Source: an uncultured Clostridia bacterium | GTDB taxonomy: Bacteria > Bacillota > Clostridia > Christensenellales > UBA1242 | Length of the DNA stretch: 39,187 nt | Assembly (NCBI GenBank): GCA_944384425.1 | Contig: CALWTI010000004.1 | Location: 1 to 39,187 of the forward strand | Direction: 5' to 3' | Shown here: in pieces, positions 1-39,187 of the stretch | Layout of the letters: each line of letters starts with the position of its first letter | Numbering within the stretch: the first letter of the stretch is position 1 | The notes under the pieces: generated by a model | Databases searched by the model: none | The model's input: only the letters and a program-made list of their open reading frames with translations | What the model was told of the DNA's origin: nothing | Translations under genes and position numbers: made by a program

Positions 1-52
1 GGCACATATTTATGCAAGTGCCACAAGATATACATTTTTTTGGATCTACCAT
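1..52 (-). CDS. 4Fe-4S ferredoxin-type protein, N-terminal fragment (runs off window)
   Basis: Not in ORF track. ATG at 52 gives MVDPKKCISCGTCINMC, a CxxCxxCxxxC motif. SD AGGAG at 60-64. Confidence 0.85.
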   Translation of the reverse strand, partial: MVDPKKCISCGTCINMC

Positions 53-122
53 ACTAAATCTCCTTTTCCTTCATGCGTGGTTAAGTTTAACATAATATAT
101 TTTTTTTGTCCACTAGAAAAGT

Positions 123-482
123 TTATTTTTTGAATATTTTAACAAACTCAAATAAACTAAGTATTATCAAAAAAATTCCAAATAATAATTTTAATACATT
201 TGCATCAATTAAATTTGCTAAAAAACTGCCTATTATTGCAAAAATAATACCCGAAGGAATAAGAAGCCATAAGAATTTTGGCTGAATTAGTTTATTTTTT
301 ATATGAATTAAAATTGCAACAACGCTCATTGGCAAAAATGCCAACAAATTATATCCTTGCGCAAGTATTTGACTAACTTGTGAAAATATTGTCAATAATG
401 GAATTAAAAGAGTGCCACCACCCATACCCATGGCACCTATTACCCCCGATAAAAAGCCGAAAATAATGAATAAATACCACAT
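123..482 (-). CDS. TSUP (TauE/SafE) family transporter, half-size subunit
   Basis: Hydrophobic 119 aa with GAMGMGGGTLLIP motif, about 4 TM segments. Confidence 0.8.
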   Translation of the reverse strand: MWYLFIIFGFLSGVIGAMGMGGGTLLIPLLTIFSQVSQILAQGYNLLAFLPMSVVAILIHIKNKLIQPKFLWLLIPSGIIFAIIGSFLANLIDANVLKLLFGIFLIILSLFEFVKIFKK

Positions 483-854
483 TTATATCACCATCTTTAT
501 CCCAGCCACAAGCATTATTATTGCAAATATTGCTCTTAAAATTTTACTGTTTATTTTGCTTAAAAAAATTGCACCCAAAACCCCACCACAAACGGCGCCC
601 AAAGTTACCCAAGAAAAATTGACAAAATCTATATCATTATTTAATATGTAGATTATGGCACTTACAATACAAAGTGGCAAAATTACACAAAGAGTTGTTG
701 CATGAGCTTTTTTGCTTTCAAGGTTCATCACTTTTTCAAGAATTGGAACGCAAAGCATACCACCCCCGCCCCCAAAAAATCCATTCACTAACCCTATAAG
801 TGCCCCACAGCCAATTAGAATAAATATTTGTTTTTTTGAAAATTTGCTTTTCAT
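483..854 (-). CDS. TSUP (TauE/SafE) family transporter, half-size subunit
   Basis: NGFFGGGGGMLCVP and KKAHATTL motifs. Start moved to ATG 854 (MKSKF); the start is uncertain. Confidence 0.8.
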   Translation of the reverse strand: MKSKFSKKQIFILIGCGALIGLVNGFFGGGGGMLCVPILEKVMNLESKKAHATTLCVILPLCIVSAIIYILNNDIDFVNFSWVTLGAVCGGVLGAIFLSKINSKILRAIFAIIMLVAGIKMVI

Positions 855-954
855 AAAAATATTGTTGCACAATTATCAAAAAATATTTGCAAATATTGCC
901 ACAATGCTATATACTAATTGAGTTTAATTTAATAATTATTATAAAAGGTGTTTT

Positions 955-3900
955 ATGTTTACGACTAAAAGAAAATTTAACTATTTATCTATCATTATTA
1001 TTAGTTTGCTTCTTGCAATTTGTTTATGCTTTTCACCTACATTTAGCACAAGCGTTGCATCAGCAGAAACAATGGCATCAAATGAACTAACTATTACAAA
1101 TAGCGATTTTGATTCATCTTCAACCACATCTTTGCAATCAACTCCAAGCGGTTGGTCAAGAGTTGGCACTTCAAATGGTACAAATGGTGTAATAAGCGTC
1201 AATGCTGACACTTTTTCTAACCGTGCATCAAGTTACGCCTTGACAAGCTCTCAAAACCCAAGCAAGCCATACACTCAGCCAAACAATGAGCTTGATGACC
1301 ATATTCTTATGATAAATGCAAAAAGTGAAGCTGACACAAATGAGTCAAACCACCTTGGCTATAAGTCAAATGACATCTCACTTGAAGCATATTCATATTA
1401 TCGTTTCAGCATATGGACATTGACACAAACAAACGCTCACGCATCAATATATATTGACGGGCTTGGTGATGACGCTTTAAACACAAGTTTTGAAAACTAC
1501 ACAACAAACGGCTGGACTGAATACAGATTTTATATTGCAACAGGAATTGATTCAAAGACTGTCAACATTCAACTTTGGCTTGGAACAAAGACAAATGACA
1601 GCCATAACGCAGTGTTCTTTGACCACATCACAGCTAGACAATTATCAGGCAACTATTTTTATAACGAAGCTGGTCAATATGTTGGAACAAGCGATGTTGC
1701 ATTAAATAGAATAAATGTCATCGACCTAAGAGATACACTCGATGGCATGATTGAAAATGCAGATTTTGAAAATGGCGACTTCACTGGCTGGACTGTTGAA
1801 AACTACTTACCTATCGGTGGCGACGCAAAAATAGTTAGCATACAAAATTCTGCAAGCATGGAAAGTTTGGGACTTGATTATCTCGGTTCTTCACTAAGCG
1901 AACAAAACAGATATGCCCTACTTATGTATTCAACATCAAAAAATGCAGTGACAATTGAGTATGAAAGCACTTCTTTTGAAGTTTTGCCTTATGAAACATA
2001 TAAAATCACAGTTTGGGCAAAAGTCAGTGACGACTTTGACGGAACTGCATATGTAACTCTTCGTGAAGGCACTGATGTGTCAAACTTCTATGGTGAAGAG
2101 TATGCTGAAGACTTTTATACTCCAATAGAGCAATCAGTTTCAATAACATCAAACACTAAAAATGAAATGACAAATGACTACACACCTTATTACATCTTTG
2201 TTAAAGGTCATGACCTATTCAAAACTTCTTTCTCACTCGTACTTGGCTTTGGTAACGATGAAGAAGGTGCAAAAGGCAGTATTGTATTTGACGACATAAC
2301 TTTTGAAAGTATTTCACACGAACAGTTTGACGACGCGACAACAACAAATGCAATATCTGTTGAACCTACAATCCTTACTGGTTCACCTTCAGTTGAGAAT
2401 GGAACATTTAACACATCGGACACACTAGACAAAAACTTTGAGTATCCTGTTAAGCCTGCTAGTTGGACAAGCGAAACTGAAAATGACACATCGAATATGT
2501 ACGGAATTGTCAACACCTACTCACCTTTATACAATGACCACAGAGCTGAATACGGCAATGCACAAAACCCACAAAACCCATCAAGCGTTTCAACTCTTGG
2601 CGTTGATAAAGATGTGAATAATGTCTTGATGATGTATAACTATCAAGAAACATATCAATCAGTAACTAGTGCAAATATTTCGACTACTGCTAATAGCTAT
2701 CAAATGTTGTCTTTTGATTACAAAACAGTTGCTCAAAATTTAAACAACGCACTTATGAGCGTTTATGTTCTTGACAGCGACAACAATGTTTTGTATGCAG
2801 ATGAAGGTTTGTCAAGTAGTGCATGGACAACATATTCTATCTTGGTCAACACAGACACATACGCAACAACATTAAAACTCAAAATTGCACTCGGAACAAG
2901 TCAATCACCTGTTATTGGATTTTTGTATATTGACAATGTCAAATTTGAAACAAATTCAAATATAACTGACGACAATTATGAAGATTACCAAAAAGCAAAC
3001 AACACACTTGACTTCTCACTTACAAACTTTGGCTTTGTTTCAAGCGAAACAGTAAAAGACATACACACCCCATACATGTATGAGCAAAAACTTGAAAATG
3101 GAGAAAATCCAGAACAAGGAAACATTGCAATTTATGGTGGTATGATTGATGCTACAAATAACATCTACGGTATACAAAACAGTACAAACGGCACATCAAA
3201 TGAGCAATATATCCCAGCATTTATTTCTGAATACGCTGTTGGCAAATATACCCTTACCGGCAAAGAATCAATAACTCTTGACGCTGACACTTACTACAAA
3301 ATCTCAATCGATGTTTTAACAAGATTTAGTGGCGACACAGCTCAAGAAGGCGTAGATGATAAAGACAAACTTGCCTTTGGTGCAGTGTTTGGGCTAAATG
3401 GTATGGACAAGAATTTTGAAAACATTGTTTCAAATGACGCATGGACAACTTACACAATTTATGTAACAGTTTCTGAAAGTACTGATGTAAAACTTCAACT
3501 TGGTATTTTGAACGAAAGCACAAATATTTTAGGTCAAGCATTCTTCGACAACTTCACACTAGAGACCATTGATGAAAGTGCATATAACAGTGCAACGGAA
3601 AAGTATGCTGATGACAATAAAGTTTTGATATTGACATCTAGCGACACAACAACAGAAGACGAAGACACAGCAACTGATGACACAACAAGTGACGAAGACA
3701 CCGATGGTATGATTTGGTATGTCATCCCTACCGCAATATTGTTTGTTGCCCTTGTCATTGCCCTTTGTGCTTACTTTATGAGAAAGATAACAATTAAAAA
3801 ATGGGAAAGAAAGAAAGCAAGCGAATACGACAGAGAAACTACCCTTCACAGAGATGTTGTTAGACGTGAAGCAGAACAAATCAGAGATGCAAAAATTAAA

Positions 3901-4266
3901 GAATATCAAAACAAGATTGATGACATTAAAGCACAATTAACTGAGATGGAACAAACACATCAAGAAGTTCTTAAAAAACAGCGTACAACATCTGGGCAGC
4001 AAGAAATTACAAAAGCTATGGAAAAAGATTTCAAGGCATATGCTTCAAAACATACCAAACTTGAAAATCAAATCGAAGCTCTCAATGCTAAGATTGAAAA
4101 CTTTAAACTCCCTGAATACTTGATTTCAATTCAACGCGGAATAATTGCAGAACGTGTTAAAAAAGAAAAGCAAGAAAAAGAAGCTAAACTTAAACAACAA
4201 AAAGCTGAGAAAAAAGCAAACAAACAAAAAGCAAAGCAAGAAAAGAAAGAAAGTAAATCAGAGTAA
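955..4266 (+). CDS. Large secreted, membrane-anchored protein with about 4 CBM/galactose-binding-like beta-sandwich repeats, acidic linker, TM helix and cytoplasmic coiled coil
   Basis: Signal peptide ending VASA. Repeated NxxFd/e starts (NSDFD, NADFE, NGTFN) and FDxI/V ends (FFDHIT, VFDDIT, YIDNVK, FFDNFT). TM at about 3706-3780. K/E/Q-rich tail. Confidence 0.65.
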   Translation: MFTTKRKFNYLSIIIISLLLAICLCFSPTFSTSVASAETMASNELTITNSDFDSSSTTSLQSTPSGWSRVGTSNGTNGVISVNADTFSNRASSYALTSSQNPSKPYTQPNNELDDHILMINAKSEADTNESNHLGYKSNDISLEAYSYYRFSIWTLTQTNAHASIYIDGLGDDALNTSFENYTTNGWTEYRFYIATGIDSKTVNIQLWLGTKTNDSHNAVFFDHITARQLSGNYFYNEAGQYVGTSDVALNRINVIDLRDTLDGMIENADFENGDFTGWTVENYLPIGGDAKIVSIQNSASMESLGLDYLGSSLSEQNRYALLMYSTSKNAVTIEYESTSFEVLPYETYKITVWAKVSDDFDGTAYVTLREGTDVSNFYGEEYAEDFYTPIEQSVSITSNTKNEMTNDYTPYYIFVKGHDLFKTSFSLVLGFGNDEEGAKGSIVFDDITFESISHEQFDDATTTNAISVEPTILTGSPSVENGTFNTSDTLDKNFEYPVKPASWTSETENDTSNMYGIVNTYSPLYNDHRAEYGNAQNPQNPSSVSTLGVDKDVNNVLMMYNYQETYQSVTSANISTTANSYQMLSFDYKTVAQNLNNALMSVYVLDSDNNVLYADEGLSSSAWTTYSILVNTDTYATTLKLKIALGTSQSPVIGFLYIDNVKFETNSNITDDNYEDYQKANNTLDFSLTNFGFVSSETVKDIHTPYMYEQKLENGENPEQGNIAIYGGMIDATNNIYGIQNSTNGTSNEQYIPAFISEYAVGKYTLTGKESITLDADTYYKISIDVLTRFSGDTAQEGVDDKDKLAFGAVFGLNGMDKNFENIVSNDAWTTYTIYVTVSESTDVKLQLGILNESTNILGQAFFDNFTLETIDESAYNSATEKYADDNKVLILTSSDTTTEDEDTATDDTTSDEDTDGMIWYVIPTAILFVALVIALCAYFMRKITIKKWERKKASEYDRETTLHRDVVRREAEQIRDAKIKEYQNKIDDIKAQLTEMEQTHQEVLKKQRTTSGQQEITKAMEKDFKAYASKHTKLENQIEALNAKIENFKLPEYLISIQRGIIAERVKKEKQEKEAKLKQQKAEKKANKQKAKQEKKESKSE

Positions 4267-4299
4267 AAAAAGTTGACACCACAAGGTGTCAACTTTTTT
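4266..4299. terminator. Bidirectional intrinsic terminator
   Basis: AAAAAAGTTGACACC-acaa-GGTGTCAACTTTTTT between convergent genes. Confidence 0.9.
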
Positions 4300-4900
4300 A
4301 ATTTAATGTCGATAATATTCCATTCAAAATCTCAATATGCTCATTCTCATCACTAATTATGTGGTTTAATATGTTTATTACTTCTTGATTTGTTAAACAA
4401 GATATCATACTTTGATATTGACTTATTGCACACTTTTCGCTTTTTAGTGCATATTCAATTATTCTTTTAGCGTCACCATTTATGTAGTTTATTAGCCGTG
4501 TTGTAAAATACGCATCACGCTGTGGTGGATATGCAGTGTATATTGGGTCAACACCAAGCCTTACGAGCGTTTGTGCTAATAGGTTCAAATGGTGCATTTC
4601 AGTCTCGCCTATCTCCATAACCTTTTTCGCCTCGTCTAAATAACCTAGCTGTTCAAGCCAAATTGAAAAATAAGCATATTGAAGTATTGCACCAAGTTCA
4701 CTATTTCTGCCACTGTATGCAGGAGCAATTATGCGTGCACTTTTTAGGTCCAAAGAAAGCTTTGATAAATCATAGTCATTTGTTTGCTCGTTAATGGCTG
4801 ATGGCGACTTAACTATTTCTCGCTCTCTTACTTGCTCTTGTTCTTGGCTTTGATTTTGGTTTTGGTCTCGGTTTTGGTCTTGTTGTGCTTTTTCTTCCAT
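4298..4900 (-). CDS. Ferritin-like (CotJC/Mn-catalase/rubrerythrin-like) protein with Q/N/E-rich N-terminus
   Basis: SELGAILQY, ETEMHHL and SDENEH di-metal ExxH motifs. Confidence 0.75.
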   Translation of the reverse strand: MEEKAQQDQNRDQNQNQSQEQEQVREREIVKSPSAINEQTNDYDLSKLSLDLKSARIIAPAYSGRNSELGAILQYAYFSIWLEQLGYLDEAKKVMEIGETEMHHLNLLAQTLVRLGVDPIYTAYPPQRDAYFTTRLINYINGDAKRIIEYALKSEKCAISQYQSMISCLTNQEVINILNHIISDENEHIEILNGILSTLN

Positions 4901-4901
4901 A

Positions 4902-4947
4902 AAAAAACAACTCCTTTTTTGTTTTATATTCCGAGGAGTTGTTTTTT
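4902..4947 (-). terminator. ychF terminator-like hairpin whose 3' arm contains the SD of the next gene
   Basis: 14-bp perfect inverted repeat AAAAAACAACTCCT / AGGAGTTGTTTTTT with an 18-nt loop. Confidence 0.65.
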
Positions 4948-4951
4948 GTTA

Positions 4952-6043
4952 CTAAACATTAAATCTAAATAGCATTACATCGCCATCTTGCACGACATAG
5001 TCTTTACCTTCTATTCTCACCTTGCCCTTTTCTTTTGCTGCATTGTAGCTACCACATTCAACCAAATCTTCATATTTAACGACTTCGGCACGAATAAAGC
5101 CTCTTTCAAAGTCAGTATGAATTTTACCTGCTGCTTGTGGAGCTTTTGTACCCTTTTTAATTGTCCAAGCTCTGCACTCGCTTTCTCCTGCCGTCAAAAA
5201 GCTCATGAGTCCCAAAAGGTCATAGCTTGCAGTGACTAGTTGGTCAAGTCCGCTCTCTTTTATTCCAAGTTCGTCTTTGAACATTTGACGCTCATCGCTA
5301 TCAAGTTTTGTCAATTCTTCTTCAATTTTTGCACAAAGCGCTATTGTCTTTGCATTTTCTTTTTCTGCATATTGTCTGACCTGGTCAACATACTTATTTG
5401 GCTTGCCGATGTCATTTTCACCTATATTTGCACAGTATATCACTGGCTTTGTTGTGAGTAAGAAAAATGAATTTATAATCTTTTGCTCGTCTTCGTCGTT
5501 TGCTTTAACTGTACGGGCGTTTTGACCGTTTTCAAGTGCTGTTTTTATCTTTTTAAGTATTTCAAGTTCTTTTTCTGATTGCTTTTCTCCAACTCTTGCA
5601 AGTTTATACAATTTATCATATCTTTTTGTCACTGTTTCCAAATCTGCAAGCATAAGTTCAAGATTTATTGTTTCAATATCTCGAATTGGGTCAACAGTTG
5701 CATTGACATTTATTATGTTTGGATCGTCAAAACATCTAACAACATGGCAAATCGCATCAACTTCACGGATATGGCTCAAAAATTTGTTTCCAAGCCCTTC
5801 ACCTTTACTTGCGCCTTTGACAAGACCTGCAATATCAACAAATTCAATTGACGCTGGCGTGATTTTCTTTGTGTTGTACATTTTGCCAAGGACATTCAGT
5901 CTTTCATCTTTAACATCAACCACTCCGACATTTGGCTCTATTGTGCAAAATGGGTAGTTCGCACTCTCTGCGCCTGCCTCTGTTATTGCATTAAATAGTG
6001 TACTTTTTCCAACATTTGGTAACCCAACAACTCCGATTTTCAT
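4952..6043 (-). CDS. ychF: Ribosome-binding ATPase YchF
   Basis: GLPNVGKST, ANYPFCTIEPN, DIAGLVKGAS and C-terminal VVQDGDVMLFRFNV. Confidence 0.97.
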   Translation of the reverse strand: MKIGVVGLPNVGKSTLFNAITEAGAESANYPFCTIEPNVGVVDVKDERLNVLGKMYNTKKITPASIEFVDIAGLVKGASKGEGLGNKFLSHIREVDAICHVVRCFDDPNIINVNATVDPIRDIETINLELMLADLETVTKRYDKLYKLARVGEKQSEKELEILKKIKTALENGQNARTVKANDEDEQKIINSFFLLTTKPVIYCANIGENDIGKPNKYVDQVRQYAEKENAKTIALCAKIEEELTKLDSDERQMFKDELGIKESGLDQLVTASYDLLGLMSFLTAGESECRAWTIKKGTKAPQAAGKIHTDFERGFIRAEVVKYEDLVECGSYNAAKEKGKVRIEGKDYVVQDGDVMLFRFNV

Positions 6044-6059
6044 ATGTCTTTTCCTTCTT

Positions 6060-7445
6060 TTAATATAACTGTTTTATGTCATAACTTGTTCCCGACTTCG
6101 TGTCGTTTAAAATTATTCCACAAGAAACAAGCTCATCTCTTATACTGTCTGCAAGTGCATAGTTTTTTTGCTGTTTTGCATCAAGTCTTTGTTTTATCTT
6201 ATCTTCAATTTCTTTTCTTGTTATACCCAAGATATTGAGATATTTTTGTTTCAAACTTTCTATAAATTCAATAGGTTCGTGTTTAAATAGTCCAAGTATG
6301 TCTTTTATCAGTGGCAACACACCTTTTATTGCACCGCCTGCACGGGCGTCTTTTAGTTTGTATTTTGAACATTCGCTAAACAAATCTGCAATGACCTTTG
6401 CACTATTAAAGTCATCGTCCATACTCTCATAGAACTTATCTTTTAGGTCATTATTTTGTTCACATTCTTTAATAGTTGAAAGCACATTATAAAAATAGTA
6501 CAAATTTTTTTCAGCAAGTTTAAGTGCTTCATCTCCAAGGTCTTGCGTTGATGTGTAGTGATTTACAAGAATTGCATATCTTATTACTTCACTATCATAT
6601 TTTTTTAACAAGTCGTCAACAAGCATAAAGTTTTTAAGGCTTTTGCTCATCTTCTGCCCATTTATTGTGATAAGCCCGTTATGCAACCAATATTTCGCAA
6701 GGTCACAACCGTTTTCACAATAGCTTTGTGCTATTTCATTTTCATGGTGTGGAAAGATTAAGTCTTTTCCACCGCCGTGTATGTCTATTTGGTCGCCAAG
6801 GTATGTCTTTATCATGGTTGAGCATTCTATATGCCAACCCGGCCTTCCCTGTCCCCAAGGAGATGAAAAACCAAACTCTCCTTCATTTGTATGTTTCCAA
6901 AGTGCAAAGTCCAAGTTATCATGTTTGTTGTCTGCATTTTCAATTCTGACGGAGTCAATAAGCTCATCAATTTTTCTATTTGAAAGACGACCATAGCCAT
7001 CATATTTTTTTACATCAAAATAAACATCCCCATCGCTTGTTTCATAGGCATAGCCCTTTGTTATTAGGTCTTTAACAAATGTAATTATCTGGGGGATACA
7101 TTTTGTCACTCTTGGCCTAAAATCTGGCTCTACTACGCCTAAATTTTGCCATGTGGTGTTAATTATCTTGATACGCTCATCGGCAAGCTCTAATGGAGAT
7201 ATTCCCATTTCTTTTGCCTGCAAAATTGACCTATCGTCGATGTCCGTATAGTTAGAGGCATACAAGACATCATAACCTTTGAGTTTTAAATATTTGTATA
7301 TCATATCAAAAGTTATTGCCTGTCGTGCGTGGCCAAGGTGAACAAGTCCGTTTGTTGTCATTCCACAAACATACATTTTTACTTTGTTGCCATCTAATGG
7401 CAAAAAATCTTCTTTTTTTTTGCGTAATACATTATAAACTCTCAT
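6060..7445 (-). CDS. cysS: Cysteine--tRNA ligase
   Basis: HLGH, DFALWK, GRPGWHIECS, DIHGGGKDLIFPHHENE and KMSKS. Start MRVYN at 7445 with SD GAGGA. Confidence 0.97.
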   Translation of the reverse strand: MRVYNVLRKKKEDFLPLDGNKVKMYVCGMTTNGLVHLGHARQAITFDMIYKYLKLKGYDVLYASNYTDIDDRSILQAKEMGISPLELADERIKIINTTWQNLGVVEPDFRPRVTKCIPQIITFVKDLITKGYAYETSDGDVYFDVKKYDGYGRLSNRKIDELIDSVRIENADNKHDNLDFALWKHTNEGEFGFSSPWGQGRPGWHIECSTMIKTYLGDQIDIHGGGKDLIFPHHENEIAQSYCENGCDLAKYWLHNGLITINGQKMSKSLKNFMLVDDLLKKYDSEVIRYAILVNHYTSTQDLGDEALKLAEKNLYYFYNVLSTIKECEQNNDLKDKFYESMDDDFNSAKVIADLFSECSKYKLKDARAGGAIKGVLPLIKDILGLFKHEPIEFIESLKQKYLNILGITRKEIEDKIKQRLDAKQQKNYALADSIRDELVSCGIILNDTKSGTSYDIKQLY

Positions 7446-7446
7446 A

Positions 7447-8154
7447 TCATTCCTCAATTTGCGAAATTTTGTCTTTTTTAATTTTTGTAACCTTGAATTG
7501 TAAAACAAAATTTTTATCTTTATATGTCAAAAGTGCACAACAAAGTGCAGAAATTATTGCACCAACCGTGCCTGAGATTATGTCAAACATTGTGTCAAAC
7601 AAGGCATTTTGACCAACTAAGTCACTGGCACGTTGCATATCAGCCCCAAAGAGTTCATCAATCATAAACTCAAATATTTCCCAAAGTGCCGTTAGCGACA
7701 ATGAAAAACAAAAAACAAAAAGAAAAATATATACAGGAGAATTTGCCCCTTTTTTTGCAAGGTGGTTTACTAAAAACATTGCCAAAAAGCCCAAAAGAAG
7801 CCCCGCAAGTGCATGAATTAAGATATCCCACCACCACAAAATGTGATATAGGTCTAAAAATGAGCCAAGGTATATACTCAAAAACAGAAACAAATAAAAC
7901 AAGCTTGTTGCCGTCCTTGGAAATTGAATTTTAAAAATAAGACGAAGATATAGTGGCAAAAAAACAAGCGCGATTGAAAGTATTCTCCCAATAAGTGGCA
8001 TAGGCGAAGTTTGTGCTCCATTTACTAGGTCACGAATACAAAAACCAGCCGATATGATAAATGCCACCAAAACGCCCATAAAAAGCATTATATTTATTAC
8101 ATTGAATGCGTCAAAATTGCGTTCTCTTTGTTTTCGTTCCAAAAAACTTTTCAT
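7447..8154 (-). CDS. Integral membrane protein (DUF2238-like)
   Basis: Multi-TM with WWDILIH, LWEIFEF and DTMFD motifs. Start at 8154 assumed. Confidence 0.6.
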   Translation of the reverse strand: MKSFLERKQRERNFDAFNVINIMLFMGVLVAFIISAGFCIRDLVNGAQTSPMPLIGRILSIALVFLPLYLRLIFKIQFPRTATSLFYLFLFLSIYLGSFLDLYHILWWWDILIHALAGLLLGFLAMFLVNHLAKKGANSPVYIFLFVFCFSLSLTALWEIFEFMIDELFGADMQRASDLVGQNALFDTMFDIISGTVGAIISALCCALLTYKDKNFVLQFKVTKIKKDKISQIEE

Positions 8155-8202
8155 ATTTTTAATTATCTCATAATAACTTGAATAAATCAACTTTTAGACA
8201 CA

Positions 8203-8230
8203 AAAAAACTCACTTAAATGTGAGTTTTTT
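8203..8230 (-). terminator. Intrinsic terminator
   Basis: AAAAAACTCAC-ttaaat-GTGAGTTTTTT. Confidence 0.85.
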
Positions 8231-8239
8231 GTATGACTA

Positions 8240-8599
8240 TTAAAGTGAAAGATTTTGGTCTTCTGAATTTTGTTTGTCGTCTTGTTTTTCTTCTTGATGT
8301 GTAGCAACAAGCTTAGGTTCACTCTCTTTTTGTTGTTCAAGATTAGAAACTTCAACATTGTTTTCCATAAAGTCGTTGATGGACAAACTATCTGCCTTAG
8401 ATTGATAAGCAACGCCTAAAGTGATGCCAACAACACCAATTGCAAAACCACCAAGCAAACAGCCAAAGAGTGCTAAGCCAGTTAAAGTAAACCCTACGCA
8501 CATAGTGGCAACGCCAAGTGCAATCCCACTATAAGTGGATATACTGGAAATTGTCTTTAATTTCATAACTTTTTTCTTATATTGTTTTTTAATACTCAT
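8240..8599 (-). CDS. Hypothetical two-TM protein with acidic/polar tail
   Basis: SD AGGAG, upstream TTGACA..TATACT promoter-like sequence and its own terminator. Confidence 0.7.
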   Translation of the reverse strand: MSIKKQYKKKVMKLKTISSISTYSGIALGVATMCVGFTLTGLALFGCLLGGFAIGVVGITLGVAYQSKADSLSINDFMENNVEVSNLEQQKESEPKLVATHQEEKQDDKQNSEDQNLSL

Positions 8600-8656
8600 A
8601 AAAACTCCTAACGATTATAGTATAGCATAAAGCAAGAAATTGTCAATAGTCAATTT

Positions 8657-10807
8657 TTAGTCAATGCCTTTCATTGTGAGTGAGATTCTCTTTTTCTCAA
8701 CATCTACGCCAAGAACTTTGACTTGCACAATGTCGCCTACTTTTAATACTTCGCTTGGATGTTTGATATATTTATCACAAATTTGAGAAATGTGAACAAG
8801 TCCATCTTGGTGAACTCCAATATCAACAAAGGCACCAAAGTCAATGACATTTCTCACAGTGCCTGTTAGCACCATTCCTTCTTTTAAGTCTTCAAGTGAA
8901 AGCAAATCACTTCTAAGCACTGGTTTTGGCATACTCTCACGAATATCTCTGCCCGGACGCAAAAGCTCTTCAACGATATCAACAAGCGTTGGCACACCAA
9001 CGTGACATAGCGAGGCAACTTTTTCTTCGCCTTCTTTTTTTATCATATCTTTTAGTGATGATATATTGCCGTTTTTAACATCTTCGCTTGTGAAGTTATA
9101 GTGTTGTAATAAAATTTTAACCGCATCGTAACTCTCTGGGTGAACAGCCGTGTTGTCAAGCACATTGTCGCCGTCAGTAATACGCAAAAAGCCTGCACAC
9201 TGCTCAAACGCCTTTTGACCAAGTCCTGAAACTTTTAAAAGTTGTTCCCTATTTTCAAAACGCACAATTTCTTGCCTATATTTGACAATGTTTAATGCGC
9301 TCTTGGAGTTTAGTCCTGAAACAAATTCTAGTAGTCTTGGAGATGCAGTATTCAAATCTACGCCAACACTATTGACGCAATCTTCAACAACACCTGTAAG
9401 CACTTCGGTTAGTCTTGCCTGTGGCATATCGTGTTGATACTGCCCAACGCCTATTGACTTAACATCTATTTTGATAAGTTCGCTGAGTGGGTCTTGAAGT
9501 CTACGAGCGATGCTGACTGCACTTCTTAAATTGACATCATAGTCTGGAAATTCCTGTGCTCCAAGTTTTGATGCACTGTAAACAGATGCTCCTGCTTCAT
9601 TTACCATTGCATATGAAACTGGGCGGGATATGTGCTTTAATAGTTCAACAACAAATATTTCACTTTCTTTGCTTGCCGTTCCATTGCCTATTGCAATTAT
9701 GTCGACTTTGTCCTTATTTATGAGTTTGGTCAAAATCTCCATACTCTCTTCGGTTTGTGACTTTGGTGGAGTTGGATACACAACGGCGGTGTCAAGAACA
9801 TCACCTTTTTTATCAATAACTGCAATTTTGCAACCCATTCTATATCCTGGGTCAAAGCCCATAATGACATTGTTTTTAAGTGGTGCTTGCAAAAGAAGTG
9901 GACGAAGGTTGACATCAAACATCTTTATTGCCTGCTCGTCTGCCCTTTCTGTCAATGATGTTCTTAGCTCTCTTTCAAGTGATGGGAACAAAAGCCTATC
10001 ATAACTGTCAACTATTGTTTCTTGCATTATGTCGTGAGTTGCTTGGTTTTCTTTTAAATAAACTTTTTCAATTTCTTTAAGTGCTATTTTTTCATCCAAA
10101 ACAACATTTACTTTAAGACAATCTTCTTTTTCGCCACGGTTTATTGCTAGTATTCTATGGCTTGGCATTTTCTCAACAGGCTCTGTATAGTCTGCATACA
10201 TCTCATATGTCTTATTTTTCTCGTTGTCGAGAAGCGAAGTCTTTATGCTTGCCTTTTTCTCCAAAAGTTCACGAAGTGTCTTTCTTAGTTCACTATCATC
10301 ACTTATCATTTCTGCAATGATATCTTTTGCGCCAGACAGAGCTTCCTGTGGGGTTTTGACGCCTTTTTCTTCATTTACATACACTTCACATAGTTTAAGT
10401 ATGTCGCCGTCATACTCTTGCTTGACAATAATGTCTGCAAGTGGTTGCAAGCCTTTTGCAATAGCAACCGATGCACGCGTTTTACGCTTTGGTTTATATG
10501 GTCTATATATATCTTCAACTTCTGTCAAGGTCTTTGCGTCATTTAGTTTTGTTGCAATCTCATCAGTCCATTTGTCTTGCTCTTTTATGCTATTTTCAAC
10601 TTCTAGTTTGCGCTTTTCCAAGTTACGCAAATAATTTAGTCTATCATTCATCTCACGCAAAATTTGGTCATCAAGACTGCCTGTGAGCTCTTTTCTGTAT
10701 CTTGCGATGAAAGGTATTGTGTCTCCCTCATCAATCATTTTGACAATGTTTTCAACTCTATCAAGTCTGACATCAAACTCTTTGGATAATGTTTCATTTA
10801 TGTTCAT
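8657..10807 (-). CDS. tex: Tex family RNA-binding transcriptional accessory protein
   Basis: TIPFIARYRKE, EDIYRPYKPK, YqgF domain GFDPG, SIGVGQYQHD and C-terminal S1 domain. Confidence 0.95.
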   Translation of the reverse strand: MNINETLSKEFDVRLDRVENIVKMIDEGDTIPFIARYRKELTGSLDDQILREMNDRLNYLRNLEKRKLEVENSIKEQDKWTDEIATKLNDAKTLTEVEDIYRPYKPKRKTRASVAIAKGLQPLADIIVKQEYDGDILKLCEVYVNEEKGVKTPQEALSGAKDIIAEMISDDSELRKTLRELLEKKASIKTSLLDNEKNKTYEMYADYTEPVEKMPSHRILAINRGEKEDCLKVNVVLDEKIALKEIEKVYLKENQATHDIMQETIVDSYDRLLFPSLERELRTSLTERADEQAIKMFDVNLRPLLLQAPLKNNVIMGFDPGYRMGCKIAVIDKKGDVLDTAVVYPTPPKSQTEESMEILTKLINKDKVDIIAIGNGTASKESEIFVVELLKHISRPVSYAMVNEAGASVYSASKLGAQEFPDYDVNLRSAVSIARRLQDPLSELIKIDVKSIGVGQYQHDMPQARLTEVLTGVVEDCVNSVGVDLNTASPRLLEFVSGLNSKSALNIVKYRQEIVRFENREQLLKVSGLGQKAFEQCAGFLRITDGDNVLDNTAVHPESYDAVKILLQHYNFTSEDVKNGNISSLKDMIKKEGEEKVASLCHVGVPTLVDIVEELLRPGRDIRESMPKPVLRSDLLSLEDLKEGMVLTGTVRNVIDFGAFVDIGVHQDGLVHISQICDKYIKHPSEVLKVGDIVQVKVLGVDVEKKRISLTMKGID

Positions 10808-12074
10808 TTTTTAACCTCTTTTTTATTTCATCAACTTTTTTGTAAATTTGCTCCACATCTTCATTTGTGTATTTGCCATCACGATACAAAATTTTTCCGT
10901 CAATCATGGTCAGTTTAACATCAGACGACTTCGCCGAATACACAAGGTTAGATACTAAATTGTCATGTGGGTGCATATGCGGATTATGAATGTCCACAAC
11001 TATTATGTCTGCCTTTTTGCCTTTCGCAATTTCCCCATTGTCAAAGCCTAGTGCTTTTGCTCCGTTATATGTCGCCATTTTAAGCACTTCGCCTGCCTTG
11101 ACCACACTTGCATCGCTTATGCTCACCTTTGAAAGCGTTGCGACCAAAAACATTTCTTTGAACATATCTAGGCTGTTATTTGACGCCGGTCCGTCTGTGC
11201 CTATTGTTATGTTTATGCCCTTGTTTTGCATTGCGTACACTGGAGCAATACCACTTGCAAGCTTCACATTTGACGATGGGCAAGTGCATATGCTTGCGTC
11301 ATAGTCAGACAAAATTTGCAAATCATCTTTGTCCATATGCACACAGTGGTAGCACAGTGTTTGCCTATCAAAAAAGCCCAAACTTTCAAGATATTGTGGA
11401 GGAGTGAGTCCGCCATTTTGAACTGTGCAGTTGCCAACTTCGTCAAGCGTTTCACTAAGGTGTATGCTCATTGGCAAATTGTGTTTTGCTGAAAAGTCAA
11501 CACTTTTTTCAATATCTTCTTGTGTGGTTGAATATATCGCATGAATATAAACACATGGCTTTAAAAGTGAACTGTCGTAGTCTTTAAATAAATCAAGCTG
11601 AGATTTTAAATAAGCTTGCAAATCACCACTCACCTTTCTTGTTGAAGGACCAAAGCCTACGCGCGCCCTAAGTCCCGACTGTGACAACGCCTGCAAAATT
11701 TTGTCATTTTCAAAATAACATTCTTCAACTGTTGTGATTCCACTTGCAAGATATTCAAGCACTGCAAGTTTCTCACCCCAATAGATGTCATCGGGCGTCA
11801 GTTTGTTTTCAAGTGGTATCATATAATTATAAAGCCACTCATCAAGTGCTGTGTCATCACCTGTGCCACGAAGAATTGACATTGGTGAATGACAGTGAGC
11901 ATCGACAAAACCTGGCATGACAATATTTTCGTTACAATCAATAACTTCGTCAAATTCGCCAAAAATGGACGTGCCGACATATTCAATGGTGTTTCCACAA
12001 ACTATGACATTGCCAAGTGACAATGTGGCATCTTGAACATTTAATATATTTGCATTCTTAAATAAAATTCTCAT
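10794..12074 (-). CDS. mtaD: Amidohydrolase, 5-methylthioadenosine/SAH deaminase-like
   Basis: PGFVDAHCH, IHLSET, HCV, CPSSNVKLASG and GTDGPASNN. Substrate is inferred from family only. Confidence 0.75.
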   Translation of the reverse strand: MRILFKNANILNVQDATLSLGNVIVCGNTIEYVGTSIFGEFDEVIDCNENIVMPGFVDAHCHSPMSILRGTGDDTALDEWLYNYMIPLENKLTPDDIYWGEKLAVLEYLASGITTVEECYFENDKILQALSQSGLRARVGFGPSTRKVSGDLQAYLKSQLDLFKDYDSSLLKPCVYIHAIYSTTQEDIEKSVDFSAKHNLPMSIHLSETLDEVGNCTVQNGGLTPPQYLESLGFFDRQTLCYHCVHMDKDDLQILSDYDASICTCPSSNVKLASGIAPVYAMQNKGINITIGTDGPASNNSLDMFKEMFLVATLSKVSISDASVVKAGEVLKMATYNGAKALGFDNGEIAKGKKADIIVVDIHNPHMHPHDNLVSNLVYSAKSSDVKLTMIDGKILYRDGKYTNEDVEQIYKKVDEIKKRLKNEHK

Positions 12075-12132
12075 AAAAGCCCTTATATTTGTCATATTAA
12101 GATTAGTACAATTATACCAAAAGGAGGGAAAA

Positions 12133-13377
12133 ATGCAAACAAAAAAGATAATTCTTCATTGCGATGTCAACAATTTTTATGCGTCATGCGAATGTGCGTT
12201 GAACCCTTCAATAAAAGACCAACCTGTCGCCGTCACAGGCGAAGTCACAAAAAGAAATGGTATCGTGCTCGCAAAAAATGAAATTGCAAAGCAGTTTGGC
12301 GTCAAGACTGGTGACGTTATTTTTGAAGCGAAAAAAAAGTGTCCTAACCTTGTTTGCGTTAGACCGCACCACAAAATTTATGAAAAGTATTCAAGGCGCA
12401 TACGAGCAATATATGAAGAATACACCGACAAAGTTGAGCCTTTTGGAATTGATGAGTGCTGGCTTGATATAACTGACACAGTCAAGTTTTTTGGCGATGC
12501 AATAAATGTGGCAAACACACTCAGAAAAAGAATAAAAGAAGAAATTGGCGTGACCATATCTGTTGGGGTTAGCTTTTCAAAAACTTTTGCAAAACTTGGC
12601 AGTGATATGAAAAAGCCTGACGCAGTCACAATTCTTTCCCCTGAGAATTTTAAACAAAAGACATATGGTATGCCACTTGGTAACATCATTGGAGTTGGAA
12701 AGAAGATTGAAGCAAAACTAAACAAACTAAATATATTTACGCTTGGCGACCTTGCAGATTATGACGAGAACATAATTAAAAACAAATTTGGTGTGGTTGG
12801 ACAAAAACTACAAAATAATGTTCGTGGAATTGACGACGACGATGTGCAAAATGTCGAAGACACGCACATTGTCAAAAGCGTTGGCAACGGCACAACCACG
12901 CTTGTAGATGTCAAAACAAAAAAAGAGCTTCGAAGCGTTGTGATGTTTTTGTGCGATGAGATTGCAACAAGACTAAGGGCAAAACATTTGAGTGGTTCAA
13001 CTGTTTCTGTGTCACTTAGACAAAACAATTTGACCTGGATATCAAAAAGCCACACCATGACAAAAAGCACAAATATTTCGAAAATGCTTTATAATGAGGC
13101 CATTATGATTATTGAAGATTTGTGGAACGAAGTATATCCCCTTCGAAGCATAAGAATAAGCGTTTCAAATCTTGATAGCGAAAATATGTCACAACTTGAT
13201 TTGTTCGACACCGATAGAAATAGGCGCACACTTGAAAACACAATTGATAAGATACGCCAAAAATATGGTTATGATTGCATAAAGCCACTTATTAGTCAAA
13301 ATGATAAGCTGATAAACTCAACTGCCCTTAGAATTGAAGAGCAAGAAAACGCAGACAATAACGATGACTTACTTTAA
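12133..13377 (+). CDS. dinB: DNA polymerase IV (Y family)
   Basis: LHCDVNNFYAS, GIDECWLD and AKLGSDMKKPD. SD AGGAGG. Confidence 0.93.
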   Translation: MQTKKIILHCDVNNFYASCECALNPSIKDQPVAVTGEVTKRNGIVLAKNEIAKQFGVKTGDVIFEAKKKCPNLVCVRPHHKIYEKYSRRIRAIYEEYTDKVEPFGIDECWLDITDTVKFFGDAINVANTLRKRIKEEIGVTISVGVSFSKTFAKLGSDMKKPDAVTILSPENFKQKTYGMPLGNIIGVGKKIEAKLNKLNIFTLGDLADYDENIIKNKFGVVGQKLQNNVRGIDDDDVQNVEDTHIVKSVGNGTTTLVDVKTKKELRSVVMFLCDEIATRLRAKHLSGSTVSVSLRQNNLTWISKSHTMTKSTNISKMLYNEAIMIIEDLWNEVYPLRSIRISVSNLDSENMSQLDLFDTDRNRRTLENTIDKIRQKYGYDCIKPLISQNDKLINSTALRIEEQENADNNDDLL

Positions 13378-13911
13378 TTTTTTCGCGTAGATTTTTAAGC
13401 CTTTTTCGATTTTCTCGACATATGCGAGCGTGTCGCCGTATGGCACAACATCCAAAGTTTCGCCGTCAGATGAATAGTCTTTGTTTTTGAGCCAACCATT
13501 AACCACACCCTCGCCAGCATTGTATGCACAAAGCATTGTGCGAACATTCTCGAATTTTTGACTTAAATATGATAGATAATAAGTCCCAAGCATTATGTTA
13601 TATTCTGGGTCAAAGAGTTTGTCTTCTGAGTATTCTATATCAAGTTTTTCGGCAAGCCACTCTGCCGTCTTTGGCATAAGTTGCATAAGTCCCATTGCAC
13701 CTTTTGAAGAAATTGCGTCTTTGTCAAAGCCACTTTCGGCATTGATTAAACTTGCCACAAGATTGCTTTCAATATTATATCTTTCACTATATAAAAGTAT
13801 TGTGTCTTTGTACTTTATTGGATAAAAAATATAACTAAGGCACAAAAACAGATATATTAGCACTATGGCCAGCGTAACAAAAATTATTGATATTATCCCC
13901 GCTTTTTTCAT
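13369..13911 (-). CDS. Lytic transglycosylase (SLT domain), N-terminal membrane anchor
   Basis: INAESGF, GAMGLMQLMP and AYNAG. Confidence 0.92.
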   Translation of the reverse strand: MKKAGIISIIFVTLAIVLIYLFLCLSYIFYPIKYKDTILLYSERYNIESNLVASLINAESGFDKDAISSKGAMGLMQLMPKTAEWLAEKLDIEYSEDKLFDPEYNIMLGTYYLSYLSQKFENVRTMLCAYNAGEGVVNGWLKNKDYSSDGETLDVVPYGDTLAYVEKIEKGLKIYAKKLK

Positions 13912-13953
13912 ACTATATATTTTATGAAAAAAGCATTTTTTTAATACGAAAAA

Positions 13954-14487
13954 TTAAATTACAAGTTGCTTTTTTACTAAACTTAAAAGAGAAGTACACA
14001 AAATAAGCGAAAGAAGCGTGCCTGATAATATATCTGTTAAATAATGTTGTCCAAGATACATTCTTGAAAGTGCCGTTAAAATTAAAAATAAAATACTTAA
14101 AATTATTATCAATATTTTCGTCCATCTTTTTTTGCATTTTTGAAGCGCAAAAAGTAGTATAAAAAACACCATTGTCGTTGCACAAACCATATGTCCACTA
14201 GGAAAACTCTGTCCCACTGCTTCAAGCTTGTTTATAACGCCAGCATCGACTTCAAAAGGCCTTGGACGATTAAAAAAGAATTTTAATAAATAATTAAAAC
14301 AAATATTTATTATTATTGATAAAATAAAATAAAATGAAAATTTTTTATTTGCAAAAAAATAAAATATAATAAATAATAAAATAACACCTAAAAAGCTTGC
14401 AAATAAACTAATTATCCAAAAAAATGTGTCAAAAAAGGCATTTTGACCACTTTGTAAAAATTTAATTATGGCAATTTCCCACTGCAT
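13954..14487 (-). CDS. PAP2 family phosphatase
   Basis: KxxFNRPRP, SFPSGH and SRMYLGQHY. Confidence 0.92.
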   Translation of the reverse strand: MQWEIAIIKFLQSGQNAFFDTFFWIISLFASFLGVILLFIIFYFFANKKFSFYFILSIIINICFNYLLKFFFNRPRPFEVDAGVINKLEAVGQSFPSGHMVCATTMVFFILLFALQKCKKRWTKILIIILSILFLILTALSRMYLGQHYLTDILSGTLLSLILCTSLLSLVKKQLVI

Positions 14488-15113
14488 ATTTTTATTATAT
14501 CAAAAAAATATATTTTTGACCAAAAAAAAATTACAATTTCTCAAATATAATTAAATTGGTTTGTGTAAAAATCGCTACATAAAACACAAAAAAAGCATAA
14601 AAGGTAGCAAAGACAAGTGCGTCATATAATATTATAAACACAAAAATAGCCACGAGGGCCTGGGCAAAAACTGCACTCTCGGCACACTTTCGCAAAAGTT
14701 TTGCAAAAGTTAGTGCTTGATGTTTGTTTTTGCCCTTTTCTCACGGCCAAACGAAAAGTGCACTGCGTTGGCACTTTTGCCGTGACTTCGTCGAAACTGT
14801 CGCTTTTGGCTTCAATTTGCTATTCGCAAATTTTTGCTTTACGCTCCGTTTCTCCTCTCCCCAAAAAGTGTCTTAACTTTTTGGGGGCCCCAATATTTAT
14901 GCACTCTAACAAATTGTTTACATTTGCCAAAGATAGTGCTTGATGTTTCTTTTTGAGGGTTTTGATACTCACGCACGAGTTTAGTTCCCTTAAACGACCG
15001 TATGGCTTGGCACCCCAGAAACAAAGTATATTGGTAATAATAAACACAGAATAGCCACGAGGGCTAGGCTCGAAACAAAAATTAAGTGACAAAAACGAAA
15101 TGTATCGTTTAGT

Positions 15114-15192
15114 ATTATAAACGCAAAAAAGCCCCAAGAGCAAGGCTCGACAAGTCGTGACACGCACGAGTTTAGTTCCCTAAACGACCGTG
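15114..15192 (+). repeat. 79-bp direct repeat, copy 1
   Basis: Identical to 15263-15341 (period 149 bp). Confidence 0.97.
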
Positions 15193-15262
15193 ACTATGAG
15201 AAAAAATTATGAAAAGGATAAAACAAAAAATTAGGAGGCAAAGACGAAATGTGCAGTTTAGC

Positions 15263-15341
15263 ATTATAAACGCAAAAAAGCCCCAAGAGCAAGGCTCGAC
15301 AAGTCGTGACACGCACGAGTTTAGTTCCCTAAACGACCGTG
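15263..15341 (+). repeat. 79-bp direct repeat, copy 2
   Basis: Identical to 15114-15192. Confidence 0.97.
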
Positions 15342-15387
15342 TGGCACGGCTTGGCAGTAAACACAGCTATTGGGTGCTTTTTTGCGT

Positions 15388-16863
15388 TTATAATAGGATG
15401 CAGATTATGCCACCCTTCCCCTCATTAACAATCCTTCCAACTGTTTTGCGCATTTTGCGCTGAGCTTCTTGTGGCATGGCTGTAAGCTTTTCTTGAATAC
15501 CTTCGCTGACAAGTGTTTCAAGTGTTTTGCCAAACATATTTGTTTGCCATACACCCTCGGGATTTGTTTCAAACTCGTCTTTGAGATATTGCGCTAAGTC
15601 CTTGGTTTGTTCTTCTGTTCCAACGAGTGGGTTGACTTCGGTTTCAACATCAACTTTCATAATGTGCAAACTTGGTGCTGTAGCTTTGATTTTAACGCCA
15701 TATCTTCCACCCTGTTTGACAACCTGAGGAGCTTCAAGAACCATGCTATCAAGTTTTGGTATCACAACGCCATATCCATTTTCGTCAACCTCTTGAAGTG
15801 CTGATGCAAGTTTGTCATATTGAGTTTTTGCAAATGCCAACTCTTTGATGTAGCGCACAAGATGATAATCGTCTTGAATTTTTGTGCCACATTGATTTGA
15901 AAGCACTTTGTAAAATAGTTGCTGGCGAGGTTTTATGTTAAACATTATTGTACCTTCGCCCATTTTTATTGAACCAATGGTCAATGGCTCAAAATCGTCA
16001 CTTTCCAAAAAGGCAACATTTGTTTTGTCTATTTGTCCTATTTTTTCTGCACCTTCACCAAACTTTTTGACTTCGTCTATTATTGTTGTGATAATCTCAT
16101 CATCGCCGTCAAGAGCACGAAGCCAATCTGGCATTGTCACTTTTAGCGAACGAATAGGAAATTCAAGTAACACTTTTTCAAATATTTGCTCAATGTCATT
16201 TTCTGAAAGCTCTTTCACATTGATAGCAAGTGTTGAAACTCCGTATTTCTTCTCCAAACTTTTTGCAAGATTTTGCGTGTCGGCACTTTGTGGGTTTTTG
16301 GAGTTGACAACAAGAACAAATGGCTTTCCTGTCTTTTTGAGTTCGTCAACAACTTTTTGTTCTGCCTCAACATAACTTGAACGAGGCAAGTCACTAATTG
16401 AGCCGTCTGTTGTGATTGCAACACCAATTGTCGAATGTTCGGTTATCACCTTTTCTGTGCCAATCTCTGCTGCCTGTTCAAACGGCATATCTTTTTCTGA
16501 CCAAGGTGTTTTGACAAGTCTTGGCTTGTCACCCTCTTCATGCCCCATTGCTCCACTGATTAGGTAGCCAACACAGTCAACAAGTCTGACACTTAGGTCA
16601 ACATCTGCAACATGGACATTGACTGCGTTCTCTGGCACAAACTTTGGCTGTGTCGTCATTATTGTCTTACCTTCAGCACTTTGAGGCAACTCATCCACTG
16701 CACGCTCTTTTTGCTGTTCGTTTTTTATGTTTGGAATCACCAAGTTTTGCATAAAGCGAGATATAAACATAGATTTACCACTTCTCACTGGCCCTACAAC
16801 ACCTATATATATATCACCATTGGTGCGTTTTTTTATGTCTTCGTATATTTCAAATCTTTCCAT
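15388..16863 (-). CDS. spoIVA: Stage IV sporulation protein A
   Basis: IYIGVVGPVRSGKS, DELPQSA, IMTTQPKFVP, RLVDCVGY and C-terminal NEGKGGIICILL. Confidence 0.97.
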   Translation of the reverse strand: MERFEIYEDIKKRTNGDIYIGVVGPVRSGKSMFISRFMQNLVIPNIKNEQQKERAVDELPQSAEGKTIMTTQPKFVPENAVNVHVADVDLSVRLVDCVGYLISGAMGHEEGDKPRLVKTPWSEKDMPFEQAAEIGTEKVITEHSTIGVAITTDGSISDLPRSSYVEAEQKVVDELKKTGKPFVLVVNSKNPQSADTQNLAKSLEKKYGVSTLAINVKELSENDIEQIFEKVLLEFPIRSLKVTMPDWLRALDGDDEIITTIIDEVKKFGEGAEKIGQIDKTNVAFLESDDFEPLTIGSIKMGEGTIMFNIKPRQQLFYKVLSNQCGTKIQDDYHLVRYIKELAFAKTQYDKLASALQEVDENGYGVVIPKLDSMVLEAPQVVKQGGRYGVKIKATAPSLHIMKVDVETEVNPLVGTEEQTKDLAQYLKDEFETNPEGVWQTNMFGKTLETLVSEGIQEKLTAMPQEAQRKMRKTVGRIVNEGKGGIICILL

Positions 16864-16884
16864 ATAACCTCCGTGTGATACTTT

Positions 16885-16913
16885 AATTTATGTTGTCAAA
16901 TTTTGTAATATGC
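16885..16913 (-). promoter_or_regulatory. SigmaE-type promoter for spoIVA
   Basis: GCATATT-N14-CATAAATT on the minus strand matches the sigmaE consensus. spoIVA is a known sigmaE target in B. subtilis. Confidence 0.75.
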
Positions 16914-16939
16914 TAAAATAAACAAATTTATAAAAAAAT

Positions 16940-16978
16940 AGAACAAATGTTTGCTTTTTGCAAAATGTGTGATATAAT
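16940..16978 (+). promoter_or_regulatory. LexA (Cheo)-type SOS box overlapping a sigmaA promoter
   Basis: aGAAC-AAAT-GTTTg at 16940-16953 and TTGCTT-N16-TATAAT with extended TGn (16951-16978). Confidence 0.6.
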
Positions 16979-17003
16979 AATGGTGTACAAAATTTAAGGA
17001 GCA

Positions 17004-17303
17004 ATGATGAAACAATACCTCATATTTGGAATTTTTTTATTCATAGCAAACAAAGAAAAAACAACGGCAAAAGAAATTGCCGAAATGTTTGAAATAAGCA
17101 CACGAACGGTTTATAGATATATTGACTGTTTATGTATGAGCGGGGTGAAAATATGCTCACAAATTGGCAAAAATGGTGGTGTGTGGATATCCAAAGATTT
17201 TAACATTGAACACTATGTTCTTTCAAAAGATGAAAAGCAAATTATTCAAAACAACACCAACAACTGCCCCGAGGTCAAAAAAGTTTTAAGCAAGATTTTG
17301 TAA
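17004..17303 (+). CDS. Stand-alone winged-HTH (HTH_11, YafY-type N-terminal domain) protein lacking a WYL domain
   Basis: TTAKEIAEMFEISTRTVYRYIDCL..GV.I....GKNGG. SD AAGGAG. Confidence 0.8.
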   Translation: MMKQYLIFGIFLFIANKEKTTAKEIAEMFEISTRTVYRYIDCLCMSGVKICSQIGKNGGVWISKDFNIEHYVLSKDEKQIIQNNTNNCPEVKKVLSKIL

Positions 17304-17317
17304 TGTATTAATATACT

Positions 17318-18418
17318 TTATTTTGCATATTTATTCATTGAGTTTGGTTTATAATCAGCAAGCACACTTGATGTAAATGTATATTTATGCTTGTTTTTTT
17401 GATTGAATTTTGCTACTGCTACTATAATTATCTTATCGAGAAGTTCAAAAAAATCATATTTCCCTTTCCATAGATAAAACGCAAGTGAGCCCGGAACCGT
17501 GTTTATCTCATTCAAGTAAACTTCTTCCCCTTGCACCATAAAGTCCATTCTCACGACACCATAAAGGTCAAATGTGCGCCAAGCGAGTTTTGAAATTTCG
17601 TGTATTTTGTCTAAAACAGAGTTATCGAGTTTTGGGTCAACAATTTTTTGAGCATCTTTTTGGGTGTATTTGTTGTCAAAGTTTAAAAAGTTTTTCCAAG
17701 ACATTGGCTGTTCAAGTTTTGAAAATTCTACCTCTTCATCCCCAAGGCAAGAAATGTTTATCTCCTTAAAATCTTCAAGGCAATTTTCAACGATGACACG
17801 ACTATCATAATAAAGTGCAATCTCCACCGCTTCATAAAGCTCTTTTAAGTTCGTCACCTTATTTATTCCTATGCTACTACCTAAATTTGCCGGCTTGACA
17901 ATTAAAGGATATGTTAGGTCAACAATTTTTTGTTCGATGTTTTTTGTCAAATAGTCATTTTGTGTCACAAGCGCATATTTAACGCATGGTATGTTGTTTG
18001 CAACAAAGATGTCTTTCATTATCACCTTATCCATACATACACTACTTGAAAGCAAACTTGGTGATGTGATTGGTATTTGGCAGATATTAAAAAATGCGTT
18101 CATTGTACCATCTTCGCCGTTTATGCCATGAAAACAGTTTATTACGCAGTGTATGTGAATACGCTTTTTTAGCTTACCTATGAGTATGTCACCTTTACCA
18201 AACACAAAGTCAACTTTTTTAAATTTTTTTATCTCACCTATATATGCCTTTGGGTTTAAATAATCGGACACGATAATAAACTCAAAATTTGGTGTTTGAT
18301 AGACTGGAATAATGTTATATTTATTTTTGTCAAGGTTTTGCATAACTTGTATGGCGGTCAAAATTGAAATGTCGTGCTCAACACTTTTTCCGCCATATAC
18401 TACCATTATATTTTGCAT
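17318..18418 (-). CDS. ddl: D-alanine--D-alanine ligase
   Basis: YGGKSVEHDIS, HGINGEDG, KPANLGSSIGI and NEINTVPG. Start MQNI with SD GAGGTG. Confidence 0.93.
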   Translation of the reverse strand: MQNIMVVYGGKSVEHDISILTAIQVMQNLDKNKYNIIPVYQTPNFEFIIVSDYLNPKAYIGEIKKFKKVDFVFGKGDILIGKLKKRIHIHCVINCFHGINGEDGTMNAFFNICQIPITSPSLLSSSVCMDKVIMKDIFVANNIPCVKYALVTQNDYLTKNIEQKIVDLTYPLIVKPANLGSSIGINKVTNLKELYEAVEIALYYDSRVIVENCLEDFKEINISCLGDEEVEFSKLEQPMSWKNFLNFDNKYTQKDAQKIVDPKLDNSVLDKIHEISKLAWRTFDLYGVVRMDFMVQGEEVYLNEINTVPGSLAFYLWKGKYDFFELLDKIIIVAVAKFNQKNKHKYTFTSSVLADYKPNSMNKYAK

Positions 18419-18550
18419 TTTCACCTCACCTATATTTTTATTCATAACTATTCTATTTGGTGAAAACAACATTTTGTAAGAAATTTAAAAATTGTAGTGA
18501 AATTTTAAAGTATAGGTGATATAATAAAGTATAAAATCTTAGGAGGATAT

Positions 18551-18781
18551 ATGTTTTCATTACTTTTAGAGGCAACATTACTTGACTTTTTGCAAACCCC
18601 AAACAAATTAGTTGGAATTATTTTGGCAGCACTTGGCTTTGCTCTTTCAATTCTTGCAAAGAAAATAACCAAAGTGGCAAGAAAAACTGATAATCCAAGC
18701 AATAAAGACCCTATTTACCTTATTTTGCTTGCTGTGTCCTTGTGTCTTATCTTAGTTGGACTAATTATCACAATAGTCTAA
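18551..18781 (+). CDS. Small two-TM hypothetical protein
   Basis: Strong SD AGGAGG, two hydrophobic helices and a terminator downstream. Confidence 0.75.
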   Translation: MFSLLLEATLLDFLQTPNKLVGIILAALGFALSILAKKITKVARKTDNPSNKDPIYLILLAVSLCLILVGLIITIV

Positions 18782-18783
18782 GC

Positions 18784-18810
18784 AAAATGGCACTTAATTG
18801 TGCCGTTTTT
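18784..18810 (+). terminator. Intrinsic terminator
   Basis: AAAATGGCAC-ttaatt-GTGCCGTTTTT. Confidence 0.8.
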
Positions 18811-18852
18811 ATTTAAAGAAAAATTAAAAATAAATAAATTCTTCGTATTTTG

Positions 18853-18881
18853 TTGACTTTATAAAAACAATGAAACATAAT
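18853..18881 (+). promoter_or_regulatory. SigmaA promoter placing +1 at the rnhA ATG
   Basis: TTGACT-N17-CATAAT, ending 6 nt before ATG 18888. Confidence 0.6.
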
Positions 18882-18887
18882 TAAATT

Positions 18888-19325
18888 ATGAAAAAAGCAA
18901 TATTATATACCGATGGTGCTTGTTCAAATAACCCTGGCATGGGAGGCTGGGCGTACATTTTGAGATATAATAGAAAAACCACCGAATGTTCTGGCTTTGA
19001 AGCCGAAACAACCAATAACAAAATGGAACTTATGGCAGTCATTAAAGGACTTGAAGCCATACCTGAAAAATGCAATGTTGAGGTCTACTCTGACAGTGCT
19101 TATGTTGTCAATGCCTTTTTGGAAGACTGGATTTCTTCATGGCTTAAAAGAAAATGGCGTAACTCTGAGGGAAAGCCTGTAAAAAATTTGGAGCTATGGC
19201 AAAGACTTGTTGAACTTAATAACTTTCATAAAATTAAATGGAACAAAGTTGCAGGACACAGTGACGACGAACTAAACAATCGCTGTGATGCCCTTGCAAG
19301 AGGTGAAGTTGCAAGTCATAAATAA
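18888..19325 (+). CDS. rnhA: Ribonuclease HI
   Basis: YTDGACSNNPG, TTNNKMEL, YSDSAY, VKNLELW, GHS and NNRCDALA. Confidence 0.96.
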   Translation: MKKAILYTDGACSNNPGMGGWAYILRYNRKTTECSGFEAETTNNKMELMAVIKGLEAIPEKCNVEVYSDSAYVVNAFLEDWISSWLKRKWRNSEGKPVKNLELWQRLVELNNFHKIKWNKVAGHSDDELNNRCDALARGEVASHK

Positions 19326-19330
19326 AACTA

Positions 19331-19360
19331 AAAAAAGACACTCGATTGAGTGTTTTTTTT
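19331..19360. terminator. Bidirectional intrinsic terminator
   Basis: AAAAAAGACACTC-gatt-GAGTGTTTTTTTT between convergent genes. Confidence 0.85.
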
Positions 19361-19367
19361 ATTTTCT

Positions 19368-20066
19368 TTATTGATTATAAATTATCCTTCTGCAATGTTC
19401 ACATTCCAAAAAGCCATTGCGTTTGAGTTTGTCGATGCTTGCAGATGGAAGTTCCATTCTACATCCCCCACACGCTTTGTCTATGACAGGTACAAATATT
19501 GGAAAAACCTTGTCTTGACGGCGTTGTTTGTACTTTTGCAAAAACATTGGATCGATGCTTGGTTCAAGTTTTTTTATTTCTTGTTTTAGTTTTTCTATTT
19601 GAGGAAGAGTTTTTGCTGCAAGTGTTTCATATGCCTGTTTGTGACTTGCATACTTTTTCTTTGCTTCATTATAACTTTTCCTTGTGCTATCAAACTCGGC
19701 AAGAACTGAATTGATTTGCTCGGCAAAAGACATAAACTTCTTTTCAAGAAGTGAAATGCTTTCAAGTGTTTGATTTGTCTTTGAAATTGTGTTTTCAAGT
19801 TCATCTTGTTTCAATGCTTTTGGATCTTTGTTTACAATTTCGCCACACGCTCTTATTTCTGCGTCGTATGCCTTTTTGATTTCATTGTACTTTTTAATAA
19901 GCTCGCCTGCTTCTTTTTCAAGGTTATTGGACTTTGTTTGTGCGTCTTTGACTACATTTCTCATCTCGTGAAAAATTTTTTTATCTTCACTTTCTTCAAG
20001 TAACCTTTCAAGCTTTATTATTTCAAAATCTTGCTTTTGATAATCTAATATTTTTTGTATATCCAT
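19368..20066 (-). CDS. Coiled-coil protein with C-terminal C4 zinc ribbon (DUF164/CT398-like)
   Basis: Long heptad-rich region then ACGGCRM...ECEHCRRI. Confidence 0.85.
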   Translation of the reverse strand: MDIQKILDYQKQDFEIIKLERLLEESEDKKIFHEMRNVVKDAQTKSNNLEKEAGELIKKYNEIKKAYDAEIRACGEIVNKDPKALKQDELENTISKTNQTLESISLLEKKFMSFAEQINSVLAEFDSTRKSYNEAKKKYASHKQAYETLAAKTLPQIEKLKQEIKKLEPSIDPMFLQKYKQRRQDKVFPIFVPVIDKACGGCRMELPSASIDKLKRNGFLECEHCRRIIYNQ

Positions 20067-20094
20067 ATCTACTCCTTTTTATAGGATAAATTTG

Positions 20095-21150
20095 TTAGTC
20101 CATAAAGTCAACAAGTTTTTTACTTCTATTTGGATTGCGAAGTTTTTTGAGTGCCTTTGCCTCAATTTGACGAATACGCTCTCTTGTGACATTGAACTCC
20201 TTGCCGACTTCTTCTAGTGTTCTTGGATGAGAATCGTCAAGCCCATAACGAAGTCTTATTACCTTTTGTTCACGTGGTGTGAGTGTTTCAATTACTCCCA
20301 AAAGTTGTTCACGAAGAAGGTTCTGTGTTGCAACTTCAACAGGAGATTTGATTGAGTCGTCTTCAATAAAGTCTGCCATTTTGCTATCTTCTTCTTCGCC
20401 GACAGGGGTTTCGATTGAGATTGGTTCTTGTGCTATTTTTTGAATTTCGGCAACTTTTTCTTCGCTTACATCCATGGCTTTTGCAATTTCTTCTTGTGTT
20501 GGGTCACGGCCAAGCTCTTGAAGAAGTTGGCGCTTAACTCTTGTGAGTTTGTGTATCGTTTCAACCATGTGAACTGGTATTCTTATTGTACGCGCTTGGT
20601 CTGCCATTGCACGAGTTATTGATTGACGAATCCACCATGTAGCGTATGTTGAAAATCTGAAACCTTTGGTTGGGTCAAATTTTTCAACGGCTTTTAATAG
20701 TCCAATATTGCCTTCTTGAATTAAATCCAAAAACTGCATGCTTGTCCTACCTGCATATCTTTTTGCTATGCTGACAACAAGTCTTAAATTTGCTTCTGAC
20801 AATTTGGCCTTTGCGTATTCATCGCCATCAAGCATACGCTTTGCAAGGTCAATTTCCTCATCACTTGAAAGAAGTGGAACTTTGCCTATGTCTTTTAAAT
20901 ACATCTTAACAGGGTCATCAACACTGACTTGGCTGACTAGGTCATCAAAATTTTCTTTTTCAACATCTGGGTTTTCTGCCTTGATGATTTTGATGTTTGC
21001 GTTTGTCAAAGCGTCTATCACCTCTTTGATTTCATCTGCTGACGCTTCGTGTTTAAGTAGTCTAAAATAAATGTCCTCTTCGTTTAAAGAACCTTTTTTT
21101 GTGCCTATTTCAAGCAATTTTGTTAATTCTTGTTCAATTTTATCTCTCAA
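20095..21150 (-). CDS. rpoD: Primary sigma factor SigA/RpoD
   Basis: [35 protein letters not shown] and [14 protein letters not shown]. Confidence 0.97.
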
Positions 21151-21153
21151 AAT

Positions 21154-22911
21154 TTAATCCTCCAATATTTTTTCCCTTAGTTTTTTCTGCACTTCGCTTA
21201 TTTGCCTCAGTATCTCGGGTCTTTGCTCTTTTGTGCATTCATTTAAACTTTTTGTAAGTTCACTGCTCTTGTTTTTTAAGTAATTTTCTCTTATTTTCCA
21301 AATGCACTGTTTATAGTACTCTTTTGGGTTTTGAATATCTTCAAAATTGTACTCCAAAATGTCAGTCAGTGCACTATCTTTTTCTTCGCCATCATCAAAA
21401 AGATATCCTATTTGAAAATACTTATTTTGGTCATGATAACTTTTTAATGTTTGGTAAATTTTTTTGTAAGTTGGATTGGTCAAGTACTCTGTCAAGTCAA
21501 AATCATACGTTGCATAATCTTTTTTGAAGCAAAGGCTCGCCAACACAAATTTAACAGATTTTAACACTGCATTTTCAAAATATTCAACTTGTGGTTTGTT
21601 CTCGCTTGGTGGCGTCTCTGTCGACATCGTCAAATCTCGGCTAAGAACTTCAACAGGCACATCGGTGAGTTTTTTTATGACGTCCAAATACAACTGCTTC
21701 TCGCTCACAGTATTTAGCTCATTGACTATTGATATCGCCGAGTTCAAAAACTTTGCTTTTTGATCTATCTTACTTAAATCATATTGTTCCAATTTATGAT
21801 AAATTTTAAACACAACATAGTCTAGTGCATTGTCCAAAAGTTTTTGATAGGCATCTTTGCCATACGCCCTTATGTATTCATCTGGGTCTTTGTTCTCTGG
21901 TATTTTAATTGCTTTGACATTTAGTCCACCTTTCACAAGTGTATCAATTGTCCTTATGCTTGCTTTTTGTCCTGCACTGTCACCGTCAAGGCTGACTATC
22001 ACATTGTCACAAAGGTATTTTAACTGCTTTGCGTGGTATTCCGTCAGCGCCGTTCCAAGACATGCAACACAATTTTTATAGCCTGCTTGATGAAGTGCAA
22101 CGACATCCATCTGACCTTCAACTATTATTATGTAATCTAGTGTGTGCTGTTGTTTTAGTTGCTTCAAAAAGTTTATGCCAAACATAATTTTACTTTTATC
22201 AAAGACTATGTTGTTTGATGAATTTTTGTATTTTGCATAATCTGTTGGCACAATACTTCGAGCACTAAACCCAACACATTCGTCCATTATGTTATATATT
22301 GGAAATATCAGCCGTTCACCAAACGCATCAAAATATTTATTTTTGTATTCAACAACGCCTGAGGCAACCATATCTTCATATGAATAGCCTTTGGATTTTA
22401 GAAAGTCAACAATTTCATTCCAGTTTTTACTGTAACCTATATGAAACTCATTAAGTGATGTTCGTGTGAATTTTCGTGATTTGACATATTCTTGTGCTTT
22501 TTTTGAATCTGCGTCATACAAATTTTCTTCATAGTGCTTTGCGCTATCACGAAGTATGCTGAGTACTGCTTCTTTTTGCTTTTTACGCTTTTGAACATTT
22601 TGGTCGGTTTTGAAAGCTGGCACTTCCATTCCTGCATTTTTGGCAAGAATTTCGACGGCAGTCATAAAGTCACAACTCTCCATCTTCTCAATAAAAGTTA
22701 TTACATCGCCATGCTCCTTGCAACCAAAACAATGATAGTACTGCTCATATGGATTGACGCTCATCGAAGGTGTGCGCTCGTTGTGAAAAGGACAGCATGT
22801 CCAAAAGTTTTTACCTTTTTGAGTTAGCGTTAAATAACGCGACATAACCGTCACGATATCATTTTTTGCTTTAAGTTGTTGAATAAATGTTTCGTCAAAG
22901 CCGTTATTCAA
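21154..22911 (-). CDS. dnaG: DNA primase
   Basis: CPFHNERTPS..CFGC zinc finger, KYKNS, TOPRIM VEGQMDV / LDGDSAG and KDPDE. Confidence 0.97.
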   Translation of the reverse strand: MNNGFDETFIQQLKAKNDIVTVMSRYLTLTQKGKNFWTCCPFHNERTPSMSVNPYEQYYHCFGCKEHGDVITFIEKMESCDFMTAVEILAKNAGMEVPAFKTDQNVQKRKKQKEAVLSILRDSAKHYEENLYDADSKKAQEYVKSRKFTRTSLNEFHIGYSKNWNEIVDFLKSKGYSYEDMVASGVVEYKNKYFDAFGERLIFPIYNIMDECVGFSARSIVPTDYAKYKNSSNNIVFDKSKIMFGINFLKQLKQQHTLDYIIIVEGQMDVVALHQAGYKNCVACLGTALTEYHAKQLKYLCDNVIVSLDGDSAGQKASIRTIDTLVKGGLNVKAIKIPENKDPDEYIRAYGKDAYQKLLDNALDYVVFKIYHKLEQYDLSKIDQKAKFLNSAISIVNELNTVSEKQLYLDVIKKLTDVPVEVLSRDLTMSTETPPSENKPQVEYFENAVLKSVKFVLASLCFKKDYATYDFDLTEYLTNPTYKKIYQTLKSYHDQNKYFQIGYLFDDGEEKDSALTDILEYNFEDIQNPKEYYKQCIWKIRENYLKNKSSELTKSLNECTKEQRPEILRQISEVQKKLREKILED

Positions 22912-22939
22912 AAAAAAATACCTCTTTTACACTTACATT

Positions 22940-22966
22940 ATTCGACACAAGTGAGGTATTTCCTTT
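22940..22966 (-). promoter_or_regulatory. SigmaH-type promoter with overlapping Spo0A box upstream of dnaG-sigA
   Basis: AAAGGAAAT-N11-GTCGAAT on the minus strand and TGTCGAA (0A box) at 22941-22947. Confidence 0.7.
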
Positions 22967-23000
22967 ATTTTTTTTGATTTTTTTGTTTTTGTTTAATGAC

Positions 23001-24899
23001 TTAGTTTGTTATTAAAACCACAGATATATTCAAATCTATCTCTGTTCCCGCTGGTGGCAACTGTCTTTCAACTATTCCGCCGTCACCGTCAATTTCATAA
23101 CTTATACCCAAGGAGTTTAGTAGTTTAATTACCTCCGTCAAACTTTTCCCTACGCAATCTGGCATAACTGCATATTTTGTTTCAACATCGGTTATCTTTT
23201 CGTCGCCTAGGTATTCAATCATATTTGTAAGTATTTCTTTGCCGTATGGCGCTGCAACAACACTACCATAATACGCCCCAGCTCCCGGCTCATCAACTAA
23301 GAATAGCATAACATATTTTGGATTTGACGCTGGATATGTGCCCACAAAACTCGATACATACTTACCACGGGCTATTGCACCGTTTTCATACTTCTGCGCT
23401 GTCCCCGTCTTTCCCCCAACATCATAGCCTGGGACAAAACTATATTCTTCTGTTTTGTTGACAACTTTTTTCAACATCTCATTTAAAATACTTGAAGTGT
23501 TTTGAGATATTGTGGTGTTTTTCAAAACTGGCTCACTGACATATTTATTCACGCCGTCAGACGAAGTTATGCTCTTGATAATTGTTGGCACATAAAGTTT
23601 TCCACCATTGACGGCACTACTAATTGCTGTGACTAGTTGGAGTGGCGTGACGGCGACAGCCTGACCAAAGCCTATGCGTGCAAGGTCGACATTTTTTACA
23701 TTTTGTTTGTTCATAAGTATGCCACTGCTCTCTGACGCAATTTCTACACCTGTTTTTTCGCCCAAGCCAAAACTTTGCAAATAGTTATAAAACACATCTA
23801 CGCCCATTCTTTGACTGAGTGCCATAAATACGCAGTTGCATGAATTTACAAGGCCTTCTGTTAGGTCAAGTGAACCGTGTCCCACTGTTTTCCAGCACTT
23901 TATTCTTTGCCCGTCAACAACTGCACTGCCTCCGCAATAAAAGTGGTCACTAAGGCTTGCATTGCCACTTTCAAGTGCTGATGCCATTGTGAGAATTTTA
24001 AAAGTTGACCCCGGTTCATAGACATCGACAACAAGTTTGTTTTTTGTCATATCTAGCAGAGATTGTGTGTCATCTCTTGGTATGTCGTTTAAGTCAAAAC
24101 TTGGCTTTGTGCTACTTGCAACAATTTGACCATTTGTCGCATCCATTATTATACACGAAGCACTTTTTGCCTTTTGTTCAACCATAACTTTTTCAAGCAC
24201 AGACTCAACTATGCTTTGAATGTTCACATCTATCGTAAGAGATATATTGTCACCAGCCACACTGTCAACATAGGTTCTTAGTGAATTTTCTATCTCTTTG
24301 CCTTGAAGGTCGCTTTGAACCAAAAAGTATCCGTCCTCTCCCGCCAAAACATCGTTGAAATACGCTTCAATGCCTGCCTGACCATAGTTGTCTATGGTGG
24401 TGTATCCAAGAATTTGCGTCAAAAGGTTGCCGTATGGATAATACCTTTCTATGCTCTCAGACAAAAACACGCCACTAAGATTTTCAAGTGCAATGCTTTT
24501 TGCCGTGTCACTATCGACTTGCAGTTTAACAAGTACTTCTGACACATTGGTTATGTTTGCCTTTGAGTAAATAAGGTCATAGCTCATATTGAGCTTTTTT
24601 GAAAGGACTTGCGCGACTTTGCTTGCATCTTTTATTTCCCTTCCACGAAGATAGATATCATATGTGGTGAAAGAAACGGCAAGCGTGGCACCACTGGCGT
24701 CATAAATCTTTCCCCTTTCTGCCGTGATTGGCAAATCTCTTGTCCACTGCGAAAGTGCCATATTTTGAAGCCTTTTGCTATCTATTGTGCTTACAAAAAA
24801 CAATCTAACAATCAAAGCAATAAATAAAAGGGATATCGCTATTATAAAAGTCGATATCCTCTTTCGTAAACTATGTAATGTGAATTCGCTATCTTGCAA
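23001..24899 (-). CDS. spoVD: Class B penicillin-binding protein, SpoVD/FtsI-like, with C-terminal PASTA domain
   Basis: AERGKIYD, YEPGSTFK (SxxK), SCN and GKTGTAQK. TTG start at 24899 with GGAGG. Confidence 0.82.
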   Translation of the reverse strand: MQDSEFTLHSLRKRISTFIIAISLLFIALIVRLFFVSTIDSKRLQNMALSQWTRDLPITAERGKIYDASGATLAVSFTTYDIYLRGREIKDASKVAQVLSKKLNMSYDLIYSKANITNVSEVLVKLQVDSDTAKSIALENLSGVFLSESIERYYPYGNLLTQILGYTTIDNYGQAGIEAYFNDVLAGEDGYFLVQSDLQGKEIENSLRTYVDSVAGDNISLTIDVNIQSIVESVLEKVMVEQKAKSASCIIMDATNGQIVASSTKPSFDLNDIPRDDTQSLLDMTKNKLVVDVYEPGSTFKILTMASALESGNASLSDHFYCGGSAVVDGQRIKCWKTVGHGSLDLTEGLVNSCNCVFMALSQRMGVDVFYNYLQSFGLGEKTGVEIASESSGILMNKQNVKNVDLARIGFGQAVAVTPLQLVTAISSAVNGGKLYVPTIIKSITSSDGVNKYVSEPVLKNTTISQNTSSILNEMLKKVVNKTEEYSFVPGYDVGGKTGTAQKYENGAIARGKYVSSFVGTYPASNPKYVMLFLVDEPGAGAYYGSVVAAPYGKEILTNMIEYLGDEKITDVETKYAVMPDCVGKSLTEVIKLLNSLGISYEIDGDGGIVERQLPPAGTEIDLNISVVLITN

Positions 24900-24900
24900 A

Positions 24901-25698
24901 TTAGCCTCCAAATAAATTTCTTAGCCAATTACAAATACTGTCAAACCAGTTACTTTCCTCCTCATATGCCGTTGGGTCTTCCAGTGGCTGTGGAGTTATA
25001 GTGATTATTTCATCTATTGGAAGAAGTGAATCATCTTTTGGCCCGTCTGATTGCTGAACATCACTGTCAAGTCTTGATATTTTGCTCAAATACTCTGCAA
25101 TATTGACATTGTATTCTTCCTGCGTTGCCGTACTAGACGCTATTTGCTTCGAAGTGGTTGCAAGTTCAATGGAGTTGCCGATTATCCAGCCAACAAGTAT
25201 TGCCATAATACAACAAAACACACCTGTTAAAAGTCTAAACCTAAACTTGTAGCTTTTTTGCCCTTCATTTGTTAGATTTTGAAGTTCTTTTTCAACATCT
25301 TCATTTTCAGAAGGCTTGATAAGTAAACTTGCATCGTAAAGGCTTTCAACAACTTTTTCTTGTTCTTTCTCTTCCTCTTTTTGCTCTTCCTTTTTAGCCT
25401 CTGCCTTTTCTTGCTCTTCCTCAGCCTTTTTAATTTCTAACTCTTTTTGCTGTTTTTCACGCTGAGTTTGCATAATCTGCTGTTTGAGTTTTTCAAGTTT
25501 TTCATCTTTGTCTTGACTTTCTGTGACGGCGGTTGGCTTGGGCTGTTTTTTTGTGAGTGAGTCACTTGAAAACAAATTTATGTTTAGTGCAGTATGTACG
25601 CTTGGCTGAGGCTGTGTACTTTCAGCCGACTTGGTTGGCTTTTCCAAAACTATGGTTTGAGTACTTTTTTCTTCTTGTTTATAGTCCATAATATACAT
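24901..25698 (-). CDS. Bitopic hypothetical protein occupying the ftsL position
   Basis: Lies between rsmH and the PBP. Long charged N-terminus, one TM helix and short C-terminal region. Confidence 0.6.
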   Translation of the reverse strand: MYIMDYKQEEKSTQTIVLEKPTKSAESTQPQPSVHTALNINLFSSDSLTKKQPKPTAVTESQDKDEKLEKLKQQIMQTQREKQQKELEIKKAEEEQEKAEAKKEEQKEEEKEQEKVVESLYDASLLIKPSENEDVEKELQNLTNEGQKSYKFRFRLLTGVFCCIMAILVGWIIGNSIELATTSKQIASSTATQEEYNVNIAEYLSKISRLDSDVQQSDGPKDDSLLPIDEIITITPQPLEDPTAYEEESNWFDSICNWLRNLFGG

Positions 25699-25762
25699 AC
25701 TCCTTTGTTTAAAATATTATTACTTTGAATATATCACACAAGTTCAAATTTTACAATAATTT

Positions 25763-26692
25763 TTATATTTTTTCAATTATTCTAAGTTTTGCCGATGTGC
25801 TTCTAGGGTTTTCTTGTCTTTCTTCCACTGACGCAAGTATTGGCTTTTTGTTGACAAGGTTTACAGTCTTTTTGTGACCACATATGCAAATTGGTGTTCC
25901 CGGTGGGCACAAACAGTCTGTTGCACATAGTTTGAAGGCATTTTTCACAATTCTATCTTCAAGAGAGTGAAAAGTTAGCACTGCCATTCTCCCGCCGTGG
26001 TTCAATTTTGTTATCAAGAATTGTAGCGTTTCAAAAAGTTTATCAAGTTCGTGATTGACTTCAATCCTTATCGCCTGAAAAGTCTTTTTATCTGCTCCGC
26101 CCCGTGCAAATACCACTTTTTTTGGCATACTGCTTTCTATTATTTGTGCTAGTTGTTTGGTTGTCGTTACTGGTCTATTTTTTACTATGTTTGAAGCTAT
26201 TGACCTTGCATAACTTTCTTCGCCATATTCACTTATAATTCTTGTTAAGTGACTTAATGAGTATTTGTTCACAACATCCATTGCCGAAAATGGCTGAGAT
26301 TTGTCCATACGCATATCAAGTGGGGCATCAAACCTAAAACTAAAACCACGCTCCGCCGTATCTATTTGATGAGAGCTTACGCCAAGGTCAATCAGCACTC
26401 CATCAAGCGAAGTTATATTTAATGTTTTTAAAATATTTTCAATGTCTTTGAAGTCGCCTTTATACAAAATGACATTATCATACTCGCTAAAACGCTTTTT
26501 GCAGGCGTCTATTGCTTCTTGGTCTTTATCTATTCCAATTAGTTTGCCTTTTGACGAAAGGTGCTTTAATATCTCACTGCTGTGTCCCCCGCCACCTATT
26601 GTGCAGTCAAGATAAATACCATCGGGTCTAATATTTAGACCCGATGTTACTTCTTTCAACATTATTGGAATATGTTTAAATTCAGTTTCCAT
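25763..26692 (-). CDS. rsmH: 16S rRNA m4C1402 methyltransferase RsmH (MraW)
   Basis: HIPIML, DCTIGGGGHS, DLGVSSHQID, LDMRMD, FQAIRIEVN and FHSLEDRIVK. Confidence 0.97.
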   Translation of the reverse strand: METEFKHIPIMLKEVTSGLNIRPDGIYLDCTIGGGGHSSEILKHLSSKGKLIGIDKDQEAIDACKKRFSEYDNVILYKGDFKDIENILKTLNITSLDGVLIDLGVSSHQIDTAERGFSFRFDAPLDMRMDKSQPFSAMDVVNKYSLSHLTRIISEYGEESYARSIASNIVKNRPVTTTKQLAQIIESSMPKKVVFARGGADKKTFQAIRIEVNHELDKLFETLQFLITKLNHGGRMAVLTFHSLEDRIVKNAFKLCATDCLCPPGTPICICGHKKTVNLVNKKPILASVEERQENPRSTSAKLRIIEKI

Positions 26693-29573
26693 AATTTTCT
26701 TTAACACTAGTTATGACGCTATGCCAATCAACATCGCCGTCTGTTGTATTATTCTCTATCACTTCACTAACATATGCACCAATCGTTGCATCTTGCTTAA
26801 TATAGTCAAGCATTGCATCATATGCGCCTTCAAACACGCCTTGACTGTTTGCACTGTCTTCAAGTTTTTCAAGTAGTCCTGCAAGACTTTCTGAGTTTTC
26901 TCCTGTTGCTAGGTCGCTAATTGATGTTGAGTTCATAATATCGCTTGCAATATCCGTCACCGAAGCCAAAACATCAACAACTTCTTCAACTTGTTCATCA
27001 GTCAAATTGTCCAAATCAACTGGTATGTCAACGCCTAAGTCCCCTACATACTCTTTTATTTGTGCATTGACACTGTTGACTACCAAAACCCCAACAGGTC
27101 TAAACACACGACTGTTCATCAGTGGTCTAAAAATGTTTGACACATCATCTGATGTCACTTGGTCAAGCATATTTTCAAGGTTGCCAACTTTTAAGATATA
27201 TGAAATCAAATTGTAGTTTTCGCCTTCATAAACTATTGTCTTTTCACGCATAAGGTCAATGACTGGTTGAAGCGTTGCAAACTCTGTGCTGAATGAGAAA
27301 GTTTGGTCTTTGAAGCAATTAAAGTCAATAAATTGATTGAGCTCTGTGTCGGCAAGTGTGTCAATAAGGTTTGTGTATATGCCATTTACCACAGTGCCGT
27401 CTTTTTCTATGTCACCAAATATACTTGATGCCCTAACTGAGTCAATACATCTACCGAACTGAGTTAAGTTAGATGACAAAATCTGTTCAAATATGTTTTC
27501 TTTAAATTGCGAGAAGTCAATATCTCTAAGATATGTTGCGACATTGTCAACAAAGGCAAAAAGATTTTCTTTTTCGCTCTCTTTATAAAGTGCATCATAG
27601 TTTATTTCACCAAGCTGTGCACCTTCTTTTAACATATCCCCAAAGTCGTTTATAACACCACTTAAATTTTCAAATCCAACACGAATGAGTTTACTAAATG
27701 CGTTACTATTGTAAATAGGTTCAACTATTTGTCTTATAAGTGTCTTTGTTTCGCCATTTATCTCTGTTGTTGAAACAAGATTTTGGAACATTTTTGAGAA
27801 GTTTTCATCAGCAACATAGTAATTGCCGTCTTGACCTTTTTCGATATAACTTACCACTTGCGACTTTCTTATGTTTGAAATCACATTAGATAGTGTTGAT
27901 GTTTCATTTAACCAAACATTGTCACCCTTAAAGATTTCAAAGTCGACATACTTATTGTACTCTGTGCTTTCAAGAGCAGTGACAATTTGGTCATATATGC
28001 CCGTTGAGCTGAAAACATTCATATTTTGAAGTGCGTTCATCATTGAACCAGCATTTGTAACAATGTTTTCAAGATCTAAGTCAAACACCGTCAAGAAATT
28101 ATCTTTAATTGAATTAAGGTCTTCACCAATAACATCGTTCGCAATATTTATTGCACTTGAAAGCAAACTTTTAACTTCGCCCTTTTTGAGTGTCATTTGG
28201 TCATTTTTAATGTCTATATTTGATATTGTCAACGCTTGGTTATTTGTAAGAGTTTTAAGCTCATCTTCAAGTGCGTCAATACCCATATTTAGTCCAAAGA
28301 TGACTGCCTTATTTAAAATTTTTGAATTGAAGATATTGTCTATTATTTGGTCAAATACCTTTTTGTTATCTTTTGAAACAATGTGAAGTATTTGTTCGAT
28401 ATTGCTTTCTGTAACTTGACCGTCTGATGGAATTCGGTCAAATATTTTGTTATCCGCCATAATTTTTGCGGTGCTAATGACAGCAGATATGTCATTTTTT
28501 AAGTTTTGAGTGACACCGTCGTCAGAATTTAGCACATTACGAACTGCATCAATAAGTTCGATATACTGTGGCTCAGACTGCACTTCGTCCATTTCAAGCA
28601 ACTTATCAAAGCCATAGTCAACAAGTTCAGGAAGAGCAGTTGTTAAAAGTTTTGAATTGAAGATATAATCAACGGCAGTTGAAAGACGATCATAATCCAA
28701 TGTTTTGAAAGCGTCAAAACTAGAAAAGTCAACATCTATCAAAAAGCCTACATTGTCGTACACGCTTGCAATATTGACAACTTCATTTCTAAGTGAAATT
28801 TTTGTATTGTTGACTGTAACTGATGCAACTTGATTGAAAACTGAGTCATCAAGTCCCAATACTCCACTGACCTTTGCTATTGCACTGTCAGAGTAAGCAT
28901 CCAGATACACCTTCACATCATCTGGTACATTTTCATTTATAAACTGAGCAGAAAGTGAAAGGTTTAATGATGTGCCTTCATCGGCAGAAACTGCTTGTGC
29001 AGTTGACAAGTCATTGTACATACCAACAATGCCACTTAGTGGCAAAAATGTTAAAAATGCAAGAATTAGCCCTTGTGCAGCACCAACAAGACCACCAAAA
29101 ATACGCCATTGTTTTGACTTGACCTTTTTTCCTGTTTCATCAACTGTGGCTTTATTCTTTTTGAAAAATGCTGATGCTATGACAAGATAGATGACCCAGC
29201 CAACTAGATTCAAAACATAGCAAAGAAGCACAAAGGACACAAGGTTGACAAGCATAACTGGCATATTTTCAACAAGCGCTGAAAGTGTTGGACTTGCCGC
29301 CATAACCTCTGAAACTTCGGCTGAAGAATTGTTTATTGCAGACAAAATAATGTCTTCAATTGAAGTCAAACTCCCTTCATATGTTATTTGAATGTCAAGT
29401 ATCAGTCGAGATATATACGGTGTGATAATTGCCGCAATGATTATTGAAACAAAAAAGAATGCAAGCCTTAATGCAGATTTTTTTAAGCCTTTCATAAAGC
29501 CAAATAAAAATCCAAGCACCAAGAACAACGCGAACAATATGTTTAATATCAAAAGAACCATTGTTGCGCTCAT
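26682..29573 (-). CDS. Large membrane protein: CvpA-like N-terminal TM module plus about 760-aa acidic helical repeat region
   Basis: About 4 TM segments (GFLFGFMKGL, RIFGGLVGAAQG), internal 206-aa-offset repeat and SD AGGAGG. Confidence 0.6.
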   Translation of the reverse strand: MSATMVLLILNILFALFLVLGFLFGFMKGLKKSALRLAFFFVSIIIAAIITPYISRLILDIQITYEGSLTSIEDIILSAINNSSAEVSEVMAASPTLSALVENMPVMLVNLVSFVLLCYVLNLVGWVIYLVIASAFFKKNKATVDETGKKVKSKQWRIFGGLVGAAQGLILAFLTFLPLSGIVGMYNDLSTAQAVSADEGTSLNLSLSAQFINENVPDDVKVYLDAYSDSAIAKVSGVLGLDDSVFNQVASVTVNNTKISLRNEVVNIASVYDNVGFLIDVDFSSFDAFKTLDYDRLSTAVDYIFNSKLLTTALPELVDYGFDKLLEMDEVQSEPQYIELIDAVRNVLNSDDGVTQNLKNDISAVISTAKIMADNKIFDRIPSDGQVTESNIEQILHIVSKDNKKVFDQIIDNIFNSKILNKAVIFGLNMGIDALEDELKTLTNNQALTISNIDIKNDQMTLKKGEVKSLLSSAINIANDVIGEDLNSIKDNFLTVFDLDLENIVTNAGSMMNALQNMNVFSSTGIYDQIVTALESTEYNKYVDFEIFKGDNVWLNETSTLSNVISNIRKSQVVSYIEKGQDGNYYVADENFSKMFQNLVSTTEINGETKTLIRQIVEPIYNSNAFSKLIRVGFENLSGVINDFGDMLKEGAQLGEINYDALYKESEKENLFAFVDNVATYLRDIDFSQFKENIFEQILSSNLTQFGRCIDSVRASSIFGDIEKDGTVVNGIYTNLIDTLADTELNQFIDFNCFKDQTFSFSTEFATLQPVIDLMREKTIVYEGENYNLISYILKVGNLENMLDQVTSDDVSNIFRPLMNSRVFRPVGVLVVNSVNAQIKEYVGDLGVDIPVDLDNLTDEQVEEVVDVLASVTDIASDIMNSTSISDLATGENSESLAGLLEKLEDSANSQGVFEGAYDAMLDYIKQDATIGAYVSEVIENNTTDGDVDWHSVITSVKENYGN

Positions 29574-29619
29574 ATTCCCCTCCTAGGTTTATAATAAGAT
29601 AATTTTGAATGTTTGGCAA

Positions 29620-30318
29620 CTATATTTTAATAAGTTGCAGTTTGTTCGACAAAAGGTCGCAAGATGTCAAATAAAAGTCAATGCCAAACAAATTTTCATA
29701 TAATTTATATTTGCCAATATTAGAATGAATATGACCAAAAACACACGCTTTTACACCATATTTTAATAAAAGGTCAATATATTCACTTTGTTTTTTGCTT
29801 TGTGAAAAAGGCGGATAATGTAGCATACAAATAATCACATCGCCATCTTCTTGTAAATCTTTTGCACTTTTTAGTGCCATTTCAAGCCTCAAATACTCTC
29901 GCTTATATATCTTTTCATCTTGTGCGTCTTTGAAGTCCTTTTCAGGAATAGTCCAACCACGAGTACCACAAATTATGACATTGCCAAATTTGATAGCATC
30001 GTTTTGAAGTGCGTATGAATTTTGTTTAAGCGCTGAGCGAACACTTGATATTGCTTGCCACCAATAGTCATGGTTTCCACGTATAAAAACCTTATTGCCT
30101 GGCAAATCGTCAAAAAACTTGATATCTTCTTTTGCTTCATCAAGCTTCATCGCCCAAGATATGTCACCAGCAATCAAAACAACATCATCGTCATGGACTT
30201 TTTCCAGCCAATCATTTTTTATCTTTTCAAGATAATTTGACCAGCCATCACCAAAAATCTCCATTGGCTTTGCACCACTTATGCAAAGATGAAAATCGCT
30301 TATTGCATAAATTTTCAT
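29620..30318 (-). CDS. Calcineurin-like metallophosphoesterase
   Basis: SDFH, AGDISW, RGNHDYW, HYPP and FGHIH. Confidence 0.9.
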   Translation of the reverse strand: MKIYAISDFHLCISGAKPMEIFGDGWSNYLEKIKNDWLEKVHDDDVVLIAGDISWAMKLDEAKEDIKFFDDLPGNKVFIRGNHDYWWQAISSVRSALKQNSYALQNDAIKFGNVIICGTRGWTIPEKDFKDAQDEKIYKREYLRLEMALKSAKDLQEDGDVIICMLHYPPFSQSKKQSEYIDLLLKYGVKACVFGHIHSNIGKYKLYENLFGIDFYLTSCDLLSNKLQLIKI

Positions 30319-30319
30319 A

Positions 30320-30742
30320 TTACATACTCTTTAAAATTTCACTGACCTGACGCATATCACACTTGCCTTGGTAGTTTGCCTTAAAGTGTTTCATAACAGC
30401 AGGGACTGATTTGTCTTCAAGTGACATTATTATTGACTTTATTTCGTCTTCGCTCATCATCTTTGGCAAATATGACTTGACAAGTTCAATTTGCTTTGTG
30501 ATGTTTTGAACTTCTTCGGTGTTGTTCACCTTTTTGTAATTTTCAAGTTCTTCGGTGAGTTCTTTCACTGACTTTTGCAAAATTTGAATTGTGTCAACAT
30601 CTGTAAGTTGTTCATTTTTTTCACGCTTTTTAATTTGTTCAAGCATGAGCTTGTTGATTAGCACACTGTAAATTGTGTGTGCAACACTGTCTTTTTCTTT
30701 CATCGCCAAAATATTGGCTTTTTTTATTTCGTCATAAATCAT
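30320..30742 (-). CDS. GatB/YqeY domain protein
   Basis: AMKEKD and SYLPKMMSEDEI. Start MIYDE at 30742 with SD AGGAG. Confidence 0.85.
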   Translation of the reverse strand: MIYDEIKKANILAMKEKDSVAHTIYSVLINKLMLEQIKKREKNEQLTDVDTIQILQKSVKELTEELENYKKVNNTEEVQNITKQIELVKSYLPKMMSEDEIKSIIMSLEDKSVPAVMKHFKANYQGKCDMRQVSEILKSM

Positions 30743-30904
30743 AATAAAAACTCCTAACTTTGTTAGTATATCACACCATAAATAAAAACACAACAATGCG
30801 GGCAAAATATATTTTTCACAAAAAACTAGTTTTTGTGCTTTAAAAATACTTGAAAAAAGTATTGTCATCTTATATACTGAATAAGTTTAAACCAAGGAGG
30901 AAAA

Positions 30905-31768
30905 ATGTCAAAAATAGCAATAGTTACTGATAGTAATTCAGGCATAAAATTAACTGATCAAAATGAAGATTTGTATGTTTTGCCCATGCCTTTTATAATA
31001 AATGGTGAAGAATATTTTGAAGAAATTAGTTTAAGTCAAGAAAAATTTTATGAAAAACTTGCACAAAATGCAGACATTTCAACATCACAGCCATCACCTT
31101 ACCAAGTTACAGAAATGTGGGAAAACGCTTTAAAAACTCACGATGAGGTTATATACATTCCAATGTCAAGTGGACTAAGTCAATCTTGCCACAACGCAAT
31201 TGAAATAGCAAAAAATTATCCTTCTGTCACAGTTGTTGACAATCAGCGTATATCTGTAACTCAAAAAGCAAGCATATATGAAGCATTAAATATGGCAAAA
31301 GAAGGCTACACACCTAGTCAAATTAAAGAATATTTGGAAACAACAAAACTTGATAGCAGTATTTATATCACCGTCAATACATTAAAGTATCTCAAAAAAG
31401 GCGGAAGAATAACCCCTGCCGTAGCCCTTATTGGCACAATGCTCAACATAAAACCAATTCTTCAAATACATGGCGAAAAACTCGATTCTTTTGCAAAAGC
31501 ACTCAGCATGGGTCAAGCAAAAGCGAAAATGATTGCGGCAGTAAAAAAAGACTTTGAAACTGTATGTAAAGATTATTATCAAAAAGGCGAAATGGAAATT
31601 GACATCGCCCACACAGACAACGAAGAAGAAGCAGAAAAATTCAAAGCAGAAGTTGAAAAAGCAATTCCTAATATCAAGGTAAAAAACATTGACCCACTAT
31701 CACTTAGTGTGTCATGTCATATTGGACCTGGCTCTCTTGCAATAGCAGCAGCAAGAGTTACAAAATAG
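30905..31768 (+). CDS. degV: DegV family fatty-acid-binding protein (FakB-like)
   Basis: IVTDS, TSQPS, SSGLS, YLKKGGRI, LNIKPIL and HIGPG. Confidence 0.92.
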   Translation: MSKIAIVTDSNSGIKLTDQNEDLYVLPMPFIINGEEYFEEISLSQEKFYEKLAQNADISTSQPSPYQVTEMWENALKTHDEVIYIPMSSGLSQSCHNAIEIAKNYPSVTVVDNQRISVTQKASIYEALNMAKEGYTPSQIKEYLETTKLDSSIYITVNTLKYLKKGGRITPAVALIGTMLNIKPILQIHGEKLDSFAKALSMGQAKAKMIAAVKKDFETVCKDYYQKGEMEIDIAHTDNEEEAEKFKAEVEKAIPNIKVKNIDPLSLSVSCHIGPGSLAIAAARVTK

Positions 31769-31778
31769 TAAAAATATT

Positions 31779-31817
31779 AAAAAAACTCGTAAAAATTTAA
31801 TTTTACGGGTTTTTTTA
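31779..31817. terminator. Bidirectional intrinsic terminator
   Basis: AAAAAAACTCGTAAAA...TTTTACGGGTTTTTTT. Confidence 0.8.
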
Positions 31818-31820
31818 TGT

Positions 31821-32558
31821 TTATTTTTTATTTTTTTCAAATTTTTCTTTTATTTTAACATAAGTTTTATACGCCCACCTATCTTCTTTTTTTAGTGCAA
31901 ACTGCTCATAGATTATTAGTGCTATTGTATATAAAACTATAAACAAAGCACCGACAAAAGGCCAATTAAATATTGTGCCTTCAATTAACGGACTATAAAT
32001 ATACATTGCATCACTTTTGCCCACTATTGAAATCATAAATATTCCATAGGTCATAAAAGCACAAAGACCAAATATCAAACTGCTCCAATTTTTCATACTT
32101 GGTTTGAAGTTTCCTGTTACACAAATCAAAAAGAAATTAAACACTCCCATTGTGTGATGTAAAAGTCCTGACATGGTTTTGTCATAAAACACAGATGAAC
32201 TTTGACCAATAAAGTCTGGATAGAGAAATGTTAAAATACCGCCGAGAAGCATACAACTTGCTAAAAATTGAAGCATTTTACTATCTTTTTTGCAAAAAAT
32301 CATTGCAAGTGGAAAAAACAAACTAGTTGTTCCACAAAATGTTGTTGGCAAAAAGTCAAAAAGTCCGCCCCTATATTCCATTACTGAAAGTCTGTTCCAA
32401 ATAATTAGCGTCAACTGAATTAGTGCACAAGTGACTACTAAAACTCTTTTTGTTTTCTCTTTTTTCGCAAACTTTGATATTAGAATAAGTGCAGTTACCA
32501 TAACCACAATACTTATGAGCATAAAGACAATATGCTCTATTCCAAATATTTTTGGCAT
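31821..32558 (-). CDS. YwaF-like (TIGR02206-type) integral membrane protein
   Basis: Multi-TM with FGIEH, LPxxFC, LYPD and HH motifs. Confidence 0.6.
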   Translation of the reverse strand: MPKIFGIEHIVFMLISIVVMVTALILISKFAKKEKTKRVLVVTCALIQLTLIIWNRLSVMEYRGGLFDFLPTTFCGTTSLFFPLAMIFCKKDSKMLQFLASCMLLGGILTFLYPDFIGQSSSVFYDKTMSGLLHHTMGVFNFFLICVTGNFKPSMKNWSSLIFGLCAFMTYGIFMISIVGKSDAMYIYSPLIEGTIFNWPFVGALFIVLYTIALIIYEQFALKKEDRWAYKTYVKIKEKFEKNKK

Positions 32559-32559
32559 C

Positions 32560-32958
32560 TTAGTCTTTTAACCTCAACTTGTTTTGCATTTCGTCTAGTT
32601 CGTGCTTTGCAGTGTGTCCAGCGACAAAGTTGAATGGTTCTTCAACCGTTCTTGGCAAGATATGAAAGTGCAAATGCAGTACGCTCTGCCCTGCACAAGC
32701 CCCGCTTGCGTTATGAACATTTACACCGTCAAAGCCACAGTCTTTGACATAATGATTTGAAATTTTTTTGACAGCCGACATAACTTTTGAAATCACATCA
32801 TCGTCGCAGTCAAGTAAATTTTCACAATGTTTTTTAGGAATGACAAGGGTGTGTCCATCAACATCTTTTGCAGTGTCCAAAAATGCAAGGACATCATCAT
32901 CTTCATAAATTTTGTAGCAAGGGATTTTGCCACTGACTATATCACAAAATATACACAT
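32560..32958 (-). CDS. HIT family hydrolase
   Basis: MCIFC, GHTLVIPKKH and GQSVLHLHFHILPR. Confidence 0.93.
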   Translation of the reverse strand: MCIFCDIVSGKIPCYKIYEDDDVLAFLDTAKDVDGHTLVIPKKHCENLLDCDDDVISKVMSAVKKISNHYVKDCGFDGVNVHNASGACAGQSVLHLHFHILPRTVEEPFNFVAGHTAKHELDEMQNKLRLKD

Positions 32959-33013
32959 AATTTTCACCTCAAAGTCAATTATAAGAAATGGTGCACAAAT
33001 GTCAACTTTTAAC

Positions 33014-33042
33014 TAGACATTTTTCCACACTTATGTTACTAT
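33014..33042 (+). promoter_or_regulatory. SigmaA promoter of the tRNA
   Basis: TAGACA-N17-TACTAT with extended TGn. Confidence 0.6.
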
Positions 33043-33056
33043 TTATCTCGGACTAT

Positions 33057-33144
33057 GGAAAGGTGGCAGAGTGGTCTAATGCAGTCGCTTGGAAAGCGGC
33101 CGTGGTGCAAGCCACCGCAGGTTCAAATCCTGTCCTTTCCGCCA
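33057..33144 (+). tRNA. tRNA-Ser (anticodon GGA)
   Basis: Acceptor GGAAAGG/CCTTTCC+GCCA, anticodon loop TTGGAAA, long variable arm GTGG-tgcaag-CCAC and T-loop GTTCAAATC. Confidence 0.96.
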
Positions 33145-33147
33145 ACT

Positions 33148-33177
33148 AAAAAACATCAGTTTTTCTGGTGTTTTTTT
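33148..33177. terminator. Intrinsic terminator after tRNA
   Basis: AAAAAACATCAG-ttttt-CTGGTGTTTTTTT. Confidence 0.8.
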
Positions 33178-33206
33178 CTATAGTTTTTGTGTTCAATCGA
33201 GTAGTT

Positions 33207-35285
33207 TTAGATAGGGCATTCAAGCCAATATCTTATTGGCTCTCCCCCATCTAATGGCGTAAAATCATAATACAAAAAATCTCCAAAACGAGCAACATTG
33301 GCATCTTTAACAATTATCACTCTTGGTGGTAAATCTGGATCATTTTCCTGAAACGATATTATGTATGTGTATTGTCCTTTATTTACTTTTGAAAGTTTGT
33401 TGTCACCAAATATACCAAATTCCCCACTATATGTACTATAAATGTAATTATTGTTTATTTCTATATTAGGAGTTCTATAATAACTACCTACACTTGATTT
33501 TTTTAGTGGATTCATAGTCGTTGAATTTGTACCATCGCAAATAAATATTTTATCATTTTGAAGAAAATATGTATTTCCGTTATATTCGCCTAACAACTCA
33601 AAATCACCTTCTGCAATCAAATCTTCAACTATTACATAATTATCTATTATGCTTTTATATAAATCTACACCATTCATTGAAAAGTATAATACACCATTCG
33701 AATCTAAACAATAAAAATTGACATCATTTATGTATCCAACATCATATTCTATACCCATATAATAAGGCGAATCCAGCCTATCCAATTCTCGTAAATAATA
33801 GGTTCTAATCTCTTCAAAAAAAGCATAGCCTCCATTTATAAATTTTACAACTCCATCTACTTCCAAGTTAATTAAATTTCCCGATTCAAAATCTATAACG
33901 TCAATATAAGTTTTATTATAATAATTTTTTTCATTGTATAAATATATCTTATTATCATACACATGTATATTATTTGAGTTATAACTTGAGTCATAATGAC
34001 GAGTAAGCGTAAATTGTTTAGTTTCTCCTGTTGCTTCATTTTTTACATCTAAAATAAGACCATTTAACATATAAGAATAACCATTTTTATAAGTCCTACC
34101 ATCTATAACGGTTTCTTTTTCAAAATTTATACTTTCTAGACATGAAAGATCTGACATTTTAAAAAAATCTATACCTTCTGATTTGAGCATTGCAATTTTG
34201 TTGTCCTGTGTCAAAAATAATTCCTCATTCATCATTTTGTCCATCAATTGTTTGTCTGGGTTTTTTATTTGTTTGGGTTCTTCAATTAAATAGTCAACAA
34301 ATGCATCAACATCTTGGTCGTTTGTTTCAATGCCCCAATAATCATAGCTAATTAAATTTTCGTTTATTTCAGGTTTTTCTTGTAAAAATTTTACAGAAGT
34401 AGTCATGTCCGTATGCTTATTGTCATCTTTATTTTTTATTTTTATTTCTATTGTCATTGACCTAAAACACGACTGCTCTATTATAACCTTTCCAGAAATT
34501 GCTTTACGAAAAATTATATTTTCTTTTGCCGTTTCTGTAAGGTCTTTTGTTATATAATCCTTTTTTAATTCAAAATAATATCCATAATTTGTCTTTCTAA
34601 TATAACTTATTGCATCATCAATATTTAAATTCAAATCATAATCATCATTATAATATTCACTAAATGATTTGAGTTGTTGATCAAGCAAATCTGACAAATT
34701 GTTTATAGTTGTTGGTTTTACATATTTTCTTTTACAATATCCATGTCCTGGAGAATATTTTATACTTGTATCATTAGCGATAAGTTGCTTATAGTAGTAA
34801 AAATCTGATGTATTGTATGCATAAACTTTGCCATCTTCCAAATATCCTTGTAGTTTTATGTCATCAGGACCTAAATCAAATTCAATATTATAATAATTAT
34901 CTTTTAATAAAGAGTTCTCCATGCTTTGGTTAATCAAATACAAATATCTATCCTGGCATATTGCTGGCATAATCACAAAGGTCATTAAAAGTATAATAGT
35001 TGTAACTAAAACAAATGTTACACTGCTAAATATAATTGTTTTTAATGTATTGTGTGATATACTAAACTTTATGCTTTTTGGCGTTTCCCCAACCAAATCT
35101 TTCATTGAGATATTTAGCACTTTGCATAGTGGCTCCAAATAATCCAAAGCTGGAATACTTAAGCCCCTTTCCCACTTGCTTATAAGTTTGTTAGAAATAT
35201 GCATAGCACTTGCCAATTCTTCTTGAGTCATATTTCTTTTTTGCCGATATTTTTTTATTTTTGAACCAATATTTTCTAAATCCAT
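33207..35285 (-). CDS. XRE/Cro-CI HTH fused to a TM helix and about 580-aa predicted extracytoplasmic region
   Basis: IGSKIKKYRQKRNMTQEELA..ISKWERGLSIP, TM at about aa 84-108, and a Y/N-rich beta-type remainder. Confidence 0.8.
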   Translation of the reverse strand: MDLENIGSKIKKYRQKRNMTQEELASAMHISNKLISKWERGLSIPALDYLEPLCKVLNISMKDLVGETPKSIKFSISHNTLKTIIFSSVTFVLVTTIILLMTFVIMPAICQDRYLYLINQSMENSLLKDNYYNIEFDLGPDDIKLQGYLEDGKVYAYNTSDFYYYKQLIANDTSIKYSPGHGYCKRKYVKPTTINNLSDLLDQQLKSFSEYYNDDYDLNLNIDDAISYIRKTNYGYYFELKKDYITKDLTETAKENIIFRKAISGKVIIEQSCFRSMTIEIKIKNKDDNKHTDMTTSVKFLQEKPEINENLISYDYWGIETNDQDVDAFVDYLIEEPKQIKNPDKQLMDKMMNEELFLTQDNKIAMLKSEGIDFFKMSDLSCLESINFEKETVIDGRTYKNGYSYMLNGLILDVKNEATGETKQFTLTRHYDSSYNSNNIHVYDNKIYLYNEKNYYNKTYIDVIDFESGNLINLEVDGVVKFINGGYAFFEEIRTYYLRELDRLDSPYYMGIEYDVGYINDVNFYCLDSNGVLYFSMNGVDLYKSIIDNYVIVEDLIAEGDFELLGEYNGNTYFLQNDKIFICDGTNSTTMNPLKKSSVGSYYRTPNIEINNNYIYSTYSGEFGIFGDNKLSKVNKGQYTYIISFQENDPDLPPRVIIVKDANVARFGDFLYYDFTPLDGGEPIRYWLECPI

Positions 35286-35680
35286 ACTATCTCCAAATAT
35301 ATAAACAATTTTAATATATCAAAACAAAACAAAAATTTCAAAAAAAACCGCTCCACAATTCGTGGAATATTATAATTATTTGAATTTATTCTATAAAAAA
35401 TATCTTTTTTTATTATTTTATATTTTTTTCATTATATTTTTGAATTTCTTCAAGTTTTTTAAAAATTAAGATTTTCTATAATCATTTTGCTTCCATTAAA
35501 AGTTTACTAAAAAACAAAGTCATATGTCAATAATGTGACAATAATTTGCTTTTAAGCGTATATAAACATTGTTTGTATACTATAACAATATTTTTAAATA
35601 ATATTGACATTATGTATTAAATTTGTTTATACTATCAAAGATGAATAAATGAAATTCAAATTTTTATTTAGGAGGGAAAA

Positions 35681-35988
35681 ATGTATTGTCCAAAATGTGG
35701 AGGCGAAGTTAGTGAAGAGGCAGATGTTTGTGTTCACTGTGGTTGCTCTTTAAACAAAACACCAAAGAATTTAATGAACCAAAAACTGGAATAGGTGTTG
35801 TTATGGCATTGTTTTTGGGACTTATTGGCTTAATAATTGGTCTTTTGATTTACCCTACTGGCACAGTAGCTAGACGAACATTTATTAAAGCATGGTGCAT
35901 AACATACGCTGTTGTTTTTGGCGTCGCTATACTTTTTATGATTATCGTAATCGCAGCACTCGGCCCATCACTTGCTTATTATTATTAA
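35681..35988 (+). pseudogene. Zinc-ribbon membrane protein gene split by a -1 frameshift (pseudogene, sequencing error or programmed frameshift)
   Basis: SD GGAGG then ATG 35681 gives MYCPKCGGEVSEEADVCVHCG..., stopping at TAG 35792-35794. The TM portion continues in the -1 frame to 35988. Confidence 0.75.
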
Positions 35989-36012
35989 AATATCAAGTTT
36001 ATTACCTAACAG

Positions 36013-36048
36013 AAAAAACACTTTAACCAAAAGTTAAAGTGTTTTTTT
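36013..36048. terminator. Bidirectional intrinsic terminator
   Basis: AAAAAACACTTTAAC-caaaa-GTTAAAGTGTTTTTTT. Confidence 0.9.
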
Positions 36049-36052
36049 ATTT

Positions 36053-36286
36053 CTAATCGTCAATATTTTTAAACATTTCATCAGAAAAAAATTCTTCTAA
36101 CGACAAACCCAACGTTGAGCATATTTGATAAATAGTGTCAGTACTTACTCTTTTCTTGCGAATATTTATAACATCATTTACAGTTGTTCTTGGCACTCCA
36201 CCCGCCTTGTATAAGTAATACTGAGTAAGATTTCTTTCTGATAACAAATTCTGCACTCTTTTACCAATTGCTTCAACTAATTTCAT
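36053..36286 (-). CDS. Small XRE-family HTH regulator
   Basis: LTQYYLYKAGGVPRTTVNDV..TIYQICSTLGLSLEEFF. SD AGGAG. Confidence 0.88.
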   Translation of the reverse strand: MKLVEAIGKRVQNLLSERNLTQYYLYKAGGVPRTTVNDVINIRKKRVSTDTIYQICSTLGLSLEEFFSDEMFKNIDD

Positions 36287-36305
36287 AATTACTCCTAACT
36301 ATATT

Positions 36306-36422
36306 GTTCGCTATATAGAATTATAAAATTATTTGAAAAATATTCCGTTCGCCATTAAGAACGCTTTGCTTTTTTTATTCATTGATGCTATTATTCTTTA
36401 TATGTTGTTCGCTATACGGAAC
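36306..36422. promoter_or_regulatory. Three GTTC-N8-GAA(C/T) palindromic sites and a sigmaA promoter in the divergent intergenic region
   Basis: Sites at 36306-36321, 36347-36362 and 36407-36422. TTGCTT-N17-TATTAT at 36366-36394. Confidence 0.7.
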
Positions 36423-36437
36423 GCATATGGAGTAATA

Positions 36438-36992
36438 ATGGATAAATTGGTTGCCTGTTTCATTGGTCATAGAAACGCAAAACTTAACAATGATAAAAAA
36501 TTAAAATTAAAAATGCTTATTGAAAATTTGATTGTTAATGAAAATGTTTATATATTTTTATTTGGCAGTCATAGCGATTTTGATTACTTATGTCATAAAA
36601 TTGTTACAGAACTTAAAGAAAAATACTGTTATATCCAAAGAAAATGTTATACTTGTAAAAATGAATGTTGCACATTAGAAAACGAAAGAGAGCGTTGGGA
36701 AAAAATTTATAGTTGCTTTGCAAATAAAAAAGTCCATTTGCTTGGCTTTGAACAAGAAGTTGAATTCAAAGGCAAATGGGCTGCTGGCAAGGCTAGTTAT
36801 GTTGAAAGGAATAAAGCAATGGTAGAAGATAGTGATTTTTGCATATTTTTCTATGATAAAGATTACAAACCCAAGGAACGAAAATATACTAAAAAAAGTT
36901 TTGCAACATACCAACCCAAATCTGGAACGGCACTTGCATATAAATATGCTAAACAAAAAAACAAAAAAATTATAAACATTTATGACTATTGA
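36438..36992 (+). CDS. SLOG-superfamily (YpsA/DUF1273-like) protein
   Basis: ACFIGHR, FLFGSHSDFD, RNKAMVEDSD and SGTALAYKYA. Start ATG 36438 with SD GGAG. Confidence 0.72.
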   Translation: MDKLVACFIGHRNAKLNNDKKLKLKMLIENLIVNENVYIFLFGSHSDFDYLCHKIVTELKEKYCYIQRKCYTCKNECCTLENERERWEKIYSCFANKKVHLLGFEQEVEFKGKWAAGKASYVERNKAMVEDSDFCIFFYDKDYKPKERKYTKKSFATYQPKSGTALAYKYAKQKNKKIINIYDY

Positions 36993-37100
36993 TTGTTTAA
37001 ATTTATTTGCAAAATAGCATTGTGTAATAAGATTTTGATGAATGTGCCTTGTAATTATTTGGTATTATTTCAAGATATAAGATATAGAGTTTTTCAGTAT

Positions 37101-38009
37101 TTACATCTTTATTTGTTTAATCGTGTCTTTTATGCAATCAATACTTTTGTTTAATCTATCACGCTCGATGCTTGAAAGTTCAAGTGGCAATATTTGTTTT
37201 ATTCCACTTTTACCTATTATCGCTGGCATTCCAAAATATACATCATTTTCTTCATTGTAAGCTGACACGGTCATAATCTCGTTCGTATCACCTAGTATTG
37301 CGTTTGTTATATTGGTTAAACACATACCAATGCCGTAACTTGTATTGCCCTTTTTGTTGATGATGTCATAAGCACTGTTTCGAACATCATACAAAATTCT
37401 TGAACAATCATCTTCTGACAAATAGTCTGTCGCTTTGTTGAGTCCTATTATTGCATTGCTCCAAGGCACAAACTCACTGTCTCCATGCTCACCAATGACA
37501 TAGGCATGGATATTTTTTGGACTTATTTTGAGCGTATCACCAATAAGACATCTAAGCCTTGCCGTATCTAACACTGTGCCACTGCCAATGACTTTATGAT
37601 AATCAAAGCCTGAAAGTTTTTTTGTTATGTATGTCATAACATCAAGCGGATTTGTTGCGATTAAAAATATACCATCAAATGATGTCTTTTTTATTTCGTC
37701 AATTATACTTTTATATACCGCATAATTTTTGTTTATTAAGTCACGCCTAGTTTCTCCAACATTTTGATTTTTTCCAGCACATATGCAAACAATGTTGGCA
37801 TCACCACAATCAGAGTATTCTCCTGCGCGAACTTTGATTCGATTTGAATTATATGTTGCTGCATGCGTCAAATCCATCGCTTCACCAACTGCTTTATCTT
37901 TCAAAACATCAATCAATACAATTTCATCAACTTTGTTTTTTGTTGTGACAAGTGAAAAGGCATAGCTCATGCCGACATTACCACAACCAACAATAACTAC
38001 TTTATTCAT
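37101..38009 (-). CDS. ldh: L-lactate dehydrogenase
   Basis: GCGNVG, AGKNQNVGETR (Gln specificity residue), ATNPLD, GSGTVLDTAR and GEHGDSE. Confidence 0.9.
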   Translation of the reverse strand: MNKVVIVGCGNVGMSYAFSLVTTKNKVDEIVLIDVLKDKAVGEAMDLTHAATYNSNRIKVRAGEYSDCGDANIVCICAGKNQNVGETRRDLINKNYAVYKSIIDEIKKTSFDGIFLIATNPLDVMTYITKKLSGFDYHKVIGSGTVLDTARLRCLIGDTLKISPKNIHAYVIGEHGDSEFVPWSNAIIGLNKATDYLSEDDCSRILYDVRNSAYDIINKKGNTSYGIGMCLTNITNAILGDTNEIMTVSAYNEENDVYFGMPAIIGKSGIKQILPLELSSIERDRLNKSIDCIKDTIKQIKM

Positions 38010-38051
38010 ATTTACCTCACAAGTTTAGTGTAAAAAATTATCAAAAATATG

Positions 38052-38507
38052 TCAAACATCAAAACTAAGTAATTTAAAATTTGCACCGCGTTTTGACAAA
38101 ACATCAATGCTATCAACAATGGCGTAGTAAATGTCTTCTGCACTACTATTTTTTATATCAAAAACAACAACAACTACGCCATTTTTTTGTGAAAAATCAA
38201 GTGCTGAATACATTGAATTTCTTATCTCGCTTGGCAAGCCACATGCAACAATTGACATATATGTTCTTGGCACTGCCAGTGCGTCAATGAATTTTTTTGT
38301 TGACGAAGAAGAAAAGTTTTCTCTTTTGTGCGTGACAAAAGTTAGCGGAGCTTCTATTTCAAGAAATTTTTCTTGCAAGTCCTCCTCTACTTCATCAAAA
38401 TCATTTATGACCATCATATATATATTTTCTGGCATATTTTCCTTATAAGTAAAACCACTTAAAATGAACAAACTAAATACAAATAAAACACAAAATATTT
38501 TTTTCAT
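38052..38507 (-). CDS. Secreted hypothetical protein, possibly a degenerate divergent polysaccharide deacetylase (YibQ-like)
   Basis: Signal/TM N-terminus. MVINDF..APLTF and KNGVVVV..LSKRGANFKLLS resemble both ends of the family. Confidence 0.4.
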   Translation of the reverse strand: MKKIFCVLFVFSLFILSGFTYKENMPENIYMMVINDFDEVEEDLQEKFLEIEAPLTFVTHKRENFSSSSTKKFIDALAVPRTYMSIVACGLPSEIRNSMYSALDFSQKNGVVVVVFDIKNSSAEDIYYAIVDSIDVLSKRGANFKLLSFDV

Positions 38508-38519
38508 ATAAATATTTTG

Positions 38520-39032
38520 CTAATTATCTTGGTTTTTAATCTTTTTTTCGCGAAAAACAAAATATTTGCTATAAAAAAACTCAGTGACAAAATTTATGAG
38601 CATTGTCAGAGCTTCTATCCATAGACCATACCAACCCGCTTTTTCTAGTGCAATTCCCCACCATGTTGATGCTGGAATAAAGACTATGTAATAGCACAAA
38701 ACTTTGAGCATGGCAATTGGCACATTGTTTGACGACTTGAATGTAAATTTTCTATTGAATGTGAAATTCCATATAACCGAAAGTGTTATTGCAATCAAGT
38801 TACTTGGCCAGTGCGTTAGCCCACATACTTCATAAAGCAATGTGTATGTGCCAAACTGAATAACCCCCGCAGATATTGAAAAAAGCAAAAATTTAAGTGC
38901 TTGCAACAAGTCTTTTTTGATATTTTTCTTTTTTTCATCATTTGCTGATTTTTCATCGACTAAACTTTGTTGTTTGTCTTGTGTATCAATTTGTATGTCC
39001 TTATTTGTTTGTGTTTCCATATTTTTGTCCAT
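38520..39032 (-). CDS. GtrA family membrane protein
   Basis: KFLLFS, WNFTFNRKFTFKS and NFVTEFFYSKYFVF. Start uncertain. Confidence 0.88.
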   Translation of the reverse strand: MDKNMETQTNKDIQIDTQDKQQSLVDEKSANDEKKKNIKKDLLQALKFLLFSISAGVIQFGTYTLLYEVCGLTHWPSNLIAITLSVIWNFTFNRKFTFKSSNNVPIAMLKVLCYYIVFIPASTWWGIALEKAGWYGLWIEALTMLINFVTEFFYSKYFVFREKKIKNQDN

Positions 39033-39078
39033 ATGACAGTAATATAACATTAAAACATAAATTTTACAAATAAATAGT

Positions 39079-39111
39079 AAAAAAAAAGACAGCTACAATT
39101 TGTAACTGTCT
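39079..39111 (-). terminator. Intrinsic terminator
   Basis: Minus strand AGACAGTTACA-aat-TGTAGCTGTCT followed by a T-tract. Confidence 0.8.
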
Positions 39112-39125
39112 AAACTATATTTTTT

Positions 39126-39187
39126 TTATTTTGCTATTACTCTAACAATTTTCTTGTCGCCACTTTTTGAAACTTTGACATCACCCT
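39126..39187 (-). CDS. rpmA: C-terminal fragment, probably 50S ribosomal protein L27
   Basis: ...GDVKVSKSGDKKIVRVIAK* resembles the L27 C-terminus (G.VKF....DKK.VSV). Only 19 residues are visible. Confidence 0.5.
   Translation of the reverse strand, partial: GDVKVSKSGDKKIVRVIAK

Follow-up and report, generated by a model that had tools for sequence, protein, structure and literature searches.

Results

A compound repeat cluster downstream of spoIVA

The window analysed here, a 39,187-nt stretch of DNA from an uncultured Clostridia bacterium, carries on its minus strand the spoIVA gene at 15388-16863 (SpoIVA ATPase, middle and C-terminal domains; E = 1.2e-112, 1.9e-58 and 4.7e-32) and, as the next gene downstream, a PAP2-family phosphatase gene at 13954-14487 with a promoter-like site at 14522-14494 on the same strand. 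Between them, members of three dispersed repeat families, to which we gave the working names Z, X and Y, are heaped together at 14631-15395, and a single intact Z followed by at least five fragments lies behind spoIVA. The four heads of one motif that the original prediction had placed at 14631, 15037, 15114 and 15263 were all recovered on the plus strand, while the inverted recurrence of the head at 15373-15395 (22-23 nt, 95-96% complementary) had been overlooked; therefore 15263-15395 is a single closed hairpin that overlaps the spoIVA stop codon. This intact copy, defined by its inverted repeat and fold, is about 133 nt long and scores 102 bits on the plus strand with our covariance model R1; its arms occupy 15263-15284 and 15373-15394 and its core 15279-15377. 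The spoIVA mRNA carries the reverse complement of the model-matched strand, with the stop codon (15388-15390) inside the arm. The proximal 146-nt unit folds at -60.3 kcal/mol on the minus strand and -64.3 kcal/mol on the plus strand, and none of 200 shuffled sequences matched it.

Beyond the intact copy, a spacer at 15193-15262 with no strand assigned holds a lone A-tract arm of a different Z subfamily (about 15218-15242), the same type of arm that closes the spoIVA-proximal copy in the related genome G017. The second Z copy, at 15114-15192 on the plus strand, is truncated to one arm, the 5′ half (as a lone half at 15138-15169) and the apical hairpin, lacks the other arm, and scores 27 bits at 15130-15222. 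It is 100% identical to 15263-15341, as expected of the two 79-nt copies 149 nt apart in the original prediction, and their flanks are indeed related yet diverged, since homology including the flanks covers 127 nt at 90%, or 121 nt at 92.6%. Further out on the plus strand, 15037-15075 is a head only, comprising the arm and the conserved GGCTCG motif, and 14970-15036 retains the apical hairpin and the 3′ half (as a lone half at 14996-15030) without arms, scoring 22.3 bits at 14943-15037. Debris with no strand assigned follows at 14893-14969, in which 14923-14955 duplicates the X segment 14700-14732 (33 nt, 91%). A copy of Y, about 107 nt, occupies 14786-14892 on the plus strand; elsewhere Y copies lie within Z helices or beside partial tRNA copies. 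The outermost unit, 14631-14788 on the plus strand, is a long variant in which a Z-type head (14631-14661) is followed by an X module (14662-14788) in place of the usual Z helix, X being itself a dispersed family. As for the faint head suspected near 14580, a 15-nt A-rich match does exist at 14582-14596 on the plus strand (93% to 14636-14650), but it is weak and could be due to chance.

The predicted decay with distance from spoIVA is thus reproduced by the falling covariance-model scores of the three copies, and the array is richer in GC, as had been noted, at 0.39-0.44 compared with 0.175-0.22 in the adjacent intergenic DNA (14300-14600). Terminator-like sites number seven in 14300-15600 against 1.0 ± 1.0 in shuffled sequence, and those on the minus strand include 15297-15278 and 15148-15129. 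A search for RNA runs containing the locus found none, and contigs of four other runs aligned to it yielded just short fragments that carried no information on expression. Pfam returned nothing for the ORFs of the array (115, 80 and 84 aa), and among the 34 ORFs in the window that reach 90 aa, none has a transposase or Cas domain by Pfam. The repeats also create a spurious ORF at 14820-15167.

Z is a covarying hairpin

Z is an imperfect palindrome or hairpin of about 135 nt with A-tract and T-tract arms. Its base looks like a two-way intrinsic terminator (A-tract, GC-containing stem, T-tract), and inside lies a helix that covaries and contains invariant internal-loop motifs, together with a short, capped hairpin at the apex. 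In a MAFFT alignment of 17 copies, 17 of the 29 pairs show compensatory changes. Across 73 distinct copies, in an alignment that was fitted to the covariance model and thus leans towards the structure, 94.1% of cells are paired versus 72.4% in shuffled data, double-change cells number 453 versus 141, and the covariation score is 0.528 versus 0.159, a value reached by none of 500 shuffles; alignments slid out of register gave 26-50% paired. The structural conservation supposed in the original prediction is therefore real, and the internal-loop motifs stay invariant while the stems covary.

On the co-transcribed strand, 41 of the 73 copies have a GNRA apical loop, which amounts to 41 of the 46 four-nucleotide loops, and all four bases occur at the N position. 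Three conserved positions are G.U pairs on the window plus strand and A.C mismatches on the co-transcribed minus strand. The evidence on the acting strand is thus in conflict, the G.U pairs favouring the plus strand, and the GNRA loop and co-transcription favouring the minus strand.

At the gathering score, the curated Rfam models matched only a tRNA in the window, and at E ≤ 10 the region 14300-15600 gave five matches with E ≥ 4.5 and 13-23 bits, far below gathering scores; the unit thus matches no Rfam family. The motifs of integron attC sites, of hammerhead and other ribozymes and, for Y, of tmRNA did not fit on inspection, and Rfam lent these readings no support.

Distribution, gain and loss

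Across an entire genus of gut Clostridia with small genomes, Z lies dispersed behind many genes. R1 found 46 matches in the 1.03-Mb source genome and 4-37 in each of the 19 other genomes of the genus; beyond the genus, matches occurred within the family in 3 of the 5 other genera and within the order in 1 of the 16 other families. BLASTN searches of plasmid and phage collections in distant mode gave no match to Z. One of the two original readings tied the array to the spoIVA transcript driven by sigma-E, an association that does not hold, since the same element stands behind many unrelated genes and tRNAs genus-wide. At the spoIVA 3′ end itself, 6 of 18 genus genomes have a Z 11-15 nt after the stop codon, and 11 of 18 have none, with ordinary A-tract/hairpin/T-tract terminators there instead.

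Z copies are gained or lost between close relatives. Where the source genome has a Z at C2:42934-43110, the related genome G008 has a plain terminator, and a native hairpin of about 23 nt stands on both sides of the insert. For the copy at C2:20057-20190, G019 provides a clean empty site with a target duplication of at most 3 nt. The two clean empty sites therefore differ in target duplication, one being the whole hairpin and the other nearly nothing.

Position and orientation relative to genes

Of the intergenic regions, 8 of 120 convergent ones contain Z, as do 11 of 585 tandem ones and 3 of 117 divergent ones, and in 13 of the 34 copies scoring at least 60 bits the stop codon lies inside an arm. 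In this genome, 11 copies stand no more than 19 nt from a stop codon and all share one orientation, as do 13 of 14 copies near gene 3′ ends in the relatives. In 27 of 31 copies (27 against 4 relative to GC skew), it is on the C-rich, lagging-sequence strand that the better-folding strand is found. Replication was nevertheless ruled out as the primary rule by the copies behind the head-on tRNA genes at C9:26431 and C8:14260, in which Z orientation follows the gene and lies on the other replication strand; the orientation bias therefore follows the upstream gene.

Of the seven arrays that have the end of a gene or tRNA no more than 75 nt away, six have their best copy on the gene-proximal side. 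The original prediction had read such a gradient as repeated addition at one end: the gradient is real and general, but polarised accretion is only partly supported, and selection preserving only the first copy would explain the gradient equally. A general polarity of truncation was discarded as well, because the lone Z halves across the genome (12 3′ halves versus 5 5′ halves) run opposite to the pattern in the window.

Search for a mobilising enzyme

No transposase presence tracks Z. In the source genome (89.5% complete), the DDE transposase families PF13358, PF00665 and PF01609 gave no match, and the sole transposase found was an IS200-like Y1 gene in several copies. Y1 genes are present in 8 of the 20 genus genomes, whereas Z is present in all 20; five genomes with 21-37 Z matches (G019, G017, G002, G007 and G005) yielded no Y1 gene, and contig C23, which carries one, has no R1 match. 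By eye, the IS200 ends share with Z just an 8-nt word, which is within chance. Neither TnpB (PF07282; 1 of 20 genomes) nor reverse transcriptase (PF00078; 8 of 20, six over the cut-off) follows the distribution of Z. A search for an autonomous parent, as a gene flanked by Z halves in the source genome, returned host-gene intervals only, and no recombinase domain is present in two ORFs of about 200 aa that inverted Z copies enclose on contig C8. The units are thus copies of a small non-autonomous structured element with no mobilising gene nearby, as originally supposed.

Discussion

Based on these observations, we propose that the sequence behind spoIVA is probably a composite of clustered interspersed repeats that are small and non-coding and form hairpins, of which Z has spread within this lineage and mimics terminators. 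Z itself is most likely a mobile element that imitates a terminator, akin to SPRITE, REPINs and MITEs; it would terminate transcription, as its shape and position suggest. It may have spread by a route that needs no enzyme encoded by the element, landing at or on stop codons and on terminators, and its copies would persist through serving the upstream gene as its terminator. The copy that follows a gene directly would then stay intact, while later copies, partial duplicates and nested X and Y insertions would decay behind it.

That the array is instead a peculiarity of this one locus, whether as an artefact of assembly or as a simple tandem duplication at spoIVA, is extremely improbable. The two identical 79-nt copies are never spanned by a single Logan contig from another run, and G019 holds just the first 30 nt or so of the second unit, as such an oddity might predict; yet independent Logan contigs bridge both junctions of the duplicated unit, one covering 15151-15247 with 6 differing letters and 2 gaps and another covering 15223-15337 with no difference, and the family is found genome-wide. 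Moreover, G019 and G008, which were assembled separately, carry both the proximal copy and the distal X/Y part at this locus and depart from the window in the stretch between; for this reason, the identical 79-nt copy is more suggestive of a recent partial duplication at the site, or of gene conversion, than of a fresh insertion. It is also quite improbable that Z is a single-stranded DNA element of the REPIN or palindrome-associated type, processed by a Y1 HUH transposase (IS200 TnpA or RAYT). The long hairpin doublet with compensatory changes, as in REPINs in the part of their description considered here (Bertels and Rainey 2011, PMC3116915), the Y1 copies in this genome and the strand bias against GC skew speak for it, but Y1 genes are missing from most Z-carrying genomes, including those five rich in Z, the Y1-bearing contig is without Z, and the head-on tRNA cases set the bias by the upstream gene rather than by replication. 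Besides, the better-folding strand of Z lies on the leading-strand template, opposite to the lagging-template preference given for IS608 and ISDra2 in the relevant section of Quentin et al. (2018, PMC6006769).

A stronger contender, although still unlikely, is that Z serves primarily as a structured, functional RNA module within the upstream gene's 3′ UTR, with mobility secondary; it might, for example, stabilise the mRNA end, couple ribosome and termination at the stop codon embedded in it, or bind a protein. The orientation fixed to the upstream gene even behind head-on tRNA genes, the prevalence of GNRA among the four-nucleotide loops of the co-transcribed strand, the invariant internal loops amid covarying stems and the stop codons within arms all agree with such a module, and the strict orientation, asymmetric invariant loops and GNRA cap exceed what a passive repeat needs and hint at a specific single-strand function. 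What weighs against it is that three conserved positions become A.C mismatches on the co-transcribed strand, that copy number varies from 4 to 37 between species with orthologous sites often empty and served by plain terminators, and that broken copies accumulate. We regard as improbable a combined form, in which Z would be a self-spreading terminator module acting as RNA: its GNRA-capped helix would have invariant internal loops that recruit a host factor, the in-stem stop codon would couple translation termination to transcript-end formation, and template switching at terminators would spread it without a transposase. Such switching would account for target duplications the size of a hairpin or a tRNA, and for an orientation that transcription fixes.

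Returning to the terminator-mimicking repeat that we prefer, the element behind spoIVA is neither a spoIVA or sporulation device nor a new system, which removes a false lead: the family is new and so far undescribed, but its kind is a familiar one among bacterial repeats. Z is a high-copy structured repeat in a genus of gut Clostridia with genomes of about 1 Mb; many contigs end in such repeats, which thus break assemblies, and they create spurious ORFs and can mislead searches for non-coding RNAs. Three features, namely the near-absolute orientation, the stop codon within the stem and the substitution of Z for native terminators, are relevant to the evolution of terminators and gene ends in compact genomes.

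Like Z, classical MITEs such as Correia, RUP and ERIC are non-coding, shorter than 200 bp, dispersed, bounded by inverted ends, variable in presence between relatives, and can overlap gene ends. Z likewise has terminal inverted repeats of 22-23 nt, a likeness that is unspecific in an element that is palindromic throughout, but unlike MITEs it has no parent IS or DDE transposase found in the genome; its target duplication, about 23 nt at one clean empty site and at most 3 nt at the other, may not be of constant length. Liang, Rudd and Deutscher reportedly found in 2015 that E. coli REPs cause ribosome stalling and trans-translation when no more than about 15 nt separate them from a stop codon. 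The Z hairpin similarly lies at or directly after the stop, such that a terminating ribosome would have to open it, but Z differs in holding the stop codon inside the stem.

A close likeness by description, rather than by sequence, is to SPRITE, a small non-coding interspersed repeat that, in the portion of its report drawn on here (PMC3049150), folds like an intrinsic terminator of unusual size and ends in AAAA/TTTT. SPRITE is found near the 3′ ends of coding sequences, with an excess between convergent genes; no IS matches it, and it occurs in one species and its nearest relative and almost nowhere else. Z shares the terminator-like fold, the A/T-tract ends and the enrichment at 3′ ends and between convergent genes, as well as the lack of a matching IS and the near absence beyond close relatives. 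Unlike SPRITE as described there, Z is a closed palindrome of about 135 nt whose helix covaries, whose internal loops are invariant and whose apical hairpin is capped; it often contains a stop codon, has empty sites, none of which are available for SPRITE, and is oriented to the upstream gene almost absolutely, whereas SPRITE orientation mirrors coding bias at 63%. With REPINs and REP-BIMEs, as far as the sections used of PMC3116915 and PMC6006769 describe them, Z shares extragenic hairpin doublets in tens of copies with compensatory stem changes, several subfamilies per genome, and clusters that include partial units. Unlike REPINs in those sections, Z flanks no single-copy RAYT, Y1 being missing from 12 of the 20 Z-carrying genomes, and on inspection shows no GT[AG]G motif at the foot of the hairpin; by eye, one Z subfamily carries GTAG about 11 nt before the arm.

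The spoIVA array is built from dispersed repeats

The intergenic stretch at 14488-15387 lies between two minus-strand genes, spoIVA (15388-16863, with SpoIVA ATPase, middle and C-terminal domains by Pfam) and a PAP2 phosphatase gene (13954-14487). All the features listed in the original prediction are present. Four array heads of one motif occur at 14631, 15037, 15114 and 15263; the two copies nearest spoIVA, spaced 149 nt apart, share 79 nt at 100% identity with flanks that are related yet diverged (total homology 127 nt, 90%); and GC is 0.39-0.44 in the array versus 0.18-0.22 in adjoining DNA. BLAST of the intergenic region against its own assembly (G000; 1.03 Mb, 69 contigs, GC 34%, completeness 89.5%) found that repeats present elsewhere in the genome make up nearly all of 14636-15389, and these sort into three families, Z, X (14662-14788) and Y (14786-14892). 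The intact Z at 15263-15395 is a closed hairpin, since the head recurs inverted at 15373-15395, with fold energies of -60.3 kcal/mol on the minus and -64.3 on the plus strand (0 of 200 shuffles as good), while further Z copies in the window are fragments. The spoIVA stop codon (15388-15390) is located within an arm of this hairpin. Three ORFs of 115, 80 and 84 aa (14820-15167, minus; 14701-14943 and 15209-15463, plus) fall entirely within the array and had no match in a Pfam search; most likely they are a side effect of the GC-richer repeats, and annotation could mistake them for genes.

A covariance model of Z, R1, built from 17 full copies and applied at E <= 0.01, matched 46 times in the own genome, three of them in the window (102, 27 and 22.3 bits), and 4-37 times in each of the 19 other genus genomes (about 1.0-1.4 Mb), so that Z is present in 20/20. 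Beyond the genus, R1 matched in three of the family's five other genera and in one of the order's 16 other families. By BLAST, X and Y each matched in 11 of the 20 genus genomes. Many contigs of the assembly terminate in such repeats; searches of Rfam and of plasmid and phage collections gave no match to them. The proposal of a spoIVA-specific or undescribed system does not hold; Z, dispersed through its own genome and the whole genus, is a new family of an already known kind of element.

Z has a conserved fold

The outer arms of Z are about 20 nt long, each have an A-tract side and a T-tract side, vary by subfamily and keep their complementarity; inside them, the invariant motifs C.AGGCTCG, GCA.GAG, GAC.GT and CAG.AAAC border a long helix and an apical hairpin of 5-6 bp. 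Across 73 distinct copies drawn from several genomes, pairing holds in 94.1% of cells versus 72.4% in shuffles (slid controls, 26-50%), double-change cells number 453 versus 141, and the covariation score is 0.528 versus 0.159, a value reached by 0 of 500 shuffles. This alignment was fitted to the model and is hence biased toward structure; RNAalifold on a MAFFT alignment agrees in direction, giving 29 pairs, 17 with compensatory changes. Together, these comparative data constitute strong evidence for the fold.

The lines of evidence on which strand matters are split. The window plus strand, which R1 matches at spoIVA, folds better by 5-20 kcal/mol in nearly all intact copies, and 185 of 216 G.U cells come from three conserved G.U pairs; beyond those, G.U (31) and A.C (32) are about equal, so there is no further strand asymmetry. 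On the minus strand, which the transcript of the upstream gene carries, GNRA apical loops occur in 41 of the 73 copies and make up 41 of the 46 four-nt loops (GTAA 21, GAAA 8, GGAA 8, GCAA 3, GAGA 1).

Z lies at gene ends and its orientation follows the upstream gene

Repeat clusters start a few bases from stop codons, frequently between convergent genes, with Z occupying 8/120 convergent, 11/585 tandem and 3/117 divergent intergenic regions. The strand matched by R1 is antisense to the gene in all 11 Z cores within 19 nt of a stop codon (genes of at least 120 aa), and the nearest sense-oriented copy lies at least 43 nt away. Among 38 distinct copies in relatives, 14 lie no more than 45 nt from the end of an ORF of 100 codons or longer, 13 antisense (five of them orthologues of the spoIVA copy) and one sense. 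Of 31 copies, 27 have the R1-matched strand on the C-rich strand. Two head-on tRNA genes, at C9:26431 and C8:14260 (contigs of G000), are followed by copies that keep the gene rule and break the replication rule, and therefore Z orientation follows the upstream gene. Of the 34 copies scoring 60 bits or more, 13 hold the stop codon within the arm, as counted on the gene-proximal side, in the forms TAG-ACTGCC, TGA-TTGAC and TAA-AAACGC. With its fixed orientation, its stop codon within the arm, its GNRA cap and its invariant loops, Z may have a real role at the RNA level.

Along contig C2, in the part at about 25-43 kb, the sign of the GC skew flips together with the strand that carries most genes (skew about -0.06 at 20 kb and +0.06 at 43 kb), possibly at an origin or terminus of replication.

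Gain, loss and polarity

The reading of the array as a non-autonomous element was essentially right, and the presence of Z varies between relatives. At C2:42934-43110, G000 carries a 19-nt leader plus Z flanked on both sides by a native hairpin of about 23 nt, where the relative G008 has the native two-way terminator only (A7, 7-bp stem, 7-nt loop, T8). At C2:20057-20190, the site is cleanly empty in the relative G019 and holds only a 35-nt arm remnant in G008; in G000 the final bases of the adjacent ORF have given way to the insertion, which supplies the ORF's new stop codon. At C9:27646-28070, G000 has X and Z versus one lone arm in G008, which could be a deletion between repeated arms.

The spoIVA gene is found in 20/20 genomes, and Z stands 11-15 nt past its stop in six of 18 examined (G000, G019, G008, G009, G017 and the distant G007), with a partial copy about 90 nt downstream in G015, but 11 of the 18 have short A-tract/hairpin/T-tract terminators there and no Z. 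The gap to the next gene is about 115 nt in G006, which has no Z there, versus about 900 nt in the window. Since the arms of the proximal copy differ among G000, G009, G017 and G007, this position has undergone turnover.

Concerning polarised accretion, the gradient of copy intactness is real: of seven arrays located 75 nt or less from the end of a gene or tRNA, six have their best score in the gene-proximal copy, and the count becomes eight of ten when orientation alone is used to assign the proximal side. Addition at one end is one possible explanation of the gradient; selection that preserves just the first copy would account for it equally well. At spoIVA, G000 and G008 have in common the proximal copy and the distal part (349-760 versus 380-800, 92%) and differ in the middle, and G019 matches G000 over the first 259 nt past the gene end (95%), where its contig ends. 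In G000 the 79 nt at the distal end of the first unit recur unchanged as the second, suggesting that a local duplication or gene conversion took place recently. Genome-wide, there are 12 lone 3′ halves of Z and 5 lone 5′ halves, a truncation pattern unlike that of the window.

Another small repeat family, with the core GTCATTC(C/T)GAG ... (A/G)GAATCTC, occupies relatives' intergenic regions at loci L076 (G015), L077 (G004), L117, L120 and L121 (G009, G017) and L072 (G008, downstream of spoIVA); the same sites are empty in G000.

Candidate movers and known elements

Searches of G000 gave no DDE transposase (PF13358, PF00665, PF01609) and three tyrosine recombinases (PF00589); among the 20 genus genomes, a multi-copy IS200-like Y1 gene occurs in eight, TnpB (PF07282) in one and reverse transcriptase (PF00078) in eight, six above cut-off. 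None of these enzymes matches the 20/20 presence of Z. Target duplications vary, from about 23 nt to at most 3 nt, with 43-65-nt partial tRNA copies beside Y, and therefore a fixed-stagger transposase does not fit; Z may instead spread by template switching at hairpins. In kind, Z is closest to the pneumococcal SPRITE, described as terminator-like, with AAAA/TTTT ends, near CDS 3′-ends, enriched between convergent genes and without a matching IS (Croucher 2011). Z also resembles REPINs, doublets of hairpins whose changes compensate each other (Bertels and Rainey 2011), but differs from them in that no RAYT-type gene flanked by Z and co-occurring with it was found.

At C9:26103-26420, C2:46085-46409 and C28:4840-5106, the Y repeat, about 107 nt, has a complete tRNA (Leu or Arg) on one side and on the other a partial copy of that tRNA, 43-65 nt in length; at other sites Y lies within either arm of Z helices. 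These duplications of structured targets are long and vary in length. The IS200-like element at C23:5230-5890 (L063) encodes a 153-aa Y1 transposase (Pfam E 1.6e-40) between hairpin-bearing ends; because these match the termini of at least six other contigs, it is multi-copy and breaks the assembly. An inverted duplication at C8:9919-12175 (L095) carries two convergent ORFs of about 200 aa, with no Pfam family at curated score; a Z copy stands before each of them, the two copies being mirror images in orientation and nearly identical in their flanks.

Other genes in the window

Two large ORFs, 955-4263 (plus, 1103 aa) and 26685-29573 (minus, 963 aa), matched no Pfam family at E <= 1e-5. At 126-872 on the minus strand, the TauE/SafE exporter profile is matched by two neighbouring ORFs (129 and 119 aa), one half by each, which represent either a split gene or a pair of half-size genes.
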